Shown: piece after piece, positions 1 to 64,000 of the stretch | Position numbering within the stretch: the first letter of the stretch is position 1 | Layout of the letters: every line of letters begins with the position of its first letter | Assembly (NCBI GenBank): GCA_044892505.1 | Contig: CM097883.1 | Span: forward strand, 360,344,001 to 360,408,000 | Reading direction: 5' to 3' | Source: Schmidtea nova | Taxonomy: Eukaryota | Length of the DNA: 64,000 nucleotides | Translations under genes and position numbers: made by a program | The notes under the pieces: model-generated | Told to the model about the DNA's origin: nothing | The model's database searches: none | The model's input: the letters and a program-made list of their open reading frames with translations, nothing else

Positions 1-317
1 TTTGTAAATCCTCGCGTTGTTGCTACTGGAGAGAGCAGAGACGGTGAGTATTATCAATTAAATGTTCGATTTCTATTGAAATACATGTTTAAATCTTTAT
101 CTTATTGATTTCTAAAATTAATTCTGATTGGTAGATAATTAACCAATGAAAATTAATTATTTTTCGTTAAAAAAACAATAATAATATTATTGTTATTTCA
201 GTGACCAAAGTGAGAACGCAAGGATTTGTCACATTATCATTTAATGTCGTGCTGAAGAATATGCGTAAACTCGGATACGAGGTCGTCTCACAGAATGCAA
301 TCAGTTCCAATGAATGA
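1..317 (+). CDS. B9D1: 3' end of B9 domain-containing protein 1 (ciliary transition zone); exons 1-43 and 202-317
   Basis: Splicing out the GT-AG intron 44-201 gives [41 protein letters not shown]...*, closely matching the B9D1/MKSR1 C-terminus ([37 protein letters not shown]). Confidence 0.9.
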
Positions 318-1199
318 GATTTTTATTGATTAAATATATTATCGATATTTTTTGTTTTGGGATATTTAAACATAAAATAATTTAAAATATCGTGTGATCT
401 CTCATATGGCAACAATCGTGAATACGTAACCAAGGCGATTACCTCTCTCTCGTCTCGTGTCTTGATCACAATATTGAAAAATTGTAAGTGGACGGAGATT
501 CGGGAGAGAAAAGCACTAATACTTTAATTTTAAAGCCGAAAAAATATATTAGATGAGCACCAAAAAAGGCAGATTTTGCTTATGGTGAGGGGAATAGCTG
601 TCCCCACCAATGTCCAAACTGCGCTATAGCACATGGGTGCCAAATAATTAAAAAATAAAAATGAAGTTTAATATTTCATTAATTAGTATATATTATAAAT
701 AAATTCTGTTTTATTTTGTATTAATTTTACTATTTTTTAATAATTTAAAGGCAATATTTATTCGATATGTGTGAAAATACATGTAAAATACAATATCAAT
801 TTTTAAGTGGCTCAATAAAAAAATTAGCACGGAGGTACCAAATATATTGGGGGGCATGTTTGAATTTTGTGTGATTGTTAGGTTCATCTGAACCAATGAT
901 CTTTTATTAATATAGATATTTATTCACCAAGCTGTTCGACTGCTGCCTCTATTTGCAAAAACCTTGCACTGTAAAATACCTCGATGATGTACCAAATCCT
1001 CGATCACTGATTTGATTTAACTTATTATCTTTGGCCAGGCGCGGACAACTGGCAAATTCTTGGTGGGCCTGCCTAAAAAGTCAGATGAATGGCCGGTGAA
1101 ATATATATATATATATATATATATATTTGAAAAAAAGAAATATTAAAAAAATGAATAAATGGTTAATTTATCGAAATTGAATGTGTAAAACGGGACAAA

Positions 1200-1700
1200 T
1201 GTAGATTACCTAATGGCGAAGAACGTGGGGATTAGGAATCAGTCAGAAAATGTTTAGAAATATTCGAAAAGCATGCAAATGCATAAAAACAGAAAATCGT
1301 TAATTAATTAATTAATTGGATAATGGAAAACCCGAACTAATGGGAAACCCGAGTCAATGGAGAACCCGTGCGATGAAGAAAACTCAAGCTCGGCAAACAA
1401 GGAGAGTAAACAAAGTGGATTCGTAAAGGTCATTATCTCGACAGTATGAGTAATGGGAGTAAACAAAATTGGTTTTTCCGAAAGAGTAATAGAAGAGGGT
1501 AATCAATCACTATTAGCTCTCGGACGATATTCAAGAAAACCGATTATCAACACGTTGTCAGGCAGAGGAGATTTGACCAAAACCTAATTAATTAAAATGA
1601 CTATTCTAGTATATAAGGAAGTTAGGGAGAAGAAAACGAGATTAGGTTAAAGGTAGCATAGTTAGAAGAAATAGGAAAACAGAGCGATTAGCGAAACGAT
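1200..1700 (+). repeat. LTR-like segment with tandem ~17-bp GG(A/G)AAACCCGA repeats
   Basis: Begins TGTAG after purine-rich GGGACAAA; 3-4 tandem units at about 1322-1385; similar array at 55035-55100; lies upstream of gag-like sequence. Confidence 0.45.
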
Positions 1701-1779
1701 AAATCAAAAAGACGAGAGAAAAAGAGTTAAGAAATTTAGAAAGACCTGAATCAAGAGAAAACAAAATTATTAAAGAAAA

Positions 1780-2564
1780 AGAGTTCAATCCAGAGGATGA
1801 TGATATTCAAGGTGATTATTGTTATAAAGCGCACGAGGTCAAGACATCCCACGGCGGAGCTCGGTCGAATAATTGGAACGCTGTAATATTAATGTGAATT
1901 GTAAAAGATTATATCAATTTAAAACAAATATACGTTGGGAGTGTTTCAAGATCAGTTTATAACTGGAGCCCATCCTGAAATCAAAAAGGTATTGTGTTAC
2001 GTGGGTTTTTCGAATTTCGACGAATTGGTAAAGAAAGCAATGAAGATAGAATTAAATTTAAAAGCATCCGAAAGTCTGATGTATTCGCCGTCAATGTCGA
2101 GAATCAAGAAGGATCAGTAACTCCTGTAAAAATCAATGGGAATCATAGAAACCAATCCAACCAAACAGCTCTCCAAGATTAGGTAATAAATCTGAAGTTA
2201 ATAAAGCAACTTTTAGTAGTCAGATAACGAGAGATCTAATAATATTGCATGCGAGTATTGCAAGAAGATCGGACATTATTCAAATCAATGTTGGTTCAAA
2301 AATGGCAGAAATATTAGTCTCAAAAGAAAATTTATGGAAAACAAGCCAAACAATGGTGATATTAAATGCTATCGATGTGGAAAAATTGGCCATATTAGCA
2401 GAAATTGTTTTTCAAGAACTCGATCACCATCCACATCTCCTTCACCGCAAAGAGATAAAGTGAATTCCAATGGACAAATTCAATACCATCAATGCAAAGT
2501 TTTTTTGGCCACATGGCTCGATCATGCCCAACAAATTCAGAAAGGTTTGGAAGACCTATCCTAA
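1780..2564 (+). pseudogene. Degenerate LTR-retrotransposon gag with CCHC zinc knuckle
   Basis: Fragmented ORFs: FITG..PEIKK helical gag segment (1935-2120) and CYRCGKIGHISRNC knuckle followed by RTRSPS (2334-2564). Confidence 0.7.
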
Positions 2565-2641
2565 AGAAATCAATTAGATTTCAAGATGAATAGTCCAATA
2601 CAAATGTAGCTTACGCTCAAAAAGACGAGTTTAAAGAAAAA

Positions 2642-3895
2642 ATGGAAAACGAATTTCGGGAAATGCGACAGAAATTAAACAAGTTGATGTTCAAATTCGA
2701 ATCAGATGATGAAGCAGACTCCTTTATGGTATACAAAAATATATCAGAGGTGAAGGGAAATTTTGCCGACAAAGTAAAAAATGACTTGTTAAACGAAAAG
2801 GCTACATTGTTGATAAAGAAAGTGGAAGGATGTCTGGCCAGGATGGAAACAAAATATCCAAGATTGAAGGAGTGGATGATAGAGCTAAGCCGAATGCCAA
2901 TCAGTCCAAGAAAATAAAAATGCATATTCAAATGTGCTAAGTCCTACAACGCACATCGAGATGACGAAATTGCCAAACTAATGAGAATATTTGGGAGAGC
3001 ATTACGATTCAAAAACAATTTAAATGATATTTTTGTTGAAGCCACTGACATCAATGATTTGAGAACTCAATTTTCTATTAATCCTTATGGACAAATAAAA
3101 GATCTGAAAGGGCTTATTATGACTAAACATAATGGAAGCAGCGTAGAACTCATACAACCACAAATGGGACAACTGCGGGATGATGAATACTTGGTCGATT
3201 GTGTTTTTATTTCCAGATCCAAAAATGAGATAAAAATTCTAAATACTGTTGATATTTCAAATTCAGAATTTAAAAGTTGCGATGAAACTTTCCAAGATTC
3301 GCGAGATATGTTGTGTATTGGAGATGAAGATGAGACTAATAAACGCCTTGAATCTATGTTGAATTCAGAAATTGGTCAAAGGTCTAAACAGAAATTGTTT
3401 GAATGCATTTTACCTTATATTCATAAAAAGACGAGTTATCAAGCGAGATTAAAAGAAACTATACGAAAACTATGACATGACTACAGAGAACCGGATAATA
3501 ATCTGAAGTCATTGGTAATAGTTCTAAACATTGGAGGAAGAGTATTTTCAAGAGCATTAAAGTGCAAAGGTATCGAAATTACAACGAAAGGCTGCAAGAC
3601 AGTGGGTAATGATGAGATTATTATATTAACATTTAGAAGAGTCGGGCTAGTGGTTGACGAATATTTAGTTAATTATGGATGTAATACGAATTATATAAAT
3701 AATGTATATGTCACAAAGCAAAAGGATGACATGGTTGATAATAAGCCTGTCGTCACTTATTGGCTTAGAATTGCAAGGGATACAGATAAGGATATAAAGT
3801 CCAAAGTGAAGAGTTTCGGGCCTTCTCGAAACCTTCAAGCATTATGTTCAAGTCAGTATCTGTTTTTATCTTTAAATTTGTTAAACTTCTACTGA
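2642..3895 (+). pseudogene. Broken ORFs of unknown function downstream of gag
   Basis: Three consecutive same-strand ORFs (91, 164, 127 aa); no PR (DTG/DSG), RT (YxDD) or IN motif visible. Confidence 0.3.
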
Positions 3896-4223
3896 GACGA
3901 CTTTGAGTACTGTGGAATAAAATCGCATCATGGAACGGCTCATTAATTGCCTGTTCATACTGATTATCAACAGATAGAATCCGTGTTTTGAATAGCCTTT
4001 CAAAATCGTCCTTTGATAAAAGATTATTATTAAGCTTGGCCTCAGTTCTTAGCAATTCAAAGAGATCACTGAATTGTAATTGAATGACTTCTTTATTATT
4101 TTTATCAAAATTGTTCATAATATATTCTATAATTGTATCCCTATCAAATAATTCACAATCCGGTTGTTTGCAGTGATTAAATATTAAATATACAATACTA
4201 GTGAACGAAATACTGGAAGCCAT
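3765..4223 (-). CDS. Hypothetical 152-aa ORF
   Basis: ATG-initiated, protein-like composition, preceded by AT-rich non-coding DNA; no recognisable motif. Confidence 0.3.
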   Translation of the reverse strand: MASSISFTSIVYLIFNHCKQPDCELFDRDTIIEYIMNNFDKNNKEVIQLQFSDLFELLRTEAKLNNNLLSKDDFERLFKTRILSVDNQYEQAINEPFHDAILFHSTQSRLSRSLTNLKIKTDTDLNIMLEGFEKARNSSLWTLYPYLYPLQF

Positions 4224-4476
4224 TTAAGAAAACACTTTTAAATTAAGATAACAAATATTTATTTGAATTTACAAATTTTGATAGTTTTAAACAACTTTTT
4301 ACAAAATAATTTTTAAACTACAAATTTTAAATAACAATTTTTTTACAAAACAATTTTTAATTTTTTGTAATTTAATATATGAATGAACAGTGCCACTACA
4401 CAAAGTAATTAAAACTGAATTTTTTGATGAATTAAACGAAGCTAAGTTGTAAAACTACGAGTCAAAAGATAAAGAT

Positions 4477-5217
4477 TTGAATGAAATGCAAATCGGAAGT
4501 ATGACTGATGACATTAATGAAACTGATGCAGTAAATCAGGAAGTTAATAATATAAATGACGAGCCGATAGCTACTGAAAGGATAAAACACGAATCGAATT
4601 TTATAGAAACTGAAAATAATGATGAACTAAATAGCCGTAAGCGGAAAAAGTATGAGACAACTGGAAAAGACGACTAAACTGAGTTGGATAAAACAGACTC
4701 AAATGATTCGGAGGAAACAGAATCGATTTTAAAATGGTTGGTAATGGAGCTATATGCACTAGACGAAGAAAAAATATGCGAAGATAAATTTATACAACGA
4801 CTTGGGAGACAGCTGAAAAGGCGACTCCCAAACATACTTCAAAATAACGTTAAAGAAAGTATATTTTGTGATGAAACAGTAATCCAGAAATTGACTAAAG
4901 ATGGTTTGAACAGAGACGTAGTGCTAACAGTTCTTGCTTGTGTTGTTTTAGAAATTGGCACATATGGTTATTTAGAGTCGGTCAAATCGGAAAAGTGGAT
5001 TGAAAAATTCACAAAAGTGACTGGTGAGAGCCAACAGCTCGAAACTTGTCTGCTATTGAGGATTTGCACTGGGTATCACAAAGTTTTATTTGTTATAATA
5101 TTAGTTGTTGCTCAATTTTTAAGGGAATTGCAAAGGCCTGAAATTATTAGGACCACTACGATATTACCGTTACCGTTTCTATGGCCTCATCACCAATTTA
5201 AAACTTTTAATTTTTAA
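4477..5217 (+). pseudogene. Unknown ORF split by an in-frame stop (acidic N-terminus, RKRKK NLS-like motif, helical C-terminus)
   Basis: ORFs 4477-4677 and 4684-5217 are in the same frame, separated by one TAA. Confidence 0.3.
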
Positions 5218-5539
5218 GTTAAATCAGATTTGATTTTAAAATCAATTTTACTGCTTTATGTCAGGGAAACCCTTACCTCAATGAAAATGTTTGCTGAATT
5301 AAGATAGGTAAACTGCAACAATTTATTAATAATGAGAAGAAGCGCTGCTTAGGGCCAGTAAATAAGTAGTTGAATATCGCAAAATAGCGAATATTTCTAG
5401 CGTTAATGCACATACCGGGTCGATTCGTGACAAAATGATTGAAATCGATGGTATGTTTGGGGAATATACGTACAAAAAACAGTTGTGTTTTGGCGCGGGC
5501 GCCTAGCTATTTTTGTTTATTAGGAAATCAATGTTTTAA

Positions 5540-6110
5540 CGGTCACAATTGAGGTAATTCTCGTTTTAGACGCCGCTGATTGCTTAAATTAACATCAGAC
5601 CGGACTGAGGGTTGGCGAAAAAAAAACGCGAAAACATTTTGTCAAAATCCGAAAACTTCGATACTTTGGTGACAGATGATTTTAATAATTCGGTTGTGTT
5701 TGTCATTATGTTACATTTATCATAGATTTATCCTTGTCTGAAATTGGGACTTGTTCATATTTCGACGTAGGAAAAATCTAATTGATGTATTAATATAACT
5801 TAATTGATGTGAATATGTATTTGAATTGCCGATAAAAAATCTTATCGAATATTTATAGATTGATTATGATGATGGGACAAAATGGGCATTATACCTTCTA
5901 TCGGTCGTCTTTGAACCAACTGTGATGTTCAGTCATTCATAGTTTCGATTTTTCAACAATCACTGTTTGCGAACATCCACCCATTTGTTGCATTACCAAC
6001 GTTACATTGTGACGGGCAACAAAATGGTTAAGCTAATGTTTTATGTGAGGAGTTGTTGATGTGAGTCATAACAACGTCAAGGTCATATTGTAGGTCAACA
6101 ACCCACCAAA
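5540..6110 (+). repeat. Repeat family F copy 1
   Basis: Shares CCTTCTATCGG...CACCCATTTGTTGCATTACCAACGTTACATTGTGACGGGCAACAA...GTCAAGGTCATATTG..TCAACAACCCACCAA with the other copies. Confidence 0.8.
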
Positions 6111-6389
6111 ATTATCCAATGGAAATCATTGTATTTTGAAATTCACTTATATAGCTTTATTTTATAATTGAAATTTGCCGTTTCAAAAGGTAAGGGGACG
6201 GGGGAAAACTTAATACTGTAATCTAAAATTAAAAATATTATATCCTCGTATTTAGATTCGTGGAAATCCTAAGGTCTAACAAACCCAAGTTTTTCCTTTG
6301 GTATTAACTATAACCGTTGCAGTTTTCAAGGCCTCGGTAAAAGTTTCAAATTTACAAATGTTAAAATTTCACCAAAATATTAAATATAA

Positions 6390-7252
6390 TTTAAGGGGCA
6401 AGATAGACACTAGGTATAAGAGATAAGTAAAGTTTAGTTAAATTTTCTAATTTAAAAAATACAGAAATTAAAAAGTCTCGAAAACATTAGTGTTTTAGTC
6501 GAAATCAACAGCAATCAAATACCCCCGGATATATGTATTTTTAAAGGAATATTTGATCCCCAAATCGAGTAACGATCAGATTATACAATAAGGATTGATT
6601 TTTTATAAAAAAATATACATACGGAATGCTTGCATTTTTGGGATTAACAACTTTGCTTGCTTGGAATAACTGTTTTAATAACTACAAATAAAGTAATATT
6701 TGTTGTAGACGCCGCAAATCGATTGATTTAATACCCAATATGACGGTGGAGCTCGTGAAGAAAAAAATCGCGGACAAATGTTGTATAATCTGAATACTCT
6801 AATACGGTGGTGACACATGATTTTTATAATTTTTCTGGGTTTATTGATTTGTTATGTGTATTTTAAATGGATCCTTACATAAATTGTTTTTGTTAGTGTT
6901 TTGATGTTCGGAATGATCCATTTTGATGTAACAATAAATTTATGTTTTTGAAGATTATTTATTTTGAATTGCCGATTAAAATCTTATTGAATGTTTATAG
7001 ACAAATCGTTGAATGAGGGACTCAAATGGGCACCAAACCTTCTATTGGCAGCCCTTGAACCCAGGAGATTTTCAGTCAATCATAGTTTCGAATTTTTCGA
7101 CGCTTACTGTTTGTGGACATCCACCCATTTGTTGCATTACCAATGTTACATTGTGACGGGCAATAAGATGGTTAAGCTAATGTTTTATATGTCGAGTTGT
7201 TGATGTGAGCTATAATAACGTCAAGGTCATATTGACAGTCAACAACTCATCA
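6390..7252 (+). repeat. Repeat family F copy 2
   Basis: Starts near GCAAGATAGACACTAGGTATA (also at about 24655) and ends with the same terminal block. Confidence 0.8.
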
Positions 7253-7259
7253 ATATATA

Positions 7260-8280
7260 TATATAGTTCATAAATTACCCTCTTAAACCTAAGAAAAATT
7301 CATAAAATCATATTTGCAGATCAATACACCCATACCAATCATTAACAACCACCCATATCTAATAATCTACACAGAATTTCATTTATCCATAATCTCATAT
7401 CAATTATATCATTTCACTCATTAGCATCTCACATAAGGCATGTCACATCCAGAAAAACTACACAAAAACTCACTAATTCACATCCATCATTGAACTACCT
7501 CTTTCATCTAATAACATCCCTCACATTCAATCACTTGACTGAAAAAATTGTTATTAAACCTATAAAAGTATATATAATTATCAATTTGCAGCTACAATAT
7601 CCCATGTCACAAATTCATTGAAGCTCACAACATCCATTAACATAATATAACTTGCATGTCACAACATCCCTATTCTTAATTAATTTAATCAGTTCAGTCA
7701 AAAATAATCATACATATCAAATGCCATATACCAAAATTCATTCAACTATAATTTCATACAAATTATATTATATCACTCATTAACATCACCTATAATCAAC
7801 ACAACGATCTACAGCTGCACTAAATTACATTTTTTCATTCATTAGTATCATTTATGTATCATATTATTACATCCAAAACCTTTACTTAAAAATTTATTCA
7901 TTTATGTTCATCATTCAGTTGACCATTTCATCCATAAATATCTAATGCTTTTATAACCCATACATCCCAGCACAAACATTCCATAATCAACCGTACTGCT
8001 TATAATTTTTTTTAATTTCATTCACAACGCCCTATGATATACATTACTTGCGAATTATAACACCCTATAGCCAACATTATCTTACTTACAATTTATAACA
8101 TAACAATGATTATCTAGCAACCTCTAATCACTCACACCCTCAAACGTAATACTTACAAAGTTACCATTCAACAAAATCTGCTATTTACATCTATTATATA
8201 ATTTCACTGACATTAATATTATTGCGACAAACCCCAAATTATGTCATCTCTAAATTTCCTGGTCATCATTCGACTCTAAT
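7260..8280. repeat. C/A-skewed degenerate repeat (related blocks at about 17150-17600 and 19550-20000)
   Basis: Strong G depletion on +; recurring CATCC, ACATCCAGAA and AAACCT(A/G)TAAA.GTATATA...CCCATG words in all three blocks. Confidence 0.5.
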
Positions 8281-8485
8281 AGTTTCTCTTTTAATTTTAT
8301 GATGAAAGTGGACGAATATGACAAAATTCCTACCCCAGAACGAGTTTCATTTATAAAAAAAATAGATTAGGATCTACTTAAAATATATAATACACTACCA
8401 ACACTGAGTCGGAAAATTACTTAATTCAAAGATAAAATGAAAGCTCAGCATAGAATATTTATTTTGAGAAAACATTGGATTAGAC

Positions 8486-9919
8486 CAGTGTTTCCCAATC
8501 TAGGCGATTTGAAAATTTAGGTGGGCGATGTTTTAGCTGTGTTGTTTTTGCATATGTCAACCTTTTGTTTCCTCAAAATTTTATTATTTCCGTATCGTTC
8601 TAAATTCTAGAATATAAATTCAATCTATGTATATATATATAGCACAGATACACACAAACAAGTCATATAAATGACCTACATGTATACCTCTGCCCTCAAT
8701 TTGTGAATCTTTATACACCAACAGTCTGTAATTAAGGGCCATAAAGACACTTAATACAGTCAGTTGGTATTTATTATCTTTTTATTTAATTTTAATTTAA
8801 TATTTTAGCTATGTATTTAAGCTATTTTAACATATTTTAAATTTATTTAATATTTTAAGTTAAATACCATTTTATTTTATCTAGATATTTTTTAGATATT
8901 TATGAAATACAGAAAAAAGTAAGTCTTTATAATTTTATCAGCTTATTTTTTTAACATTTGGATATTGTTTTTGTGTATACATTGTAGCTAATTGTATTCA
9001 AGAAGTTTTTCATTTCTTCCAAAGTAATCCAATAATTGTGATCCACACAATCAATTCATTGTATTCCATTTTCTTCAATTATTAGGCTAACATTTTATTT
9101 GCCTCTTTTCCCTGCTGTAAGAATGCCAGTTTTTCTACCTCGACACTATGTCTTTAATAATCTTATGTTCAAAACCTATTTACCTGCCGAATTATTCATA
9201 ATTTTCACGCCGTTTCATTACTTCTTTTAATAATTTTTTGCCATGTTCAGATTATCTATAAAATTTTAAGTTAAAAATTAAAAATTCAAATTTGTTTTAC
9301 GTTTTTCGATGTTTTCTTTCTATAGTTTCGGCCGTTTGAGGCATTATATCTTCATTTTCTGCATTTCTAAAAATATTTTTTTAAAATTTTTTAATATAAT
9401 TGTAAGTTTACATTTCTTCTTGATCCTCTCCAATAAATGGTACAGTTGATTCCAAAAACGTTTCTGAAATATCATCATAAATCATGATTTTTTAAAATTT
9501 TAAAATCCCTTAATTAAAGACTGTCCCTTAAATTATGTCCATGTGTTTGTACTTTTCATTATAGGTTTTTTGTGTGTTGTGTAAGTGTGTTTTTTTGACC
9601 TAATTAATTTTTCTTATTTTCTATAGTGTAGGCCCGTAATTTATGACCGTGCTTTTTTACTTTGTCCTAATCTGCAGTAGGTATGTATATTTTTTCTATG
9701 TATAAAATAATTTGTTATTATAGATACTTTAAATTTTGCCTGTCTGGCCCTTAATTTATGTGCTTTGGTGTAGTATAACAATATATGGCGAACACACATC
9801 ACCTTACATGTAGTTACATCTACTCAACTCCAGTGTTTCCAAGCCTGGGCGATTTGAATTGGGCGATTGGAAAATGTAATTGAAATGGGCGATAATCGTA
9901 AAAGGGTTGGGAAACGCTG
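8486..9919. mobile_element. Non-autonomous hAT (Buster-type) transposon
   Basis: Ends CAGTGTTTCCCAA / TTGGGAAACGCTG; 8-bp TSD GATTAGAC (8478-8485, 9920-9927) with central TA. Confidence 0.85.
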
Positions 9920-10639
9920 GATTAGACGATTAACTTACTGAAGATTTTCAAATTTATTTCAAACTACATTACAAAATAAAATCGTCGGATAGTTATCCTC
10001 AGGATATATTTTTAATTAATATTCCAATTTGGCTGAAATGCGTAGTTGAAATTGGTAGCATGGGATTGTACAGATGTGGATAAGATTCCCAATGAGTTTT
10101 TGTTGAATTTCTTGCTCATTTGATTAGAGATTTGTCGGATTATATGCTCCTTTAGTTGTTGAGATGAATCGTGAACACAGGTACCGAAGATATTTTCCCA
10201 CTTGCACGATAGTATGATTTAACTAAACAGAATGGAGGTAAGTTAATAAAAACCAAAAATCAATGATAACAACTACCTAATAATCATTGGAAATTTCCAA
10301 TGCCCAAAATAACACGGATCGATAAATTAATAAGTAAAACAAGGCAACCGATAAGGTTGCGAATTTTCTATATTTTGAATGAAAATCCTAAAATATATAA
10401 AATTATATATAGAATTTTTAATAGCATCTTAATTTTACACAGAAAAGGAGGGGTGCCAAGGATTCATGACTTTAGTAAATTAATTTTTAAATTTTATAGA
10501 TATTTTTCGTAACATTTGTAAGTTAAATTAAAAATCAATTGGAAAATGCGATAATCTATAACCGTTGCTAATTGCCATAGCCTCAGTGATAATTTAAAAT
10601 TTTAAAGTTAAAATTGTTGACAAAATTTTTAATATAATT

Positions 10640-11030
10640 TTTATAAGATAGGGGGACAATAGTATTAGAATTAAAATCAAATTTAACTAAAGGTTAAAAC
10701 TGAAATTGGAAAATTTTAAAAATCAAGAAAATTATAGCTGCTCAGACCAAAACAATAGTGACTGAATATACCCGAAAATACATGTTTTTATTTGAGATTT
10801 AGATCCCGAATTGAGTAGCGATCAGATTCCTCTTAAAGAATGATATTGTATGAATAAATACATAGAGAATTTTTGCATTTTTGGGATTACCAACTTTTTG
10901 TTTGTTTGGAAATAACTGGTTTTAGTAACTGCAATTAAAGTAATATTCATTTTAGACGCCACTAATCGATTGATTTAACACCCGACCTGATGCAGGGGCT
11001 CGTGAAGTAAAACAGCGAACAAAATTTATA
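10640..11030 (+). repeat. Repeat family F, partial 5' portion
   Basis: Matches 6400-6780 (GATCCCGAATTGAGTAGCGATCAGATT; TGCATTTTTGGGATTA; GACGCC..TAATCGATTGATT). Confidence 0.65.
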
Positions 11031-13720
11031 TTACAACATGTAGAGAGTGCGCAAGAAGTAGATTTGAAATTCTATGAACCCAAAACACCAAGTACAACCC
11101 ATTAACAGCAGAATACATGAAATAATCGATCAAAACAAGTTGAAAAATTGAAACGAACAAAAGCGCATTGGGTGTATACGTGAAAACATCAATTGTGTAA
11201 TAGAATAACACATTAGAAAAAATAGCATCTTTTCGGGAGGAAATTTTCAAATTTTAGTGTAGAAATTCAAAGAAAATACGAAAGAAAATCGTTTTAGTTA
11301 GAAATTATGATAAACTAGTTAAATTAGTAAAAACTTTGATTTAGAAATGAAATTTTAGATCAAAAATAAATTATTTAGAGTTTATTTGAAATTTTATTCA
11401 ACAAATAATAATTCAATTCTGCGTAAAATTATTAAAATTAGTTTTCAAGAATCGGAAAATTCCTTCTAGAACAATTTGTTTTAATACATCAACGAAAATA
11501 ACAATTTGAGCATATATATATACCGCCATCAAAATGAATTTCTTCAGAATTTCTAGTATTACGAGAACCCCTACCTCTCCACATTTTGAAACTAAATCTT
11601 TTTTACAAACTCAGACGAGCACTCTTAGGAAGAAGCCACCAAAGATATTGGATGTAAGGGCTATTTCTTATATTTTATTTTTTCTTCGATGGGAGACTTT
11701 CCTAGATCATGCCCTTCGATCGTCTCCTACCGAGTATTATTTATTAATGACATTTTATGTATTTATGTGTAGAAATTACATCTATTACTTAAACGTTTTT
11801 TCTAATTTTATTCTAGACCAAATTTTTATTAATAAGAATAAACCCCTGTCACGTCATTCCTCATAAAACCAAATTTTTATTCGCAATTAATATTTACCAT
11901 ATAAATTATTTAAATATATACATCTATAATTTTGTTATAATAATGAATCTTCTATACGTCTGATGATGGTCAACCTAGTCGTTGTACCGTCATTAGTCGC
12001 TTTGGTGAATCATTAGTTCGCTGGAGTCCTTTCAGCGTTCTGATCCATTTTTTCATCGAAGTTAGCACAGACATCCGATCTTGCTTCATCTCATACCTGG
12101 CTATATGAGGAGTAGTGGTTTGGCCAAGCGCAAGGTTTTGTTCAAAGTAAAGTTATTTATATTATAATATCGTAGCTATTCTTATTTATACACAAAAATC
12201 TGGCTCATGAATATACCAGATGTGAAAATGGTAATAGATGCTGGTAAATATGCAATTCTCGTAATTTCGCCTTCGCCCTAATGAACGTTTTTTCGTCTCG
12301 CTCCAAATGAATTCGCAAATTATCTGAAAATCACAATTGAAAAATCGTATTATCAACAGTTATAAAAGAAAAGAAATGTTCAGGATATATTAGATGACAT
12401 GAAGTAAAGTTAATTTTTCAGTTGAACCTCATTTTATCTGAAAGTATTTAAAAAGAAAAAAAATTAGTTTTTATTTCTAAACCTAATTTCGGGTATTCGA
12501 AGCCTTTAAGCTGTTGGGCAAAGACGGAGATTTGTTTAAATAGCGCGGTATTACAGTGTGTAGAGAGCGCGCGAGGAAGTAGATTTGAAATTCTATGAAC
12601 CCAAAACACCAAATACAACCCAGTAGCAGTAAAACACATGAAATAGTTGATTAGAACACGTTGAAAAATTGAAACGAATAAAAGCGCATTCGGTGTATAC
12701 GTAAAAAAACACATTTATAACGGGAGAACAACAGTTGTGTAATAGAATAGCACACTATAAAAAATAAACATCTTTTCGGGAGGAAATTTTCAAATTTTAG
12801 TGTAGAAATTCAGAAAATATGTAAGAAAATTGTTTTAGTTAGAAATTATGACAAATTAATTAAATTAGGAAAAACTTTGATTTAAAAATGAAATTTTAGA
12901 TAAAAATAAATTATTTAGAATTTAATTAAAATTCTATGCAAAAATAATAATTCAATTTTGCGCGAAATTATTGAAATTAATTTTCAAGAATCGGAAAATT
13001 CCTTCTAGAACAATTTGTTTTAATACCTCAACGAAAATGAAAATTTGAGCAACTATATATACCGCCATCAAAATGGATTTCATCATCAATTTCGTCAGAA
13101 TTTGGAATTTTGTTGCTAAAAATTTTGAAACGTTTTTAGCAGTGAAAGTTTTAAGAGATAACTTTGCTTAGAATCGTTTGAGAAAATTCACGGAAGGCGA
13201 ACCCCTCGAAAAAATTTCTAGAAATCGTATCCGAACCAAGCGGAGAAGCTATTTGAATATGTAAGAATCATGAATTTTATGTTATGCAGGCTAGCAAATC
13301 ATGCCATGTTACCCTGTCGTAGGTATTCTGATTTGATTTTTATTTTTTCTCGAAGGTTAATAATGTATTATCTTATGGTAAAATATGTAATGATTATTAT
13401 AATTTTTCTATTCAAGTTTTATATTTACTTTGATCATATTTTCTCACAACCTTATATACTTATATTGATATTCATTTATTTTTTTATATACACATTTATA
13501 TTTCTTTTAATTAAAACCATTTCCATACGTCTGATGATGGTCCACCTAGTCGTTGTATCGTCATTAGTCGCTTTGGTGAATCATTTGTTCGCTGGAGTCC
13601 TTTCAGTGTTCTGATCCATTTTTTCATCGAAGTGAGCGCAAACATCCAAAAACGCTTCATCTCATACCTGTCTATATGAGGAGTAGTGGATTGGCCAAGC
13701 GCAAGGTCTGTTCAAAATAA
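11030..13720. repeat. Diverged tandem duplication, period about 1.55 kb
   Basis: 11030-11535 matches 12550-13080 and 11950-12150 matches 13522-13720; an inverted fragment occurs at about 63900-64000. Confidence 0.8.
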
Positions 13721-14439
13721 TTAACGTCTAGAATCCTATTAAATTTTTTTGAAATGCGATATGGTATTCAACGACGCAAATGAATATTTTATTTATAGTA
13801 TTGTATATATATTTATTTACATCAAAATGCATAACTCTTATGACTACATAAAAATGCGAACATAATAAAAATGAATCAGAAATAGACATTCGTCTCGTCA
13901 ATCGCCTTCGCTAAATAAACATCGTCTCTACTTTACTATGAAAGAACTCGGAAAAAATCGATCGAAAAGCTCGTAAATAACTACTCAAAGAGCAGTAAAA
14001 ATGATATATTGAATAATGCTTACAGATTATGCTCAATAATAGTTCGTTGAAATTTTTCTCTAAATCGTGAACCTCATTGATAAAAACTTCTAAGAACTGC
14101 ATGTAGAATTTTGAATATTAGAGATCGTCAAAAGAACTGGCTTGAATTCTTATATACCTTATTTTTAGAAACCCATATATGGAAATTAGTTTTTGTAAAA
14201 ATTTATAATTTATTTTTAAACGTAATTTAAAATATAAATTTTTTTTTAGATTTAAATTACTTAGATTGCGAAATTTGTGAATAAAAATTTTATTATTGTA
14301 TAAATTTTATGGAATTTCAAATTTGGTCATAAAAATAAAAATTTACTTTTATAAATACTGTATTGCGTAAAAATTATAATATAAAGATTATAAATCAAAA
14401 GTTTTCCTAGAAATTTCTAAATCAAAAATTATATTGATG

Positions 14440-16822
14440 CTGGTTTGTTGGTTAGATTTACAACAGAGGTTATGCTTGATTTTATGGTTAGGGTAACCTC
14501 GCCAACATAAACGCTTTCCCCCGCTGATACCCATGATGTATCCCTAACTACTCATCATGTTGGAACTGTATCAACGTTGTGAAATGACAAGGCAGGTGAG
14601 CAGCCTTGCGGCTACTATTCCCCTGTTTATTCACGGGTCAACCACTACCGATAGAAGGTCTGAGTGGTTTTATTCCGGTCCCATCTTATTTATTTAAATT
14701 CATCACGTCTAGGGTGTATTTACTTTACTTATATCCTTTGGCCGAAAATGAATTAGTTTTATTCAATCATTCCATTTATTTAAATTCACATTCATTCCTC
14801 ATTCGTTCATAACGACACATTTTTAACTACAATACATTTATTCAACTTAACAACACCGTAGGGTTGATGACATCCAGTAACTGTTTTTCTGTTAGACCGC
14901 TCAGGAGATCCACTTCGATCCCGATCCGTTCCGCATATTCCCTTCTTTCTCGCCGCCTTTAGCGGCTAGCCTATTCATCCGTTTAGTTCACTTAGATCCT
15001 TCGGCTTTCGGAGCGATATTGGAGGTGTCTGAACTCGGACTCAAATTCATGTCAGTCTTCACGCCCATCGAGACGCTAGTAAACTGTACCCATCGCTCGA
15101 AAGTACTGGTTCGTATGAGCGGTCGTAGTTGTTGCTCAATGAACTACTTGGTTGACGCCCGCAAGTTATACTCAACTCTAATTTGACCGCTGCTGTCTCT
15201 CGCGCCTGCTCTTCCGCTGTTCTTTCTGATCGTTTCTGGGATTGTATTGACATCTACGAATGTTAGTTTTCGCGACTGAGCTCGTAATAGTCGCAATCTT
15301 CTTTTCGGTAGCATCTGAATTAGGGTATTTATTAGTTTTCATCCAGTTGGAGTCGTCACCTCTACATGCATTCATCATACTCATCATTCCTCATATCATA
15401 TCATTCACTCATATGTTATTAATAAGAATTTTTACTTACCGGTATTTCAATTTGTTGTTAATCATACATTTCTGTTTTCTTGTGCTAATGGTTCATTTTC
15501 ATACGTAACTGCATTATATTTAGTGGTGAGGCCTACTCACATTTGTCATTTCTATATATCGATTAGTTACGATGTGCGTATTGGTGATCAACTTCACCTT
15601 CTCAGTTATACTCATGCATTCTACATCGTTCGATATGAAAAATCATCACCAACTATATCAACATTTCTCTCAGAACAAGGGATGATTCGGGCAGTGGGTT
15701 TTCGGGTTTTGTATCGGAATTATCAGTAACTGCCCCCCTACGATACCTATCCCGGAATCTTTCTTAGATGTATCCGTCCTACAGGAGTCTAGGCGATATC
15801 CCTCTACATTAAGGATTTATGCAAGTGTTTTCTACTCCTTGTGTGCACTTACCCCTAGGGTATTGACTTTCGATCGTAATGGTTTTACTATGCTTTAACA
15901 ATCATGATATCACACATGGCTGTCTGGGTAGGGCGTTACGATGTCGACGTTATTGTCTATTCAAGTATATACGCCCCCTTTCATTCTGTTTTACTGCGAC
16001 TGATTAATCGATGCTGATAGTAACTGTATTTTCCCCAACAAATTTACACTGTCGAACCTTTACTGACTAAAATCTCGAACTCGTCCATTCATGTGCATCC
16101 TTCCCCCCAAACTGATTTTAGAAAACTTAATGGCTCGCTGCATGAGCCCTCACATGAGAATGTGTTGTGCTGAGAGGCCGAGAATCCCGTCAGATCGGAT
16201 GACCTTCGGGACAAACCTTATGGATTTTGATCATGAGGGTTTAAAATAAATGAAAACTTGAAATCAACGTACATTTTATTTCGATCACGATACTTTCTGG
16301 CAATTTGCTAATGAACAGTTTGATTCACAGTAATATTTCACTCCGTGCGAAATTTACACTCGGTAAAAATGACTTGGTGAAACGACTATCTTACTGAATT
16401 TGACTGCTGCTTATATACTAAATGATGTTGCCGGCCAGCCAATCAGAATTCAGTGTGCATGCAGACATTTGTGTGTTTAATTTTTTACGTTTGTCCGTAC
16501 TTGCTTAATGCTGTGAGTTTTCTGTTTAATCAACCGTGACTTTATTTTATTAATTTGTTTTATTTTGTAGCATTGTGCTGGTTGATCCGCCTACTCGTTG
16601 TCAATTTTGAGTAGCTAGTTCTATTCTATTGCTTTCATCGTTCCGCATGCGTAAGATTTTTGTTGTCAACATTTTATTTAATCTATTGTTAACCCTTTCA
16701 GGCTTTGTTGTGCGCTTGTCAAAATGCCGACTGGTTAGATTATCTGTTTGATTATTTCTCTTTATTTATTGGTATTTATTTAATTTTAAATCTTGTTCAT
16801 TTCAGATTTGCTTGGCCCAACA
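14440..16822 (-). mobile_element. Unclassified LTR-like element family E, copy E1
   Basis: On minus: starts TGTTGG, then CCAAT, AATAAA, a structured motif, ORF 15059-15253 homologous to the E2 ORF (EEQARETAAVKLEL vs EEQTRVTAAVRLEL), and the 3' CCTTCTATCGG/GCTCACCTGC block with GGGGGAAAG. Confidence 0.65.
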
Positions 16823-18063
16823 TTGAAATATATAAAAATTACAGATCAAAATTTTTATTATTATATTAAAATTTTTATTATTTTATAAAAATTCTAAAGT
16901 TAAAATGTTGTAGAAAAATTTGTAATTGATATAGTTATTATCTTAATTCTAAAAATTAATTTTTATTTATCCTTAAAATATAAAAATTTGAAATCGAAAA
17001 ATGTTTATTATAAAAATAAGGAATTAGGAATTTTATTATTATATAACTTTAGTAAAATTATAAATTTAAAATTTGTAGAAAGAATTATAAAAATTTTTAT
17101 TATTATCTTAATTCTAAAAATTATTTTATATATAAATATATATTATTTTATAAATAACCCCCGCGATATCACAAAAATAACAATACATCCATATTTGCAA
17201 AGCAATACATCCATACCATTCAACAACACCATCCATACATAATACCATATAAAATTTAGCTAACTGCCACACACATATACCACATCCTTTCAGTCATTTA
17301 CATCCACTAGCATCCACACATCCAGAATATTCACACAAGATATTCATTCAACAAAATCTGTCTGCATCATACATCCAGAATTTGCACAAGCATTCACATC
17401 CATCCTTACTTATCTCACCCAACATACAATCACCTGCAACTGTCCCAACGAAAACTCATAATAGACCTGTAAAGTATATAAATACAAACTCGCAATCATT
17501 GTTCCCACATCATGCATAAAAATGCATACATCCAACAAAATAATGCAAAAGCTGCATTCATTCACATCTCATCATTAGGCTATCCATTTCATTCAACCAC
17601 AACAAAATACAATATATATTTTACTATTTTTATTTCAAGTAAAAACAAAATCGATATTTATTAAGCAATATTTATTTTAATACTATAAAATAAATCAAAA
17701 ATTTCAGTTATAAATAAAATAAATAACACAAAATACAATATTAATTTTATTATTTATCTTCATGATAGAGCAAACAAAGAAATTCCAGTTAGAAGAAGAT
17801 CAATAAGTACAAAAATGCAATATCTCTTATCTTTTAGAAGAGTAAATAAAATTGCATTGGGATTTGTGCAAGTTCCGATGAAAGCTGACTGTCTGGTGAG
17901 TTGATAGGAGGTTTTAAAGTTAGTCACTGAAGGATTTTCCGGTTTGATTTTATCATCCTTCTGGATAAATTCCACTCGAAAACAGAGACTTAAGTCAAGC
18001 TATGAAATGATAATACCAAATCCTACTCTTGACGATCCTGTTCACTTGTATTCTCATGACTCT

Positions 18064-18417
18064 TTATGCATTATAGATAGTCTCTTCAACATCTGACGAA
18101 ATATTAGACAAAATTCCAGGATATTCATTACTTTTAGATGACATAGAGTTTTTAAGAGATGAAATTATGTTTTCTAAATTCCCGTATTCAATTAGGAGGA
18201 TATGGGCATGATTTTTGAGAAATTCACTTAATTCTATTCCAATAGAAATCAATAGCTGATGCTCTGTAGGAAGAGAGTAAATGTTTGTCGGTTCAGTTAT
18301 TTCTTTGGAAGTAAGGAACTCAATTAATAATTTAGAATTGACCTTAAGATTCGAGATAGATTGAAACCATTGATCCCAGTTTCTGCATTTAGATACTATA
18401 GAAGTAATTAATTTCAA
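18064..18417 (-). CDS. Hypothetical 117-aa ORF, possibly continued by 17760-17975
   Basis: ATG start and protein-like composition; no motif recognised. Confidence 0.25.
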   Translation of the reverse strand: MKLITSIVSKCRNWDQWFQSISNLKVNSKLLIEFLTSKEITEPTNIYSLPTEHQLLISIGIELSEFLKNHAHILLIEYGNLENIISSLKNSMSSKSNEYPGILSNISSDVEETIYNA

Positions 18418-18779
18418 TTTACCAATTTTAATTATTAATTAACCTGTTTTTTCCAATAAATAAGCTTTTATGGAAAATTGGAGTAAGATTCCATGAGATG
18501 GAACAATAATTTCGCAGATAATTTTCAATTGGGTGTTTGGAAAGAGTGATCAGTATTCAAATTTGATAAAGGTTAAATAAAAGTTTAAACAAATATAATA
18601 TTAACAGAAATTTAAAGCAAGAAAATTATTTATAGATATAAAAATAGGGAAAAACCTAAAATAGAAATAAAATTATTTTTGTAAATTAAAAATTAAAGTT
18701 TCATTTTTTTTAAATGTAGATTAAAATTTTATTTTAGAATGTTTTATTTAATGATTGCCAAAAATTGCAATATTAGTAA

Positions 18780-19153
18780 AATTGAGTGTTTGGTTAGTGT
18801 TTCCGATGTTCGGAATAATTTATATGGATGCAATAATAAATTTATAGTTATGTGGAATATTTATGTTGAATTGCCGATAAAATTTTGTTGAATGCTTATA
18901 AACAAATCATTGAAGAAGGAACAAAATGGGTATTAAACCTTCTATAGGTAGGCCTTGGACCCAGGAGTTATTCGGTCATTCATAGTTTCGAATTTTCGAC
19001 GCTCACTGATTGCGAATACCCACACATTTGTTGCATTACCAACGTTACATTGTGACGGGCAACAAGATGGTTAATCTAATGTTTTGTATGCTGAGTTGTT
19101 GATGGGAGCCATAGCAACGTCAAGGTCATATTGACGATCAACAACCCATCAAA
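18780..19153 (+). repeat. Repeat family F copy 3
   Basis: Same conserved 3' block, ending TCAACAACCCATCAAA. Confidence 0.8.
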
Positions 19154-20320
19154 GCGAAGTATTCCATAAAATTCGGGTGTACTTTGCTTGAATTCGCATA
19201 AGAACGAAATTAAGCTTGTAAAGAACCTATTTTACAAAAACCTTTTACACCAAAAGTGTTAAATTTGGATTATATTATGATAAAAGAAAATTTGCTAATT
19301 GGAAATTTTATTATTTTATAAATTTTATTGAATTATTCTTATTTTAGAATTTTATTATAAATTTTACATCTTGAATTTATTATTAAAAATTTCGTATTAT
19401 AAAATTTAGAATTTAAAATGTAAAAGACGAAATCTAAAATTTTAAATATTATATAAAATTTCCTAAAAGTCGAAAATTAATTTTATATTAAATTACAAAA
19501 AGTGCATTCAAATTCTAAAAGTATATTTGTATATTTACATAACCATAAAATCCCTAATTCATCTCATGAAAATAACCCAAATTGACCCATAAAATCCTCC
19601 TTGCAAAATACAACATCCATATCACTCATTAGTAACATCCATATATAACACTATACAGAAATTCATTCATTTATCAACACACAGACCATATCATTTCGTT
19701 CAATAATGTTCATCTGCATTGTACATCCAGAAATACTCCACGAGCACTCACATAAAACATATCCCTGCATACAAACACTTCATAGAAAACCAACAGTAAA
19801 CCTATGGAATTATTCGAGAATATAAACTGGTATATTACAATATACACTGATACAATCCCATGCACTCCTCAGCATCGGAATATACCACCCATCTAGGCAG
19901 CATGATACATCAACAATAGGAAACACCCAAAACAATTCATTTACGATCGTATTCAAGTTAATTCGTTTCACCAACACTAGCCCTTTCCCCAGCTCTCAAT
20001 ACCCCCTGGTAATAAAAATTTCATCTATGGGCAATCTAGTTTCTTACCCCATCAGAAAGATAATACGCAGCTGAATTTATCGAGCTAAAATCATATATGA
20101 CCAATTGAAAGGTCCTCTAACACAGAGCTCCGCAACCTTTTCTCACCCGCGGCACACCTAAAGACTTAAAAAATTTTCGCGGCACACCACAAACAAAAAT
20201 TTTTCAAAATTTACGTGATAAGAAATGCACAAGCAGAAAATGTATTTTTTTATTCGATAAATTTATTATCGCCGTTAACAACTATTTTTTATTTATAACT
20301 ATAACTAATATGAACAATCA

Positions 20321-22195
20321 CTAATGGGATACCTGTGCTTGTTTTAAGGAACATAATAGTTTTATATTGGGCTCAATATTTGAAAGAGCAACTCGAAGTT
20401 CTTGGTCAAGGCCCTTCAAGCACGACCGCTTATCATTTTTTATTAAAACTAGAGTTGAAAAACTTTCTTCACATATGTACGTGGTTGAAAATGGGAGCAG
20501 AACTTCAATAGCCTTTTCGGAAATTCGAGGATATTCTTCCTTAACCGCAATCCAAAACGTATCCAATGAAACGTCGGAAAATTTTATTCTTAGCGTCCCA
20601 TCGTTCCTCAAGTCGAAAAATTCGTCTCGAATTTCAAGGGAAAGAGCTACTGTAGAATTTTCGGCATTCGGTGAAAAAGGATTTCGAATCCAATCGTATT
20701 GGTCTGTATTAATTATGTGAAAGTATTGGTGAAATTTCTGTTGTAGCAATGTTAAATGTTGTTCGGCCAAACGCAATATGATCTGCTTGTTTTTTCCTGC
20801 TTGTGCAATCCTTCCAATCGTCTGGTTGGTTCTTTGGTACATTTCTAGTGATCCTTGTTGTAACTCCGATTGCCAAAGATCAAGTTTCTGTTTGAATCGG
20901 TTCAATTTGTCGGAGCATGTCAACAAATTTTCATTTCGCCCTTGCATTTTTTTATTAAGTTCATTCAGGTGTTCAAATATGTCAGCCATATAGGCAAGTT
21001 TGGTCATCCAGTGATTATCTTGTAGGAGATTGTGTAATTCGGGCACATTTTGATTCAATAGAAAATCACTAACCTCTTCGCGAAGCTCAAATAGTCGTGC
21101 TAGAACTTTACCTCGGGACAACCAGCGTACTTCTGTGTGAAGTAATAAGGATTGATATTCCGATCCCATTTCTGCGTAGAGTATCCCAAAAATTCGCGAA
21201 TTCAAGGCTTTTGATTTAATTAAATTTATAATGCTGATGCATTCATTCATTGTTGCCAATAGTTCCGAAGGTAAGTTTTTAACCATCAAAGCTTCTCGAT
21301 GTATGCAGCAATGTGTAATTTGTATTGCCGGATTTTGTCGCTTCACACATGAGACAAACCCCTTTTTATAACCCATCATTGCCGCAGCGCCATCCGTGCA
21401 AACACTCATGCAATTGCTCCATTGAATACCATAGGTTTTGAAGAACTCATCAGTTACTTGAAAAATTTCCTCACCGGTAGTCCGCTCTGGAAGTTCTTTG
21501 CAAAACAAATAATGATCTTTTATGGACTCCTCGTCAACGAAACGTACAATACATATTAGTTGTGCTCGGTTTTTGATATCGGTTGATTCGTCAATCTGAA
21601 GAGAAAAATTCTCCGTCATTTTCAATTTTGTAATTAATGTTTTTAAAATATCGCTTGACATATCATCAATACGTCTTTTAACAGTATCAGCTGATAACGA
21701 AACTTTACTGACTTCATTAATTTCATTAGGCCCAAACATTAATCGAGTGATTTCCATGCATGCTGGTTTAATAAGGGTTTCGCCAATTGTATGTGGTTTT
21801 TTCTGACGTGCAATTAATTTTGCAACGTGGTTACTAGTTTCTAACGCTTTGTCAGAAATTGTAACGGACGATCTCATAAATTTCCTCTGTTTTAAATTTT
21901 GATTTAAAAGCCGCTGAAAATATTGTTTGTCCTTGTTGGCGCAATTGGGATGTTTTGATTTTAGATGGCGAATCAGTTTACTTGGCACCATTGCCTCGTT
22001 GGAAAGCTGTTCTCTGCAAATTACGCATTCTGGTTTCGGAGCCGCTTCTTCACCACACCATGAAAATCCGTATTGAATATATTCTGCATTGTATTGCCTT
22101 TTCACTAGCTTCGGTCTTTTTACATCATTGCTCGTGCTGGGTTCATCATCATTTGTCGATAAAGTTGAACATTCTTTACGCAAAAACTTGTCCAT
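20321..22195 (-). CDS. Buster-type hAT transposase, 624 aa, apparently intact
   Basis: BED finger (CVIC...HLKSKH), catalytic D in SLQIDESTD, D in CTDGAAAM, CxxH in HCCIH, E in TYICEESFS, C-terminal dimerisation region. Confidence 0.95.
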   Translation of the reverse strand: MDKFLRKECSTLSTNDDEPSTSNDVKRPKLVKRQYNAEYIQYGFSWCGEEAAPKPECVICREQLSNEAMVPSKLIRHLKSKHPNCANKDKQYFQRLLNQNLKQRKFMRSSVTISDKALETSNHVAKLIARQKKPHTIGETLIKPACMEITRLMFGPNEINEVSKVSLSADTVKRRIDDMSSDILKTLITKLKMTENFSLQIDESTDIKNRAQLICIVRFVDEESIKDHYLFCKELPERTTGEEIFQVTDEFFKTYGIQWSNCMSVCTDGAAAMMGYKKGFVSCVKRQNPAIQITHCCIHREALMVKNLPSELLATMNECISIINLIKSKALNSRIFGILYAEMGSEYQSLLLHTEVRWLSRGKVLARLFELREEVSDFLLNQNVPELHNLLQDNHWMTKLAYMADIFEHLNELNKKMQGRNENLLTCSDKLNRFKQKLDLWQSELQQGSLEMYQRTNQTIGRIAQAGKNKQIILRLAEQHLTLLQQKFHQYFHIINTDQYDWIRNPFSPNAENSTVALSLEIRDEFFDLRNDGTLRIKFSDVSLDTFWIAVKEEYPRISEKAIEVLLPFSTTYICEESFSTLVLIKNDKRSCLKGLDQELRVALSNIEPNIKLLCSLKQAQVSH

Positions 22196-22577
22196 ATTTA
22201 AAATTATATAAAGTAAATATGAATAAAATAATTTTATTATTACACGCCCAGGTACAAATATTATTAGTAATCGTAAAATATTTTAAATGTTATTTTAATT
22301 GTAATATTTATATATTAAAAATTATTCAAATTCAATATTTAGAATTGAGCGCTAGTCAAGTTATTTACAAAAATAATTATTTGAATATTTAAAATTATAT
22401 AAAGTAAATATGAATAAAATAATTTTATTATTACACGCCCAGGTACAAATATTATTAGTAATCGTAAAATATTTTAAATGTTATTTTAATTGTAATATTT
22501 ATATATTAAAAATTATTCAAATTCAATATTTAGGATTGAGCGCTAGTCAAGTTATTTAGAAAAATAATTTTTTGAAT
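22194..22577. repeat. 191-bp tandem duplication immediately upstream of the transposase ATG
   Basis: 22194-22384 repeated at 22385-22575 with few substitutions. Confidence 0.9.
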
Positions 22578-23255
22578 ACTTACATTAATTTTTATCTTCT
22601 AAATTCACAAAATCACAGAGAGATGAGTACACTATAAAAGCTAACTTACGAATGAAAATTTAAAATCATCATCTGATTCAATAAAATAATGGATCAGTTG
22701 TCCGAAGTCAACGAAAACAAATTTCTCTAAAATTTCTTGTATTTATTGTTCAGGCTGTAAAACTTGGTAGCACAACATAAGACAATAAATTTAAATGTGG
22801 ACAACCTGAAATGTAATTTTTTAACCCATGTTTATTGACCGAATATTTTGTCAACAACGCAATTATTTGTAAACAAAATAGATATAAGCATAACGCACAT
22901 GTCCGTCATAAACCCTATATTTTTTTCTCGGATAGGCATTGCGCCGCGGAACACCGGTTGCGGAGCTCTGCTCTAACAGACTAAATCCTCTTAGTATAAT
23001 AAAAATCAATTTCGCATAAAACTGAGTCCTAATAAGAAAGGAATTATTTATAACTTGACCGAATAGCCAATTCTATATTACAGCTTTCAGTGTTGTATAA
23101 AGAGAAACTCCGACATAAAAAGTGTAAAAAAAATATAATTGAAAAATTTTGATAATATCAGAACAAAATTAGAAAACTTTATTTTTTAAATACTTACAAT
23201 ATGAACGAATATCACAAGCAAAAAATGTGAAAAAACTCCATCGATAAGGGTAAAT

Positions 23256-24020
23256 GGTGCATGCTGAAATTAATGGATTTAAAATAAATTAATGGATTTA
23301 AAATATTTATTATTAAAAATAAAACACTAAGTTTATAAATAATACATGGCAATACAAAAAAATCTTTTTATCAGCAGAAAAGATTCATACACAAATTTTT
23401 AACATATTTATTCCACTTTTTACTAATACTGCAGTGATGAAAACATCAATACTATTTCGTTGAATCTTTTATACTTCTCAACGCCACGCTCCATTGTACC
23501 AGTAGCTAATCGAAAGCTGTGACGATGAGAAATTTGATAATGGAAAAGTAAATTGTGGTACACGCATAATCCCTGATGAATGGAGAGCTTACGGAGCTGC
23601 CATACGGAATTTGCAGTATTTTGAACATGAAACAATCAATCACAGCATCCATTTTGTTGATCCGGAAAATCCGGATATTAACACACAGTCGATTGAAATT
23701 TTGTGGTCACATGCAAAATATGCATTAACGAAAAACGGAATCAATAAGGAGAAAGAGTTTGATCACTTGATTAAATTCATGTGGGAGCGTGGCGTTGAGA
23801 AGTATAAAAAATTCAACGAAATAGTATTGATGTTTTCATCACTGCAGTATTAATAAAAAGTGGAATAACTATGTTAAAAATTTGTGTATGAATCTTTTCT
23901 GCTGATAAAAAGATTTTTTTGTATTGCCATGTATTATTTATAAACTTAGTGTTTTATTTTTAGTAATAAATATTTTAAATCCATTAATTTATTTTAAATC
24001 CATTAATTTCAGCATGCACC
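23256..24020 (+). mobile_element. Merlin (IS1016/ISXO2-like) derivative with ~235-bp inverted arms
   Basis: Termini GGTGCATG / CATGCACC; 8-bp TSD GGGTAAAT (23248-23255, 24021-24028); 23256-23491 is the reverse complement of about 23784-24020. Confidence 0.85.
23560..23853 (+). pseudogene. Merlin/ISXO2 transposase C-terminal fragment
   Basis: ...DEWRAY...HETINHSIHFVDPENPDINTQSIEILWSHAK, the typical ISXO2-like DDE motif. Confidence 0.85.
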
Positions 24021-24654
24021 GGGTAAATTTCAAAATTCCAGCAGAAAGACTCATCAATCTTCTAGTCTAAAATAAAATTGGCAATTGTGAGATATCTTCT
24101 ATTCTAAATTAAAATTGACAATTGTGAGATAACAAAATATTTATTAGGTTTACTTTCATGTTTATCAAATGCCTTGGTCGAGAATTCCTTCCAGATAGCC
24201 TAGCTGGTACTAATATCTAGAGTATAAATGAAAGGCGTTAAAAGAAAAAATTTAAGTTGCCTTACCAGTCGATTTTTGGCAAAGTAATAAAGAATTTTTC
24301 GTACAAGAATAGTTATCTGAGAATCGATAAGTATATTATGGGATTTAAATTCCCATAATATAAGTCGACCAATCAGAGTTCTTTAAATTTGCATTCTCAT
24401 CTATATAGTAAATCCTTTCATCGGGGGAGCGTGGCTAATTCCCACGACAGGACAAACGAAATTTTATTTCCTAATTTGAAATATAATTCTGCATCCAAAA
24501 ATAACAATAAAGCACGTCAAATTCGTACCAAAATTTTAAGAAATCAGACTGAATATAGAGAAAATTTTGGATCTTTACCTGTTGCTATGGACGCGGCAAG
24601 AATTTAAAAGTTATAATGTTAAATTTTTAATAAAATTTATATCACAAATTTAGA

Positions 24655-25460
24655 GCAAGATAGACACTAGGTATAGGGGATTAAAAATTTTAAATTGAAT
24701 TTTTAATGAAAAGAAAAAATACAGAAATCGAAAAATCTTGCAATCAATAATTATTTAGACAATTGCGAAAAATATCCCCGAAAATATAGGCTTTTGGTTG
24801 AGATTTAGATCCCTGAATTGAGTTTGTGATAATATGTTTGACTAGGTTCTCGTGAATGAAAATGAATGCGCGAATGTTCTTGTGTCTTTGGAAAATATAG
24901 TGTATAGTGATTGATGGAAATAATTGATTTTATTATGTTTTAGATTTTGATCGGAAAAATCGAGAATTTGGTGACAGTAAGGTACGAAAATATCTCGAAA
25001 ACCCCGAAGGACTTTCATATTTTTTAAGCGAATGATTTTGTTGATTTTATACTGTTTAATGTTGTGTTATGTGTTCCTGAAATGGATCATTGCGTGAATT
25101 GTTGATGTTTTGATGTTGGAAAATGTTTTATTTTGATGCAATGATAAATTTATATTGATGTAGATTATTTATCTTGAAATTCCGATTAAAATATTATAGA
25201 ATGTTTATAGACAGATTGTTGAAGAAGGGACAAAATTGGCATTAAACCTTCTATCGGTAGCCCTTGGACCCAGGAGATATTCGGTCAATCATAGTTTCGA
25301 ATTTGTGACGCTGACTGATTATGAATACCCACCCATTTGTTGCATTACCAACGTTACATTGTGACGGGCAACAAGATGGTTAATTTAATGTTTTGTATGT
25401 TGAGTTGTTGATGTGAGCCATAGCAACGTCAAGATCATATTGACGATCAACAACCCACCA
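24655..25460 (+). repeat. Repeat family F copy 4
   Basis: GCAAGATAGACACTAGGTATA start and the conserved 3' block ending TCAACAACCCACCA. Confidence 0.8.
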
Positions 25461-26479
25461 TGTTATATTTGTATTTTTCACGTGTATATTTGATGCGCTT
25501 TTGTTCATTTTAATTTTTAAACGTGTTTTAATTAAATATCTTTTTGCTTTGTGATAACTATGTTTTACTTGGCGTTTTAGTTCATAGAATTTTTAGTTTA
25601 CTTTTTGCGAGCTTTCTACGTTCTGTATAACCGCTTCATTCAAACAACTCTCAATTTTTTGCCCATCAGATTAATACTAATCCCAGTCAAGGTAAGGTTA
25701 AACATAAATTTGTCTACTATCGGCACAGGTATTTAATTGGTAGATGCATATGTGAAGTGCAATAAGCGCTCACTGCTGAAGTAGCTTATCGACCAGAAGT
25801 ATACCGTACCAACGTGGACTTGCACGGTCACGCATGTATATAGTAGGATAATGACGGAGGAGTCGAGGGAATCTTATCTGATGACTGATAACAACATTCG
25901 TTACCATAGAAATCCAAGGTCAGATACTGCCGATAATCCACAATAAGTCAGTATATGGATTTTATCGAAAATATCAAAAACCAATACAGAAACAATAGCA
26001 TAAATTTAATAAACTTTCTTTTATCTTTTTCAATCAATCGGGACGAAAAAATTTAAAACTTTTACTGATTTGTTTTATGTAAAATTGTATCATTCCATTA
26101 AAGAATAAAATTATGTTTATATTTAATATTAATTTTTTTTGCTAGAATACTTTTATTTCATTTATAAAAGAAATTAAATCATTAATTTAATTTAAAACGA
26201 ATTTGTTCAACTATGAAATTTATTTAAGTTAATTTTATTTATTATTTCAATATTTACAATTTTAAATTTGTTTAAATTATGTTTTTTATTTACTTTGTTT
26301 CATTTCCCTTAACTCGATTTTGTTTTTAAGTCGTCTTGTTTTGTATTTTCCACTAAATCTGAAACAGAATTTATCAATTACAGCTGCTAAAAAACTTTTT
26401 TTAAAATTAAAATCTGATAAAATCTTATTTTTAAAAAATCGATTAAAAATTTCTAAACCTAAAATACTTAATTAAAAAT

Positions 26480-27429
26480 ATGGAAAGAAAATTTGTAAAC
26501 AAATCATTTGCAACTCAATCTAGTGGATTTGGTCAACCACTAGTTAATCAACCAAGGTTTAATGGTCAACCAATACAACATTCTAATCATAGAGTAGCAG
26601 CTCTATTACCGAATCCAAATACGCCACCGTTGCGAACTCCAAATTATAATCGTAACAAGAAAAACTTTATTAATAATAACAATAATAATAATTCAAATTT
26701 ATCTCAAGCTCAGTCATTCAGTAGTCAACCTAGACAAAAAGTCTCATCGAACTCTGATAATAGAATTAATCACAAAGTATTGCTTTTGATCATTTTATCA
26801 ATCTAGATATAAAAGTTTTTAGTTTGATATAATACGCAAACCACAAATTCGGCGACCTAAAATCAATACAAAAATTGAGATTGATTCAAAAAGTTCAGTT
26901 ATACAAGTGCAACAAGATTTGCCACCAAATGTGGTTCTTTCAGTGACTAATTACCCATCGTCGTGTAACGAAGCAGCGTTAATTATGTTTTTCGCCAAAA
27001 TGAATGGTTTTCTGCAGGTTTTCCTTTATTTATTACTCATTATTAATTCAAATTTTAAAATAAAATTATTGATCTAAAATATTTAAATTAATTGAATTCG
27101 ACAAATAATATTTGTTACTAAATATAGTAATAATTGATTTTATTTGGAATTTTAAATGAAAAATTAATTAAAATGGCGACTAAGTTGATTGATGTATTAT
27201 TAAATTTGAAAAAAAATAAATCGAAAAATACAATTTATGATTTAAGGTAAAATTAATTGACTTATTTCAGTTGGTCAGTCATCGGACAAAAAAAAATATC
27301 TCATTTGTTATTTACAACACGGTAGATCAAGCAAAAGATGCACTGTCTGTCTATCATGGATATCAAATGGATCACGATCACAAACTGCAAGTCTGTTATT
27401 CAAATCATGAAAATGCTTATGGTGATTGA
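26480..27429 (+). CDS. 216-aa protein with N/Q/P-rich N-terminus and C-terminal RRM resembling U1A/U2B'' RRM2; exons 26480-26776, 26823-27017, 27271-27429
   Basis: Two phase-0 GT-AG introns give DLPPNVVLSVTNYPSSCNEAALIMFFAKMNGFLQ|LVSHRTKKNISFVIYNTVDQAKDALSVYHGYQMDHDHKLQVCYS, aligning with SNRPA/SNRPB2 RRM2 ([24 protein letters not shown]...AFVEF...LQGFKI). Confidence 0.75.
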
Positions 27430-29220
27430 ATGAGAGCATATAGTTTATGGATTGGTTACTGTGATAAGGTGCTATCCAGTGGGAATTACCGCGTTGTCTA
27501 TTCATTTGAATTTCTCTATCAGAGTGTTCTTCAATATAGATATTTTATTAAATATTGTTTTTTATTGCATTTTAATAAATTTGTCTTGATTTTTATGATT
27601 GTATATTGTAATTTTTTGGGAGAATTTTGTACAGCTTATGATAATTGTTGACTTAATTGATTGAGGCAGTTGTAAATCTTTTTGTTTGCATGCTTATTGT
27701 ATATTTGCCCTGTAGGTCTTTGGCAATGAAAGTTTTTATTGATCGGTCTGATGTTTGCATATTGTCATTTATTATTTAATAATTTTATGATGCCGTTTTC
27801 ATGTACAAATAGTGGGTTAAATACTTATGGTTTGATTTATACATGTTATTTGTCAATCCCTTCCCCATTTTGATAATTAGTAGACGAAGAGTGGTACATA
27901 TATATTTATTCAACTATAAAATTAACAAAGTTATGGTCACGTGTGCTATTTTTTACATCAATACTCTTTACATTGAGTACTCCATCAACCATCAGCTGCT
28001 GTAATGTAGGAGGTTCCCAGTATGTCTAGTTTTAACAGTATGTGCTGAATTAATTACTATCAATATGTGTTGGGCTTTCGATGATCGCATGGGATTTCCT
28101 CTATTTTACAATTTGATTAAAATTTTAAAGATTTTTGTTCCAAAATTTATCGTAAGTTGATAAATTCATATAATTGCTTATAATTATATAAACTCCCTGT
28201 AAATTCCTTCAAATGTCTGATTTTTTCGAATTCTTTATAAAATTGCATATGGTATTTTATATTAAGAAATAAATATTATAATTTATCTGCTGGTAATTAT
28301 CAGTGGTAGTAATTCTAAGAAATTGCGAATGATATTCTTAAAGTCCGTGTACAGATAAAATATTTATTTGATAGAAAGAATATGTAAGAAGAAATATTTT
28401 TATTATTAATATTTAAAAATCTTTGCCTACACGGTAAAGCTCTGATTACCATTAATATGCGTTCTGTAGTTGTCTGAAACATTATCGAACTGATTTCAGA
28501 ATTGTCTACTAACATTAAATTAAACGGATCTTAGAAAGGAACTAGGACAAAATTTAAGTTCAACAACACGTTGGTGTTGTTGAACTTGGTTCAATAATGA
28601 ACTAGATTTTGATTCATTTAAACCACGATAAAATTGAGAATATCTAATCTGTTCACATATTCATGTGGATTTTCAATTCCCAAATACAGAATTTGTGCCG
28701 GCTGACCTTGATACTAATGCTGAGTTGTTGGTATCGATGGATTTTCTCGATGGTCTTGATTTTTAGGGCAATCCCACCCACATAAACAGATTCTCCCCGC
28801 TGATGCCTATGACTCGCCCCTAATTGTTTGTCATGTTGGTACTGCATCAACGTTGTAGACTAACGAGGCAGGTGAGCAACCTTGACGGCTACTATTCCCT
28901 CGTTTCATTTACGGGTTCACCACTGCCGATAGAAGGCCTGTGTTCGGATTTATTGTGGTCCCAATTATATTCCTTCACGTTATGCACTTGCATTCCTTAT
29001 TTACATTCATTAATCATTCAAACAACCAAAACAAGTCGAGTTTTTGATCATACACATTTATTTACCCAAAAATACGTTCGTATTGATAACATTCAGCAAT
29101 TGTTTTTCCGATAGACCACTTAGTAGATCTACTTCAATTCCTAGCCTCTCTGCATAGGCTCTTCTTTCTCTCCGTCATTTTGCTCCCAAACGGTTTCTCT
29201 TTTTAGTTCGTGATGGTAAG

Positions 29221-29622
29221 TCATTTACCGGCTGTGGTGTCGGTATCTCTCTCCTTGGATTGGATGATAATTTCCTCGGTTTGGATCTCTAGGCTCCTGT
29301 GAGTAATAGTCACCCATCTATTGAATGTGCTTGCTCGGATTAGGGGTTTTAACTGTGTATCGATAAAATCTTTCGTCGCAGCTCTCAGGCACCGGTTCAA
29401 TTCTAGTCGTACCGCGGCCGTTACCCGAGTCTGTTCCTCCAACGCTTTCTCTGTTCGATCTCGTCGTTGTTGAATTTCCTTTACTTTCTCAGGACTGAAC
29501 CAGGTTCTTTTCATAACCTCGGTTTCTGCCGTTTGACGACTTCTATACTGCTCTAGCAGGCAAATGCGTCTCCGTAATTGCTGTTTATCGTCGATATCTA
29601 TGTTTTCCGTTTCGCGATTCAT
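29221..29622 (-). CDS. Family E helical/coiled-coil ORF, 133 aa
   Basis: Starts right after a pyrimidine-TAG acceptor; homologous to 15059-15253, which has the same acceptor-ATG arrangement. Confidence 0.5.
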   Translation of the reverse strand: MNRETENIDIDDKQQLRRRICLLEQYRSRQTAETEVMKRTWFSPEKVKEIQQRRDRTEKALEEQTRVTAAVRLELNRCLRAATKDFIDTQLKPLIRASTFNRWVTITHRSLEIQTEEIIIQSKERDTDTTAGK

Positions 29623-29827
29623 CTACAAAAGGAGTAAATTTTAACCGGGTCTAGCTTGGTCTCTCGAAGCATATCATTTCACCCCCCGTTTCTCTACCTA
29701 CTCTCGTCAAACACCTATAACATATCATTCTCAATCCATAATCCTACCCCAACATTCGACATCAAACTAAACTAGAAGACATTAATGACAATTTTATTTT
29801 AGACGACCATATCACAATCACTATCAA

Positions 29828-30415
29828 TTAAAGATTATCTAGATCAACCCATTCTTGATCACACTGACTGTCCTTTTTCCTGATCCCATTCGCCCAGAAA
29901 TATTCGAGGCACGGCTTCCAACACAACCGGTCGTTGTATATGAAGATTTCCCACAGGTGTACATCTGGCTCCCTATTGACCTGATCCATGTGGACGTTCC
30001 CGGATGAATTCATATAAGGTCGCGACTCTCCAGTAGCAATATTTCTCGGCTGATCTAATAGTACGAATCCCATTTGTCGTAACGTTTGACCCGGAATGGG
30101 TACGAATGATAGTATCCATCGGGATGTATTTTCCTGGACCTCAAACTGCACGAACCATTTACGCTTGGGTATCGGCTTATTCAAATCCCGTAGGGGCCAA
30201 GACAGGTTTCCTTCCCGTCTTATCTTAGTGCCATAATGTTCCTTGCCCGACTCCACCGAGGGGTCCACATGTCCTCTTCTCCAATACCGTAAGCAACGTT
30301 CGGCTTTGGCCCGGATTAGATTTGGGATTGGTGAGGTTGCTCGCAACTCGTTGACATATGATCTCACTGTTCGGCGACAATGATCTCCCATAGGTTTAGA
30401 TAGTTTCATTTGCAT
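29828..30415 (-). CDS. Family E protein of unknown function, 195 aa
   Basis: Clear amino-acid homologue at 43472-43900 (WF.QFE...WIL...G(F/Y)VL(L/M)D.P...TGE(S/T)RPY...LWE.F.(Y/F)ND.LCW.PC). Confidence 0.6.
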   Translation of the reverse strand: MQMKLSKPMGDHCRRTVRSYVNELRATSPIPNLIRAKAERCLRYWRRGHVDPSVESGKEHYGTKIRREGNLSWPLRDLNKPIPKRKWFVQFEVQENTSRWILSFVPIPGQTLRQMGFVLLDQPRNIATGESRPYMNSSGNVHMDQVNREPDVHLWEIFIYNDRLCWKPCLEYFWANGIRKKDSQCDQEWVDLDNL

Positions 30416-31494
30416 AATTTCTCTAACGAGTTAGAAAATTAATTGACTTCAAGACACTCGCTCCAACCGCATACAACACACCTCAATATTCATCATCTCC
30501 CATTCTTTCATCATACCTTTCGATTCATTCCCCAAATCCTCATTATGTACTAAGTCTCTACTGTTCCCCCTTATCGGTGCTCATTTATGCTAATATTTCT
30601 AGATTTTATTTAATCAATTATTCAACCCCACAAATCTCATGTATAGCAGCTGGCCTACACTGCAAAGTATCTATTGATTCATCATTCATTTCATATTGTC
30701 ATTTAGCTGTGATAAACTTGATTAAACAGTACCACTCAGTTTTTGTCGAATCTATCTATTGATTTATGCTGGTTGTGATATTTTACTTCTCTACACTCAG
30801 AGTTTCTTAACCACATCAACCTTTCCCTCAGATTCATGCATCAGACAAGCTTCTAATTTACCCTAGAACTCCTCCAGTGGTTGACACTCAGACATCAAAC
30901 CTCACCTAAATCATTCGCATTTATATCAAACATCATTAATAAATCATGCAACCTATTTCAAAAACTCTCGTTGTCATCATCTCGGTCACGAGGAATCAGT
31001 CTCTATCGACACTTCGCCGACTGTGCTTAAGCTATGTCTCTAAATGAGGTGGATCTCATTGCAGATGAGTGTCTCTATTAACTTCACTGCCCTCTCGATG
31101 CATATATTTTTCCGTGGCTTTCGTTATAGTTTATTATCCTCGACGCATCTTCCTCCATAGCCTATGTTGGTGATTGGCAATCTACTAAATCAATTATGAC
31201 TTGGTCACTGTACGCTTGTCTCTCTATGTGCATCCCCTCCTGCTCCATCAGATTATTGGTCTACGCCGCATCGGCCATCACCCATAAGGCGTTGCGCTGA
31301 GAGGCCCGTTTTCGCCCGTCAGGTCCGGAGTCCTTCGGGACGTGTTCCTATTGAGTTTAGGAAAAACAACATTCATGAGGATTTAATAAAAATAAGACAA
31401 AACACTGCATACCTTTTTATTCTCGTTGATACAACTTGTTCGGCACAATACACACTAAAATTGACGTTTGTCGCAACTGTTTTGGTACAAGACC

Positions 31495-31497
<3 letters not shown>

Positions 31498-31556
<59 letters not shown>
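31498..31556. repeat. (AT)n microsatellite
   Basis: About 29 perfect AT units between the CCAAT box and AATAAA of E2. Confidence 0.95.
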
Positions 31557-31566
<10 letters not shown>

Positions 31567-32189
31567 TTATATAGTAGTTTTCAGTTGGCTATCAACCAAT
31601 CAGAATGGTTATACCGTAGTATAATTGATTTTCTTTTATTTTTGTGTGGTTTTATTATGTGTGCGCAGGTTTGATTTGATTGTTTTTCATTATCTTTTAT
31701 GTAGGTTTAGTTTACATTTTTGTATATTTCATTTACGTATTTCTCTGCGCCATTCTCATCTCAATTGGTTCCACCTACTCGTTCTGTTCACGTAGGTTTA
31801 TTTTAGTTGAGTTTTAGTTGTTCTTCACGGTCTATGGTTTTTATTTCAACTGTCATAGATTTATTGGTAAATTTTATTCTTATTTTCTCTATTTAATTTA
31901 TTATTTTCTTAGATTCTCTGTGGTTTGCTTGGCCAACACTAATACCGAATGTTTAATATTAAATTATTAAAAATGCATAATCGTTGCCAAGTTTTCGTTG
32001 ATCTGGTGAAAAAGTTGGTCATGTAGGAAAATCATTTTCTAACAACATTTATTGAACTTGATTTTTGTCCCCTTTTGGTTAAGTCGGAAAAATCTTACGC
32101 ACAGTGGGCTATTGTTTGGCAAAAATTAAAATTTAATTACTGTTGGGTGTGTCCAAGTTTTCGATAAAGTTTTTATTGGCTGGTTGTCT

Positions 32190-35082
32190 AGTTTCTATTT
32201 TAAGGGCTCCCACCATAAATCCGTGAACTCCTAGATTTAAGTCCACGTTGATACTGTGTAGGTCGTTGCAGGTTAAATATGCAGGTGAGCTATTTGGCAA
32301 TGACTTCACTATTTACACCTGCTCGGGTTCCTTGACCGATAGAAGGTCTATTCTCTCTGTTATATTATTACATGGTCTCTTTAGTTAGTCTATGTTTGTA
32401 ACAAAACGGAAAATCTTCATTAGTCAGTAAAATGTCAATTCAAGTCAACTAACAATATACATTTATTCTCTAATTACAACAAAGATTTGTTCCTCCCAAC
32501 ACATGGGAATCACCTCCATGAGTATGTCAAATTCGGATATGTTCTGCAAACTCGCTAACCTGTGCAGTTAATTGATTTGCGAATACCTTCTTTTGGTAGT
32601 GCCACCTTAAGCCGATTCTCTTTCGTTTGGAGCCAATATGAGTAGAACCGTTGTTTGAAGGTGGATGGGGGTAGTGCTTGGTGGTAATTCGGAAACTGGC
32701 TGTCTTACTGATGAAGTTGTGGGAATTTCTGCTGTAGCACCCACCCATTTGGAGCAAGTTATTGGACGGATGTATGACTTCAATTGTTCCCTTACGAACG
32801 CTTGGGACACTTGAGCTGCATGACAATTAAGGCTCTCCAAGAGCGTTCGGTATGCTGTATCTGTGTCCTCATATGATCTGGTGAGAAATATGATCTCTCT
32901 AATTCATGGTTCTGCACCGAAAATTTTGTGATGATCGCCCACATCAACTGGAATTCGGAATCCCTATCCTTTGACAAAGCCTTATGGCATTCACGCTTTG
33001 GGGGAGTCGTCGCAACAGCTTGTCTGGGCATCTTTTAGAAAAATTATTATTTATAATTAATTTGGTTTTTACGCGAAAATGTATGGGTTTTCACTCTCTC
33101 AATGAACGATCCGACTTATTTACGAATTTTATAAGTTCGCTGGTAATTCATTTAGGACGTTTATTTATTAGTGATTAGCTAACTCTTACTGCGATAATTG
33201 TATTCTTAACAATATTATAATGATAATTCAATGATGTTCTGGTCGACTTCATCATTCACACTAAAACTTTATTAACACAAGAAATTTTTTTTATTAAAAT
33301 CAATCATTAAAACACCCGATTAGATTGTACAATTTTGATTATATTATAGCCAGCGAATCATTGTGAGAAAATATGCGATTGACTCGCATTTCTCTGGATC
33401 GTTTGCAGGGATGGCAATCGAGAGGAGAAAGTGTTTCTGTGCCTCCCTTAATGGTCGGGGAGAGATTACGAATCAGAATCCTAGATCATTGAATGTCGAA
33501 CTTGGGATGAATCCCCAATATACTATTTTGTTCCTCATCCCTCTGCGATTCTTTACCACGGCGAACCACTGTGCATAACTCGCATGGTATTCTTCCTCAG
33601 GGTTCATCGGCAATCTCGGTCCACCTCGATACTAGATTTCGAGATAGTAAATGGACAACTAGTATTTCGTTTCGTCCTCCATCTCCGCATTTGAACATTT
33701 ACCGATCTGGCTATTTCTCGTGGAAGGACTTTTAGCTAACCTATTCCGCTTTGTCCGATTTAGAGCTTGTTGTCCTGCATCTAAAATATAAATAGTTGCG
33801 TAATGGTTGATATAATAAAGTTACCTGTTCGCTGCTTCGGCAAATGTCGTCTCTGAGTTATTATTAACTTGATTTATTGCTTGACGTTCGTTGAGGTTTA
33901 TCTATTCGATTTCATTTGACTTTCGATGCCTCAGCCTTGGAACTAATTCAGCTATTCCTTCAACACATTTTGGTGGATTCGATTCAGGCCTCACCCTGGC
34001 TGATTACCTTTTAATAGCTACCTCCTAGACCATACTACTTTCTTAATGGGACGTTTCTTCAAAATGAGTCGATCATACAATAAAATCTCTGTTTTATAAT
34101 TCGATAAATAATTCTCAGTTCCGTTTGGCTCTCTCATTTTTAATTGCTGTGTCCCTCATTATTTCCTTGTGGTGGTTATAAATTATCCCTTCTCCCCAAG
34201 GTTCATATTTAATTTATTCAATTAAGCAATTTCAACTCAATATACTATGAAACTCTATACAGCCCCCTCATACGACTAGCACCCTTGTGGCATGACACTA
34301 CTGAGGACTTCTTTACGAATTTTAATGGATAATTTTATGGAAAAACTTAATATCTCAAGTTCATCGAGGATTGCCCATTAAAATAAAAACAAAATCAAAG
34401 AATAATACCTTTATTGGTTATCAAATTAAACAAAGATTCTGAGCAGTCCGTCACAAAATTTGAATACACGAATGATTGTTTTAATGAAATACGCTAGACT
34501 AGTTGTTACAAACACTCTCTAAAAATGCTCACCCTCGACTGATTTTTGACTCCGTTACATCTATTTCACCATTCATTTCTCATTCAAACAACCAAAACAA
34601 GTCGAGTTTTTGATCATACACATTTATTTACCCAAAAATACGTTCGTGTTGATAACATTCAGCAATTGTTTTTCCGATAGACCACTTAGTAGATCTACTT
34701 CAATTCCTAGCACCCACGCATGCAGTTGACCAATCAGCGTCGTTGCTACGCATATTCTCGTGCTTTGTTTATAATTTTATAACTTGTTTATGATTTTAAT
34801 TCTTACAATTTCCGGTTATCCGGACCATAGTGAAAGTAATTATTTAATTGATTGCACTTTTATTTTAATTTTATTATTGAATATTTTAGAAATTATTCTG
34901 GATTTCTCGAAATTCTTATTTTATTCGCTATTGTTAATTTATTGTTTTACATTCTTTTTATTATCTGTTACCCTACTTATAGATTTTATCCCTCAATTTT
35001 GCTTTACTTGATAATTTAAGTTTATTTTCTTTTTAATTTATTTATTTTCTTCTCTATTTTAGGTTAGCTTATTAACCCAACA
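32190..35082 (-). mobile_element. Family E copy E3 (diverged)
   Basis: GCAGGTGAGC and CCGATAGAAGG block at 32280-32350; CCAATCAG at about 34730; acceptor followed by CCCAACA end; distant homologue of the E protein at about 33400-33650. Confidence 0.5.
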
Positions 35083-36149
35083 TCATTCGGGGACCCCTTA
35101 AAATTGCGTCCCACAATTATCTATACAATTTCTACTTACATCATCACACATAAAAATTCATACAGATAAATGACAATTTACAGATAGCCAAAGATTCACA
35201 TAAGGTGATCAGCTTTTATACACAGACATAGTCAATGTCGGATCAGATCATAGTTTTACGTCAGTTTTCTGTTTATACACTCGCTTTCAATGTTCTGACT
35301 CGTCGACGGTTTGAGTTGTATTTTTTCGTTGATTGTCTGTAGTTCATATTGAGACTTGATTTGGTTCAAGTGATTTTTGATCTTCCTTTGGGTTTTGGTA
35401 TCTCGTCTTGAAGTCTCGTTTATTATCGTTTGTTTTTGTTTTAGGGTTTTTATTTGGAAGGAGGTTGCGATAATTGTGACGATGATTATATTATGCTGAG
35501 GGTGATGATGATTATGATCGCAATGATCCACTTTTCTTGGGTTTCGATTTCTGCTTGCAACAGGCTTTTGATGTTATTTTAGTTTCTCTCAATGTTTTTT
35601 GGATCTTCTGCATTTGGCTGGTGTGTCTGCACAGGGTCTGTTGTAGTTGCTCATTCTCTTGGGTTTAGGTAAAATTTTGTTGAAGTTCGGTGATTTCTTC
35701 TATTTCTTCGTTCATTAATCTTTCGATTTCTTAGTAAGCTTCATCTGGTATAATATCTAGGTGTTATTTGATGATTTGTAGGGTTTCTATTTTCAGGATA
35801 ATTGTTATCAGGGATATGATTGTCGATATTGCCAGTCTGTTCATGCTAATTTCTTTATACAATTGCCAATACAGTTTGACATTTATTTTACAAGTTTGTA
35901 TATTCACTCAATTTTCCCGCTCTTATTACACCATCGTCTCCTCGGGTTCATGGAAACCTTCATCTTGAAGTTCGACCGGGTTTTCTGTGAGTGTTATTCA
36001 CACTACCATGTTCCTCCACATTTCTACTTCATCTCGATACATTGGGATATTTGGATCTCTTCGTTTAATAGGTATTCTAGATATTTTGATTGTTCTGTTA
36101 AGGTTTCTATTTGCTTTTCTAATTTGGCTGTCTTTTGCTTCCTTTCTTC

Positions 36150-36761
36150 TTATCTCACGATCTTTAGTACCGCTGTTGCAAGGCTTATGTTTCTCCTTGC
36201 TGATTGCTTCTGTTCTAATTTCTGCTTCAATTCCTCATTCTCTTTTGTTAAGTTGGTTAGATTTTCCCCGTAGTTTTGTTTTGTTTCCTCTAATCTTTCA
36301 TTCGTTCTCTTCAGTTCTATCTTCTTTTGGGTGATTACTCCTTGATACCCATTTATATCCCGTTTTATATCCTCCTCTTTCCTGTTCCATGCTCTGATAT
36401 GCATGTTTTATTGTTGTTGGCTATCATGTAGCTCCTATTCTATTTTTCGTAAGTGGTAGGTGAGTTGTTCATTGAGTTGGTCATTGCTCGTTCTCGAATA
36501 AATTTCTGTCTATTTTTATCCCATTTTTTTGCTTGCAGTTTCTTGCCTCACTTTTTGTGCTAGTTCCTCCTTTAATTCGTCTATTTCTTGGTATAGCTTC
36601 CAATTGCCGCTATATGCGGTTCTTTCTATTATTTCTCTTGCTTGGTCGAATGATTCCATGGCTTCTCCTTCCCAGTGTCTCGCCTGTTCGTTAATGGCTA
36701 ATATCTTGTGATCTGTCTTTAACTGTCGCTTGTCCCTTTTTTCTCTTCGTTTTTTCATCAT
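36150..36761 (-). pseudogene. Fragmented coiled-coil ORFs of unknown origin
   Basis: Two E/K/R-rich ORFs (81 and 84 aa) in tandem. Confidence 0.3.
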
Positions 36762-36904
36762 TCCTTTATAATATTCGGCTTGCTATTTTAACATTCGATA
36801 TAATTCTAGTAGTAGGATGTGTCCCCGTCATATATAGGTCAAGACCCGCCATAGGAATTTTTTATATAGGCCAATTTAAAGACACTTTAAAGTCCCTTTC
36901 AGAT

Positions 36905-37075
36905 GAGGTTATATATGAAAATATTTTTATTTAAGGCGGAATTAAGAAGGTCATATATGAAAATATATTTATTTAATTTAAATAAAGTAGGTCATATATG
37001 AAAATATCTAAAGTCAAAGTAATTAGTTCATATATGAAAATATTTAATTTAATTTAAATAATATAGGTCATTGTA
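36905..37075. repeat. Four ~38-bp tandem units with core GTCATATATGAAAATAT
   Basis: Core at about 36910, 36950, 36990 and 37028. Confidence 0.75.
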
Positions 37076-37152
37076 GTGCCTCCGTAATATATATATATAT
37101 ATCTTTTGAAAAAAAGCTTGTGAATTTTTGTGATACCCAGTGCAAATCCCCA

Positions 37153-37194
37153 ATAACAGACTAGTTTCGAGCTTTTAGCTCTCATCAGTGCTAT
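37153..37194 (-). ncRNA. Minimal type I hammerhead ribozyme (Penelope/retrozyme-like)
   Basis: Minus strand: AUAGCA-CUGAUGA-GAGC UAAAA GCUC-GAAA-C UA GUC-UGUUAU; all core nucleotides, stems I and II and a tiny palindromic stem III are present. Confidence 0.9.
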
Positions 37195-38469
37195 GCAGGA
37201 GACGCGAAAATTTTTCTGCGCGCCAGGTAAGTATAAAAAAAAGTGGAAAGGTTTTTGTTATATACTATACCTGGTACACTAGATATAACATCACTTGAAT
37301 ATGCAAGGTCCTACAGATAATCTGTAACTTGAAAACATGACGTATGAATTTCATTTTCGCCTCTGCGCTCTAAAAGTGTTCAACAGAAACTGTTTGCAAG
37401 CGCACCCGACTGCCTTAGCTTCGTTATTTGAATTACTTGAAATATCTTTTGAAAAAAACACTTTTACGATGACTTATTTGTTTTTAACAAGTGTTGAGGT
37501 TCCAAGAATCTCAACTTGATGAACTTATATAAATAAATAAGTCAAAGACTGGTTCTTTTCTAAATTTTATTTAAATTATATCAATTTACAAGTTTGATAA
37601 AAAATAAACAATTACCTCAAAGATAATAATTTTTTAGTTATTTTGTATGTAAGTGTATGTGTATGTAAGTGCTTGTAATTTCCTGAGCTCGGATGTAAAA
37701 ATTTTGTATGCTCGATTTTAATTTACAAATCGTTTACCGAATTTGTAATTCTTCTTACTGTGTAAGATTTTAACGGTGGTTTGACTGAAAAATCAGTCTG
37801 ATTATATATTAAACCCCTGTTGACACTCCACTTAGAGTGTCAACATACCCTGTTTATTTTAAATTTATTTTTCAATTTTTTGATTGCACAAAATGTGCTT
37901 TGTCTGTTTTTTTTGGCACTAAGTGCCCTTTATTTACTTTAAAGTTTTCCGAGCCTTTTAGTGCTCGTTCAAGTAAAAAATATTTTTTCATTTTTATAAT
38001 AAAAATAATTTTTTTCAATATAATAATTTTAAAATAATAATAATATCTTTTTTTTAAATAATAACAAAAATTATAACAATAATAGTAGTAATAATAAAAA
38101 TTATAATTATGATAATAATGGTTTTGAATTTAATGAAAATTATCACCCTTTAAAAAAGATAATAATAAAAAACTCTTTTTTTTATAAGAACCATAAATAT
38201 TTTCTGAAGTCTTTTTCAAATATGAAAAATAATCGTGCAATTTTCATTTCAACATAAAAATTGAATTTTCAAGGAATACCAAATTAAAATAAATACTTAT
38301 TGAAATCTATAAATTGTAAACTTTGACTAATGCACAATGTGACAGATCGTTCGAATGGTATTTGCACATTATTCGGTTTCAATTGCATTGATTTCTCCAT
38401 TTTATTTTTTGTAGTGCAATCAATATATTTTTTATTTCAAATAATTATAAAAAAAAATTAAAAATGGTA

Positions 38470-38525
38470 ATAATACAAATATTAATAATTATAATAATAA
38501 CAACAATAATACTAATAATAATAAC

Positions 38526-38556
<31 letters not shown>

Positions 38557-38800
38557 TAAAATAATAGTATCAATAACAACAATAATAAAAATACTAATAT
38601 TAACAACAATAAAACAAAATAATAATATTAATAATAATAATAACAATAAAAACAAAACAACAATATTAACAACAATAGTAATAATAATAATAATAATCAA
38701 AATAATAATATCAATAATAACAATAATAAAAATAATAATATTAATAACAATAATATCAACAATAATAATAACAAAAGTAATAATAATAATAATACTTGTA
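38470..38800. repeat. (AAT/AAC)n low-complexity repeat
   Basis: Direct inspection; it explains the spurious I/L/Y-rich ORF at 38512-38700. Confidence 0.9.
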
Positions 38801-39258
38801 ATTATATTAACAAAAAAAATTTAATTTATTCTATTTGCCAATATTTTATTAAAATTAATGTAATTAATAAAATTAGTTTATTTAATCAGATTGATTGAAT
38901 TTATATTTATCTATTTAGTGATGAATGCTTTTGTAATATTATTTGTTATTTATCTTGTCTATCTATTTAAAAAAAATACATCAACAAATAAAATCAATTA
39001 ATCATATAACAATATCATCAATTTTTCAAAACCAATAAAGTAAAAGAAAATGTTATCACAATCAAATGTAGTTCATCAAGTCAAATTATTATCATTGTTG
39101 GCCTGGGTTCTGATTGTTATTATCCACATACACATTTAGTCTGTACTTATTTGCCCCTATTGTATAATTTTCATCTATCTCAAAATTTTCGACTATCTTC
39201 CCTGTATCTAACACAAGTAAAGCTTGTGATTTTTTGTGATACCCAGTGCAAATCCCCA

Positions 39259-39300
39259 ATAGCAGACTAGTTTCGAGCTTTTGGCTTTCATCAGTGCTAT
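39259..39300 (-). ncRNA. Second type I hammerhead copy (perfect stem I, mismatch at base of stem II)
   Basis: AUAGCA-CUGAUGA-AAGC CAAAA GCUC-GAAA-C UA GUC-UGCUAU; inside a ~110-bp direct repeat of about 37115-37225. Confidence 0.8.
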
Positions 39301-39329
39301 GCAGAAGACGCGAAAATTTTACAGATCAT

Positions 39330-39462
39330 NNNNNNNNNNNNNNNNNNNNNNNNNNNNNNNNNNNNNNNNNNNNNNNNNNNNNNNNNNNNNNNNNNNNNNN
39401 NNNNNNNNNNNNNNNNNNNNNNNNNNNNNNNNNNNNNNNNNNNNNNNNNNNNNNNNNNNNNN
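39330..39462. other. Assembly gap
   Basis: Run of N. Confidence 1.
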
Positions 39463-39559
39463 ATAACGATAATAATAACTATAATAAAAATAATACTAAT
39501 AGAAATAATAATAAAAATAATAAAAATGTTAATAATAATGTTATTAATGATTGTGCTTG

Positions 39560-42300
39560 TTCCTGGCGTTACCTGTGCGGATTTCTTGGTGTCTCCATTC
39601 TTTCTTTGGGTTTCTTCTTTTCTTTTAATTTTAGCGGTCGGGCCTTTATTTCTGCTACTGTCAAAGTGTTAATAACATCCAACTTTACTGGGATTATTCC
39701 TATCTCGAGATCGTTGTCTAGGGATCGATCTTGATGCTACAAATGAAATGGCGGTTCGTATTTTAATCTCTTATTAATATCTCGTATCTTTTCGATAATT
39801 GGTATCCAAAATTTTTCTTTCTTTTGATTTTAGTATACTATTCTCAGGTGTATCTTTTGTTGCTGTTATTGGGAATATTCTTGATTTCTTTATTTGCCTA
39901 TTACTTGGTTTAATTGGTCCGGGCACCAGGCGTTAACTGTTCAGTATTCCTCTATCGCTTTAGCTAACTTCCTTAGGCACGTAATATTTTCTCCATTGGA
40001 CACAAAATACTCTGTAAGGCTTCTGACTTCTCTCTTTTTCTTGTGTGCGCTTCCTCTAAGCAATTGTAGTAATTCTTCTGTCTTTCGTCTTTCGGTTTCC
40101 AGTTACATCACCACTGCTTCTGGTCTGTATTGATCTGTTGGCATTATTTTCCTGGTTACCATGCAGACTATCTTTGCTTCCGGTTCATACTTATCTTCAA
40201 TTTCTCTATTTGGTTCTTATTCATATACACCTTCTTTTGCTTTACAGTATTTTTCTTGTTTGTTCCATTATCTTTCCCATGGGGTTTTTCTGGGTTTGCT
40301 GAGGTTTAGCTCCTCTAATTTGGTTTCTAATTATGGTCTTATCTGCCAACTTTGGTAGATCTTTATTATTCGTCTCAACTTTCTCGTTTTATCCTATTGT
40401 TGTCTTCTTACTCGCTCTTCGTCTCTTAGTGTTGCTCGTTGGGGATCGTCCATGAGCATAATTTGTATGGTTTGATAGTTGCCCCAAATGCCTAATTCGT
40501 ATACACATTTCTTCATGCTTTTCAAATATGTGCCCGTTATACATTATCGCTATATCGTCTTCGAATCCATCTTCATTTTGTTCTTTTCTTTGCTGTAAGA
40601 CCGTGGTGTTGAGGACTTCTATTAACTCTTGGATTGTACAGTCTGGTTCGATTCCAATTTCTATCTTATCCTCGTTTGGTACTTTTACCGTGATTTTCAA
40701 CTCAGCTAGTTCTCCTCTTCTGTATGCTGCTTTTCCAATTTTATGATTAGTCTGTTTGTTTTATAGCTTGAGTATCGGGCTCGGTTCGTATTTCAAATAT
40801 TCTCCATACATTCCTTTAGGTTTCCATAATCGATTTGTATCAATTCGTCCCACTTTTCCTCTATCTGGTTGATAATTTGGGTTACTAATTTGTTTAGATT
40901 ATCCTTCAAGATTTCCTCCTTTGCCTCCCTAAATTTGGGCTTCATCCTGGTTTCGAACCATACGTTTGCATCTTTTGCTATTTCTTGTGACGTTTCCTCC
41001 CTTCTTGTGTCTTCTAGTAATAACGTTGTTATTTCCCCTGGCCATATCAGCATATCTACCAGGCGTTTGTTTTCCTCCACTAAATATATCCATTTATCTT
41101 TATAGGAATTTCCTAGTCTTTCATATACCCATTGGTATAATTCATAGGTATTTATGCTTTCAATCCATATTCTTGGTGTGTATTCAATAATGAATATCTG
41201 GATTATGTATTCTTGCGCCGGTTCGTTGAATAATGCTCCGAAATACCTGCCCAACGCTTCTCTTTCTTTTTTTTGGTGGCGGATTTCCGTCCCTTGCTCA
41301 TTTTAGTCTTTTCACAAATTTCCTGTATTGGATATTTTCGATAAATCATTCGTTTCGTATTACTTCTAACGCATTATCCCGCATCTTTTGGATCTCGTCT
41401 ACTTCTATTTGTGCAATCTCTCGATTTTCGTTCACTCTCATCTTTAGGTCACTGACTGCCGTTTCTTGTAACATTTCATCCGCTAAATTGCTGAAGTCAC
41501 TTTCACTTTCTTCGTCGGAGAAATCTTTTGCTGAGTTTCTTAGCATGTTAATGTGCGCTGTTTGGTCTGCTTTTCTCGGTATAACTTATGGTATTATTTT
41601 GTCGTTGTTATCTACGGCTTCTATTTCTTCCATTTGAACTCTCCTTTTCTCTATCTCTATTGCTCTTTTTTTCTTGATCTTTCCTTTCAAAAATTTTATA
41701 GGCCCTGCTTTTCTCCTTTGGTGCTGGTTTGATTTCTTTGGTGTCTTCCTTGGGATTCTCGAATGAAAGTGAAAATTATTTTACTCATTAATACTCATAA
41801 GACTTTCCAGATATCTGCTGACTTTAGTCTTACCTCTACTTCGTCTTCCGATTTCCAAAAGGTTTTCGTTTGCTCGTCGATTCCGTATGAATTATTTCAT
41901 CAATTTTATTTAGCAGTTCTTCCGCCTTTTCTCTTGATTCGTAATTGGATTGATGTACGTCGTCGTTAGCTATAACTACTAATATGCCTCTTTGTTTAAT
42001 CTTTCTTTGTTCTCTTCGCAGGTCTCTTTCTCGTCTTTCTTGTTTTCTTGGTTTGAGGCTATTTGGGTGACTTCTCGTACTTCTTCTATTTTTAGCTCAA
42101 TCTTCTCGTTTTTGGTGTCCTTTGAGGGGCTTATTTTCGTCTGCTGTTGTTGTTTCCACATTTGTTTCTCCATCTATTTTATTGCTATGATCATGGTGAT
42201 TCTGGGTGGTTGTTGTTCTCTTTCCTGCCATTTCTGTTCCTCTTCTTGTTGTATTCTTGTCCATTCTTGTGCGTATTGTTGGGTATTCAAATACAGAGTT
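39560..42300 (-). pseudogene. Decayed element: charged/coiled-coil region, one or two ubiquitin-like domains, then gag-like remnants
   Basis: 40389-40700 KITVKVPNEDKIEIGIEPDCTIQELIEVL...IAIMYNGHIF resembles ubiquitin strand 1 to strand 3; 40793-41254 has a weaker Ub-like pattern; many stops and frameshifts. Confidence 0.5.
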
Positions 42301-42482
42301 ATAAAATATCGCTAATTCATAGCATATTACCAGTTTGGAAGATTATGAACGGAAAACTTTGTTAATAAACACCGTTAATAGACGATGTTATTTTTTTAAA
42401 ATAAATATTTATTTTATGAATAATTTGGGTTGACATAAAAATATTAAAATTATTTTATCAATAAATTATTTAAACCTTAGTT

Positions 42483-42882
42483 ACATTAAAGTTGGTAAAC
42501 ATTAATTACAAAGCGCGATTTCCTTTGAAAAATTATACGTAATATTAGATTCCCAACAAGAAAATAACAACAAAATTTAGATAAAAATGAAAATTATACA
42601 ATAATATTTTTCAAAACTGAGAAATGTTGAATATTGGGATGTAAGAAACATCTGGAAAGCAAACATTATAATATTCACGATGTTTGTCTTCAATCCTGTG
42701 CAATCACTATTGATATCAAACAAAGAATTACCTTGCATTATTTGTCAAAGAAAACAACATGTGTTTATGAACCAGAAGTATTTCCCGCATTGAGACTTGA
42801 ATCTTATAAACCATTGCGTGTAAATATATTTGCTAGCGGGAAAGTAGTTGTTCTCGGATTAAAAACACTCAATTTTGATTGA
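42483..42882 (+). pseudogene. TBP-fold (TATA-binding-protein-like) pseudogene
   Basis: LKLVNINYKARFP.../YTIIFFKTEKC*ILGCKK (repeat 1) and YEPEVFPALRLESYKPLRVNIFASGKVVVLGLK (repeat 2; TBP has YEPELFPGL...IF.SGK.V.TGAK); two stops and a frameshift. Confidence 0.75.
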
Positions 42883-45487
42883 TTGGTAAATAAAATAGTT
42901 CATGATGAAAAATATTTAATTGGTTCATCAACACTTTAAATACAGATAACTTTTCTTTTCCAATTATTTTACAATGACAAAAATTTCAGAAACTGGTAAA
43001 TATGTGCTCCATTATTTTAAAAATTTTTAGTATTTAGAGTTGAAGTTCTTGTTAAAAAAATTTTTGAAATTTATCCAGAAATTAAAAATGAAATCTTAAA
43101 TTGTGCTATAGAAATCGACGCTGGTTTTTATAACTTGATATTCCTCGCCCAACTGTCGCAATCTACTTTCGAGTACTTTGACCCGCAACTTAGATTCTTA
43201 GGTCTCCTTTTTATAATCGCGGACTTTACTCACGCTCATCTAAAAGAAGAAAACTAGAATTAAAGTACACTATGGTTGTTACGGCCTTATGCTCCCTCCT
43301 ACCCTCGAGTGATATGTCGCTGTCAATCAAAAAGCGTTACACTGATCCTTCCGTTCCTCAAACATTCAGCATTCCGTCAATCAGCATCATACATGGCATC
43401 ATCACTCCAATCCGAGTACAAATTTCGACACAAACATTTATTTATTTTTATAATTATATAACACACAATTTTCACAATGTCATAGAGCTTCGAGAGAACT
43501 CTACCAATTCCTGATCATATTTTCGGTCCATCAGTCCCTTCCCGTCTGGTTGATAGATTTCGGGACACGGATCCCAGCAGAGATGGTCATTAAAGACGAA
43601 TAGTCTCCCATAGTCTCCCGTTGTCTTTCTCTTGGTGCTGCTCCATATTGATACTTCCAGGCGCATGAAAGTATGGCCGCGTCTCGCCGGTGTAGATACA
43701 TTGCGGCCGATCCATCAAGACATAACCGAGCCTGTAGAGATCAGGGCCCGTCATTGAATCGTTGGTCAAGATCCATCAGGGTTGGCGTTGCTGATTTTCG
43801 AACTGCAGAAACCATTGGATTGATTTTTTTGTTCGGGAAGCTCGGTAGCACAAGCCACTCTGGGTCGCCTTCCCACCTGTACATTGAATAAGCATGATGG
43901 CGATCGCGCAGCGACCTCCACGTGTTGGCGGACCCATGCTCTGAGATGTCGTCATGCTCTATTCAGGATACTGGCACGGGCCTTTTCAGCGCCTTTGATC
44001 TCCATCTTTCGGCTCTTGATGCGCAGCTTGCGTGTTGATCTTGTCTTACTCATCTAAAGGGTTATACTTGGTTTAATTTTTCGTGTATCGGAAGAAAAAA
44101 GGGTTCCGCATCTCATCATCATTCAATCTATTATTCGACCACATCCACAACGTACGATCTTAACTTGGATTACCTGCATTCTCCGTCATTGAGATTGGTT
44201 TACGTAAATAATCATTTAGTCCTTCGATTGACATTTATCGTATCGATCCTACACCAGTTTGTTGTTAGGTGTCGTAGGCTCACCCACGGTCACCATCGTC
44301 TCACCAAAAACTACTTGTGTTTCATCAACCATATGTATTTCGTATGAGACAGTAGTCATTGTATGCAGTACATCATGAGTTAACTCATCAGACCGTGGTT
44401 GGCTTATCACTGAGTGATCTAAATTTTTTTATTTTTATTTTTCAATCGTGATTTATTGGTACAATAATGATTATTTGTTCAACCATAATTCATTCAACAA
44501 GTTCTGATCATTTTCGACCATCATTTATTCAACACACTCTGATCGTCTTCAACCATTATTTACCCAACCAACAATGTTCATTTTTTCAGCTACTGTTAAT
44601 CCGACAAACAATGATCATATCCAAATTTAGTTTTTTTTACCTGTCGGGAACACATTCGACACCGGGGTTCGGACCTCGTTACTTAGAATGTCACACTCAT
44701 GAAACCTGCTATGACAGTTGGTGAAACATTAATTGAGTCTAGATGATGCCTACTCCAAATCGGGTTTTATATTCATGTTCCTCGCATATACTCACCCTAC
44801 CACATTATTTTATTCTTGTTGATCGATCTTAGTGGGGTGCTTAAGCCTTTAGGTTGTCTGGCTTGTACTGAGATTATTGCTGAACCACTTTACTCGCATT
44901 ACAGATTTGATACCCTATGTGCACCCATTTCCCCACAAATTGAATTTAGGACACTTATGGTCTCGCCGCATCAGCACCTCACATGAAAATGTGTTGTGCC
45001 GAGAGGCCGAGAATCCCGTCAGATCGACTGACCTTCGGGACAAAACTTATGCATTTTACAATCATGAGGGTTTACATAAATAATAACTATAACCAAACTC
45101 ACATACCTTTTATTTCAATCAGGTTCTCCAAGTACAATCTTGTTCTGGTCCACAACTAGTAAGAAGGATAGCTTACTAGTGAAGTAACACTTGGTAAAAT
45201 TTTGACGTTTTTGCTACTGGTTTTACTGCTGTATTTATACTGAATGACGTTGCTGGCCAGCCAATCAGAATTGAGCATGTGTGTGGATATTGATTACCTT
45301 TCACGTTTAGTGATTTTCTTTTGTGTATTTAATTTGGTGAGCTATTATTCATTTATTTATGATTCTTTTGTTTGCTTTTGTTAAATTTTAGATATTCCGT
45401 CAATATCCGCCTACGTCTGTCAGATTTTGGCTCCATCTGGGTGAGTTTTTGTATTGTTATTTTTATTTGATTTAATTCTTTTGTTAT

Positions 45488-46338
45488 TTTGGTGGGTGTG
45501 GCAACCCGTCCTGAGATGTGCAAGTGATAATGGATTTCATATTCTCGCTGAGCCCCCATTTATGACCATCGTTTGATCGAATAATCAATTGTAAAATCGG
45601 TGGCCGATAGAGATAAATTCTCTCCTGATAAATCCTCAGCATGTTTGGTGGTATTTGAATGTGCAAATTATCGGCGCCCGTTGTTGAATAATCAATTTTC
45701 CATAATGCATCGTTAGCTTCTCTATAGAACCTTACGATAATTTCTGTATTGAATTTAGACTCGTTAAAATTCATAATATGAAAAAAATTCTCTTTTAATC
45801 TTCGATCTAATTTCGGAAGAAAGCCTGGATAGATATAATGTGTTTGTATTTCATTGGTTAAACTATGATCCACTTTCAATACATAAACTGCAAAAATGTG
45901 ATGATAATCTAAATTTGGATGATAAATATTTATGGAAAAGTCTTGATCGATATGATGTGGAAATTTATCGCTTTTTGTTATTTTAAAATCATTTGTGGAC
46001 TTCGAATGGTGACCAAATAATATTTCGATAAACACAAATGCTAGAAGAAGAAAAAGATAACATTTCATATTTCAAAGAATTTTAATGAATTTTAATCAAC
46101 TCTCAAACTATATATTTTTAAATCAAAATATTTATACAATAATATTTAAACAAAATGTTTATGTAATTAATAACAGTTTTTAATCTAATAACAGTTTTAA
46201 AAATTTCAATAACAGTTTAAAATTTTATATTATTTTTTACTAAGATTGTTTTTGGAGTTAAATCGTCATTAAAATGACTTGTTGAAAATCTAATATCATT
46301 TGAGAGAATCTTCGATATCGGCTTTCTAGACCACTACA
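45488..46338 (-). repeat. 3' LTR (contains 194-aa ORF 45484-46068)
   Basis: Direct repeat of 52256-53106; I saw only three substitutions. Confidence 0.95.
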
Positions 46339-46349
46339 TCAGCCCCCAT
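46339..46349 (-). promoter_or_regulatory. Polypurine tract
   Basis: ATGGGGGCTGA immediately before TGTAG of the 3' LTR. Confidence 0.7.
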
Positions 46350-46555
46350 CGGAAGATGCGGAGCACATTTTGAAATACTATAATGTAGATACGTAATATA
46401 GTAGTTTAGTATATAATAATATGGTATTTTGTAGTGTCCAGAAAGTATTTGGAAAGAGTTGTGAATGAAATGGAAGAACCCGAGAAAGAATTGCGAAAGA
46501 AATTTAGGAAACCGAGAGAAAAAAAACTAATAGAACTTGGTGGAAAGTGATGCAA

Positions 46556-48174
46556 TTAATTTGAATAGATTCTTATTAGTCTGGTTGGTGAATCCGGTTT
46601 TTGATTAATAGAACGGACACGAACCCATTTGTTGTAAGTGACGGACTTTGGTTTATTTTGTGTTTGATTTGCTTTCCTCAAAATGGGTGGTAAACGAAGT
46701 ACGTCATTTGGTTCTGGGATAAACGGTATGTATTCAGATTTTTCCGTAATTTTGTTTTCTGCGTATGATATTTGAACAATCGGGTATGAAGGTGAGTTGT
46801 TGGAAAGATCGTCCTCAGTGGAATTGATAGGGTCATTATCGTTTATGTCGGAGTTCGGGATTATATCGGTTTGGGTCGAGAAATTATCAGGTGGAGGTTC
46901 ATCATCGAGCAAAACTAAAGCTGGTTTAAGACGGCAGAGGTTAAATGTTTGTGTAGAGTCGTTAACAATCACTTTCGCGTTGTTTTCTTTAATCTCGACG
47001 AGCTTGTAAGGTCCGGAATATCTTGGCTTTAAACTTGCATCGGTTATATTTCTAATATAGACGTGTGATGCATTTCGAATGTTTTTGGAATGTAAGGCTT
47101 ATAGGTGGTGGCGGAAGAGAATTCAGGATTAGTGTCGATTGATAAAAAATGGTCTCTAGCAATCGCGAGATCTTCCAAAGTAGGAGAGTTATCAAAGTCG
47201 ACAAGTTGACCGGGTAACGATGTATTTGTACCGAAAAGTAATTGAGCAGGTGATGATCCTGTAGTCCTAGAAGGTGTATTTCGCCAACCTAATAATACGA
47301 AAGGTAAAACCTTTGTCCAACCTTGTTGTTCAGAAAGAATGCCAAGAGAAGCTTTTAAAGTACGATGGAAACGTTCGACTAAACCGTTTGTTTGTGGATG
47401 ATATGCGGTAGTACGAAGATGTTGTATCCCAAGTTTAGCGGTCAAAGCTTGAAATAAGTTAGATTCAAACTGTGTTCCGCGATCACTGATGATCGACTTG
47501 GGAACTCCATATCGTGAAATCCAATTTTGAATTAGCGAAGTTGCGATAGTGTTAGAAGAAATGGTGCGTAAAGGAATGACTTCGAACCAACGAGTCTTGC
47601 GGTCGATCATGGTTAATAAGTAAGAAAAACCGCAGTCACTTGGGACTGGGCCGACGATGTCAATGTGTAAGTTTTCGAAACGGTTGCCAGTGGGATAATG
47701 AATTATTGGAGGTTTAGTGTGCTTAGTTATTTTAAAACGTTGGCATCCTATGCATTGTGCAACCCAGAGTTTAACATCATGTCTCATGTTTGGCCAAACT
47801 ACACACGTGTGTAATAGATTAAAAGTGGCTGAGGAACCTGGGTGGTGCGTGTTGTGGATAGACAGAAAAGCCGGTTTTCTCATGGAGTCATTCAAGATTG
47901 GGCGAAGAGTGCCAGGAAGAGATGAGTCGTAGTGAATTTTGTCTTTGATTATATGTTTGTCGCCAAATTTCGAAATATCAATGGCATCTGGAGGATTATT
48001 TTGGAGTTCGTCGATAGAAAATAAAGGACAGTGGATAATTGCGTTTACATTTCGTGAAAGGCAATCAGCTATAATGTTATCACTGCCGGCGATGTGGTAT
48101 ATTTGGCAAGAAAATTCGCTAATATAGCTAATCTGGCGTTGTTGTCTCGGAGAAGGGTCTTTCATTGAGAACAA
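46556..48174 (-). CDS. Integrase (frameshifted near 47044)
   Basis: HHCC zinc motif (HNTHHPG...CIGC), HIDIVGP, ISDRGTQFES, NGLVERFH; C-terminal GPY-type segment in the next frame. Confidence 0.95.
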
Positions 48175-48482
48175 GTAAACAAGTGGCTTATGGTCTGTAT
48201 GGATGCTAAAAAGACGGCCCTCGAGTAAATGCTTAAAATGTTTAAACGACTGGTAAATAGCGAGAAGTTCGCGGTCGAAGCTGAATATTTTTGATGTGGT
48301 GAGGTAAGTTTCTTTGAGTAAAATTCTAGTTGCTCTGGGATGTAACCGTTTATCTGGTGCAAAACGGCACCGATTGCTATGTTTGACGCGTCTGTGGTTA
48401 AACGTAATGGCAAATCTCCTCGTGGATAATGCAAAGTCTGGATGTTTGAAAGGGCTGTTTTAGCATGCTCAAAAGCGAGCAA
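48162..48482 (-). CDS. RT connection/RNase H fragment
   Basis: LRLTTDASNIAIGAVL...EFYSKKL; frameshifted from both neighbours. Confidence 0.9.
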   Translation of the reverse strand: MLAFEHAKTALSNIQTLHYPRGDLPLRLTTDASNIAIGAVLHQINGYIPEQLEFYSKKLTSPHQKYSASTANFSLFTSRLNILSIYSRAVFLASIQTISHLFTCSQ

Positions 48483-48502
48483 CGAAGTATCGTTCCAAGG
48501 AA

Positions 48503-49963
48503 TTATAGATTTCTTTGGTCTAGAACAGTAACCAGAAAGAGGTGAAAGAATTTCTGAAATTTAGGAATAAAACGGTGGCAATTGTTTACTGTTCCCAGAA
48601 AACTCTGAAGTTGAGTAACAGTTTGTGGAAGAGGAAACTTAGATATAGTATCTAGTCTGTCGGATGGTGGACTGACGCCTTGACCCGAGATAATGTGACC
48701 TAAAAAACGGACTTCTTCTTTAAAAAATAAACACTTATCTAAATTAATTTGTAGGTTATTGGAAGAAAGTGCGCAAAGAACTGCATCTAAATGTTTTTTG
48801 TGTGTTTCCGCATCCTTAGAACCAATGAGGATATCGTCAATATAAGGAATTGCGAATGGTAAATCCATTAAAATATGGTCGATGTGTCTTTGAAAGGTTT
48901 GAGCGGAATTTCTAAGACCAAACGGCATGAAAACGTACTCAAAAAGTCCGATAGGTGTTAAAACTGCGGTTTTTTCCACGTCAGATTCTTTAACTGGGAT
49001 TTGGTGATAGGCCTTAACTAAGTCGATAGTTGAAAATATTTTGGCCTCGGTAAGTCTGTACAAAATGTCGTTTACTAAAGGCATAGAATATGAGTCGTGA
49101 ACCGTAATCATATTTAAACGACGATAATCTCCACAAGGTCTGAAAGTTCCGTCTTTCTTTGGTACGAGATGAAGTGGTGAAGACCATGGAGATTTAGATC
49201 TTTTTATAATGCCTTCGTTCAACAAAGTAGCGAATTCGGAGCGAACAAAATCTAGTTTTTCGTTCGAAAGAGGGCGTACTTTACAACGTACCGGAAGAGA
49301 GTTTGTGGTGTTGATGGTATGGCAGTAAGATGCTACAGAGACTTGCTTTCGTAAAGGCATTGTCTGTGAAAATGTGTATTTATTTAAAATGTCTGTAGCA
49401 ATCTTTGGATGATTGGGTTTAATGGCAGTAGATACAGAAAAGTCAGATGAGTCGGAAATGTTGAGTTTTTTTGTGTCAATGACTAAAGACGAATTTGTGT
49501 GCGAATGTGTTCTCAAAAGGCGTGAACGACAATCGACCAACAAATTGTGTGAACTCAAAAAGTCTGAGCCAAGAATGGGATGGATAACGTCAGCGACACA
49601 GAACTTCCATATAAAAGATTGATTCAAAGAAGGAAGAACGAAATTTGCTGAAAAAGAACAGTGTGTATTCACCATGGTTCCGTTGGCGGCTTTCAATGTA
49701 TAAACGGAATCATCGCAAAGAGATTCATATTGTAAAGGAAGAATGGAGAGACTGGATCCTGTGTCAACAAGAAAATCGAGAGTACTGCAAAAGTTCGGAG
49801 CAACGCTGAAAGAAGGGGATTCAGCTCTCACTAGAAATAAATCGAGTGCAGGAGGTAATTTGCCATCAACTTCAGCCGCAACGAGTGATGGCATTACAAG
49901 TTTTTTTGAATGTTGTTTGGAGAAGATGGTGGGGAATTGTAGGATTTGCAACCTACAATGCAT
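48503..49963 (-). CDS. Pol: aspartic protease and reverse transcriptase
   Basis: FLVDTGSS; SPWSSPLHLVPKKDG.FRPCGDYRRLN; FSTIDLVKAYHQI; MPFGLRNSAQTFQR; YIDD. Confidence 0.97.
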   Translation of the reverse strand: MHCRLQILQFPTIFSKQHSKKLVMPSLVAAEVDGKLPPALDLFLVRAESPSFSVAPNFCSTLDFLVDTGSSLSILPLQYESLCDDSVYTLKAANGTMVNTHCSFSANFVLPSLNQSFIWKFCVADVIHPILGSDFLSSHNLLVDCRSRLLRTHSHTNSSLVIDTKKLNISDSSDFSVSTAIKPNHPKIATDILNKYTFSQTMPLRKQVSVASYCHTINTTNSLPVRCKVRPLSNEKLDFVRSEFATLLNEGIIKRSKSPWSSPLHLVPKKDGTFRPCGDYRRLNMITVHDSYSMPLVNDILYRLTEAKIFSTIDLVKAYHQIPVKESDVEKTAVLTPIGLFEYVFMPFGLRNSAQTFQRHIDHILMDLPFAIPYIDDILIGSKDAETHKKHLDAVLCALSSNNLQINLDKCLFFKEEVRFLGHIISGQGVSPPSDRLDTISKFPLPQTVTQLQSFLGTVNNCHRFIPKFQKFFHLFLVTVLDQRNL

Positions 49964-50835
49964 TTGTTTGCTTTATCCCCAAATCGTGCGTGATAAATGC
50001 ACTTATCAATGATTTTGAGGGTAGCTGCTTTGTTTCGCCAGCCACATCCTATGTTGCAACAATTTGCTTTCGTTCCATATTTAGTATGATAAAAGCAAAT
50101 GTTTGAATAAGCCGGGGATTTGGAACGTCGTCGGTCAAACGCATTGGAAAGTGATGAATTTCGAGACGGAGATTTATGACGTTCCAAAAGCAAAATACGA
50201 TCGGTAAGGTCGCGAATGGCGCAAAGAAGAGCATTCTCTGTTGTTGATGGGATCGGCGGGCTTGCGATAAGAAGGCTGTTGACAGAAGAGCCTGGTGTAC
50301 GACCTAACGGAACAATTTCATGAATTTTGTCCGCCATTTTTGCTAATTCGTGTATATCTACGGGAGACGTTAAAGCAAGTATCTGTTGTGTGTGTGTCGG
50401 AAGTACACTTAAAAAGAACTGGCGTAGCATGTTTTGGTCGGGTGCTGTCCCATTTTGCATTTGTTCGAGGTCTGTAAAAGCCTTCTGCAAAAGTTCTGTC
50501 GGCTTACAACTTCCTAAAGATTGGGCTTTGAAATATTTTGAGAATATTTCATGTTTGGGAACTTTAAATAAATCCAACAGTCCTGTGCTGAGTTCCTCAA
50601 AAGGAGTTAAAAAGGTTTTTTGCGTTGTGCGGCGAATAACGGCAGAAAGGCGGCCTAAATGATCCTGTGGGATGAGAGATAATATTCTATAGAATTTATC
50701 TCTTGAAGAAGTAACGCCGCAACTTTCTAACAGGGCTTCGAGTGTGAGCAACCAAGTTGATGGGGATTGGTTCTCATCTAAAAAGAACGGACAATTAATA
50801 TTTTGTCTAGAGTTACTGTCGGAAGAAGCAGCGCC
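49894..50835 (-). CDS. Gag, lacking its own ATG upstream of the conserved core
   Basis: CPFFLDENQSPSTWLLTLEALLESCGVTSSRDKFY is the typical N-terminal core of this Gypsy clade; two C-terminal CxYHxx(Y/F)GxKAxxC motifs; frame open back to the TGA at 50836-50838. Confidence 0.9.
   Translation of the reverse strand, partial: GAASSDSNSRQNINCPFFLDENQSPSTWLLTLEALLESCGVTSSRDKFYRILSLIPQDHLGRLSAVIRRTTQKTFLTPFEELSTGLLDLFKVPKHEIFSKYFKAQSLGSCKPTELLQKAFTDLEQMQNGTAPDQNMLRQFFLSVLPTHTQQILALTSPVDIHELAKMADKIHEIVPLGRTPGSSVNSLLIASPPIPSTTENALLCAIRDLTDRILLLERHKSPSRNSSLSNAFDRRRSKSPAYSNICFYHTKYGTKANCCNIGCGWRNKAATLKIIDKCIYHARFGDKANKCIVGCKSYNSPPSSPNNIQKNL
49900..49906 (-). promoter_or_regulatory. -1 ribosomal frameshift slippery site A AAA AAC (gag-pol)
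   Basis: Canonical X XXY YYZ heptamer two codons before the gag stop; pol is in the -1 frame. Confidence 0.75.
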
Positions 50836-52836
50836 TCAAACATTTCTTTGCTTTTTAGGCAAAGGTTTGGGCTTTTTATCATCGTATTCGTTGTCATCAT
50901 CGATACTTGATGGTGCGCCGCCATACAATGGTACATGACAGAATAGCAAGGAATCCGAACATATGTTAGAACTTAAAAGTGAGTCCTGATTCCTTAATAT
51001 TGCGCCATTATAAGATATGTATGTCGGTCCCTCGTACGACAAGCGCTTGCAAATTAATGTAGATAGTTTTGATATAGTCGTGTCCTGGGCTAGTTTAAAG
51101 TGGAATGTGAAGGAGGAAACCCTTACGAATATTGACAAAAACCTATAGGATATGCGACGTAGACTAAAATTCGGAAGATTGGGCGGTCCCGTTAATTTTA
51201 ATAATAATGATATAAATAATAATAATATATAATAATAGAAATTTAATATAACAATAAAATATTCTAACATTGTAACTCCGCAGCGATAATGGGGGCTGAT
51301 CTTCTGTTCCGAAAAGAGAAAAAAATTTGTTAATATTGGAGTTCCTGTGACTTTTGAATTTAATGGAGCTTCTAATAGGTAATTATCGTTGTTGGTGTTA
51401 AAGTTCATTTTCGAGGGAGCTGGTGAAAAAATTACGATAGATTTGATGTTATTGCAATTTTTCGTGTTGATTTGTGTTGCTTTCGATGTTTGACCAATTG
51501 AAATGTATCCCTGTGACTTAACACCTGACGGTGTGCAAGGAAACTGCTTTTGAAAGCCATTAATCAACTGTTGAGCGACTTTGGAATCCGTTTGAATGAG
51601 AGAAAAATTTGGATTTACTGGCATTGAATTTACAGGTTTTGGATTCTGCTGAGAAATCGATCGATTTATCGCTTCTAATATTCGAAAGTCGACGTTAATC
51701 ATTGAAAGAACTGTAGAATTTTGATTCTGTGGAGCGACTGGAGATGAACTTATTGTTATTGCTGACAGACTACTATTCGTTGAATTGTTAACGATTAAAG
51801 ACTGATTTGAAACTGTAGACTTGCTAGCATCTGATATATGATTGTTAGCTTGCTTGGATTTATCACTTTGTAAGATTAAATTCTGTTGTATTAAATGTAA
51901 AGCCTGTCGAATGTTAGTGGCTGAGTCTTGTGAACTGGTTGGAATTCTTGTCATTTGCGCACAGTCTAATGGAATTTGAGAGTTTTGATTTACTTGCAAT
52001 GGGGTTGGAATTATAGGAATTGACGGTTGATTTTGTCGATTAATTAAATGCATCGGAGGAGGTGGTGGTTGCATTGCAGCTGCAATTCGCTTAACGACTT
52101 CAATTTGACTAAGCGTACTTGCATTATTAGAATTAGATGAGTTTGATTGAAATGAATTATTCATTCTTGCTGGATGGTGTGAGACTTGGGGACGAAATGT
52201 TTGATTTCCGTCTTGAATTGAAGATTGACCATTGATGTTTTCTTCTGACACCATTTTTGATGGGTGTGGCAACCCGTCCTGAGATGTGCAAGTGATAATG
52301 GATTTCATATTCTCGCTGAGCCCCCATTTATGACCATCGTTTGATCGAATAATCAATTGTAAAATCGGTGGCCGATAGAGATAAATTCTCTCCTGATAAA
52401 TCCTCAGCATGTTTGGTGGTATTTGAATGTGCAAATTATCGGCGCCCGTTGTTGAATAATCAATTTTCCACAATGCATTGTTAGCTTCTCTATAGAACCT
52501 TACGATAATTTCTGTATTGAATTTAGACTCGTTAAAATTCATAATATGAAAAAAATTCTCTTTTAATCTTCGATCTAATTTCGGAAGAAAGCCTGGATAG
52601 ATATAATGTGTTTGTATTTCATTGGTTAAACTATGATCCACTTTCAATACATAAACTGCAAAAATGTGATGATAATCTAAATTTGGATGATAAATATTTA
52701 TGGAAAAGTCTTGATCGATATGATGTGGAAATTTATCGCTTTTTGTTATTTTAAAATCATTTGTGGACTTCGAATGGTGACCAAATAATATTTCGATAAA
52801 CACAAATGCTAGAAGAAGAAAAAGATAACATTTCAT
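50836..52836 (-). CDS. ORF0, 666 aa: signal peptide, LTR-encoded domain, low-complexity stalk, hydrophobic segment, ubiquitin-like domain (LYGG), acidic/basic tail
   Basis: Uninterrupted 2-kb frame in AT-rich DNA; MKCYLFLLLAFVFIEILFG; hydrophobic run from aa 523; aa 567-640 align with ubiquitin. Confidence 0.75.
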   Translation of the reverse strand: MKCYLFLLLAFVFIEILFGHHSKSTNDFKITKSDKFPHHIDQDFSINIYHPNLDYHHIFAVYVLKVDHSLTNEIQTHYIYPGFLPKLDRRLKENFFHIMNFNESKFNTEIIVRFYREANNALWKIDYSTTGADNLHIQIPPNMLRIYQERIYLYRPPILQLIIRSNDGHKWGLSENMKSIITCTSQDGLPHPSKMVSEENINGQSSIQDGNQTFRPQVSHHPARMNNSFQSNSSNSNNASTLSQIEVVKRIAAAMQPPPPPMHLINRQNQPSIPIIPTPLQVNQNSQIPLDCAQMTRIPTSSQDSATNIRQALHLIQQNLILQSDKSKQANNHISDASKSTVSNQSLIVNNSTNSSLSAITISSSPVAPQNQNSTVLSMINVDFRILEAINRSISQQNPKPVNSMPVNPNFSLIQTDSKVAQQLINGFQKQFPCTPSGVKSQGYISIGQTSKATQINTKNCNNIKSIVIFSPAPSKMNFNTNNDNYLLEAPLNSKVTGTPILTNFFLFSEQKISPHYRCGVTMLEYFIVILNFYYYILLLFISLLLKLTGPPNLPNFSLRRISYRFLSIFVRVSSFTFHFKLAQDTTISKLSTLICKRLSYEGPTYISYNGAILRNQDSLLSSNICSDSLLFCHVPLYGGAPSSIDDDNEYDDKKPKPLPKKQRNV
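52242..52253 (-). promoter_or_regulatory. Primer-binding site, tRNA-Leu type
   Basis: TGGTGTCAGAAG starting 2 nt after the 5' LTR end. Confidence 0.85.
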
Positions 52837-53106
52837 ATTTCAAAGAATTTTAATGAATTTTAATCAACTCTCAAACTATATATTTTTAAATCAAAATATT
52901 TATACAATAATATTTAAACAAAATGTTTATGTAATTAATAACAGTTTTTAATCTAATAACAGTTTTAAAAATTTCAATAACAGTTTAAAATTTTATATTA
53001 TTTTTTACTAAGATTGTTTTTGGAGTTAAATCGTCATTAAAATGACTTGTTGAAAATCTAATATCATTTGAGAGAATCTTCGATATCGGCTTTCTAGACC
53101 ACTACA
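52256..53106 (-). repeat. 5' LTR
   Basis: Starts TGTAGTGG on minus; TATA-like AAATATATAG about 45 nt upstream of the ORF0 ATG. Confidence 0.95.
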
Positions 53107-53694
53107 GTTATCATTTCAGCCTTTGTTGTATACTGGCAACAAACCGACTGTTTAGTTGTTTTACTCAATTATTTGCTTTATTTATTGTTATTTATTCCAT
53201 TTATTTTATGTTTCTTTTCAGATTGCTTGGCCCAACACTAATATACTCAAGAAATTAATTTGTCCGTACATACGTCAAGAATAGGCCGATTACAGACAAA
53301 AAGAAGCTGTAAAATGTTTAGTTAACGAACTTTACAAATATCCTAAACACTCATGCTTTGATTAACCTAGTTATTAGTTAAAAATTATTGTCTTTATATA
53401 ATGTTGTTGTAAAAATAGATTATTAAAATTAAAGTGATTCAAAAGCTATTATCCGGGTTTTGTAGAGAAATAAATTACAAATTGAATCATATAAAAATAT
53501 GTTGAAAAATAATTTGAAAAATTGTTAAAAATCTAAGTGCAGTGAGTGCAAAATTTAAAAATCAATATTCTAATAAAACTTTAAACATAATCTTATAGAT
53601 GATTAAATTGTGAATATAATGAGCTATGTAGGAATACTAAAAACCAATTAGATTTTATTAATAGAAATTGATCGCTAATTGATAAGCCGGTTTT

Positions 53695-54159
53695 TCACAA
53701 CCGGAGATCTTGATCAATGATATCAAGAGTTGAAATGAGAAGGCTCCATGACAGTCCGTATTGATTGATTTCCGGTGCTGACAAATAATCCATTAATCGA
53801 GATTGATTGTGATCCAATGTATTGATTTGTAGATTTTTAGAGTTAGTCATTTCCGATTTGTCTGGATTGTATATTAATATTGATCCAGTTGTTGACAAGC
53901 ATCTTCCAGTTTGTACAGCTTCTTTTCGCATTCCAGCAGCGAGACATTTCTGCAATCTACAGAACTGGCAATTGTTTCTTCTTTGAATATCGACTTCATA
54001 ATCTCCACTAGAGTGGCACTGATAATTGTTGTCATTTGATGAAAACGAGTCACTGTGAATGTCTTGGGTGAACTGTGGTGAATTATCAATCATTAAACAC
54101 TGGCCGAATGTCGTTGAGTTGTTAATGGGGTATATCGAATCATTGTTAGCTGTTTGCAT
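53695..54159 (-). CDS. Nuclear hormone receptor exon, NR2F/COUP-TF-like, with degenerate DNA-binding domain
   Basis: [41 protein letters not shown] (COUP-TF: CQYCRLKKC..VGMRREAVQRGR); finger 1 cysteines absent; no LBD seen. Confidence 0.7.
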
Positions 54160-54899
54160 TTTTTGTTTGTGATCAGCGTGAATATGAAAAAAAATGTAAA
54201 TATTAAAACAAGTCTATTAATTTTTACTCCATTTAATAATTACTTAAATTAAATTAATTAATTTAAAAAATAAAAGAAATTGATAAAATTGAATAATTAA
54301 TCTAAGGCACTACAAGCTATACAATTATTGAAAATAATATCCAACAATTGCAAAAAAACTTGAAATATACAGTGTCAAAATTGAAATCAATAATGTAACT
54401 CAAATTAAGATATCGTATTATAGAGAATAAGTTTTCAAGGATATTGATGTAATTAAATGTTAAAACAATACTTGAACACTTATGAAAAAGTTGAAGTGCA
54501 CAGTGTGCAAAAACTTAAAATCAATAATAAAAGAAACTTTTATATAGAAACTTGTAGAGGATAATTTTTCAAATAAAATGAGCTATAAATTTCTTGAAAA
54601 TAATTTCAAATATGTATGATAAACTTGTAGTTCACAGTATAACAAAAATGAAAAATCGATATTATTACAAAAGTTTTAAATCATTTTGTAAAGAATAGTT
54701 TTTCTGATAGACTGAGATATAAATCTCATGAAAATAATTTCAAGCACTTGTGAAAGGTTGATGTGCAATTGTTGGGGTTGTTATAATCACAGAAAATAAA
54801 TTTAAAATTGCACAAATCAATAAAAAATATAAAAATTGGAAAAATAATAATTAATGTTCAAACATTAATTAAAAATTTACAAAAAATTAAAATAAAGTT

Positions 54900-55634
54900 T
54901 GAGCGGGGGAAACTGGTATGGGAAGATGCCAAATGATGAGACGAATTCAAATATGGGTATATAAAATTGAAATAGGACCCCCAGAAAGATAAATTAAGAA
55001 AATACAAATTAATTAAAAAATAATTAATCGTCTAATGGAAAACCCGAGCCAATGGGAAACCCGAGCTTATGGGAAACCCGAGCGATGTGGGAAACCCGGG
55101 GTATCAACAAAATCATTTAATTATCGAAATAAATTTAATGCCCCGGGAAGAGACGAAAAACCATTAGCGGCGAAACTCAATTAGTCGGCGGTCAAACAAA
55201 TTTAATTATTTCATTTTCTCCAGATCCAATTAAGCCGACAGGATGACAACAAAAAGTAGTATAAAAACGGAGAGCAAATTGCCGATATCGCCATTTGGTC
55301 AAAGTTAAATTTTCGAGGCCAGTTGATCGAAGATAAAATTTAGGCGCAAAGTGAAGCGAACCGTTAGAAGATATTTGAAGGAGACGTTGAAAGGAAATCA
55401 AAAGTAGAATTTATACTTAATCTTTTGCGTGTCAGAGAGGGAGATATCCCATTGGGTGTTCTACCCTCACGCGAAGAGTGCAGAACCTGAGTAACTTTTT
55501 GTGATAAACAGAGTTGTGATCAATTGAAAAATAAAGAAAGTTATTGTGTTGGGTCTTGTTTATTTTGTAATTGAAAGAGAACACCGGAGTCAGAAACTAC
55601 CGACTTAACACTAATAACCCAACACAATGGTATC
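54900..55634 (+). repeat. Probable solo/truncated LTR related to 1200-1700
   Basis: GGGGGAAAC then TG; four 17-bp GGGAAACCCGAG units; ends CCCAACACA followed by TGGTATCA (weak PBS-like). Confidence 0.45.
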
Positions 55635-56394
55635 AAAATTTATAGAAAATCAATATTATATCATAAATTTTTTTATAACTTCTTGTAGAAAGTAATTTTT
55701 CTAATAGATTGAGCTATAAATATCTTGATAATAAGTGCAAAAAACTAATAAAAAAATTGAATTTCACAAGGTGCCAAAAATAAAAATCAATATTATAACA
55801 AAGATTTATATATCATCATGTAGAAAGATTTTTCTAGAAGAATGAGCTACAAATCTCTTGAAATGATTTCAAACACCTTTGATAAAGTTGAACTGCAGTG
55901 GATGCAAAATAAAAAATCACTTTTTTAACAAAATTTTTACATGGGCAAAAAGATCACTTGATTTCTAACATGTGAAACGAAAATAAACTCTATAAGTTGT
56001 TGCAGTTGCTGTGAAAAACAAAGTATTTGAATATCAATAATTTTCGAAATATTTTTAGATCACAAGATCGGGCATTTGCCTTTGAGTCGAATGACACATA
56101 ACCCATTAAGATTGGTCCAGTAGATTACTCCGAATTTTGAATTTAGGGGAGATCAATAATCGATTCCTGAACTCATTTCCATAATAAAATTATATGGTAA
56201 TTTTTTCCTTAAGACAAATCATGAAAAAATTAAATTTTACATAATTTTTCAAACAAAAAAATACTATAGGGGAAATCAGTCACGCTGCCCACAAAACTTT
56301 GCGCCATAAAACCCCTAGAAAAACCTGTGTAACCCTATGATAAACGGTGATTCATGCACAAAAAGCACCATTTCTCTCTTTTTTCACTTACAAA

Positions 56395-56615
56395 NNNNNN
56401 NNNNNNNNNNNNNNNNNNNNNNNNNNNNNNNNNNNNNNNNNNNNNNNNNNNNNNNNNNNNNNNNNNNNNNNNNNNNNNNNNNNNNNNNNNNNNNNNNNNN
56501 NNNNNNNNNNNNNNNNNNNNNNNNNNNNNNNNNNNNNNNNNNNNNNNNNNNNNNNNNNNNNNNNNNNNNNNNNNNNNNNNNNNNNNNNNNNNNNNNNNNN
56601 NNNNNNNNNNNNNNN
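56395..56615. other. Assembly gap
   Basis: Run of N. Confidence 1.
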
Positions 56616-58539
56616 CATTTGATTTTTAAAACGCCCGATAATGCCCTACATAGTGCGCAATAAAATGTTGTTATGGTGTCCGAAAACTCATTTCGCTAGA
56701 TCGCGACACTGGTGTGATTTTCAAGGGGGTGGTTCGCAATAATTCATACTGATTCATGGGTCTTACATCTACCTACTATTCTGGTTTCTATTAACAATAT
56801 TAAGTGTCAGACAAAAACAAGATAAATAGAAGCTGAAAATCATAATTTTAACACTTTTTACAGTACATTTCACAGAACACACTCTTTAAATTTTGCTTAA
56901 CGAAGAGTTATTTTACCAGCCAGCCCCAGTCAATGTATTTTGTTATTCAAGTGAAACGGTACTTTATTTTGAGTAATTCTAATTAGATGATTTCATATTT
57001 TACATAATAAATATTTGAAATATCATTATTCGTATTGCTCGTTCAAATGATTCCCGATTAATCTAATTAGGAGGAGCTCTGTTGGCGCTTATTGGTTGTA
57101 AAATTAAAATAAATTATTTGAAAAATAATATTTAATTTAATATAAAGAAAGAATAATCGATATATTGATTTATTGTTTTATTAATTAACATTCAAATCAT
57201 TTTTGAAAGATTTTAAAACAAGGCTTTATTCAAACTAATCAAATCTTAGATAACATTTCATTAAATATTCAAAAGCAATTATGAAAATGTAAATAATTAA
57301 GATGAAGATAATGACAGTGAAGGATATTTAATATGGCCGCTTATTAATTTAAGTAAAATACATTAAAGTGAAAAGGATAGACGATATTTTCGTATTATTT
57401 ACTGTTGTCTGGTCTTATGATTATCGTAAATCAAGAAGAACGATTTTCTTAAATGTATAATGAAACAGTAATTCGAGAATCTAAAATGTTTAGTCGTTAT
57501 TAATTCATTAAAACAAATACATGACAATTATAATGAATTTGAAAATAAAAATTGTTTCACTTATCGAAACTCTCGATCGTTTCATCATCCATCAGCACCT
57601 CTACATCAAGGTAATAGATCATTCCCAAATATTAAAAGGTTAGTTTCTCTATTTGGTAAATTATTTCAATATTATTTTAAAATACAATTAACGAAAATTC
57701 AGAATATTATCAATAAATTTGTTGATTATTATATCGATCTAATTTAAATATGATTTCGAATATCTTGTCGCTCTAATTATTAATGTAATAGTTCGACTTA
57801 TTTATAATATTAAGGGTTTACATTTTAATGACCTAACAAATCCAAAAAGTCAAACATTTCAATATAATTTTGAAAATGAAAATTGACAACGAACTTGTAG
57901 AGAAGTACAAAAATTTAAATTTTGATAAACATTTATTTACGGAAGTCATAAAGTTAGACACAACAAACGGCCAATCAATTAGAAGTATATCAGACAATGC
58001 CGTATTCAATATTATAAATCTATATAATTTGTGTCAGAAATTTCTGAATTATGTTAAGAATGTATGGTAATGCTGAAACAATTAAAAACAAATTTAAAAA
58101 ATATTCAGTTATGAGCTATAGTTTCGTTTACATATTCATATAAACAGATTTTTTTGATTACCAAAAAAGATAAGGATCTTCATAAGTAATTTTCTTATTA
58201 ATTTTTTGAGTGTTACTCAAGAAAATTAATAGAACTTTCCCACTTCGGAGTGAGAAGCTAAAAAATTTAAAATATGATCAAAACTGTTGTCCTTTCAAAA
58301 TAAAATTCAGCATAAACTCCTGTAAAAAGTTTTAATGCTGGTAAAATGCAGGGGCGTGCCTGGGTATATGGCCGCCTGCGTGCTAGTATGCTTGGCCGCC
58401 CTTTGAGATAACATCAAAATCAAAGAAAAAAATCAAATTTTCATTCTTAATGTTTATTATTATACTTATATATCTAATGTACATGTACATATTACCATTG
58501 AATATAAAACATTAATATGTTTTGGCACATCTATAAATC

Positions 58540-58895
58540 GGCGACGCTCTAGTATAGATCTCCCAAAAAAATCAATTAAATATTTATATATTAATATATT
58601 TGAAATTTAATAAAGTAAAAAAGTAAAATTAAACAACCATTTTAATCTTCCACGGGATATAAACTAGCTAACAAACGCCAAAAAAGTTCAAGTATGTTTT
58701 CATCTTCATGTAGGCAGGCAATTAGTTTTTCTTGGTCATTAACTATTTCAAACAGTTCGAATATGTTCGTTATTTGCATCATTGTGAGACGGATAATTTT
58801 ATAAATATATTAATATATAAATATTTAATTGATTATAAATATTTAATATATAAAAATTTATTGATTTTTTGGGAGACCTATACTAGAGCGTCGCC
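58540..58895. mobile_element. Merlin-type MITE
   Basis: TIR GGCGACGCTCTAGTATAG.TCTCCCAAAAAA; 8-bp TSD TATAAATC; GG termini. Confidence 0.75.
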
Positions 58896-58959
58896 TATAA
58901 ATCTATGATATTACAATCAAAAATTTACTCTACGCGATTTTTTGAGGCAAATTCTTCAA

Positions 58960-61471
58960 TCGCCCCTTCAATATTTAAGGAATCAGCAATTTCACTTTCA
59001 ATTGCAATAATTGATATTACTGAGACGTTCTTGAGTCATTGAAGTTCTCAGGTGGTTTTTGATTATTTTTAATTTTGAAAAACTTCGCTCTTCAGATGCA
59101 ACAGATACTGGAACTGTCAGTAAAAGTTTTAAACTTGTGGCGACATTTGGAAAAGAAGTCTCCAAGTTGTATTTGCATAAATATTTATGAGTTCTTCGGG
59201 CTGCTTTCTGTCTTTTATGATAATTTTTAGAGAAATTAACTCTTGATATAATTCTACGCCACTGATATCACAAGATTCACCATCTTTAAATTTATTATGG
59301 AGATCGAAACAACTTTTTTTATTTCCTCATGTTCCATATCAATAAATTTGTATAGAAATCCAAAACATTGTTCGAAATTCGACAAAGTTTCAAAACGGGT
59401 GGTAAGAGATGAAATAGCTGTATATAGTATTACACAGAAAAAATTAATTTGAAAATGTTCTTTTGGAGTAAATTGAATATCTTCATCTCCTTCATAGCTA
59501 AATTGTTTTTGGTGATGTTGGCGACGTACACTAATTTCAGCAGGAAAATCCGGTTCTGTTTCAAGTGCTTTACAAAGTTCATTAGAAATCTGCAAATAAT
59601 TTTCGAAACTTTCGTCATTTCTAATGCTTTTGAAAAATTTCAAAACTTCCTTAATTGATTCAGCACACGAACTGATATTCCAAGAAACTTTCTGCATCAT
59701 TTTGCTAATAAAATCTAACTTTTCCAAGATTTCGTACCATATTATTATTGAAGAAATAAATTTATAAGATTTAAGTTTCATTGCCAAACATTCAGCTTCA
59801 TGTCGAACTGTTGGCATTGAAGATTCCTCAGCTATTTCTATAAGGCTGTCATAAATTTCACCTAATTCATTTCGCAGTGGTCTAATCGCTTTAATTCTTG
59901 CTTCCCATCGAGTTTCACTAACTTGTTTCAATGTTAAAGATTTTACATTTTTCTTTAAAACTTGCCATCTAAATGGGGATCCACTGAAAAAGTTGTATAT
60001 TACAGATACATTACTGAAAAAATCCACCGTTGAAAACGAAACATTAGCTGCATCATTAATGGCCAAATTTAATGTATGCGCGTTGCATGGCATAAACAGA
60101 GCTCGTGGATAATTGTCCAAAATTCGTTTTTGCAATCCTTTATGTTTTCCGGACATATTAGACCCATTATCGTATCACTGGCCCCTCATATCGTTAATAT
60201 TTAATTCAAGATAGTTTAACTTTTGAATTAAGAAGTCGTAAAAAGATTCCAGTACATTTTTCAGCTTGATAAAAGCCAATGGAATTTTCTCTTACTTCAA
60301 CTTCATAATTTTTAATATGTACATACCTAATAATCATTGTAATTTGCTCGACATGTCCAGTGTCCGGCGTACAGTCCAAAATGACTGAAAAATATTTTGC
60401 CTCTTTTATTGATGTTAATATATATTTTTGAATTTGGGTTGCAAGGATAGTGATTATTTCATTTTGAAAGCGATTTCCCAGGTAATGTGGCATGTGGTTC
60501 TTTAAAGCGATTGGTTCTTGTTCGCGTTTTATGTGGTCTGCCATTATATCATCAAATTTTCCTATCATTTCAATTGCTTTCAGAAAATTTCCATTAATTT
60601 TTTCGTACAATTTGCTGGAAGAACCTCTAAAAGCTAAACACTGTCCTGCTAGAAATTGTACGACAGATATCATGCGCCTGACAATTTGACACCATCGTTT
60701 TTTCTCGGCGTCATAATACCGTTGCATATTCTTATCAATTGTAGTTTTTCTTTTTAAATTTAATTCCAATTTTTTCAAACAGGTGCAATTTTCGATGTGC
60801 AGCGATGTTTTTTCGTGACGAGATAAGTTGTCAGATATGTGTTGCCAATCGTTGAAGCCTTCATTAACTAATTTTATTTCTTGTTTGCCAAATAATTTAC
60901 AACAGAAGCAAAATGTGGCATCATTTTTTGGAGAATAGATTAACCACTCACGATTAAATTTTTCACCATTTGGCAGTTTTCTATAGAAATAAACCTTTGA
61001 AAATAATCTTCCAAATTCATTTAGTGGATATGTAGATGGTATATTTTGAATAGGGCCTTTTTCAATTAAAATATCCAGCATTTTATTGGTAAGTGTTAAA
61101 GGCCAGCAAGCTGAATCATTTAGTTCTATACACATAGCAAAATATTCTTCATCAATTTCAGTGATATCGTCGATATTTGTAACTGCAATATCTCCTATTT
61201 CATCATTACTACTAATATTGTCATTATCATTTGTATTTTCGGCAGATAATTCATTTTCATTGGAAAAAAATTCACTGCTTGGATTTGCTTGGCTACTGCA
61301 AGCATTTTGCATTTCTGGAGGTTTTTCCAAATATTTGGTTAGTGAACCAAAGATTTTTTTAGCAACATGTTGTTTTTCTTCTCGCTTTCTTTTATACTGT
61401 GCTCCAGACAATCTTTTCGTTTTTCTTCCAGTCATTCTTAAGCCTTTTACTAAAATGTTTAAAAATATCAA
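58960..61471 (-). pseudogene. Frameshifted hAT transposase
   Basis: WLIYS...FCFCCKLF (TTF zinc finger), FSVILDCTPD, PCNAHTLNL, TRWEAR, VASEERSFSKLKIIKNHLRTSM; split across at least three frames. Confidence 0.92.
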
Positions 61472-61719
61472 TAACGATTTATATTGAAATTAATTTATAA
61501 AATTAAATTCATTACCTTTTTCAACCTTTTGTAACAAAGCGTTGGGTGAGGCGGTGAGGGAATCTGCCCAAGCGCTTTCCGAGTTCGAATAGGGTTTTAT
61601 TGCCACGCAGCTGAGACGCTTGCCGTGCTATAGACAGACAGGTAAATCACATATTATAACACACACACATACACACGCTCCCAAATTACCTACAGCCAGG
61701 TAGAGGCTCTACCGTAGAG

Positions 61720-62684
61720 TACGGTGACCAGATTTCTTGATAGTGAATGTGGTACAGGGCGGTGGTTTTTCCAAAAATAAAAAAAAATATTAATTTATAT
61801 ATGACACATATTTATTGTATCACAAATTTATTTAAATTTAATAAAAATTAAGTAATTGTCAACAATTCATTCAATTAAGTAGAAGTAGAAAATAACATAA
61901 ATTAAATGTTATACTGTTACAGTACAGTATTTTAAATTCAAAATAATATAATTAAATAACAAAAATAAATAAAATAACATGTTTAACAACATTGCAATTC
62001 ACAGATATTTTTCGGCAGAATTTATCTTTTTCAAAATCTCATCGTTTTTTATAATATTGCCATAAAAACTATCACAATCATTAGAAAAATTACATTTCAC
62101 AATTAGTATTGCTTTTAACGTTTCTACTGATAATTGTGTTTTTTCAGAAGTCCAGATATTATTAACTAAAGAGAAAACTCTTTCTGTGGCAGCATTTGTA
62201 CCTGGCAAACACAATGAATATTCTACCAATTGTAAAACGTTTTTAAAAGGTACGTGTTCAGTCTCAAAATGCTGAAACATCTCTACCCATCTCATATCGG
62301 TTGTAATATTATTTTCAGTCCAATAATTTATTTTCGTTTCAGTTACATATTTTTTAATATAACTGATTTCATCAAATAATACGTTGTCATTAATTTCAAT
62401 ATCTGGAAAATTTTTCGAAACAAATTCATATGAACTTTGTAATTCTTGCCATTGTGGGCAAGTTTTAAGTAAAATCCATTTAAAAGTTTTAATGTTAGTA
62501 AAGTTTACTAACATTAAAACCCAGTAAACTTAAAACTTTTACAAAAAATGATTGATAATTTTTTAAATCGATATATTAATGAAATGACTTAAATGTGGTA
62601 CAAAATGTGGTGCAGTTGACAATGTTGGACGCCTGTTCAAAATGTTGTACTGTACCACACAATGTGGTACGTATGGTCACCGTA
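61720..62684 (-). mobile_element. Internally deleted hAT nested in the larger hAT
   Basis: TIR TACGGTGACCA; 8-bp TSD CCGTAGAG; ORF 61999-62514 has the dimerisation motif LPGTNAATERVFS. Confidence 0.9.
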
Positions 62685-63301
62685 CCGTAGAGCAACTGAA
62701 CACACGTGAAAGATGAATTTGCACTTTGCACTTGATTCTGATATGGCCTATGCCGAGCGCATGTGAGCGCATGCTGGCGCGTAGAACTCAGTAAGGTTAA
62801 AATCAGTTAGAATAAAGAGAGATGTACTCTGTTCATCGTGGGTTAAAAAGAGTGTTCATCTCTCTTTATTCTTACATCACGGAGTTCTATGCGGCCACTG
62901 CGCCAGCATGCGCTCGCCAATAAGCGCACAGAATAATATTCTGTGATAGGCGCAGCTAAAAAAATTTAGTACGCCATAGAGCGCAATGATAATGATTACA
63001 ATTGACGAATTGACAACAACACTCAACTATTTGACAATTTACTTCGATTATATATGACTATGACTATATATTAACATTGTTATTTTGCTTTTTAATTTTT
63101 TTTTGTTTTTCTGGTCGTCAGGCCGCCTTTTAATTTGGCCGCCAGCGTGCGGCGCACGTAATGAACGCCGGTCAGGCACGGCCCTGGTAAAATGAAAATG
63201 ATAATAAATTATGAAAATGGTTGTAGATTATATAGTATTCTAATATACGTAGAATTTATAGTGCATTAAAAATATTTTTCTAAATATTTTATTTTATTAA
63301 A

Positions 63302-63598
63302 TTGGTGGGTTGTTGACTGTCAATATGACCTTGACGTTGCTATGGCTCGTATCAACATTTGATTTTGTTTTCTGAGCTTGTCGACGGTCTCCTTGTCAGA
63401 CCACGTCGACTCCATGTCCCGACATCGCTCTCGGAACTTCTCCATCCGGGAAGTCATTGTTTGTAACGCGTCAGAGTTTGGTGTTTTCGCCTTTACTATC
63501 TCGGCGAAGCACTGATCTACCCGGCGATTATGTCGGGCATTTTCCAAGATCAATCGGTGCATTTCCTCAAATTTTTGTTCCAAGTTCATTTCTGACAT
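63302..63598 (-). repeat. Family F terminal block preceded by a 92-aa helical ORF
   Basis: 63302-63360 is the reverse complement of the F end; ORF 63320-63598 runs into it. Confidence 0.6.
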
Positions 63599-64000
63599 GC
63601 TCAGTGCGGCTTCCTAATGGGTTTTTCGGAAACAAAAATTAATTTTCTAGTTTTTTCCGATAAATTCTTGATGGGTCCGTTAACTGGAGCTCTCCTGATT
63701 AATTTTCTCTTTTTCTCGGAAAAAAAATAAAAATTGAAATGGTTCCTCCAAAATTCAAATTCTGACCAAATTGAAATTGAAATTCTGTAGATTTAAAAAT
63801 ACCAAAAATCTCAACCAAGTTCTGGACAAAATAAATTTTTCACAAATTCTGTAAATTTTAAAATACCAAGAAAAATTTCCACAAAATTCTGATCTTTTCC
63901 ATTCTGATGGCGGTATATATACCATCGATTTTGCGTTACCTTCACTAGTGTAATAAAACAAATTGTTCTAGAATTTTCTTTTTAATTTTTCTAAATTAAT

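Follow-up and report, generated by a model that had tools for sequence, protein, structure and literature searches.

The window, the whole 64,000 nt stretch of Schmidtea nova DNA analysed here, carries a young Gypsy element of 7.6 kb on its minus strand, on which all features described below also lie. The 5′ LTR (52256..53106; 851 bp, ends TGTAG...AAA) and the 3′ LTR (45488..46338) are identical at 849/852 aligned bases (53106-52256 against 46338-45488), and their termini are TG...AA rather than TG...CA. A purine-rich tract precedes the 3′ LTR, and the insertion is flanked by the 5 bp target duplication ATAAC; duplications of 5 bp were also seen at six other paired elements. The empty site of the insertion is present in DNA runs. 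The LTR end and primer-binding site (52242..52254) include 12 nt that can pair with the 3′ end plus CCA of a tRNA-Leu(CAA)-like gene, whose anticodon was called by eye, ARAGORN having given no anticodon assignment. ARAGORN found no tRNA in any of the six first pattern loci.

The pol frame (46559..49972) overlaps the end of gag and encodes protease, reverse transcriptase, RNase H and integrase. A retropepsin motif is seen at its start, and its Pfam domains follow the Ty3/Gypsy order (RVT_1, RT_RNaseH, Integrase_H2C2, rve). The frame is fragmented in the window copy; the internal region is complete in most copies. Gag (49894..50835) comprises a helical, DUF7041-like capsid region, a coiled coil and two CX2HX9CX3C motifs (50097-50044 and 50001-49948). 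The motif, the capsid type and the overlapping pol frame are shared with the CsRn1 clade (CsRn1, PwRn1 and AgCR), as characterized in PMC2582038. Compared with that account, the window element has two motifs, a tRNA-Leu rather than a tRNA-Trp type of primer site, a target duplication of 5 bp rather than 4 bp, and a long N-terminal extension of Gag that carries a ubiquitin-like (UBL) domain.

This extension is encoded by ORF0 (52836-50836), which shares a single frame with gag (50835-49894), interrupted by one TGA; joined, the two give 980 residues plus the stop. The sequence-only reading had proposed that Gag depends on the upstream frame, since no ATG separates the TGA from the Gag core, and had cautioned that the TGA might be a lesion of this copy. 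Both points were borne out. The gag frame has its first methionine at residue 126, downstream of the conserved core tryptophan at residue 28, which rules out a separate Gag start. The stop at 50836-50838 occurs in only 1 of 38 copies, that in the window, and the junction is open in 29/29 other copies, which have no separate Gag frame. The normal product is therefore one protein, and stop-codon readthrough is ruled out. Stop-free frames of at least 900 aa were found in about 40 among the 150 matches listed. Selection acts on the fused frame, which is the usual condition of the element: indels common to at least three copies keep the frame in 7/7 cases and private indels in 8/33, and the dN/dS of shared variants is 0.24 for the UBL, 0.07 for the linker that follows it, 0.16 for the capsid and 0.67 for the spacer upstream. 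The UBL and linker together differ from neutrality at p=0.001, copy counts being small and the copies related to one another.

ORF0 residues 567-640 (50917..51138) had been read as a ubiquitin fold ending in GG, and the structural and profile comparisons agree. The stretch containing these residues matches Pfam ubiquitin (PF00240) with E=1.9e-4 and 21.6 bits, below the cut-off of 25.4 bits; a copy of a second family (L168) scores 25.6. A single-sequence AlphaFold model gives the beta-beta-alpha-beta-beta order at a mean pLDDT of 56. Ubiquitin or UBL proteins make up nearly all of the 50 best Foldseek hits to this model, at a probability of about 1.0 and a target TM of about 0.6-0.7; none of the hits reaches E<=0.001. 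The UBL of an open sister copy, modelled with a 35-row alignment, reaches pLDDT 91-97. In this alignment, whose rows were selected for carrying an N-terminal extension and share 23-44% identity, the only invariant positions are G, G, W and F. A clade profile can be aligned to host ubiquitin across 74 columns; two single gaps are needed, and GG falls on GG (probability 97.9). The window domain shares about 22% identity with ubiquitin; its last residues, VPLYGG, lack the two arginines that ubiquitin has in LRLRGG. The GG is kept in 34/38 copies; each of the other four carries a change of its own, present in no other copy. Behind it lies a linker (50800..50916) that is acidic and then basic, is predicted to be disordered (pLDDT <50) and contains the TGA; its start is the predicted N-terminus of mature Gag.

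The host UBL fused to eS30 ends VPLKGG, and we considered it as a source of the domain. Pairwise scores were uninformative (3.6 against 1.6 bits); the profile, which includes two near-ubiquitin rows, favours ubiquitin (97.9 against 64.1), and an eS30-type origin was rejected. In FUBI-eS30, a diverged UBL is cut by the deubiquitinase USP36 to free its partner (PMC8354635), as is predicted here for the window protein; FUBI-eS30 and the ubiquitin-ribosomal protein fusions are, unlike the window protein, products of cellular genes.

Judged from protein sequence, UBL-GG-Gag is a mark of the whole clade. Four families in the S. nova genome carry it, and the GG stands before the core in 30/30 clade proteins with at least 80 upstream residues. 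The domain itself is widely diverged among relatives elsewhere, with the GG nonetheless kept. P0018 has a near-true ubiquitin ending LRLRGG in the UBL slot (PF00240, 81.5 bits) and is nested among diverged UBLs in the Gag tree, a quick tree of unnamed proteins; P0102 likewise has a near-true ubiquitin there. P0026 starts at the primer-site ATG and has no UBL. BEL/Pao elements of the same genome combine an LTR-started frame, host cargo, a near-true ubiquitin and a DUF1759 Gag. The clade proteins from elsewhere were found by HMMER; when the internal ORF was used as query in a word-indexed protein search, nothing was returned at E<=0.001.

Together, the sequence features point to a single precursor, leader-spacer-helix-UBL-GG-Gag, that is probably cut after the GG by a host deubiquitinase, fixing the N-terminus of Gag. 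Such a cut would free Gag whatever stands upstream. The closest parallel is in cytopathic pestiviruses: BVDV Osloss, CP1 and CP Rit are described in PMC8310069 as using ubiquitin inserts as processing signals, after which cellular hydrolases cut to give an exact N-terminus. Both systems have host-derived ubiquitin in frame within a polyprotein and tolerate other host sequence upstream. The pestivirus inserts are recent, occur in single RNA-virus strains and free NS3, whereas the domain here is old, diverged, clade-wide and placed before Gag. Burro/GYPSM1, another Gypsy element, also has captured host domains and a ubiquitin/SUMO-like motif, for which section 7 of PMC6431247 proposes no cleavage role. 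That element is about 30 kb long, with an N-terminal Gag and the motif inside the polyprotein after Gag. The window element, at 7.6 kb, has CHCC motifs and a Gag that forms the C-terminal part of ORF1, a combination that differs from the giant size, N-terminal Gag with CCHC knuckles and env-like region that mark Burro/GYPSM1. Our literature search, with subscription journals, Repbase entries and supplements outside its scope, found neither a UBL-tagged Gag nor Gag maturation by host deubiquitinases in LTR retrotransposons.

The ATG of ORF0 (52836) sits within the 5′ LTR. The first ~230 bp of the LTR are related between LTR types, and comparison of the types identifies the interior as a swappable cassette of host mRNA 5′ ends; by the same comparison, what stands upstream of the UBL is replaceable host sequence. 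The sources are eight membrane or secreted host genes. The type A cassette of the window (52266..52871) is 98% identical to host gene L144 and comprises 35 nt of 5′ UTR, the ATG, a signal-peptide-like start and about 190 codons; the 3′ LTR contains the same cassette, with 195 open codons and no Gag behind it. The first intron of L144 (about 108 nt) is missing from the cassette, and the L144 frame continues beyond the junction. Intron loss was found in both source genes tested (type A and long PCMT); the NOMO piece falls in one exon and is uninformative on splicing. Tetraspanin candidates for source genes were set aside, as those checked look like LTR copies. One element (L238) has no cassette in the 5′ LTR and a type A 3′ LTR, which makes deletion more likely than a leaderless lineage.

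Captures of this kind recall LTR-mediated retroposition by template switching, in which spliced host mRNA pieces, short shared join sequences and multi-gene mosaics also occur (PMC5131818). In that process the captured piece takes the place of part of the internal ORFs and the copies are non-autonomous, whereas in the window family it lies within both LTRs, in frame with Gag, and the internal region is full.

It could be argued that the cut after the GG is real and the leaders are passengers, with translation starting at the primer-site ATG and secretory mRNAs being captured because particles form near the ER. The ORF0 frame passes through the primer site, which supplies an in-frame ATG (MVSEE) that is in good context in families 1-3 and could bypass the leader. 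Additionally, the leaders drift near neutrality: the NOMO leader has a dN/dS of 0.87, which indicates that leaders are not maintained for protein function. Microhomology by itself also favours in-frame joins, with an expected share of 0.38-0.54. Yet none of the 9 junction types is out of frame (p<=0.004). Junctions are in frame through the primer site in 59/66 cases, and in 59 of the 63 that bear a leader, 43 of these being open from the host ATG. No stop is common to leader copies, all identified captures are in the sense orientation, and the host start codon is clearly included in 7/8 sources. We regard passenger leaders as unlikely.

Between leader and UBL lie an S/N/Q-rich spacer (51259..52254, residues 195-526), predicted to be luminal, and a predicted transmembrane, stop-transfer helix (51190..51258, residues about 527-549). 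The spacer is open, with no shared stops, but weakly conserved, and copy L060 has 15 N-glycosylation sequons upstream of the helix and one downstream. The mean hydropathy of the helix (Kyte-Doolittle, 19-mer) is 2.39 in L060, compared with best values of 1.1-1.5 in families 2-4. Its shared variants, one silent and eight replacement, give no sign of purifying selection. A strong helix is missing from family 2, whose two leaders both lack an N-terminal hydrophobic stretch. Signal peptides were judged from hydropathy alone, and ER topology from hydropathy together with the sequon distribution.

These features suggest a route in which transcription would begin in the LTR ahead of the cassette and ribosomes would initiate at the host AUG. 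The leader would bring the growing polypeptide and the RNA encoding it to the ER, and the spacer would pass into the lumen until the helix halted transfer, leaving UBL-Gag in the cytosol, where a cut after the GG would free Gag next to the membrane. Leaders could be swapped by template switching in particles containing host mRNA; only in-frame, membrane-targeting leaders would keep Gag cytosolic, and those would spread. The type H leader, known from one decayed copy, resembles microsomal epoxide hydrolase, whose anchor normally leaves the C-terminus cytosolic; this topology is the opposite of that in the stop-transfer model and counts against it. Delivery of retroelement RNA or Gag to the ER via SRP, as proposed here, has parallels in mouse IAP and in yeast Ty1. 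Ty1 RNA is translated with SRP at the ER, and Ty1 Gag lacks a recognisable signal (PMC3945221). In the window family, by contrast, the predicted signal is borrowed, interchangeable, LTR-encoded and split from Gag by the helix and UBL.

The predicted membrane anchor also lends itself to a model in which the UBL is never cut, the helix tethers Gag to the ER membrane and the UBL is a binding or spacer domain. Mouse IAP Gag is held at the ER membrane by such a tether. Strong divergence of the UBL and its lack of the ubiquitin arginines would fit such a role. However, the GG does not vary, in contrast to the domain surface, families 2-4 carry UBL-GG without a strong helix, and in P0018, in P0102 and in the BEL/Pao elements the slot is occupied by a near-true ubiquitin. 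Cellular hydrolases cut linear ubiquitin fusions (PMC8310069). An uncut UBL seems to us quite unlikely. Very unlikely is release of Gag near the linker by the element's own aspartic protease, with the UBL mainly setting precursor level or lifetime, for example via the proteasome: the retropepsin motif and the disordered linker would suit it, but retropepsins normally act after assembly, which the large, varied N-terminal cargo would hinder, and neither the strict conservation of the GG nor ubiquitin captures ending exactly at GG would be explained.

A broader and tentative reading, to which we assign a probability of about 0.45, goes further. Two unrelated groups, the CHCC-Gag Gypsy clade and BEL/Pao, would independently have made ubiquitin a self-removing Gag tag. 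The 5′ end of the element would be free to evolve without limit and the LTR would be a plug-in slot for host leaders, selected in the window family for ER-targeting signals. Genome RNA would be translated on the ER and Gag cut free there, and nearby ER-bound mRNAs would be packaged and become the source of the leader that follows. What is left upstream of the cut would be a membrane glycoprotein ending in a free GG, which might be conjugated or serve as a decoy.

If the GG is cut as proposed, a Gag maturation route dependent on host deubiquitinases would exist in two superfamilies, and the specificity of these enzymes is predicted to control transposition. It would also explain how an autonomous element can go on acquiring host coding sequence, within the LTRs as well, while keeping Gag; a removable tag, which the UBL-GG probably is, would allow the front end to be exchanged for others taken from host membrane-protein mRNAs. 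Solo LTRs of the family spread host 5′ ends with signal peptides throughout the genome, where they are available for gene fusions and can mislead gene annotation. Genome-wide, two leader types have at least 40 matches each and a third has 38.

The minus strand of the window from 52836 to 49894 translates in one frame into 667 residues, a single TGA and then 313 residues of Gag. The sequence-only reading had reported that no ATG lies between this TGA and the conserved Gag core, and the first methionine downstream of the stop does fall ~100 residues beyond the core start. The LTRs (minus strand, 53106-52256 and 46338-45488; 851 bp each) differ at 3 aligned bases, the target duplication is 5 bp, the primer site shows a 12-nt match to a tRNA-Leu(CAA)-like gene, and the pol domains are in Gypsy order. 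The element is classified as Ty3/Gypsy, and its Gag motif puts it near the CsRn1 clade, although it does not share two features stated for that clade (a tRNA-Trp primer site and a 4-bp duplication; PMC2582038). The presence of an unoccupied insertion site in public DNA contigs indicates that the insertion is young. The frame upstream of gag (ORF0) starts 270 bp into the 5′ LTR and continues across the LTR end and primer site. At this boundary (window 52254-52252), in the window element's family (family 1) and in families 2 and 3 of the same genome, the LTR terminus is AA, not CA, and an ATG in frame with Gag is created at the primer site start. The searched genome (1.25 Gb, AT-rich) also contains a long tandem array (L285, G000 C2:300.51-300.59 Mb), the ~900 bp unit of which includes tRNA-Gly, tRNA-Gln and an intron-containing tRNA-Leu-like gene.

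The TGA proves to be a lesion confined to the window copy, as the sequence-only reading had allowed in proposing an ancestral fusion. From 185 candidate copies, 40 were scored and 30 fetched, including that of the window; the ORF0–Gag junction was open in all 29 others, and the GG was kept in 28 of these. Mapping of 38 copies on a 39th showed the TGA in the window copy alone; the GG was intact in 34, the remaining 4 showing four different single-copy changes. Stop-free frames of at least 900 residues were found in ~40 of the 150 matches listed (855 candidates).

Modelling identifies the ORF0 domain before Gag as a genuine ubiquitin-like domain (UBL) ending in GG, in agreement with the original proposal. 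The window UBL matched the Pfam ubiquitin family below the cut-off (E=1.9e-4), and in its single-sequence structure model, of modest confidence, the elements follow the beta-grasp order; the top 50 Foldseek hits for that model were nearly all ubiquitin, SUMO, ISG15 or other UBLs, none with E<=0.001. With 35 aligned relatives as input, the model of an open sister copy gave pLDDT 91-97 for the UBL; the linker behind it is modelled as disordered, and next in order come a helical capsid region, a coiled coil and a zinc-finger region. The alignment of a clade UBL profile with host ubiquitin spans 74 columns, matches GG to GG and has a probability of 97.9. The host eS30-fused UBL (L248, G000 C2:116152909) ends VPLKGG, near the VPLYGG of the window and the FPLLGG of family 2.

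The substitution pattern places the fused ORF0–Gag frame under selection, with the proviso that counts are small and copies non-independent. For variants common to at least three copies, dN/dS was lowest in the linker (0.07) and rose through the capsid (0.16) and the UBL (0.24) to 0.67 in the spacer; for private variants it was 0.5-0.8. Shared variants in UBL and linker comprised 5 replacement and 9 silent changes (p=0.001 vs neutral). Spacer stops numbered 0 shared vs 15 private, and indels were multiples of three in 7/7 shared and 8/33 private cases. The helix region, with 8 replacement and 1 silent shared variants, counts against the model.

UBL-GG-Gag defines a clade, as judged from sequence comparison. 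Besides family 1, the arrangement occurs in three further families of the genome. Family 2, ~44% identical to family 1 in UBL and Gag, carries O-GlcNAc transferase pieces upstream; these fragments differ in length ahead of the UBL (L158-L168), and the LTR has more open frames near its 5′ end. The family 3 UBL ends YLLKGG, with filamin and other cargo, and that of family 4 ends PRLRGG, with short LTRs. Twenty other DUF7041 loci, picked for long or varied frames, comprised 13 from families 3 and 4 and 7 short Gags without UBL-GG. In a HMMER search beyond this genome (150 of 2313 matches listed, 135 spanning the core start), GG stood shortly before the core in 30/30 listed proteins with the clade core motif and at least 80 upstream residues, and in 5/10 with a shorter upstream part. 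A loose rule picked out only 5 of the remaining 95. One of them, P0081, is a conventional DUF7041 Gag without the clade core motif, with a clear ubiquitin domain ending ALPGG, possibly a further independent capture. A quick tree built from 72 Gag cores places all 37 rows labelled GG in one 43-row branch (SH-aLRT 99). Across 35 alignment rows, selected for having the extension, four columns were invariant: the two glycines, a Trp and a Phe. Upstream cargo in outside proteins included histone H2A, 5′-nucleotidase, cohesin and CNOT1 pieces. The protein P0018 has near-true ubiquitin in the UBL slot whilst its nearest relatives have diverged UBLs, which suggests re-capture.

We consider the best reading to be that a host deubiquitinase cuts the precursor after the GG (probability roughly 0.7), by analogy with pestivirus ubiquitin inserts and FUBI-eS30, for which processing at ubiquitin (PMC8310069) and a deubiquitinase cut after a UBL (PMC8354635), respectively, are described. 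With such a cut, it would no longer matter to Gag what sequence stands upstream.

Copy comparison shows the LTR interior to be a swappable leader slot. Near-identical internal regions are joined to differing LTR interiors, both ends usually being alike. Besides the window's type A, leaders include an unnamed anchor-like sequence (B), histidine acid phosphatase (C, PF00328), NOMO1 (D, PF22898), PCMT (E, short and long, PF01135), a claudin-like sequence with a weak GSG-1 match (F), a weakly tetraspanin-like one (G) and, in one decayed copy, what we take to be an epoxide-hydrolase-like sequence (H). Source genes were located for three: that of NOMO is 96% identical and extends beyond the junction, that of type A is 98% identical, its first intron being absent from the leader, and the long PCMT leader lacks its gene's 44-nt intron. 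Three loci (L041, L047, L056) combine a type C 5′ LTR and a type A 3′ LTR with an intact 5-bp duplication, as expected if types recombine in one particle or convert later. If the leaders were passengers, translation would begin at the primer-site ATG; we regard this as unlikely. Of 66 distinct LTR/primer-site junctions, 59 were in frame, 4 were shifted copies of in-frame types and 3 had no recognisable leader; 43 were open from the host ATG. By junction type, 9/9 were in frame, vs 38-54% of simulated microhomology joins (p<=0.004). Family 2 (L158-L168) also has two in-frame leaders, one resembling a TFIIS-N/PNUTS domain, without a Pfam match.

The N-termini of leader types A-F are hydrophobic (13-mer means 1.8-3.4), and G and H appear hydrophobic by eye; 15 of the spacer's sequons lie ahead of the helix and 1 beyond it. 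Families 2-4 lack a comparable helix (hydropathy 1.1-1.5 vs 2.4), and the two in-frame family 2 leaders lack an N-terminal hydrophobic stretch (0.37). These features fit a predicted topology in which the spacer would be luminal, the helix a stop-transfer segment and UBL-Gag cytosolic. A type H leader would normally orient the opposite way. The NOMO leader drifts (dN/dS 0.87) and has no shared stops, so the open frame and signal, rather than the captured protein, seem to matter. PCMT-type leaders (L042, L044, L079, L113-L123; host L145) have a hydrophobic N-terminal extension, unusual for such a cytosolic methyltransferase. Gag might remain uncut and membrane-tethered, which we rate as slightly less probable again than passenger leaders. 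Release by the element's own protease seems least plausible of all.

Leader acquisition is like the mRNA capture described in PMC5131818, but is into the LTR, with internal genes kept. Burro elements have a ubiquitin/SUMO-like motif after Gag rather than a UBL before it (PMC6431247). ER-linked assembly is known for Ty1 (PMC3945221). We found no published account of UBL-GG before Gag in a search with thin coverage of subscription journals and repeat databases.

An independent parallel occurs in BEL/Pao-type elements. When the genome was searched with the ubiquitin family (150 of 2605 candidates listed, most in long frames), 16 non-host loci were inspected, and at least 11 of them had near-true ubiquitin followed by one common sequence; in L271 this is a DUF1759 (BEL/Pao-type) Gag. 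Hsp70 and other cargo precede these ubiquitin-Gag loci, and one such element has 1206-bp LTRs, 99.6% identical, with the frame beginning in the LTR. The high-copy BEL/Pao-type elements at G000 C1:391868001-391888000 (L271, L287, L288) and L263-L278, in which near-true ubiquitin adjoins Gag, have Hsp70, RNA polymerase subunit and Hsp90 cargo upstream.

Elsewhere on the window's minus strand, a nuclear-receptor zinc-finger (zf-C4) exon lies at 53695-54213, ~600 bp upstream of the element, and hAT-like transposase frames (BED finger, DUF4371, dimerisation domain) at 20321-22282 and 59254-61489. MITE-like inverted repeats of 237 bp, with 98% complementarity, occupy 23256-24020.

Follow-up and report, generated by a model that had tools for sequence, protein, structure and literature searches.

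The window analysed here, 64,000 nt of Schmidtea nova DNA, contains on its minus strand an open reading frame, ORF0, that starts with the ATG at 52836, runs for 666 codons and stops at 50838-50836, immediately before gag. An earlier note had described ORF0 as a type I membrane glycoprotein placed before Gag, comparable to the glyco-Gag of MLV, and the question is what such a frame does at this position and where its parts come from. The described architecture was borne out: ORF0 has a hydrophobic N-terminus (KD19 up to 1.9), a middle part rich in S/T/N/Q/P (∼50% of residues over aa 195-500), a further hydrophobic stretch (aa 526-546) and, at aa 565-640, a ubiquitin-like domain (UBL). The real finding, however, is larger than first flagged. 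The LTR of this retrotransposon carries an exchangeable, host-derived leader cassette, placed in front of a UBL-Gag that is predicted to be membrane-tethered.

The features of the element are collected in the table. Its LTRs, primer-binding site (PBS), polypurine tract (PPT), target-site duplication (TSD; 4 bp, TAAC) and pol order identify it as a young Ty3/gypsy LTR retrotransposon. The Pfam domains of pol are RVT_1, RT_RNaseH, Integrase_H2C2 and rve, in this order, while PR was recognised by its motif in the sequence; relatives of Pol are gypsy-type, with identity up to about 50% across most of the query. The LTRs end in AAAA, not CA, and their subtype lacks a 44-nt segment with TATA/Inr-like motifs found in other types. 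The PBS TGGTGTCAGAAG is presumably of the tRNA-Leu type. The window copy itself is broken, as a private stop precedes gag and pol is fragmented; in six other copies pol is a single frame of 1137-1139 codons. Residues 1-194 of ORF0 are encoded within the 5' LTR, and are repeated in the 3' LTR at 46068-45487. From the LTR, the ORF0 frame runs across the LTR end and the PBS.

Table. Features of the window element, in window coordinates
Feature	Position	Strand	Remarks
Ty3/gypsy element	53106-45487	-	852-bp LTRs, PBS, PPT, TSD
5' LTR, 852 bp, TGTAGTGG...CCATCAAAA	52255..53106	-	849/852 bases identical to 3' LTR
Captured host exon 1 (5' UTR + start codon), in LTR	52828..52871	-	91% to host gene L133
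Predicted signal peptide, ORF0 aa 1-19	52780..52836	-	hydropathy only
Captured host exon 2: signal peptide, Ig-like domain, beginning of second Ig-like domain, aa 3-190	52266..52829	-	host gene L133
Primer-binding site TGGTGTCAGAAG	52242..52253	-	translated in frame within MVSEEN
S/T/N/Q/P-rich stalk	51319..52245	-	91-92% to one exon of host gene L150 (G000:C1:585.74 Mb)
Pyrimidine tract-CAG, possible splice acceptor	51304..51325	-	upstream of TM, at 3' junction of captured stalk
Predicted transmembrane segment (TM) YFIV..LLL, aa 526-546	51199..51261	-	KD19 2.4; then K..RR
Ubiquitin-like domain (UBL), ends LYGG	50917..51144	-	aa 565-640; beta-grasp model
In-frame stop, ORF0/gag boundary	50836..50838	-	private to window copy; other copies continue into gag
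gag, DUF7041-like capsid region + Cys/His motifs	49894..50835	-	frame = ORF0 frame
pol (PR-RT-RNase H-IN)	46556..49972	-	four pieces in window copy
Polypurine tract	46339..46350	-	sequence
3' LTR, second cassette copy	45487..46338	-	195-codon frame, stops just past LTR

Elsewhere in the window we found DNA-transposase-like ORFs, which we take to be of the hAT type, and a zf-C4 nuclear-receptor exon (20321-22282, 59254-61489 and 53695-54213), the latter lying closely before the 5' LTR in the same orientation. In addition, 142-bp direct repeats (98%) at 29004-29145 and 34570-34711 surround 5.7 kb that possibly represent another element.

Related copies were sampled from genome G000, where 129 loci were taken by internal similarity or by the PBS pattern; the latter has 141 exact matches in G000, of which only part were read. 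With the window added, and eight duplicates and one locus without a PBS removed, the set comprised 121 loci, 78 of them belonging to the family of the window element. Past the PBS, most family copies are 90-98% identical, and the oldest 84-88%. While the internal body is common to the family, the LTRs share only their first 40-330 bases and are wholly different beyond that. This variable part encodes nine different host N-termini among the 78 copies: NOMO (25), histidine acid phosphatase (AcP; 24, and one leader-only copy), PCMT (9), RNF103-like (4), the Ig-like type of the window (3), tetraspanin (3), claudin-like (2), LRR (1) and epoxide hydrolase (EH; 1), with the last three types represented by just one or two degraded copies. 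The AcP, PCMT, NOMO, LRR and EH cassettes were named by Pfam, which supported tetraspanin and claudin weakly; the RNF103 label comes from Atlas (0.89, a lead only), and the Ig-like label from Atlas features and the fold of the host protein. The cassette is deleted in L015, L038 and L108, and L035 retains the AcP leader alone, in frame. In the LTR of L027, a PCMT cassette is followed by more captured sequence and internal PBS-like repeats.

Matches to host genes indicate that the cassettes are the spliced 5' ends of host mRNAs. We located host sources in the genome for the Ig, NOMO and PCMT cassettes, and also for the stalk. The captured exon 2 of the window type is 98% identical over 564 bp to the host gene L133 (G000:C1:90.99 Mb), and the 108-bp GT..AG intron that follows the start codon of L133 is precisely absent from the LTR cassette. 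The host gene extends past the point of capture, and arrays of its paralogues are found at other loci. The long PCMT cassette fuses host pieces lying 45 kb and 12 kb apart, with two short 5' introns gone, and its hydrophobic leader is already present in the host gene. Capture of NOMO included part of the host 5' UTR, as the cassette begins ∼40 bases before the host ATG, and short shared words join it to a remnant of the PCMT cassette that it overwrote. Microhomology is seen at the Ig, NOMO and PCMT junctions. For the RNF103-like cassette, a host source gene was not recognised among the protein-level matches in the genome, and no homologue of the Ig cassette was found among longer proteins.

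Two features of the host genes may be mentioned here. One of the three host PCMT genes (L143-L145, G000:C2:155.1-155.2 Mb) carries a hydrophobic extension at its N-terminus, which PCMT enzymes do not usually have. Paralogues of the Ig cassette source form tandem arrays of Ig-like genes of 251-283 codons at G000:C3:157.1-158.1 Mb and C2:402-403 Mb (L135, L136), and the Atlas neighbours include fasciclin-3-like and allorecognition proteins.

The N-terminus is hydrophobic in all eight cassette sequences scored, covering seven sources, although the PCMT leader is just modestly so; the tetraspanin and EH leaders were judged by eye, not scored. The anchor of epoxide hydrolases normally leaves their domain cytosolic.

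The capture slot ends ∼10 bases before the PBS. The RNF103-like and long PCMT cassettes terminate within the residues that close the LRR cassette and, together with the join between NOMO and PCMT, this means that captures overwrite one another in one slot. The cassettes are also exchanged between element bodies. On a tree of 56 bodies, from which 22 redundant or truncated copies had been left out, 20 cassette changes are required against a minimum of 10, and cassettes replace one another in succession. Moreover, L013 and L023 are flanked by matching TSDs, yet have an AcP 5' LTR and an Ig 3' LTR; L015, again a single insertion with matching TSDs, combines a 5' LTR with the cassette deleted and an Ig 3' LTR. 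These mixed LTRs suggest intermolecular strand transfer or gene conversion.

Captures beside the PBS are widespread in the genome. In a plain sister family (L083 and 22 loci), the LTRs are ∼170 bp long and Gag starts with the ATG that overlaps the PBS, corresponding to the ATG at 52254 in the window; its member L083 has gag-pol in one frame. Therefore, any capture beside the PBS falls in the Gag frame. Sister families take up non-secretory host pieces (TPR, PH_LRR1) after the PBS, which means that capture is not restricted to ER mRNAs and that the bias towards leaders is specific to the LTR slot. In the element L162, which shares the PBS, TPR repeats, presumably OGT-like, directly follow the PBS ATG (L162:3088-3492), and in L051 a PH_LRR1 domain is found at the same place (L051:1504-2490). 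In addition, short-LTR elements with the same PBS (18 loci, among them L127:1504-2577 and L042) continue from the PBS ATG in frame into host-like sequence; it has no Pfam match, and we assume that it resembles the N-terminus of ZSWIM8.

The frame from the leader through the PBS, stalk and TM is conserved. The host coding frame is the same as the PBS/stalk frame in 66 of the 73 typed copies, and the matching frame is that of the majority for eight of the nine sources (for the claudin-like type, in one of two copies); taking the six multi-copy types alone, such agreement has a chance probability of 0.0014. Indels were compared in 57 aligned bodies, after removal of four duplicates and of 17 copies that were truncated or rearranged. 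Between the PBS and +1400, all ten shared indels were in frame, compared with 5/17 of the private ones (p=4e-4), and within the stalk alone the counts were 5/5 and 4/14 (p=0.011). In the non-coding start of the LTR only 9/42 of the shared indels were in frame, and the cassette windows of this test contained zero shared indels. The earlier note had described a signal, ectodomain, TM and cytoplasmic UBL-Gag in one polypeptide; this is indeed one selected frame, as 41 of 149 similarity matches fall in open frames of 899-951 codons and the shared indels keep frame, with the topology being predicted. The decay of the stalk in copies with gag intact, named in the earlier note as the refuting result, was not seen among the copies examined.

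For the 39 open copies, pooled pN/pS from non-independent pairs was 0.64 (0.47-0.95) in the stalk, 0.29 in the TM and 0.28 in the UBL. The TM confidence interval reaches 1.0, and one close pair gives 1.43 (0.47-4.0) for the stalk, on which constraint is weak. In the cassettes, pN/pS was 1.1-1.6 for AcP, PCMT and RNF pairs and 0.3-1.1 for NOMO. The RNF cassettes have common in-frame deletions of 48 and 93 nt that spare the leader. Taken with the frame counts and indels, this suggests that the frame and leader are kept and most of the cargo is drifting. For the Ig cassette against the host gene pN/pS was 0.22-0.41, so that the Ig cargo may not be a pure passenger, although the host branch contributes to this value too.

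The stalk matches a host gene that has no signal peptide and whose protein relative is P0002; the gene has no Pfam match, and within 6 kb we recognised no downstream exons of it. The stalk had been noted for its many sequons, of which 11 are present. This is not above what composition predicts (shuffle mean 7.6, p=0.12), and the corresponding stretch of the host exon has 14; we therefore rejected sequon enrichment, as the count matches composition and the sequons were inherited from the host. The suggestion of an envelope-like ectodomain was likewise not supported, since what the earlier note called a "complex domain" is host sequence that was captured and can be replaced, and the stalk was taken from an exon of a host protein that lacks a signal peptide. 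In the older relatives L152, L153 and L157, ∼630 extra bases are found between the stalk and the TM.

In all 39 open copies, KD19 of the TM is at least 2.26. It is encoded by TAT/ATT-rich DNA, of variable length in older relatives, in which hydrophobic runs and in-frame slippage arise easily. As stand-alone evidence, the hydrophobicity of the TM was rejected, since 83 stop-free runs with KD19 of at least 2.2 occur in the six frames of the AT-rich window, and it does not go beyond chance. Still, the unit TM-KLTGPP-UBL is found in relatives with identity as low as 73%. The UBL matches Pfam ubiquitin with E=0.002, below the cut-off, and its beta-grasp model, of low confidence (pLDDT 62), matches ISG15, ubiquitin and SUMO with TMq about 0.75. 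Its Gly-Gly is kept in 63 of the 67 parsed copies. No clear host source of the TM or the UBL was found in similarity searches of the genome, and the search for TM-UBL-Gag homologues found none. Stalk-TM-UBL compared with 1.84 billion protein representatives gave one match, a host-type stalk protein.

Downstream of the TM, the first methionine lies ∼110 aa into the capsid region in six of the seven long-frame copies; Gag has no usable AUG of its own. We consider it rather probable that Gag is made only as the tail of a membrane-tethered precursor, whose start codon and signal peptide are provided by swappable captured host leaders. The precursor would be a single-pass type I protein, with the order leader, lumenal spacer, TM, cytosolic UBL(GG) and Gag, and the start codon and ER leader would be host mRNA 5' ends residing in R/U5, towards the 3' end of the LTR. 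Reverse transcriptase, soon after being primed at the PBS, would switch templates at microhomologies and thereby pick up leaders, each of which would be copied into both LTRs; new captures would overwrite old ones and be reshuffled among bodies, and only captures with an in-frame leader would propagate. The leader would direct the ribosome and the element RNA to the ER, with the stalk entering the lumen and the TM stopping transfer, so that UBL-Gag remains cytosolic. A host protease of the deubiquitinase type would then cut after the Gly-Gly and free Gag. As UBL-Gag would be tethered until this cleavage, we propose the membrane as the assembly site. Element RNA translated at the ER may be packaged beside secretory mRNAs, feeding further captures, and the cargo domains would be largely passengers. 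We infer the targeting, topology, cleavage and transcript start of the precursor.

A further-reaching reading, which we put forward tentatively, is that the LTR is an evolved capture slot. With the PBS inside the Gag reading frame, reverse transcription would sample secretory mRNAs of the host at their 5' ends, with selection keeping good targeters and so yielding a changing repertoire of leaders and ectodomains. If so, the leader repertoire may decide the membrane compartment, the cell type or a surface disguise, and the element would have a self-diversifying membrane-tethered Gag, a route towards envelope-like function without an env gene.

Alternatively, the precursor could reach the plasma membrane, where host-like ectodomains (Ig, LRR, tetraspanin, claudin) would serve cell contact, particle transfer or immune masking, with host conflict driving their turnover. 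Several cassettes are indeed cell-surface folds, they follow one another along the tree, the Ig cassette has pN/pS below 1 against its host gene, and PMC11952523 describes envelope-less elements that spread between cells by way of a TM protein. However, the commonest sampled cassettes, NOMO, AcP and PCMT, are fragments of ER, lysosomal or enzyme proteins that are cut mid-domain and have pN/pS near 1, and a search of the element for an env family in Pfam, a fusogen motif or an env homologue found none. We regard surface display as unlikely.

Somewhat less likely still, the cassettes provide just an in-frame start and a 5' UTR. Leaders would then be enriched because ER-bound mRNAs are co-packaged, the TM would have no topological role, and the UBL would free Gag anywhere. 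The missing AUG of Gag, the weak leader of PCMT and the repeat-derived TM, at chance level taken alone, all agree with this. On the other hand, a leader without a stop-transfer segment would put Gag in the lumen, the TM-KLTGPP-UBL unit persists in distant relatives with the TM hydrophobic in every open copy, and sister families capture non-secretory mRNAs.

We consider it improbable that the functional Gag mRNA is spliced, be it at the acceptor near 51304, with translation from M523, or across the TM, the long ORF then being minor or incidental. In favour of splicing, the CAG of the acceptor is kept in 67/67 parsed copies, so that spliced forms may exist, and M523 is also found in the older relatives L159 and L161. 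Yet the ATG of M523 is present in just 5 of the 39 open-frame and 16 of the 57 parsed copies, which does not support a start at M523 as a general route. The AG after the TM is displaced by one base from one main variant to the other, so that a TM-skipping junction would lose the frame; neither splice alternative can be general. In addition, the stalk upstream of the acceptor keeps frame. Four sets of contigs of uncertain kind gave even coverage and no GT-AG joint across the TM, which speaks neither for nor against splicing.

Returning to the tethered precursor fed by captured leaders, its parts can be compared with those of known systems. Coding sequence inside an LTR is known from MMTV sag and HIV nef, which are fixed U3 genes expressed from spliced RNAs and not fused to Gag. 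A ubiquitin-like unit as a host-protease cleavage signal within a polyprotein is known from the ubiquitin insertions of pestiviruses, which are RNA viruses. An errantiviral or retroviral env was considered and rejected, as no env family was found in Pfam and stalk-TM-UBL lies 5' of gag and is fused to it. LTR-mediated retroposition, as outlined in PMC5131818, copies host mRNAs at microhomologies with loss of introns and yields multi-gene chimeras, the retrocopies being internal chimeras between discontinuous LTR elements. The window family shares with this account the capture at microhomologies, the intron loss (Ig and PCMT cassettes) and the chimeras. Unlike the retrocopies described there, its captures lie within both LTRs of elements that bear gag-pol, in one recurrent slot, and are always a 5' end with a leader, selected in frame with Gag.

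As with MLV glyco-Gag in the account of PMC5120145, the family extends Gag at its N-terminus, in frame, by a part that includes a membrane segment and is predicted to enter the secretory pathway. The analogy drawn in the earlier note does not go much further. Glyco-Gag is described as a type II protein with Gag outside, starting at an upstream CUG and accessory to normal Gag (PMC5120145). By contrast, the window family is predicted to be type I with cytosolic Gag (a leader, then the TM and basic residues), has no separate Gag AUG, carries a host-derived and variable extension, and has UBL-GG between the TM and Gag. For Ty1, PMC3945221 describes retrosomes nucleated by SRP and the ER, with Gag entering the lumen and then being retrotranslocated. 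Co-translational ER targeting of the RNA of an LTR retrotransposon, and the ER as assembly site, would be common to both, as we infer for the window family, but here the borrowed leader and stop-transfer would hold Gag cytosolic and tethered. The MDG1 group, in the description of PMC11952523, has a separate FAST-like TM protein of 63-107 aa, sORF2, upstream of gag. The window family is likewise an envelope-less gypsy with a TM product before gag, although its TM is within the Gag polyprotein, behind an ectodomain of ∼500 aa. The literature searched, which covered few subscription papers, held no description of host leaders serially captured in LTRs in frame with Gag.

In the reading favoured here, the family relies on translation starts and ER-targeting leaders taken again and again from its host, and a single genome offers nine natural replicates of this capture. 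This bears on the membrane assembly of retroelements, on the entry of host sequence into LTRs, and on how membrane or envelope-like functions may arise from captured parts and a repeat-born TM. Moreover, the LTRs have spread fragments that combine a promoter with a signal peptide, from at least nine host genes, across the genome; three of the cassettes had 97, 100 and 56 protein-level matches in it, some of which are host exons or paralogues. Such scattered fragments can mislead gene annotation, and may give rise to secreted fragments, or to small RNAs that target the genes of origin.
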